DNA of 14,789 bases from Candidatus Margulisiibacteriota bacterium. GTDB taxonomy: Bacteria > Margulisbacteria > WOR-1 > O2-12-FULL-45-9. Shown here one piece after another: positions 1 through 14,789 of this stretch. The stretch spans positions 1 to 14,789 of the forward strand of contig JBDRHP010000072.1 of NCBI GenBank assembly GCA_043816785.1. The letters are read 5' to 3'. Position 1 is the stretch's first letter. Every line of letters begins with the position of its first letter. A program made the translations under genes and the position numbers. The notes under the pieces were generated by a model that did not search any database, was not told where the DNA came from, and saw only the letters and a program-made list of their open reading frames with translations.

Positions 1-1
1 G

Positions 2-745
2 ATCTTAAATATTACTGATAATTTGGCGAATGCCAAGACAGTTGGCTTTAAGAAAGGCCGGGCGGAAATGGAGAGCCTCTTCTATATTGAGAAAAGCTTC
101 AAGGATATGTTGTATGAGGCAATGTCAGGATCAGATACCCCGCCGGTTACTGTGGAGTACGGTACTGGGGTTAGAGTTGCCTCAACCCCTCGCGATTTCT
201 CCCAGGGCGGAATTGAAACGACCAATAATCCTCTAGATATAGCTGTTAAGGGCAACGGTTTTCTTATTTTTCAAATGCCGGACGGTACGGCGGCTTATGG
301 CCGGGCCGGCAACCTGCATCTTGATAATGATGGTAACCTGGTTGATCCCAATGGCCACAAACTTGATCCTGGGATCGTTTTTCCTGATGGGACTACCTCA
401 GTGGTTATTCAGCAGGATGGGATAATCCAGGCGGCAATTAACAATGAAACGACATTTACCGAGGTTGGTCAGATTAATTTGGCGCGTTTCACCAATAATG
501 GCGGCCTAAAGAGCATTGGCCAAAACCTCCTGCAGGCTACGGAGTCCTCCGGTGACCCCTACATTGGGGTCCCTGGCGAAGATGGTTTCGGGTCCATTAA
601 TCAGTTTGCTTTGGAGCAATCTAACGTTGATGTCATTACCGAAATGATGCGCATGGTCATGGTTCAGCGGGTTTTTGATACAGTAACCAAGGCTGTGCAG
701 TCATATGAAGGCATGCTCACCAGTATAGATAGAATGAAACAATAA
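2..745 (+). CDS. flgG: Flagellar distal rod protein FlgG (5'-truncated by window edge)
   Basis: Frame is open from base 2 (ILNITDNLANAKTVGFKK, the rod/hook N-terminal NLAN-T-GFK motif). Also has YGTGVRV, NPLDIAVKGNGF and C-terminal LEQSNVDVITEM. Directly upstream of flgA-flgH-flgI. Confidence 0.85.
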   Translation: MLNITDNLANAKTVGFKKGRAEMESLFYIEKSFKDMLYEAMSGSDTPPVTVEYGTGVRVASTPRDFSQGGIETTNNPLDIAVKGNGFLIFQMPDGTAAYGRAGNLHLDNDGNLVDPNGHKLDPGIVFPDGTTSVVIQQDGIIQAAINNETTFTEVGQINLARFTNNGGLKSIGQNLLQATESSGDPYIGVPGEDGFGSINQFALEQSNVDVITEMMRMVMVQRVFDTVTKAVQSYEGMLTSIDRMKQ

Positions 746-1485
746 TGAAAATCAGAAAATTAGTATTAAATAGATTTTGGCTCTGTTGTCTGTTGGTCCT
801 GTTCTCTTCAGCTACTGCCTTTGCTTTGAAAGATCCCGAAGCAAAGCTTGCCAAAGTCATTGAGGATCATGTTGTTGCCGCCCATCCAAATTGGGCTGAA
901 CTTGATATCAGGATAACTTTTAAATTTGCCGATAAGACATTCAATGATCTGCGCAAGCTGAGTGAAAAAGCAAGCTTTACGGTTGTTGACGTTTATCAGG
1001 ACTTTCGGCCTGTTGGCAATGTGATTTTTCCGATCCAGATCAGCGATGAAGAGGTTAGCCGCAAGGTCTTTGTCCGGGCGCAGGTCGAGGTTTTTAAACC
1101 AGTAGTAGTTGTAAACAGGCTGATCAAGCGCGGTGAAACTATTGCTGAAGGGGATCTTGCGCTTGTGGCGCGAGATATTGCTATGCTGCCAGATAGTTAT
1201 TATGAGGATAAGGTTATGGTCATTGATACAGAGGCCAAGACGGCTATCCCTAAGAACAGCACGATCTTTAGATGGATGGTCAAGGAGATCCCGGTGGTAC
1301 GTCGAGGTGAAGAATTAACCATAAATATTAAAGGTGCTAATTTCCTGGTTAAAGCCCAGGGGATCGCTTTAATGGATGGCTATCTTGGAAAAAATGTGAA
1401 AGTTCGAAAAAAAGGTGTCAAGGACCCGAAAAAAATCCTGGAAGGCTTGCTGATTTCTTCCAAAGAAGTTGAGGTGGAGCTGTAA
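745..1485 (+). CDS. flgA: Flagellar P-ring assembly chaperone FlgA
   Basis: Signal peptide (..ATAFA-LK), SAF-like segment VVVVNRLIKRGETIAEGDL, and C-terminal VVRRGEELTI..GIALMDGYLGKNVKVR. Lies between flgG and flgH with TAATG coupling on both sides. Confidence 0.85.
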   Translation: MKIRKLVLNRFWLCCLLVLFSSATAFALKDPEAKLAKVIEDHVVAAHPNWAELDIRITFKFADKTFNDLRKLSEKASFTVVDVYQDFRPVGNVIFPIQISDEEVSRKVFVRAQVEVFKPVVVVNRLIKRGETIAEGDLALVARDIAMLPDSYYEDKVMVIDTEAKTAIPKNSTIFRWMVKEIPVVRRGEELTINIKGANFLVKAQGIALMDGYLGKNVKVRKKGVKDPKKILEGLLISSKEVEVEL

Positions 1486-2087
1486 TGACCAGACAAATTA
1501 GTTTTGGATTTTGCTTTTTGATTTTTGTCTTTGCCCTGGTTTTGCCATCATTAGCTGATGCGATCTGGAATGACAAGGAAAGCGCCTCACCATACAGTAC
1601 GGAAAGAGCTTACAAAACAGGTGATATCATTAATATTATTATTTTAGAAAGTACTACAGCGCAGAACCGCGCTGGCACCAAGACTGATATTAAGGATGAC
1701 CTGAGTGCTAAATTTACTCATACCCTTCAGCAGTTGGCGCCGGTGATCGGCACCAATAACCAGGCTGCTGGCCAGGCAGCAAATAAATATTCGGGGTCAG
1801 GCCAAACCTCGCGCGTCAGCAATGTTGAAGCGCGGATCGCTGCTTGGGTTACCGATGTTTTACCAAATGGCAACCTGATGATCAAGGGCAGGCACAAGGT
1901 CCAGGTTAATGACGAGATCCAGGAAATAAGCATTACCGGCAGTGTTCGGGCTAAAGACATCAGCGGGGCAAACACGGTTTTTTCATATCAGGTTGCTGAC
2001 GCGGAACTTATGGTCAAGGGGACTGGGGTGGTTGCTGAGTCTGAATCTCCGGGATGGTTTACCAGGATATTAAACTGGTTGTTTTAG
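1485..2087 (+). CDS. flgH: Flagellar L-ring protein FlgH (no lipobox)
   Basis: Motifs RAYKTGDIINIIILES, VTDVLPNGNLMIKGRH, ITGSVRAKDISGANTVFSYQVADA and C-terminal PGWFTRILNWLF. Confidence 0.92.
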   Translation: MTRQISFGFCFLIFVFALVLPSLADAIWNDKESASPYSTERAYKTGDIINIIILESTTAQNRAGTKTDIKDDLSAKFTHTLQQLAPVIGTNNQAAGQAANKYSGSGQTSRVSNVEARIAAWVTDVLPNGNLMIKGRHKVQVNDEIQEISITGSVRAKDISGANTVFSYQVADAELMVKGTGVVAESESPGWFTRILNWLF

Positions 2088-2096
2088 GAGGATAAA

Positions 2097-3194
2097 GTGG
2101 TGCGACTTATTGCAATATTTGCTGTGCTCTGTGTTCTGAGTTCTGTGGCCCTTGCGGTCTCTCCAACTGTCAGGATCAAGGATATCGCCCATGTTCTGGA
2201 AGCCCGCGATAATCAATTAATGGGTTTTGGTTTAGTGGTCGGCTTGCGTAATAGCGGGGACAGAAGCAGCACAGGTTTTACCCAGCAGGCCTTGACTAAT
2301 CTTTTGTCGCGTATGGGGGTAGTGCCTCAATCCGTAGATTTTCGCTCTCGCAATGTGGCGGCAGTCATGGTCACAGCGACTTTGCCCCCATTTATCAAGC
2401 CGGGCCAAAAACTAGATATTACCGTCTCTTCGGTTGGTGACGCAACTTCTTTGCAGGGAGGGACCTTATTGGTCACCCCTCTGCACGGGGTTGATGACGA
2501 AGTCTACGCAGTTGCCCAGGGCAGCCTGCTGGTTGGTTTGGCGTCCGGGACGCCATCTGTTCCCTATATCAAGCAGCGGCAGACAACGGTCGGCAGAATA
2601 CCGGGAGGCGCGCTGGTTGAAAAGGAAGTGCCTGTTTCAATCGGTAATAAAGGTGTGGTGACGATTGTGCTGGATCAGCCGGATTTTACAACGGCAAACC
2701 GGGTTTCGGAGAGTATTCGTCGAGCAGGAATAGATGCCGAGGCAATGGATGCGGCAACCGTTACTGTTTCTCCTGGTACGGATATTAACCTGGTGAGGCT
2801 AGTTTCTCGAGTTGAGAATTTGACAATTGTGCCTGATGTGGTGGCTAAGATCGTTGTTAATGAGCGAACGGGCACGATCGTTATAGGTGAGAGTGTAAAA
2901 ATCTCTCCAGTGGCAGTTTCCTATGCCGGCATAGATGTTATTATCGGTGATGTGGCGCTATTCTCAGAGGGGACGGCGGGAGATTCCAGCCAGGACGATG
3001 CCCGTTATCGCGCCCGTTCTATGGCCACGCTTAAACGAACTGAAGGTAAGCTTAGTCTTGTTTCTGGCGGGGCGACCCTGTCCGGCCTGGTCAGGGCCCT
3101 TAATTCTATCGGGGCTTCACCGCAGGACCTGATCGCCATACTTCAGGCAATGAAGAAATCTGGCGCGATCAACGCGGAGTTAGAGGTGATCTAA
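2097..3194 (+). CDS. flgI: Flagellar P-ring protein FlgI
   Basis: RIKDIA..RDNQLMGFGLVVGL, NVAAVMVTATLPPF, GDATSLQGGTLL, IVVNERTGTIVIG, DLIAILQAMKKSGAINAELEVI. GTG start with an AGGAGG Shine-Dalgarno. Confidence 0.96.
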   Translation: MVRLIAIFAVLCVLSSVALAVSPTVRIKDIAHVLEARDNQLMGFGLVVGLRNSGDRSSTGFTQQALTNLLSRMGVVPQSVDFRSRNVAAVMVTATLPPFIKPGQKLDITVSSVGDATSLQGGTLLVTPLHGVDDEVYAVAQGSLLVGLASGTPSVPYIKQRQTTVGRIPGGALVEKEVPVSIGNKGVVTIVLDQPDFTTANRVSESIRRAGIDAEAMDAATVTVSPGTDINLVRLVSRVENLTIVPDVVAKIVVNERTGTIVIGESVKISPVAVSYAGIDVIIGDVALFSEGTAGDSSQDDARYRARSMATLKRTEGKLSLVSGGATLSGLVRALNSIGASPQDLIAILQAMKKSGAINAELEVI

Positions 3195-3469
3195 TGATCG
3201 ACTCAATTCAGGCTTATCAAAGCGGGCCAAAGGATATGCTGCAACGGGCCATACCGGCGATAAGCTATGCTCAGCAGCAGCAGATCAAGACTGAGTTCCT
3301 GGCGATCTTTTACAAGGAACTGCTTAAGCAGGCTTTTAAACCGCCTAAATTGGGCTTGAGCGAAGATGATATTTCTTTTAGCAGCACCTTTGGGGCGGAC
3401 ATGCTGGTTGATCAGTTTGCTCTGCAGCTGGCGCAAAGTAATGCTTTTAAGGATGCCTTGATAGAATGA
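3194..3469 (+). CDS. flgJ: Short FlgJ-like rod-binding protein (no muramidase domain)
   Basis: Directly after flgI. TEFLAIFYKELLKQA and DMLVDQFALQLAQS resemble the FlgJ N-terminal FEA.F...MLK and M.D...A..L motifs. Only 91 aa. Confidence 0.65.
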   Translation: MIDSIQAYQSGPKDMLQRAIPAISYAQQQQIKTEFLAIFYKELLKQAFKPPKLGLSEDDISFSSTFGADMLVDQFALQLAQSNAFKDALIE

Positions 3470-4200
3470 CCAATAGTAAAATAAAATCAGTTAAGAAAAA
3501 GAAGAAAGCTACCCCTAAATCTCTGGAGCAGTATATGCCGCTCGTGCACTCGATCGCGGCCATGATATCCGGCAGGGGTTTGCCGCCGAATATTCTTTAC
3601 GATGATCTAGTCTCTGACGGGACAATTGGCTTGATGAAAGCCTGGGAAAATTTTGATCCGGATCGGGGGGTCAAGTTCGAAACGTATGCCTCTTATCGGG
3701 TGCGGGGGGAAATGTTGGATGGGTTAAAAAATTACAACCCAGTGCCTTACCGCGTTCAGGTAAAGGTGCGTGATCTGGCAAAAAAGGGCGTTAGTTCGGT
3801 CGTGGACCGCAAAGAGGCCAAAGAGGATGAGCTGCTGGAAAAGAAGGAGTTAAGCGCGGATGAGTTTAAGCAAGCTGTGAAGAGGATCAAAAAGATCGTT
3901 TCAGCTTCTGCTTTGATGTATCTTTTGTCTATTGAAGAAATGGCCGTGGTGGGGGTTGAGGCGCCAGTGCCAGGAGAAACAACCCCGGCGGCAGAACTGG
4001 AATTCGACGAATTAAAAGGACGCATCCGCAACACGGTGTTGGACCTGCCGCCGCTGCAAAAAAAGGTTGTTGAAATGTTTTTTAATCAGGGGATAAATCA
4101 GAAGACCATCGCTAAAAAACTGACATTATCACGGCCCAAAGTCTGCCGCTTGTTAGCTAAAGCGGTAAAAACTATTCAGGTAAAGCTTAAACATGGTTAG
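3466..4200 (+). CDS. fliA: FliA/WhiG-family (sigma28-like) RNA polymerase sigma factor, divergent
   Basis: Region 2: YMPLVHSIA..LPPNILYDDLVSDGTIGLMKAWENFDPDRGVKFETYASYRVRGEMLD. Region 4 HTH: LPPLQKKVVEMFF..INQKTIAKKLTLSRPKVCRLLAKAV. Confidence 0.75.
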   Translation: MTNSKIKSVKKKKKATPKSLEQYMPLVHSIAAMISGRGLPPNILYDDLVSDGTIGLMKAWENFDPDRGVKFETYASYRVRGEMLDGLKNYNPVPYRVQVKVRDLAKKGVSSVVDRKEAKEDELLEKKELSADEFKQAVKRIKKIVSASALMYLLSIEEMAVVGVEAPVPGETTPAAELEFDELKGRIRNTVLDLPPLQKKVVEMFFNQGINQKTIAKKLTLSRPKVCRLLAKAVKTIQVKLKHG

Positions 4201-4498
4201 ACCAATGGAATTATTCGATACGCAATTTAGGAATATTGAGCGGGGGATGGAAATTGCCACCCGCCGCCAGGAAGTAATTACCCATAACATTGCCAACGCG
4301 AAAACGCCAGGCTTTGAACCGTTAGCTTTTGATGAAGAATTAATGGCGGCGGTAAAAAGGCTGGACCGCAAAGAAGTTGTGCTGGAAGAAGAGCTGTCAG
4401 CTTTGACCGAGAATTCAGTCAAATATTCATCATACGTTAAACTGCTTACTTCAAAAATTAATATGCTGAGAACAATTGCTACGCAGGGGAGGCGGTAA
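4193..4498 (+). CDS. flgB: Flagellar proximal rod protein FlgB, shortened (start may be the ATG at 4205)
   Basis: RQEVITHNIANAKTPGF motif and C-terminal helix ENSVKYSSYVKLLTSKINMLRTI. Directly upstream of flgC. Confidence 0.88.
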   Translation: MVRPMELFDTQFRNIERGMEIATRRQEVITHNIANAKTPGFEPLAFDEELMAAVKRLDRKEVVLEEELSALTENSVKYSSYVKLLTSKINMLRTIATQGRR

Positions 4499-4504
4499 TA
4501 ATCC

Positions 4505-4939
4505 ATGGGGCTTGATCAGGCTTTAAATATCAGTGTTACCGGATTGCAGGCGCAAAGAGTGACCATGGAATTAATCGCTTCCAATCTGGCGAATATTAAC
4601 ACTACTAGAACTGTTTTTGGTGGCCCATACCGCCGCCGTGTTGCTGTGCTGGCTGAAACTCCAGTGAAGTCATTTGCTGATGAATTATCTCTGGCCGAGA
4701 CCCGGATGCACGGGGGCGGAGTTGATGTGGTTGAGGTGGTAGAAGACTCAACTCCCTTTCAGAAAGCCTATAAACCAGGCCATCCTGATGCTGATAGACA
4801 AGGTTATGTTTCCCTGCCAAATGTTAATTATTCCGAGGAGATGGTCGATCTGATGTATACTTCCCGGATGTATGAGGCCAATATTACGGCTTTTAACGCG
4901 ACTAAGAAAATGATGCAAGATACTTTGCAACTACCCTAA
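4505..4939 (+). CDS. flgC: Flagellar proximal rod protein FlgC
   Basis: ISVTGLQAQRVTMELIASNLANINTTR..GGPYRRR, YKPGHPDAD..GYVSLPNVN..EEMVDL..SRMYEAN. Confidence 0.96.
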   Translation: MGLDQALNISVTGLQAQRVTMELIASNLANINTTRTVFGGPYRRRVAVLAETPVKSFADELSLAETRMHGGGVDVVEVVEDSTPFQKAYKPGHPDADRQGYVSLPNVNYSEEMVDLMYTSRMYEANITAFNATKKMMQDTLQLP

Positions 4940-4951
4940 GGAGTTGTTTAA

Positions 4952-5320
4952 ATGGCGGAACAGATAAGTCCGATCAATAATGCTGAGATGAGGCTGGCCC
5001 AGATCCTGGGTGATGATTATTTGTCGCAGGCGTCAGAGGTGGCTGCCGGGCCGGCAGAAGCAGCCAAACCCCTTGGACAGCCCACGCTTTCCGGAAATCC
5101 ATTTGAAGATGTTCTGGCCAAAGCAATGCATGCTATTGATGGGGTTAGTCGCTCAGAAATGCACGCTAATCAATTGATTGAAAAATATATGCGTGGCGAA
5201 GTGGAAATGCACGAAGTGATGATTGCCCAGTCTAAGATTAGCATTATGATGCAGCTGGCTGTCTCGACTATCACTTCAGCAGTCACCAGCTTTAAAGAGA
5301 TCACGCAGATGCAGATCTAA
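4952..5320 (+). CDS. fliE: Hook-basal body protein FliE
   Basis: FEDVLAKAMHAI..GEVEMHEVMIAQSK..FKEITQMQI, in flgC-fliE-fliF order. Confidence 0.92.
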   Translation: MAEQISPINNAEMRLAQILGDDYLSQASEVAAGPAEAAKPLGQPTLSGNPFEDVLAKAMHAIDGVSRSEMHANQLIEKYMRGEVEMHEVMIAQSKISIMMQLAVSTITSAVTSFKEITQMQI

Positions 5321-5323
5321 TTA

Positions 5324-5343
5324 CCTGCCTGACGGCAGGCAGG
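5324..5343. repeat. Short palindromic element CCTGCCTG-ACGG-CAGGCAGG (family B)
   Basis: Perfect 8-bp inverted repeat with a 4-nt loop in the fliE-fliF gap. A near-identical element lies at 14453-14473. Confidence 0.85.
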
Positions 5344-5353
5344 AGGAGGAGTA

Positions 5354-6916
5354 ATGGCGGAACCAGCTTCAGCCGCCCTGGCAGCAGGCGGATTTGATAT
5401 AAGAAGATTATTGCTTTTGGCCGGAGTGGGCATTGTTATTTCTATTGCGGTCCTATTCTTTTTCTTTCGCGGCTGCGCGCCGTCCGTCCGCGGAACAAGC
5501 GGCTATACTGTTATTTATTCCAACCTAAGCCTCAAGGACGCGGCTAATGCGATTGGCCGTCTTAAAGAGCTGGCGATACCCTATGAAATCAAAGATGAAG
5601 GCGGGTCCATAGCCGTGCCAAAACAACGCGCTGATGAAGCTAGATTGGGGCTGGCGGAAAAGAACCTGCCGGCTGGCGGTGTCGTGGGTTGGGAGATCTT
5701 TGATGAGGCCAGGCTTGGGGCGACTGATTTTGACCGGCGGATCCAATTAATTAGGGCGATTTCTGGTGAGCTTTCCCGGACCATCAGGCGGATCCAGGCG
5801 GTTGAAGACGCCCGGGTACAAATTGTTATGCCAGAGACCCGGCTGTTTGCTGAAACAGCGGCTCCAGTGACCGCTTCTGTAATGCTGCGCTTGCGTCCCG
5901 GCGCCACCTTAGACATGGCAAAGGTCAATGGGATTATTCATCTGGTGGCCAGCAGCGTGGAAAATTTACAGACAGAGAATGTAACGGTGGTTGATAATAC
6001 TGGTCGAATTCTGACTGCCAAAGCGGCCGGGCAGCCAGTTCCGGAAATACCCGTTGCGGTTGGACAACCGTTGCCAAAACCAACGACTGAAGTCCCGCCG
6101 GTTGAAGTTGTTGTAAAAAAAGAAATTGAAGTTGTAAGAAAAATAGTTGAACCAGTTGTTGAAGTGAAGGAGAAAGAAAAAGAAGTCAAAGTGGAAAAGC
6201 CAAAGGAAGAACCTAAGGAGGTTGCAGAAGTCAAACTCCCCTTGACTTCAGAGGAGAAAATTCTGCTCATAGTGCAGGCCAAAAAAGAGCTGGAGCGTAA
6301 TTTGGCCGGCAAGGCCCAGGAGATACTAAATCGTTTTTATCCTCCTAATAGCGCGATTGTTAAAGTGAACGTTGAAATCCTCAATGGTAATAAGGGCAGC
6401 AAATTTGTAGCAGAGCAATTAAAGGTCAAAAAAACGACCGCGGTAATTTTGATTGACAACCGGGTAGATCTTACCAAGGAGTTAAAACAGGCAACTTATC
6501 AAGCCATAGCTGCGGCCATTGGCTACAACCGCAAACGCGGCGACCGTATTGTTATGCAAAAGGTGCCGTTCCATTTGGCTACCCCTCCGCCTGAGATAAT
6601 TAAGGGGGAAGTGGAAAAAGTGCTGCCGACTAAGCCAAAAATGAAATTACCTGTTTTGCCAGCCAGCTGGCTGCGCAACATCGCCTGGCTAATGGGAATT
6701 GTTGCCGCGGCATTTGTTGTTATCTTGCTTATCGGGCGCTTTCGGCCAAAACCAAAGACAACTGCCAAGGTCGTGGCTAGACCACAGAGCCCGCCATCTA
6801 AACCAACACCGCCTTTGAGCAGGGAAAAGACCAATGCCCTGGAGAACATTAAATCGGCGGTGGAAAGGGATCCTGAGCGTATTGCCCAGCTGCTCAGGAG
6901 CTGGTTAACGGAATAA
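5354..6916 (+). CDS. fliF: MS-ring protein FliF, atypical (PEVK-rich insertion, beta-collar apparently absent)
   Basis: TM1; GWEIFDEARLGATDFDRRIQLIRAISGELSRTI; ARVQIVMPE; TASVML; IIHLVASSVENLQTENVTVVDNTG; AIGYNRKRGDRIVMQKVPF; TM2; C-terminal DPERIAQLLRSWL. Confidence 0.93.
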   Translation: MAEPASAALAAGGFDIRRLLLLAGVGIVISIAVLFFFFRGCAPSVRGTSGYTVIYSNLSLKDAANAIGRLKELAIPYEIKDEGGSIAVPKQRADEARLGLAEKNLPAGGVVGWEIFDEARLGATDFDRRIQLIRAISGELSRTIRRIQAVEDARVQIVMPETRLFAETAAPVTASVMLRLRPGATLDMAKVNGIIHLVASSVENLQTENVTVVDNTGRILTAKAAGQPVPEIPVAVGQPLPKPTTEVPPVEVVVKKEIEVVRKIVEPVVEVKEKEKEVKVEKPKEEPKEVAEVKLPLTSEEKILLIVQAKKELERNLAGKAQEILNRFYPPNSAIVKVNVEILNGNKGSKFVAEQLKVKKTTAVILIDNRVDLTKELKQATYQAIAAAIGYNRKRGDRIVMQKVPFHLATPPPEIIKGEVEKVLPTKPKMKLPVLPASWLRNIAWLMGIVAAAFVVILLIGRFRPKPKTTAKVVARPQSPPSKPTPPLSREKTNALENIKSAVERDPERIAQLLRSWLTE

Positions 6917-7389
6917 TGCCGTTAACGGGAAGGGAGAAAGCAACAATATTTTTGTCTATTTTAGGCGCTGAGACGTCAGCCAGGGTCTTACGTTATTTGC
7001 CTGATGAGTTGGCTGATCTGATCGCTTCAGGAATTAATCATTTGCCATCGCCTTCTCAGGACGCGCTCTCAGAAGTTTTAGGAGAATTTAAAGGTTTTGT
7101 GGCTTTACCCGAATCCCGGGAGGCAGTTCCTGCGCCGCAGATCGCGCAGAAACCTAAGTCAGTAATACCCAAGCGCCAGTTTGGCTTTTTACTATACGAA
7201 CGTCCGCAAATGTCAGCCTTTCTTTTGTCGCAATTGCCCGGTGATCAGCGCGAGGAAGCTTTGAACTCCTTATCTAGGGAGAAAGGGATTGTTATGGGGC
7301 TCTTAGCTAATTTGAAAAATAATATCTTAACAGAAAAACTGTCCGCCAAACTTAAGGAACAATTCAAGGGAAAGTTGTTTTCAGAATAA
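6916..7389 (+). CDS. fliG: Miniature FliG (N domain plus reduced middle domain, no C-terminal torque domain)
   Basis: LTGREKATIFLSILGAETSARVLRYL..VLGEF matches FliG-N, and YERPQMSAFLLSQL matches the EHPQ motif. Coupled to fliF (TAATG). The stop is 6 nt before fliH. Confidence 0.85.
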   Translation: MPLTGREKATIFLSILGAETSARVLRYLPDELADLIASGINHLPSPSQDALSEVLGEFKGFVALPESREAVPAPQIAQKPKSVIPKRQFGFLLYERPQMSAFLLSQLPGDQREEALNSLSREKGIVMGLLANLKNNILTEKLSAKLKEQFKGKLFSE

Positions 7390-7395
7390 TCAAAA

Positions 7396-8094
7396 ATGGG
7401 ACTGATCAAAAGAGATCAAATTGAAGAAAAAGGCACGGTTATCATTGAGAAGAAACCGCCGCTGATCCATGCTAAGCCAAAACCAAAACCAATTGCTCCA
7501 ACTGTTCCCAGTAAACCCTTGACCACTGATGATCTGCCCAAAGCCAAGAGCGAGGCCCAGCGGATCGTTGATCAAGCTATGAATGAAGCCGAAGCAGTAA
7601 AGGAAGAGGCCAGGGAGGCCGGTCGAGAAGAAGGCATGGCTGAAGCCTCGGCGCGGATCGAGGAAGCGCTAGTAACTCTTGACGAAGCTGTTAAAGAGCG
7701 CAGGGTAATCATTAAAGATGCTGAGCAGGAAATTTTAAGGCTGGCCATCCGGGTTGCCGAGCAGATTATCAGGTCTGAGGTTTCTTTGCATCGTGATGTT
7801 TGTTTGAATATTGTTGCTGAGGCGATTTCCCGTGTCTCAGACCGGGAACAGATTATCGTCAGGGTAAATCGTGAAGACGCGGAACATCTTAAACGTTATA
7901 AGGATCGTCTGGCGGGCATGCTTGATGGGGTAAAGAGCTTTTCGATTTTGGAGGACGCCAATGTGGAACCCGGTGGCTGTGTTATCGAGACCAATTTAGG
8001 CTTTATTGATGCGAAAATATCCACCAAGCTGAAATCTATTGAAACAGCCTTCAAAAAAGTCTCTTCCGAAGAAGAAGATCGATTGCCTCAATGA
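7396..8094 (+). CDS. fliH: Export ATPase regulator FliH/SctL family
   Basis: [13 protein letters not shown] glycine-repeat helix, [43 protein letters not shown]. Confidence 0.92.
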
Positions 8095-9404
8095 AGATGA
8101 ATCTTGATAAATATCACAAAGCAGTTGAACGCGCTGACCTGGTAAAAGTAATTGGTAAAGTTGTCCAGGTGGTTGGTTTGATCATTGAGGCTCAGGTAGG
8201 CGGGGTTTCGGTCGGTGACCTGTGCTCCATCCGTCTGGAAAAAAGCAATCATGATTCTTTTGCTGAGGTAGTTGGCTTTCGCGAAAAGCGGGTTTTATTG
8301 ATGCCGCTTGGCTCAACAGCTGGGATCTCTCCTGGTGCGCAAGTAGTTGCGGCAGGCAAACCCTTGATGGTGCGAGTTGGCGAGGATCTTTTAGGCCGCG
8401 TGCTTAGCGGCCTGGGCGAGCCTGTGGACGGTAAAGGGCCGATCATTGGTGAAGCTGATTATCCCCTCGATGCCGACCCGCCTGATCCGGTCAAACGTCC
8501 CAGGATAACCGAAGTTATGAAAGTTGGTATCCGGGCGATTGACGGCATGCTGACCGTTGGCAGAGGCCAGCGGATAGGCATTTTTGCCGGGTCCGGTGTC
8601 GGTAAATCCACCCTGATGGGCATGATCGCCAGAAATGCTGAGGCTGATATTAACGTTATTTCCCTGGTGGGTGAGCGTGGTCGGGAAGTCCGGGATTTTA
8701 TTGAGGAGTCACTTGGCGAAGAAGGCATGAAAAAATCAGTTGTGGTCTGTGCCACCTCTGATCAACCGCCGCTGATCCGATTGAAAGCCGCTTTTGTGGC
8801 CACGGCCATTGCTGAATATTTTCGCAACCAGGGTAAAAAAATAATCCTGATGATGGACTCGACCACTCGCTTTGCCATGGCCCAGCGAGAAATAGGCCTG
8901 GCTGCTGGCGAGCCGCCGACGACCAAAGGGTATACGCCATCGGTTTTTGCCCTGCTGCCTCGTTTGATGGAGCGCTCCGGCACCTCGGTAACTGGTTCGA
9001 TCACTGCCTTTTACACGATCCTGGTTGAAGGCGATGACATGAATGAGCCGATTGCTGACCATTCTCGCTCAATTCTTGACGGACATATCGTGTTATCGCG
9101 CGATCTGGCTGCCCGCAACCATTATCCGGCCATTGATGTGCCGCACAGCGTTTCCCGATTGATGACCAATTTGGTTTCAGATGAACATAAGCAGGCTGCC
9201 GGGAAATTAAGGGAAGTGCTGGCGCGCTACACCGAGGCAGAAGATTTGATCAATATAGGAGCTTATGTTAAAGGCAGCAATCCCAAGATCGATTTCGCGC
9301 TTTCCAAGATCGAACAGGTCAATGCTTTTTTAAAGCAAGGCACCTTTGATCAGGTTAAATATGAAGAGACGGTTAAGCGCTTACTTAGCGTCTTTGCTAA
9401 ATAA
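8091..9404 (+). CDS. fliI: Type III export ATPase FliI/SctN
   Basis: Walker [25 protein letters not shown], Walker [47 protein letters not shown]. Confidence 0.97.
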
Positions 9405-9418
9405 TGGGGGCATAAAAA

Positions 9419-9886
9419 GTGGCTAAGCAGAAACCCGGTAAAAGATTTAAATATGATCTCCAGTCTGTTTTAAAAGTCAGAGCAATAAAAGAGAAAAAAG
9501 AACAGGAAATATTTGCTGAGAAGCAGCGTGATTTTCTAACTGAAAAGCAAAAAGAGGAAGCTATCGAGGAAAACAAAAGGAACAAAGAAGACGACCTGCG
9601 CGGCGTCTTTAAAAAAGGCCCGATCACTGATTTTTCTAAGGTCTTGTCCAGAAAGGCTCATCTTGAAGTATTGAAAGATAATCTGGACAAGCAAGTTGAA
9701 AAGGTCATTGAATCCAGCAAGCTGCTCGAAGAGCAGCGGGCGCGCCTCATCTCATCCATGAAAGATAAAAAGATCATGGAAAAGCACAAAGAGAAAAAGC
9801 TAAAAGAATACGATAAAATGATGCTAGATTTAGAGACAAAATTTCTGGATGAAATTGCGACCTCGCGTTTTAAACACAAGCAGTAA
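9419..9886 (+). CDS. fliJ: Export ATPase stalk FliJ
   Basis: RFKYDLQSVLKVR N-terminal motif, charged coiled coil, DKKIMEKHKEK and ETKFLDEIA. Follows fliI, GTG start. Confidence 0.9.
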   Translation: MAKQKPGKRFKYDLQSVLKVRAIKEKKEQEIFAEKQRDFLTEKQKEEAIEENKRNKEDDLRGVFKKGPITDFSKVLSRKAHLEVLKDNLDKQVEKVIESSKLLEEQRARLISSMKDKKIMEKHKEKKLKEYDKMMLDLETKFLDEIATSRFKHKQ

Positions 9887-9888
9887 GC

Positions 9889-10080
9889 TTAGAGAGCCTT
9901 TTTGACTTTACCTGCCTTGAGGCATTTAGTGCAGACATATTCCTTGGTTTTTTTCCCGTTAATCAGTATGTTCATTTTTTGCAAATTGGGCCTAAATAAG
10001 CGTTTGGTGGAATTCATGCTGTGCGAGACCGTATTGCCGCTCCTGGCTTTTTTGCCGCATATAAAACATTTTCTGCTCAT
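9889..10080 (-). CDS. rpmB: 50S ribosomal protein L28 (four-Cys, zinc-binding type)
   Basis: [39 protein letters not shown]. Confidence 0.97.
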
Positions 10081-10084
10081 GATG

Positions 10085-10113
10085 TTTATAGTATATCATA
10101 AATATGTTAAAAT
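10085..10113 (+). promoter_or_regulatory. Putative extended -10 promoter for the recG operon
   Basis: TG-T-TAAAAT at 10105-10113 with TTTATA (10085-10090) 17 nt upstream. Interleaved with the divergent rpmB promoter. Confidence 0.5.
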
Positions 10114-10118
10114 GGCAA
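10090..10118 (-). promoter_or_regulatory. Putative sigma70 promoter for rpmB
   Basis: The minus strand reads TTGCCA (10118-10113), a 17-nt spacer, then TATACT (10095-10090) preceded by TGn. The -10 ends 9 nt before the rpmB ATG. Confidence 0.7.
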
Positions 10119-10212
10119 CCTCACCCCCCGCTAGCGTTTAAGCCGCCTCCCCCCTCTCCATCTTCGATGGAGAGGGGGGAGGGAAAGCAATAACGTAAGC
10201 AGGGGGGTGAGG
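10119..10212. repeat. Long nested inverted repeat (family C) upstream of recG
   Basis: Inner perfect 17-bp stem CCTCCCCCCTCTCCATC (10146-10162) / GATGGAGAGGGGGGAGG (10166-10182). Outer 11-bp stem CCTCACCCCCC (10119-10129) / GGGGGGTGAGG (10202-10212). Confidence 0.9.
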
Positions 10213-10217
10213 ATTAA

Positions 10218-12257
10218 ATGATAATGACAGTAAATCTGCAGACCCCAGTCCAATATCTTAAGGGCGTTGGCCCAAGAGCGGCCATGCTGCTGAAAAAACT
10301 CGGCGTATTGACCGTTGAGGACCTGATCTATTTTTTCCCCCGTGATTATGATGATCGAACCCAAGTTGCTTTGATTTCTGAACTGACCTCTGCCGATTAT
10401 CAGGTTATCAGAGGAGAAATTATAGATATTAGGCAGCAGCTTACCCGCAATCATTTCTCAGTTTTAAAGCTTAAAATTGCTGACCACTCAGGTTCTATCC
10501 AGGCGGTTTCGTTCAATCAGCCATATCTGGCGAGACTATTTCGCCCTGGAATGAAACTGATCATTTCCGGCAAGCTCGAATTCTCAAGCTTTGAAGGCAT
10601 TAATCAATTTATTGTGCGGGATTATGAGATAGATACAGGCGTTAACCCAAAGATCGTGCCGCTTTACCCATTAACTAAAGGCCTTTTTCCCAAGAAGTTA
10701 CGGAATATTGCCAAAACAGCTCTGGATAATTGTTTGGCCGACATTGAGGAATGGCTACCGGAAGAGTTGCGCTTAAAGCACAAATTGTGCGGTCTGTGCG
10801 AAGCGATAGAGCATCTGCATTTCCCGGCCAAGCTTTCCCAAACAGTGCCGGCCCGCAGGAGACTGGCTTTTGATGATTTTTTTATATTTCAGCTTGGCTT
10901 GGGTTTGCGCCAGAGCAGGATAAAAGCTGAGGCAGGCATTTCATACAATATTGACCAAAGAATGCTGAATGATCTCCAGGAGGCCTTGCCTTTTAAGCTT
11001 ACTTCGGCACAGGAAAGAGTCTTAAAGGAAATACAGGCTGATATGCAAAGCAATCATCCCATGAACCGCTTGCTGCAGGGTGATGTCGGGTCTGGAAAGA
11101 CGATTATCGCCGCTCTATCTTCATTATTAGCCATTCACAATGGCTATCAAGTAGCTTTGATGGCGCCGACTGAGATCCTGGCGCAGCAGCATTATGATAA
11201 GATCATCAGACTACCAGGATATCAGAAGATCAGAGTTGGGTTATTAACTGGCGCGACCCGGAAGAATAAACAGGTGGAAAAGCTAGACAAACACGACTTG
11301 ATAATTGGCACGCATGCTTTGATCCAAGATAAGGTTAACTTTGAAAAATTGGGATTGGTCATCATTGATGAACAGCACCGTTTTGGCGTGCAGCAGCGGG
11401 CGCAATTGGTAAAAAAAGGGGTCAACCCTGATTTTTTGGTCATGACTGCCACGCCGATTCCCAGGTCACTGGCCCTGACACTCTATGGCGATCTTGACCG
11501 CTCGGTGATTGATGAGTTGCCTCCAGGCAGGACGCCGGTCAAGACCTACTTTGTGCCTGAAGATAAACGGCGCGGCGCTTACGAATTTATGCGTCAGCAA
11601 ATAAAGGCTGGCCGCCAGGTTTTTATTGTCTGTCCGCTGGTTGAGGAATCGTCAAAGGTTGACCTAAAGGCGGCTCTGGATGAGGCCGAGCGCTTGCAAC
11701 GTGATATTTTTCCGGAATTGACGGTTGGCCTGCTGCATGGCAGGCTAAAGAGTGAGGCCAAGGATCAGGTCATGAAGCAATTTAAAGATGGCCAGATCCA
11801 GATACTGGTCTCCACAACAGTGATTGAAGTGGGGATTGATATACCGAATGCCACTGTTATGGTGGTGGAGCACGCCGAAAGGTTTGGTTTGTCGCAGTTG
11901 CATCAGTTGCGCGGCCGGATAGGCCGCGGGGCAAAGCAATCACACTGCTTTTTGCTGGCAGACGCTAAATCCCAAGAGTCCCGGGCCAGGATCAAGGCAA
12001 TGATCGATTCAACAGACGGTTTTCAGCTGGCTGAAGTTGACCTGAAATTGCGCGGTCCAGGCGATTTCTATGGCATCAGGCAAAGCGGTTTGCCAAACTT
12101 TCGCGTTGCTGATATAATTATGGACGAGAAAATACTGCGGGAAGCGCGAAAGGCCGCATTTGATTTGATCGAGGAAGATGTGAACAGTGCGCGTAATATC
12201 TGGCAAAGCCAAGGGCAAAAAGTTAAAGGCGCCGTCGCAGGCGCGACCCTTAACTGA
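10218..12257 (+). CDS. recG: ATP-dependent DNA helicase RecG
   Basis: LKGVGP, DLIYFFPRDYDDR, PMNRLLQGDVGSGKT, MAPTEILAQQH, IIDEQHRFGV, MTATPIPRSLA, AERFGLSQLHQLRGRIGRG, DLKLRGPGDFYGIRQSG. Confidence 0.98.
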   Translation: MIMTVNLQTPVQYLKGVGPRAAMLLKKLGVLTVEDLIYFFPRDYDDRTQVALISELTSADYQVIRGEIIDIRQQLTRNHFSVLKLKIADHSGSIQAVSFNQPYLARLFRPGMKLIISGKLEFSSFEGINQFIVRDYEIDTGVNPKIVPLYPLTKGLFPKKLRNIAKTALDNCLADIEEWLPEELRLKHKLCGLCEAIEHLHFPAKLSQTVPARRRLAFDDFFIFQLGLGLRQSRIKAEAGISYNIDQRMLNDLQEALPFKLTSAQERVLKEIQADMQSNHPMNRLLQGDVGSGKTIIAALSSLLAIHNGYQVALMAPTEILAQQHYDKIIRLPGYQKIRVGLLTGATRKNKQVEKLDKHDLIIGTHALIQDKVNFEKLGLVIIDEQHRFGVQQRAQLVKKGVNPDFLVMTATPIPRSLALTLYGDLDRSVIDELPPGRTPVKTYFVPEDKRRGAYEFMRQQIKAGRQVFIVCPLVEESSKVDLKAALDEAERLQRDIFPELTVGLLHGRLKSEAKDQVMKQFKDGQIQILVSTTVIEVGIDIPNATVMVVEHAERFGLSQLHQLRGRIGRGAKQSHCFLLADAKSQESRARIKAMIDSTDGFQLAEVDLKLRGPGDFYGIRQSGLPNFRVADIIMDEKILREARKAAFDLIEEDVNSARNIWQSQGQKVKGAVAGATLN

Positions 12258-12786
12258 CCGGGCAAAAGAAGCCCTTTTTAACATCTTGAGAAATAAAGTT
12301 GTTGATAGCGCTTTTCTGGATCTCTTTGCCGGATCCGGAGCTGTTGGCATAGAGGCTTTATCCAGGGGCGCTGAAAAAGCTGTTTTTGTTGATCTTGATC
12401 GAAAAGCTGTCAGCATAATCAGGGAGAATCTTAAAAATACAGGATTGGCTGAGCAGGCTGATGTTTATGCGAATGACGCTGTTAGCGCTTTGAAGGTTTT
12501 GGGAAGTAAGCTTTCCAGGTTTGATCTCATTTTCCTGGGAGCGCCGTATGATAGTCCTGCTCTTGAAAGTACCTTGGAAAAGATTGGAGAGTTGGATCTA
12601 TTAAAGCGCTCCGGCGTGGTCATTGCAGAACACAGGAAACAACACAAGCTCTTGAATGAATATGGGCAGCTGAAGATATTCAGGGAAGAAAAATACGGAG
12701 AAACTGTTTTTGGCTTTTATGAAATGGGGAAACCTGCGACTGAACGTCGCGGTTTCCAAATTGAGGAAAAGCGAATTCGAGATTAA
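12187..12786 (+). CDS. rsmD: 16S rRNA m2G966 methyltransferase RsmD
   Basis: MRVISGKAKGKKL..RPLTDRAKEALFNIL, FLDLFAGSGAVGIEALSRGA, YGETVFGFY. GTG start lies inside recG, with a GAGG upstream. Confidence 0.95.
   Translation: MRVISGKAKGKKLKAPSQARPLTDRAKEALFNILRNKVVDSAFLDLFAGSGAVGIEALSRGAEKAVFVDLDRKAVSIIRENLKNTGLAEQADVYANDAVSALKVLGSKLSRFDLIFLGAPYDSPALESTLEKIGELDLLKRSGVVIAEHRKQHKLLNEYGQLKIFREEKYGETVFGFYEMGKPATERRGFQIEEKRIRD
12728..12757. repeat. REP-like palindrome (family A) inside the rsmD 3' end
   Basis: GGAAACC-T-GCGAC-TGAAC-GTCGC-GGTTTCC: same bulged-T hairpin and TRAAN loop as the units at 14433-14602. Confidence 0.8.
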
Positions 12787-12787
12787 C

Positions 12788-13258
12788 ATGAAAGTAGCGA
12801 TTTATCCAGGTAGTTTTGATCCGGTTACCAATGGGCACGTTGACGTGATCGAGCGCGCGGCAAAGCTTTTTGACAAAGTGATCGTGGCGGTCATCCGCAA
12901 TCCGGAAAAGAAGCCCAGGTTTTCTTTAGAAGAGCGGGTTGAGATGCTGCAAAGATCATTGGTTAATGACCCAAGTGTTGATGTGGAAAGCTTTGATGGG
13001 TTATTGGTCGATTACGCTAAAAAGAAAAAGGCCAATATTATCGTTAGGGGCCTGCGCGCTGTCTCAGATTTTGACTATGAATTCCAGATGGCGCTGACTA
13101 ACCGTAAAATGGCGCAGGAGATAGAGACCCTTTTCTTTATGACTGATTATAAATATTCGTATCTCTCTTCCAGTTTTGTCAAACAGATCGCTCTTTTTAA
13201 GGGGGATGTCAGCGAACTTGTCCCGGCCCCCGTGGCTGCGAAATTAAAAGGAATTTAA
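12788..13258 (+). CDS. coaD: Pantetheine-phosphate adenylyltransferase CoaD
   Basis: MKVAIYPGSFDPVTNGHVDVIERA and IVRGLRAVSDFDYEFQMALTNR. The homologous start is the ATG at 12788, not the longer ORF from 12710. Confidence 0.97.
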   Translation: MKVAIYPGSFDPVTNGHVDVIERAAKLFDKVIVAVIRNPEKKPRFSLEERVEMLQRSLVNDPSVDVESFDGLLVDYAKKKKANIIVRGLRAVSDFDYEFQMALTNRKMAQEIETLFFMTDYKYSYLSSSFVKQIALFKGDVSELVPAPVAAKLKGI

Positions 13259-13270
13259 GGAGGAGTAATT

Positions 13271-13714
13271 ATGGAAATCCTGGGCTTGTTGGATACGCTT
13301 GAGTCGATGATCCTTGATGGCAGCAAAATTCCCTTGACTAAAAAGGTTATTATAAATGAGGACCGGATCCTTGGTGTCATAGATAAAATGCGGTTGGTGA
13401 TCCAAGGCGGTGGAGGCTTTGCCAAGGATGCGATTGTTTCAAAGCAAGGGGACGTGGGACGTGGGACGGAAAAATCAGTTGCCCAGCCGGCAAACCTTGA
13501 TATCTTAGAGGGTAAGTCACAAGAGGAAGCCAAGGCAGTTGAAGTCTTGCAGCAGGCATATCAAATGGCCAAAGAGATCAGGGAAGGCGCTGATGGTTAC
13601 GCTGATGAGGTTCTGGCTAATCTAGAGGCTACTTCAACGAGGATTTTACGTACTATTAAGGCAGGGCGTCAAAGATTAGAAAAGACAGCTGTCCCAGCCA
13701 GGGAGCAGCAGTGA
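13271..13714 (+). CDS. Coiled-coil DivIVA-like protein (cyanobacterial Cdv3 / clostridial coaD-linked type)
   Basis: [36 protein letters not shown] and [28 protein letters not shown]. Directly after coaD, with a strong AGGAGG. Confidence 0.65.
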
Positions 13715-14430
13715 AGCGAGCGGACGGCAGAAGTATCTCAGAAATCAGACCGGTGAAGATCACCAGAAACTACCTCAAATATCCTACGGGTTCTGTTTTG
13801 ATAGAGATGGGCGACACCAAGGTTATTTGTACTGCTTCAGTGGCTGAGACCGTGCCTCATCACAAGAAGAATTCTGGCCAGGGCTGGGTCACAGCAGAGT
13901 ATGCCATGCTGCCGGCTGCCACTGCTGAGCGCTCAAACCGGGAGCATATGCATGGCAGGACACGCGGCCGCACCCAGGAGATCCAACGCTTAATTGGCCG
14001 CTCTTTGCGCGCGGTAGTTGATCTGGAAAAACTAGGTGAGAGAACGATATATATTGATACTGACGTGATCCAGGCGGACGGGGGAACGAGAACCGCTGCC
14101 ATTACCGGGTCATTTGTGGCGCTTAAAGATGCCGTAAATAGCCTGCTTAATGAGGGATTGATAAAAAAGCAGTTCATTACCGAGCATTTAGCCGCTGTTA
14201 GTGTGGGGATAGTGGCGGGGACTGCCATGGTTGACCTGCCTTACAGCGAGGATGTTCAAGCTGAGGTTGATATGAATGTGGTGATGACAGAATCAGGCAA
14301 GTTCATCGAAGTCCAGGGAACGGCTGAAGGCATCCCTTTTTCCAAAGAGCAGCTAAACCAGCTGCTTGATCTGGCAGCTGGCGGGATCAAGGAGCTGATT
14401 AAAAAGCAAAAAGAGGTGTTGGGGAAATGA
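13711..14430 (+). CDS. rph: Ribonuclease PH
   Basis: [72 protein letters not shown]. Confidence 0.98.
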
Positions 14431-14432
14431 TG

Positions 14433-14602
14433 ATGGAACCTGAGACTGAACGCCTGCCTGCCGGCAAGGCAGGTCTCGGTTCCATGAGGAAAGTAAGATT
14501 ATTCCCGACACTAAAAGTGTCGGTTCCATGCAAGAAAAGAACTGACAACTTCATTGTCGGGATAAACACAAGGAGCCGAGAAGTTTATTCTCAGGCTCCT
14601 TG
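14433..14602. repeat. Array of four family-A palindromic units in A-B-B'-A' mirror order, unit 1 carrying a family-B insertion
   Basis: Units at 14433-14485, 14499-14530, 14539-14565 and 14569-14602. Unit 4 is a diverged reverse complement of unit 1 minus 14453-14473, and unit 3 is a diverged reverse complement of unit 2. Confidence 0.85.
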
Positions 14603-14613
14603 AAGGAGTTATA

Positions 14614-14789
14614 ATGAAAGGAATTATATTAGCTGGAGGAACCGGTTCCCGTTTAAAACCCTTGACCAAGGTAACCAATAAGCATCTATTGCCAGTCGGC
14701 CGCAAACCCATGATCTATCATCCAATTGAGAAATTGATCGGGGCGGGCATTGAAGAGATATTAATCGTCACAGGGGTTGAGCATATGGG
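14614..14789 (+). CDS. Glucose-1-phosphate thymidylyltransferase family (RmlA/SpsI-like), 3'-truncated by window edge
   Basis: Absent from the ORF track. Manual translation gives [58 protein letters not shown], with an AAGGAG Shine-Dalgarno upstream. Confidence 0.9.

Follow-up and report, generated by a model that had tools for sequence, protein, structure and literature searches.

The step from flagellum to protein delivery is known from one event, which gave rise to the injectisome, and from degraded remnants. The injectisome is flagellum-derived, has no stator, torque domain or beta-collar, keeps the ATPase and the export gate, and uses a secretin, SctD and SctF. Campylobacter reportedly secretes a few non-flagellar proteins, co-expressed under sigma-28, through its motile flagellum. 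The basal bodies of Buchnera aphidicola have lost fliC, motA and motB while the rod, rings and gate are kept, and type III export has been proposed for them (PMC8109811). The intermediate T3SS of Myxococcales lacks FlgBCDEK, FliEG, FlgH and MotAB (PMC3459982), and the non-flagellated Lysobacter enzymogenes uses flagellar type III genes to export toxic proteins (PMC7688988).

The window analyzed here is a stretch of 14,789 nucleotides from a Saganbacterium (WOR-1, Margulisbacteria). Between positions 2 and 9886 it carries an operon of 14 genes, all on the + strand and separated by −8 to +33 nt, 13 of which have a Pfam match. A preliminary description of this DNA counted 14 intact genes; this holds for 13, since flgG (264–270 aa in relatives) is cut at its 5′ end by the contig start. 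Its placement of the operon's end at fliJ was borne out, with rpmB-recG next downstream. The genes are as follows:

2..745, + strand: flgG, distal rod, truncated at its 5′ end by the contig edge (Pfam LlgE_F_G_D1, Flg_bbr_C)
745..1485, + strand: flgA, P-ring chaperone (Pfam ChapFlgA)
1485..2087, + strand: flgH, L ring (Pfam FlgH)
2097..3194, + strand: flgI, P ring (Pfam FlgI, 374 bits)
3194..3469, + strand: flgJ-like rod cap, N-terminal domain only, 91 aa (profile match to a flgJ-position ORF)
3466..4200, + strand: diverged FliA/WhiG-like sigma factor, sigma 1 (NCBIfam FliA_WhiG, alignment)
4193..4498, + strand: flgB, proximal rod, lacking about 40 residues in the middle (Pfam, alignment)
4505..4939, + strand: flgC, proximal rod (Pfam)
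4952..5320, + strand: fliE (Pfam)
5354..6916, + strand: fliF, MS ring that lacks the beta-collar and has a disordered Pro/Glu/Lys linker (Pfam)
6916..7389, + strand: fliG, N-terminal and middle domains only, without the C-terminal torque domain (Pfam)
7396..8094, + strand: fliH (Pfam, NCBIfam)
8091..9404, + strand: fliI, export ATPase (NCBIfam, trees)
9419..9886, + strand: fliJ (Pfam, NCBIfam)

The 91-aa ORF matched neither Pfam nor NCBIfam models; a profile of its family matched the ORF in the flgJ position of a flagellar cluster (E = 2e-6). The best NCBIfam match of sigma 1 was FliA_WhiG, at 133 bits and thus under the 189.6 cut-off. FliI scored 671 bits against TIGR03497 (FliI clade 2; cut-off 629.8) and also exceeded the cut-off of the SctN model TIGR02546 (618 versus 604.75 bits).

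The reductions that the preliminary description had read in FliG, FliF and FlgB were all confirmed, and they are conserved across the phylum. FliG (157 aa) matched Pfam FliG_N and FliG_M and not FliG_C, and it stops at the end of the helix that follows the middle domain; its EHPQ motif is kept as an ERPQ copy, and part of the helix linking the N and M domains is swapped for a flexible linker. Because the FliM-binding middle domain is retained, a C-ring platform likely remains. FliF has a 15-residue loop at the beta-collar site and a new disordered linker at residues 224–293, and keeps ring motifs 1 and 2 plus the core of motif 3 (a phmmer search with motif 3 against the PDB returned chance matches only). 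FlgB lacks about 40 residues from its center. Among the best 120 of 252 homologues of the short FliG, all named entries were from Margulisbacteria/WOR-1.

Our survey of presence and absence covered 146 genomes of the phylum, 65 of them WOR-1. The machine is carried by nearly all Margulisbacteria, beside a normal flagellum in those that swim: FliP, FliI and FlgI were each found in 132–136 of the 146 genomes (FlgI in 136), and all 13 flagellated genomes had two copies of each, one flagellar and one paralogous. The paralogue's gene order was the same in the 8 of these 13 genomes whose basal-body loci were examined. The flagellar copies form their own clade in the FliP tree (100/100), and in an ATPase tree of one gene and 32 sequences, built without Chlamydia or Myxococcales, the SctN clade (100/100) excludes all 15 paralogue sequences, which places the paralogue's ATPase outside the injectisome clade. 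(One entry of a quick FliI tree, G014_L086, was an ATP synthase subunit and was ignored.) The two sets in every flagellated genome indicate an old, specialized duplicate. The possible exaptation of a flagellum proposed earlier is supported, with the correction that the locus is not what remains of an only flagellum. The flagellum of the flagellated Margulisbacteria (loci L128–L131 and L183–L188) has homologous genes in a similar order; unlike the machine, it has a FliG of 333–334 aa, a FlgE of 753–885 aa, motAB, fliL, FlgK/L, flagellin, FliD and FlgM.

Set against described systems, the machine resembles Buchnera basal bodies in retaining rod, rings and gate while flagellin and stator are missing. 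In Buchnera, however, it is the only flagellum that was reduced, with a 38-kDa FliG kept and fliI and hook genes often shed (PMC8109811), whereas the machine has a half-size FliG, a collarless FliF and two sigma factors of its own, and is a phylum-wide duplicate standing alongside a full flagellum in 13/13 flagellated relatives. It likewise departs from the Myxococcales intermediate in keeping FlgBCFG, FliE, FliG-NM, FlgH and FlgI, and from the Lysobacter system, which is a recent remnant in one genus rather than a phylum-wide paralogue with remodeled ring proteins. It shares with the injectisome the loss of torque domain, beta-collar, stator and filament, on a duplicate that keeps the rod and P/L rings, and its operon has FlgH and FlgI in the place of the secretin. 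If it exports proteins as proposed below, the machine would be a T3SS that arose separately from the injectisome, and a separate, still recognizable case of this transition.

The remainder of the machine lies upstream of the operon and at a second locus. Locus 1 runs from a FliK-like gene through flhX and flgF (on contig C34 in the window's own genome) to the genes of the window. Locus 2 comprises fliK, flgD in some families, a short flgE (265–295 aa) that lacks the outer domain, a fliM lacking the CheY peptide, fliNOPQR, flhB, flhA and a second FliA-like sigma gene, sigma 2. Flagellated relatives have both loci in addition to their normal flagellum. An ORF just before sigma 2, h126, fell only into unnamed Atlas clusters and matched neither Pfam nor NCBIfam. 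Of the genes that the preliminary description placed beyond the operon, fliK, the short flgE, fliM and fliN thus exist at locus 2, where motAB and fliL were not found. The export gate, whose presence the same description had made a check, is in the window's own genome (C89/C70), and FlhA was found in 62 of the 65 WOR-1 genomes; FlhA scored 762 bits with the FlhA model and 668 with the SctV model, both below their own cut-offs. Together the two loci provide an MS ring, rod, P/L rings, full export gate and ATPase, all of flagellar type. In families f1, f2 and f12 locus 2 has no flgD, and in many genomes outside WOR-1 it has no flgE, which indicates that the outer tube varies. In the assembly that we propose, the short FliG would link FliF to FliM/FliN as an ATPase and sorting platform, FliE, FlgB/C/F/G and a rod-like FlgE would build a tube, short and straight, that passes through both the P and the L ring, and FliK/FlhB would act as length ruler and switch.

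Sigma-28 (FliA) recognizes the consensus TAAA-N15-GCCGATAA. The sequences in front of the machine's genes yielded two promoter types, A and B, that have sigma-28 spacing and the CGATA core but altered −35 boxes (GCAAG, TGAAAT). Both are enriched in 65/65 WOR-1 genomes, with 8–34 copies of A per genome against 0–5 in the control and 10–194 copies of B against 0–3 in the reversed control, whereas the canonical sigma-28 form was not enriched (4 versus 1–5 in shuffled sequence). Promoter B also precedes the sigma operon of locus 2. Sigma 1 may read one of the two types, and the position of the genes suggests, as a guess, the following cascade: a sigma-70 promoter would drive the window operon, sigma 1 would then act at promoter A, which serves the fliK genes and locus 2, while sigma 2 would read promoter B, in front of its own operon and some 60–70 late genes.

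Promoter B precedes about 57 genes in this genome, encoding kinases, RelA/SpoT, GGDEF proteins and orphans, and the N-termini of the products are mostly Arg-rich, acid-free and non-hydrophobic. Across these 57 proteins the Arg fraction was 0.130 versus 0.050 and that of Asp plus Glu 0.030 versus 0.088; 51 had at most one acidic residue among the first 25, and 2 a hydrophobic N-terminus. Tat export was rejected, as the twin-Arg motif and a hydrophobic stretch each occurred in 2/57, and so were wrongly called start codons, given Shine-Dalgarno sites at 38/57 genes and a composition unlike that of translated intergenic DNA. A replicate set held 28 promoter-B genes: the 24 from other WOR-1 loci again showed Arg enrichment (p = 5e-5), with acidic-residue depletion not significant (p = 0.18), and the 4 from non-WOR-1 loci had no leader. 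An Arg-rich leader is not known as the usual type III signal. We infer that promoter-B proteins are candidate secretion substrates, many of which would be tagged by an Arg/Pro-rich, acid-free leader of 20–30 residues. The machine would then be dedicated and serve about 60 candidates, compared with the few substrates of the motile flagellum in Campylobacter. Look-ups returned no described link of a motorless machine to such candidates.

The preliminary description's static, flagellum-derived export conduit is therefore supported by the gate, the missing stator and flagellin and the conserved truncations. We go further and consider it rather probable that this two-locus paralogue of the flagellum, which has no stator, torque domain or filament, is a likely static type III exporter of many co-regulated, Arg-tagged enzymes through its rod and P/L rings. 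The cargo domains (Ser/Thr kinases, PP2C, RelA/SpoT, GGDEF, histidine kinases and metabolic enzymes) would suit a target among bacteria better than one among eukaryotes, and ankyrin repeats, in 1/5 genomes, give little sign of eukaryote-type effectors. More tentatively, and somewhat short of an even chance, the machine may be a third type III branch: an ancient flagellum duplicate of the phylum sister to Cyanobacteria that uses rod and P/L rings as a barrel and a two-sigma cascade as its control, and injects dozens of Arg-tagged kinases, phosphatases, (p)ppGpp, c-di-GMP and metabolic enzymes into another bacterium, which would make Saganbacteria parasites or predators of bacteria. For an uncultured phylum this offers a lifestyle that can be put to the test and a set of candidate substrates whose compact leader can be assayed, and since machine and parent flagellum coexist in some genomes, the steps between them can be compared inside one cell.

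Two other readings concern the missing motor. That the locus is a decaying flagellum, or a normal one with its other genes missing through binning losses, draws on the completeness of the genome (86.75%), single broken frames in relatives (fliF in L036, flgI in L019, fliH in L029, flgH in L037, flgA and flgG in L160) and a flgI split in two in 5/6 genomes of family f3. It is refuted, and we give it almost no credence, by dN/dS values of 0.01–0.19 (a check that the preliminary description had named), an identical FliG truncation in 45 copies, intact flagella coexisting in 13 genomes, and the absence of flagellin, FlgK, FliG_C and MotA from the single-contig relatives G048 and G020. The window's genome lacks these four as well, in line with that description. 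Stator, FliL, FliG-C, FlgK, flagellin, FliD and FlgM are missing in nearly all WOR-1 genomes tested: true flagellin in 65/65 (one Flagellin_N match is a 251-aa orphan), FlgK over cut-off in 65/65, FliD and FlgM in 4/4. (Fifty-five weak FlgK matches, one of them the window's flgC, reflect a shared rod-end motif; none reaches the cut-off.) The basal body might instead still rotate, moving something other than a filament, by way of a stand-alone FliF_C-FliG_M-FliG_C fusion with MotA/MotB. In G034 and G035 such a module immediately precedes fliK, and many non-flagellated genomes outside WOR-1 have FliG_C and MotA-family genes. However, FliG_C was found in 4/65 WOR-1 genomes, in the 495–512-aa frames of the fusion, which has its own ring motif and so looks like a separate rotor. 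MotA_ExbB matches occurred in 7/65 (G010, G061, G029, G034, G035, G031 and G062), being ExbB-type and beside TonB/ExbD in G010 and G061 and part of the module in G029, G034 and G035. With FliG_C absent from 61/65 and the MotA/ExbB family from 58/65, the window's genome among both, rotation is excluded for most WOR-1 and is very improbable overall.

The remaining alternatives accept a static machine and differ on export. It could be a surface or envelope structure (a contact stub, an adhesion post or a checkpoint timing the two sigmas) that exports its own parts only, the leaders serving another purpose or route. Consistent with this, neither the two loci nor a scan of 80 promoter-driven proteins yielded a needle (SctF), SctD ring, tip or translocon (one promoter-B product of 78 aa resembled a needle protein on inspection but was rejected, being present in 1/5 genomes), and two secretins elsewhere in the genome, on C11 and C44 and outside the machine's loci, mean that other export routes exist. 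Promoter B also stands before leaderless housekeeping genes (rpoD, phosphoglucomutase), including central metabolism, and may therefore define a general life-stage regulon, so that shared regulation bears on export only indirectly; it is scarce (0–10 copies) in many machine-bearing genomes outside WOR-1, although nearly every genome of the phylum has the machine. We nonetheless regard this structural role as unlikely, because about 57 genes share a non-Sec, non-Tat leader and a promoter type with the locus-2 sigma operon, and extended paralogues exist beside plain housekeeping copies of Rel and Rpe that have neither promoter nor extension; the checkpoint version further conflicts with the lack of FlgM in 4/4 WOR-1 genomes, an anti-sigma factor that the classic checkpoint requires. 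Export by the type III route into a compartment of the cell's own (periplasm, bud, daughter or spore-like cell) instead of a foreign cell would suit the cargo, which includes bacterial signaling and metabolic enzymes dependent on ATP, GTP or sugars, as well as a two-sigma cascade, which also fits development, and the FlgF of several non-WOR-1 copies begins with a Sec-like hydrophobic stretch. We judge this destination improbable: few promoter-driven proteins were matched in the relatives' loci examined, as in fast-changing effector sets, and the P/L rings, retained in 136/146 genomes (FlgI), point to passage across the outer membrane.

We consider it very likely that the machine encoded by this flagellum-derived operon does not rotate in most WOR-1 genomes and that it represents a maintained, specialised paralogue. 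The window, which holds the operon, is an entire contig (C72) of a 1.53-Mb genome with 86.75% completeness. The 14 open reading frames of the preliminary description were recovered as described, though not all are intact, as flgG is truncated by the contig start. A search of this genome found no second flagellar copy of the 14 operon genes, the other matches being RpoD, ATP synthase subunits and Rho only. Relatives of the window FliF came mainly from Saganbacteria, WOR-1 or Margulisiibacteriota records (20 of 23; the other three were labelled 'uncultured bacterium').

The proposed loss of the FliG C domain was borne out: the 157-aa protein aligns with solved FliG over its N and middle domains and ends with the helix following an ERPQ motif (EQPQ at this position in flagellar relatives). 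Its predicted model (pLDDT 87.6) comprises two helical domains with a flexible linker between them. In FliG, contact with FliM is made by the middle domain and contact with MotA by the C domain. FliF likewise proved to lack the beta-collar, its model showing a 15-residue loop between the first two strands of the ring motif 3 core; it otherwise contains ring motifs 1 and 2, a disordered segment (224–293), the core of motif 3 and C-terminal helices. The distance at the collar position was 41–80 residues in 31 copies versus 111 in flagellar FliF, represented by a single protein matched by pattern. Ordinary genes follow the operon at 9889–14430 (rpmB, recG, rsmD, coaD, a hypothetical gene and rph, named by eye from translations), in an order kept in most WOR-1 loci.

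Relatives share the truncation, with FliG of 149–215 aa in 45 copies versus 333–334 aa in five flagellar copies. As far as contigs reach, 23 + 20 loci (some repeating a genome) have the common order flgF-flgG-flgA-flgH-flgI-flgJ-fliA-flgB-flgC-fliE-fliF-fliG-fliH-fliI-fliJ, usually with a FliK-like gene and flhX upstream; this FliK-like protein resembles Bacillota clusters. In many WOR-1 loci a TTGAC-N17-TATAAT promoter lies 5' of flgF. Across orthologous clusters, dN/dS in six same-genus pairs was 0.01–0.19 wherever dS was unsaturated (0.06–0.11 for the comparison gene recG). Running against conservation, a few assemblies (loci L019, L029, L036, L037 and L160) have individual genes broken up, and five of six genomes of family f3 (G016, G017, G019, G020 and G021) carry flgI in two pieces, divided after profile position 265–269. 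In one relative, fliF and the short fliG form a single 643-aa frame (L032:4633–6561), either a natural fusion or an assembly error.

The export gate, which the preliminary description had placed outside the window, is present in a second locus ordered rho-murF-fliK-(flgD)-flgE-fliM-fliN-fliO-fliP-fliQ-fliR-flhB-flhA-(two small ORFs)-sigma 2, the last being a second FliA-like gene. In this locus fliM follows flgE with no intervening motA, motB or fliL, and neither flhF nor flhG follows flhA. Its FlgE is 265–295 aa in 21 copies, a length like that of FlgG, versus 753–885 aa in three flagellar copies, and its FliM lacks the CheY peptide, a motif of the LSQxEIDALL type. G020, G029, G034 and G036 have flgD; in G009, G014, G048 and G058 the locus lacks it. 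In the window's own genome the locus is split over contigs C105, C89, C70 and C86, with the flgE and fliM positions inside an assembly gap. The two small ORFs (~126 and ~70 aa; L121:15510–16108 and G000:C86:2322–2591) lie under promoter B, one of two sigma-28-like types, and possibly encode a chaperone or anti-sigma factor. Many non-WOR-1 copies of the locus carry a conserved 286–421-aa gene between fliP and fliQ (L163:9326, L164:8507, L170:10439, L181:8824), which has a signal-like start and no Pfam match in the one scanned; others carry a ParA/MinD-type ATPase gene between fliM and fliN.

Among 65 WOR-1 genomes, FlhA was found in 62, Flagellin_N in one, the MotA/ExbB family in seven, FliG_C in four (in ~490-aa proteins) and FlgK above cut-off in none. 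The sole Flagellin_N match (L122:8178–8930) is a 251-aa orphan in which a signal-peptide-like start precedes the flagellin N-terminal helix, and its genome (G045) lacks a flagellum. Examination of four near-complete WOR-1 genomes alongside a flagellated control gave counts of 0 each for FliD, FliL and FlgM and 1 each for MCP and CheW. The two FliG_C proteins scanned were FliF_C-FliG_M-FliG_C fusions adjoining MotA, and the fusion-MotA module lies directly upstream of fliK in G034 and G035. Stand-alone rotor-stator modules, in which MotA and MotB adjoin either this fusion or a FliF_C gene accompanied by full FliG, occur at L121:3096–6017 (G034), L123:8090–10340 (G029), L125 (G035), L132:9375–12962 and L222:4095–8200; their MotB bears a LysM or OmpA domain, and the host genomes lack flagellin. 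Many genomes outside WOR-1 that lack a flagellum have 1–4 FliG_C copies, and flagellated ones have up to seven.

Of 146 Margulisbacteria genomes, 132 have FliP, 133 have a member of the FliI family, 136 have FlgI and only 15 have Flagellin_N. FliP, FliI and FlgI are each present twice in all 13 flagellated genomes (G123–G135): the copies of one set belong to normal clusters that include long FlgE, motAB and fliL, and the other set repeats both WOR-1 loci. The second basal-body locus has the window's order and a FliG of 174–202 aa in all eight flagellated genomes for which this locus was retrieved. Window FliI is 65–71% identical to one copy and 58–62% to the other. Seven flagellar copies formed one side of a 100/100 branch in the FliP tree. 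An ATPase tree of 32 sequences, some of them plasmid-borne SctN and FliI, placed none of the 15 paralogue sequences in the injectisome clade (100/100); they lay together on one side of a branch with weak support (87/41). In several non-WOR-1 copies of the paralogue, FlgF begins with a hydrophobic Sec-like stretch (L203:4337, L211:14825, L216:6378, L220:6239), and G094 has two FlgF-like genes. The literature found on Margulisbacteria/Saganbacteria flagella and type III secretion, mostly titles and abstract openings, does not describe this system, and none was found on flagella of Termititenax. The word stems motil, secretion, pili and chemota do not occur in the main text of PMC6349859, and flagell does not occur in PMC6784892, which reports an intracellular Margulisbacterium in Trichoplax; the supplements of both may list these genes.

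The machine probably exports non-structural proteins. Promoter A (GCAAGTT-N15-CGATA) lies upstream of both fliK genes and promoter B (TGAAAT-N16-CGATA) upstream of the small ORFs preceding sigma 2; both have the spacing of the sigma-28 consensus with changed -35 boxes. FliA/WhiG was the best-scoring model, below cut-off, for sigma 2 and for sigma 1 of the window operon. The own genome has 50 occurrences of promoter B (6–9 in shuffles) and 30 of promoter A (9–19), and self-trained, partly circular matrices gave 76 and 26 sites, respectively, versus 0–2. Promoter B has 10–194 copies in each of 65 WOR-1 genomes (0–3 for the reversed pattern) and 0–83 in non-WOR-1 lineages; promoter A has 8–34 (0–5 for its control).

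In the first 25 residues, 57 promoter-B genes (at least 120 aa, score at least 15) differed from 1155 others in Arg (0.130 vs 0.050, p 6e-17), Pro (0.083 vs 0.036) and Asp+Glu (0.030 vs 0.088), a bias that fades past residue 20–30. Hydrophobic N-termini occurred in 2/57 versus 342/1155. This make-up differs from translated intergenic DNA; Shine-Dalgarno sites precede 38/57 promoter-B starts versus 355/792 other genes, and 7/57 have a later ATG with such a site. A simple leader rule, derived from the promoter-B set, marks 21/54 of its genes versus 19/1049 others, with enrichment of these 19 immediately downstream of promoter-B genes. Among 24 promoter-B genes of other WOR-1 loci, Arg enrichment was repeated (0.108 vs 0.053, p 5e-5) and acid depletion was not (p 0.18); four from non-WOR-1 lineages had neither bias.

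Pfam scanning covered 80 of 93 promoter-linked ORFs of at least 60 aa (12 lay outside retrieved loci; one weak site was left out). No match was found for 29 of 63 promoter-B ORFs; the remainder includes five protein kinases, two RelA/SpoT, two GGDEF, a histidine kinase, a receiver, an ADP-ribosylglycohydrolase, a weak ADP-ribosyltransferase match, NUDIX, GNAT, HD and metabolic enzymes, with domains mostly beginning at residue 20–100. Among the 17 promoter-A genes scanned are ones for TPR, fibronectin and Sec-signal proteins, with starts rich in Ser/Gly. Housekeeping copies of Rel and Rpe lack promoter and extension, and their promoter-B paralogues have both. Given the shared promoter types and lack of Sec/Tat signals, we lean towards the leader-bearing proteins as putative cargo; another bacterium as their target is a more doubtful suggestion.

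The 14 co-oriented genes of a 32-kb run (G000:C68:2120–34629), eight of them preceded by promoter B, encode two kinases, two PP2C phosphatases, a glycogen-synthase domain, a nucleotidyltransferase and large orphans. RpoD and phosphoglucomutase are under promoter B without the leader; the position of the housekeeping sigma gene rpoD itself downstream of this promoter (G000:C55:3044–4111) hints at a life-stage switch.
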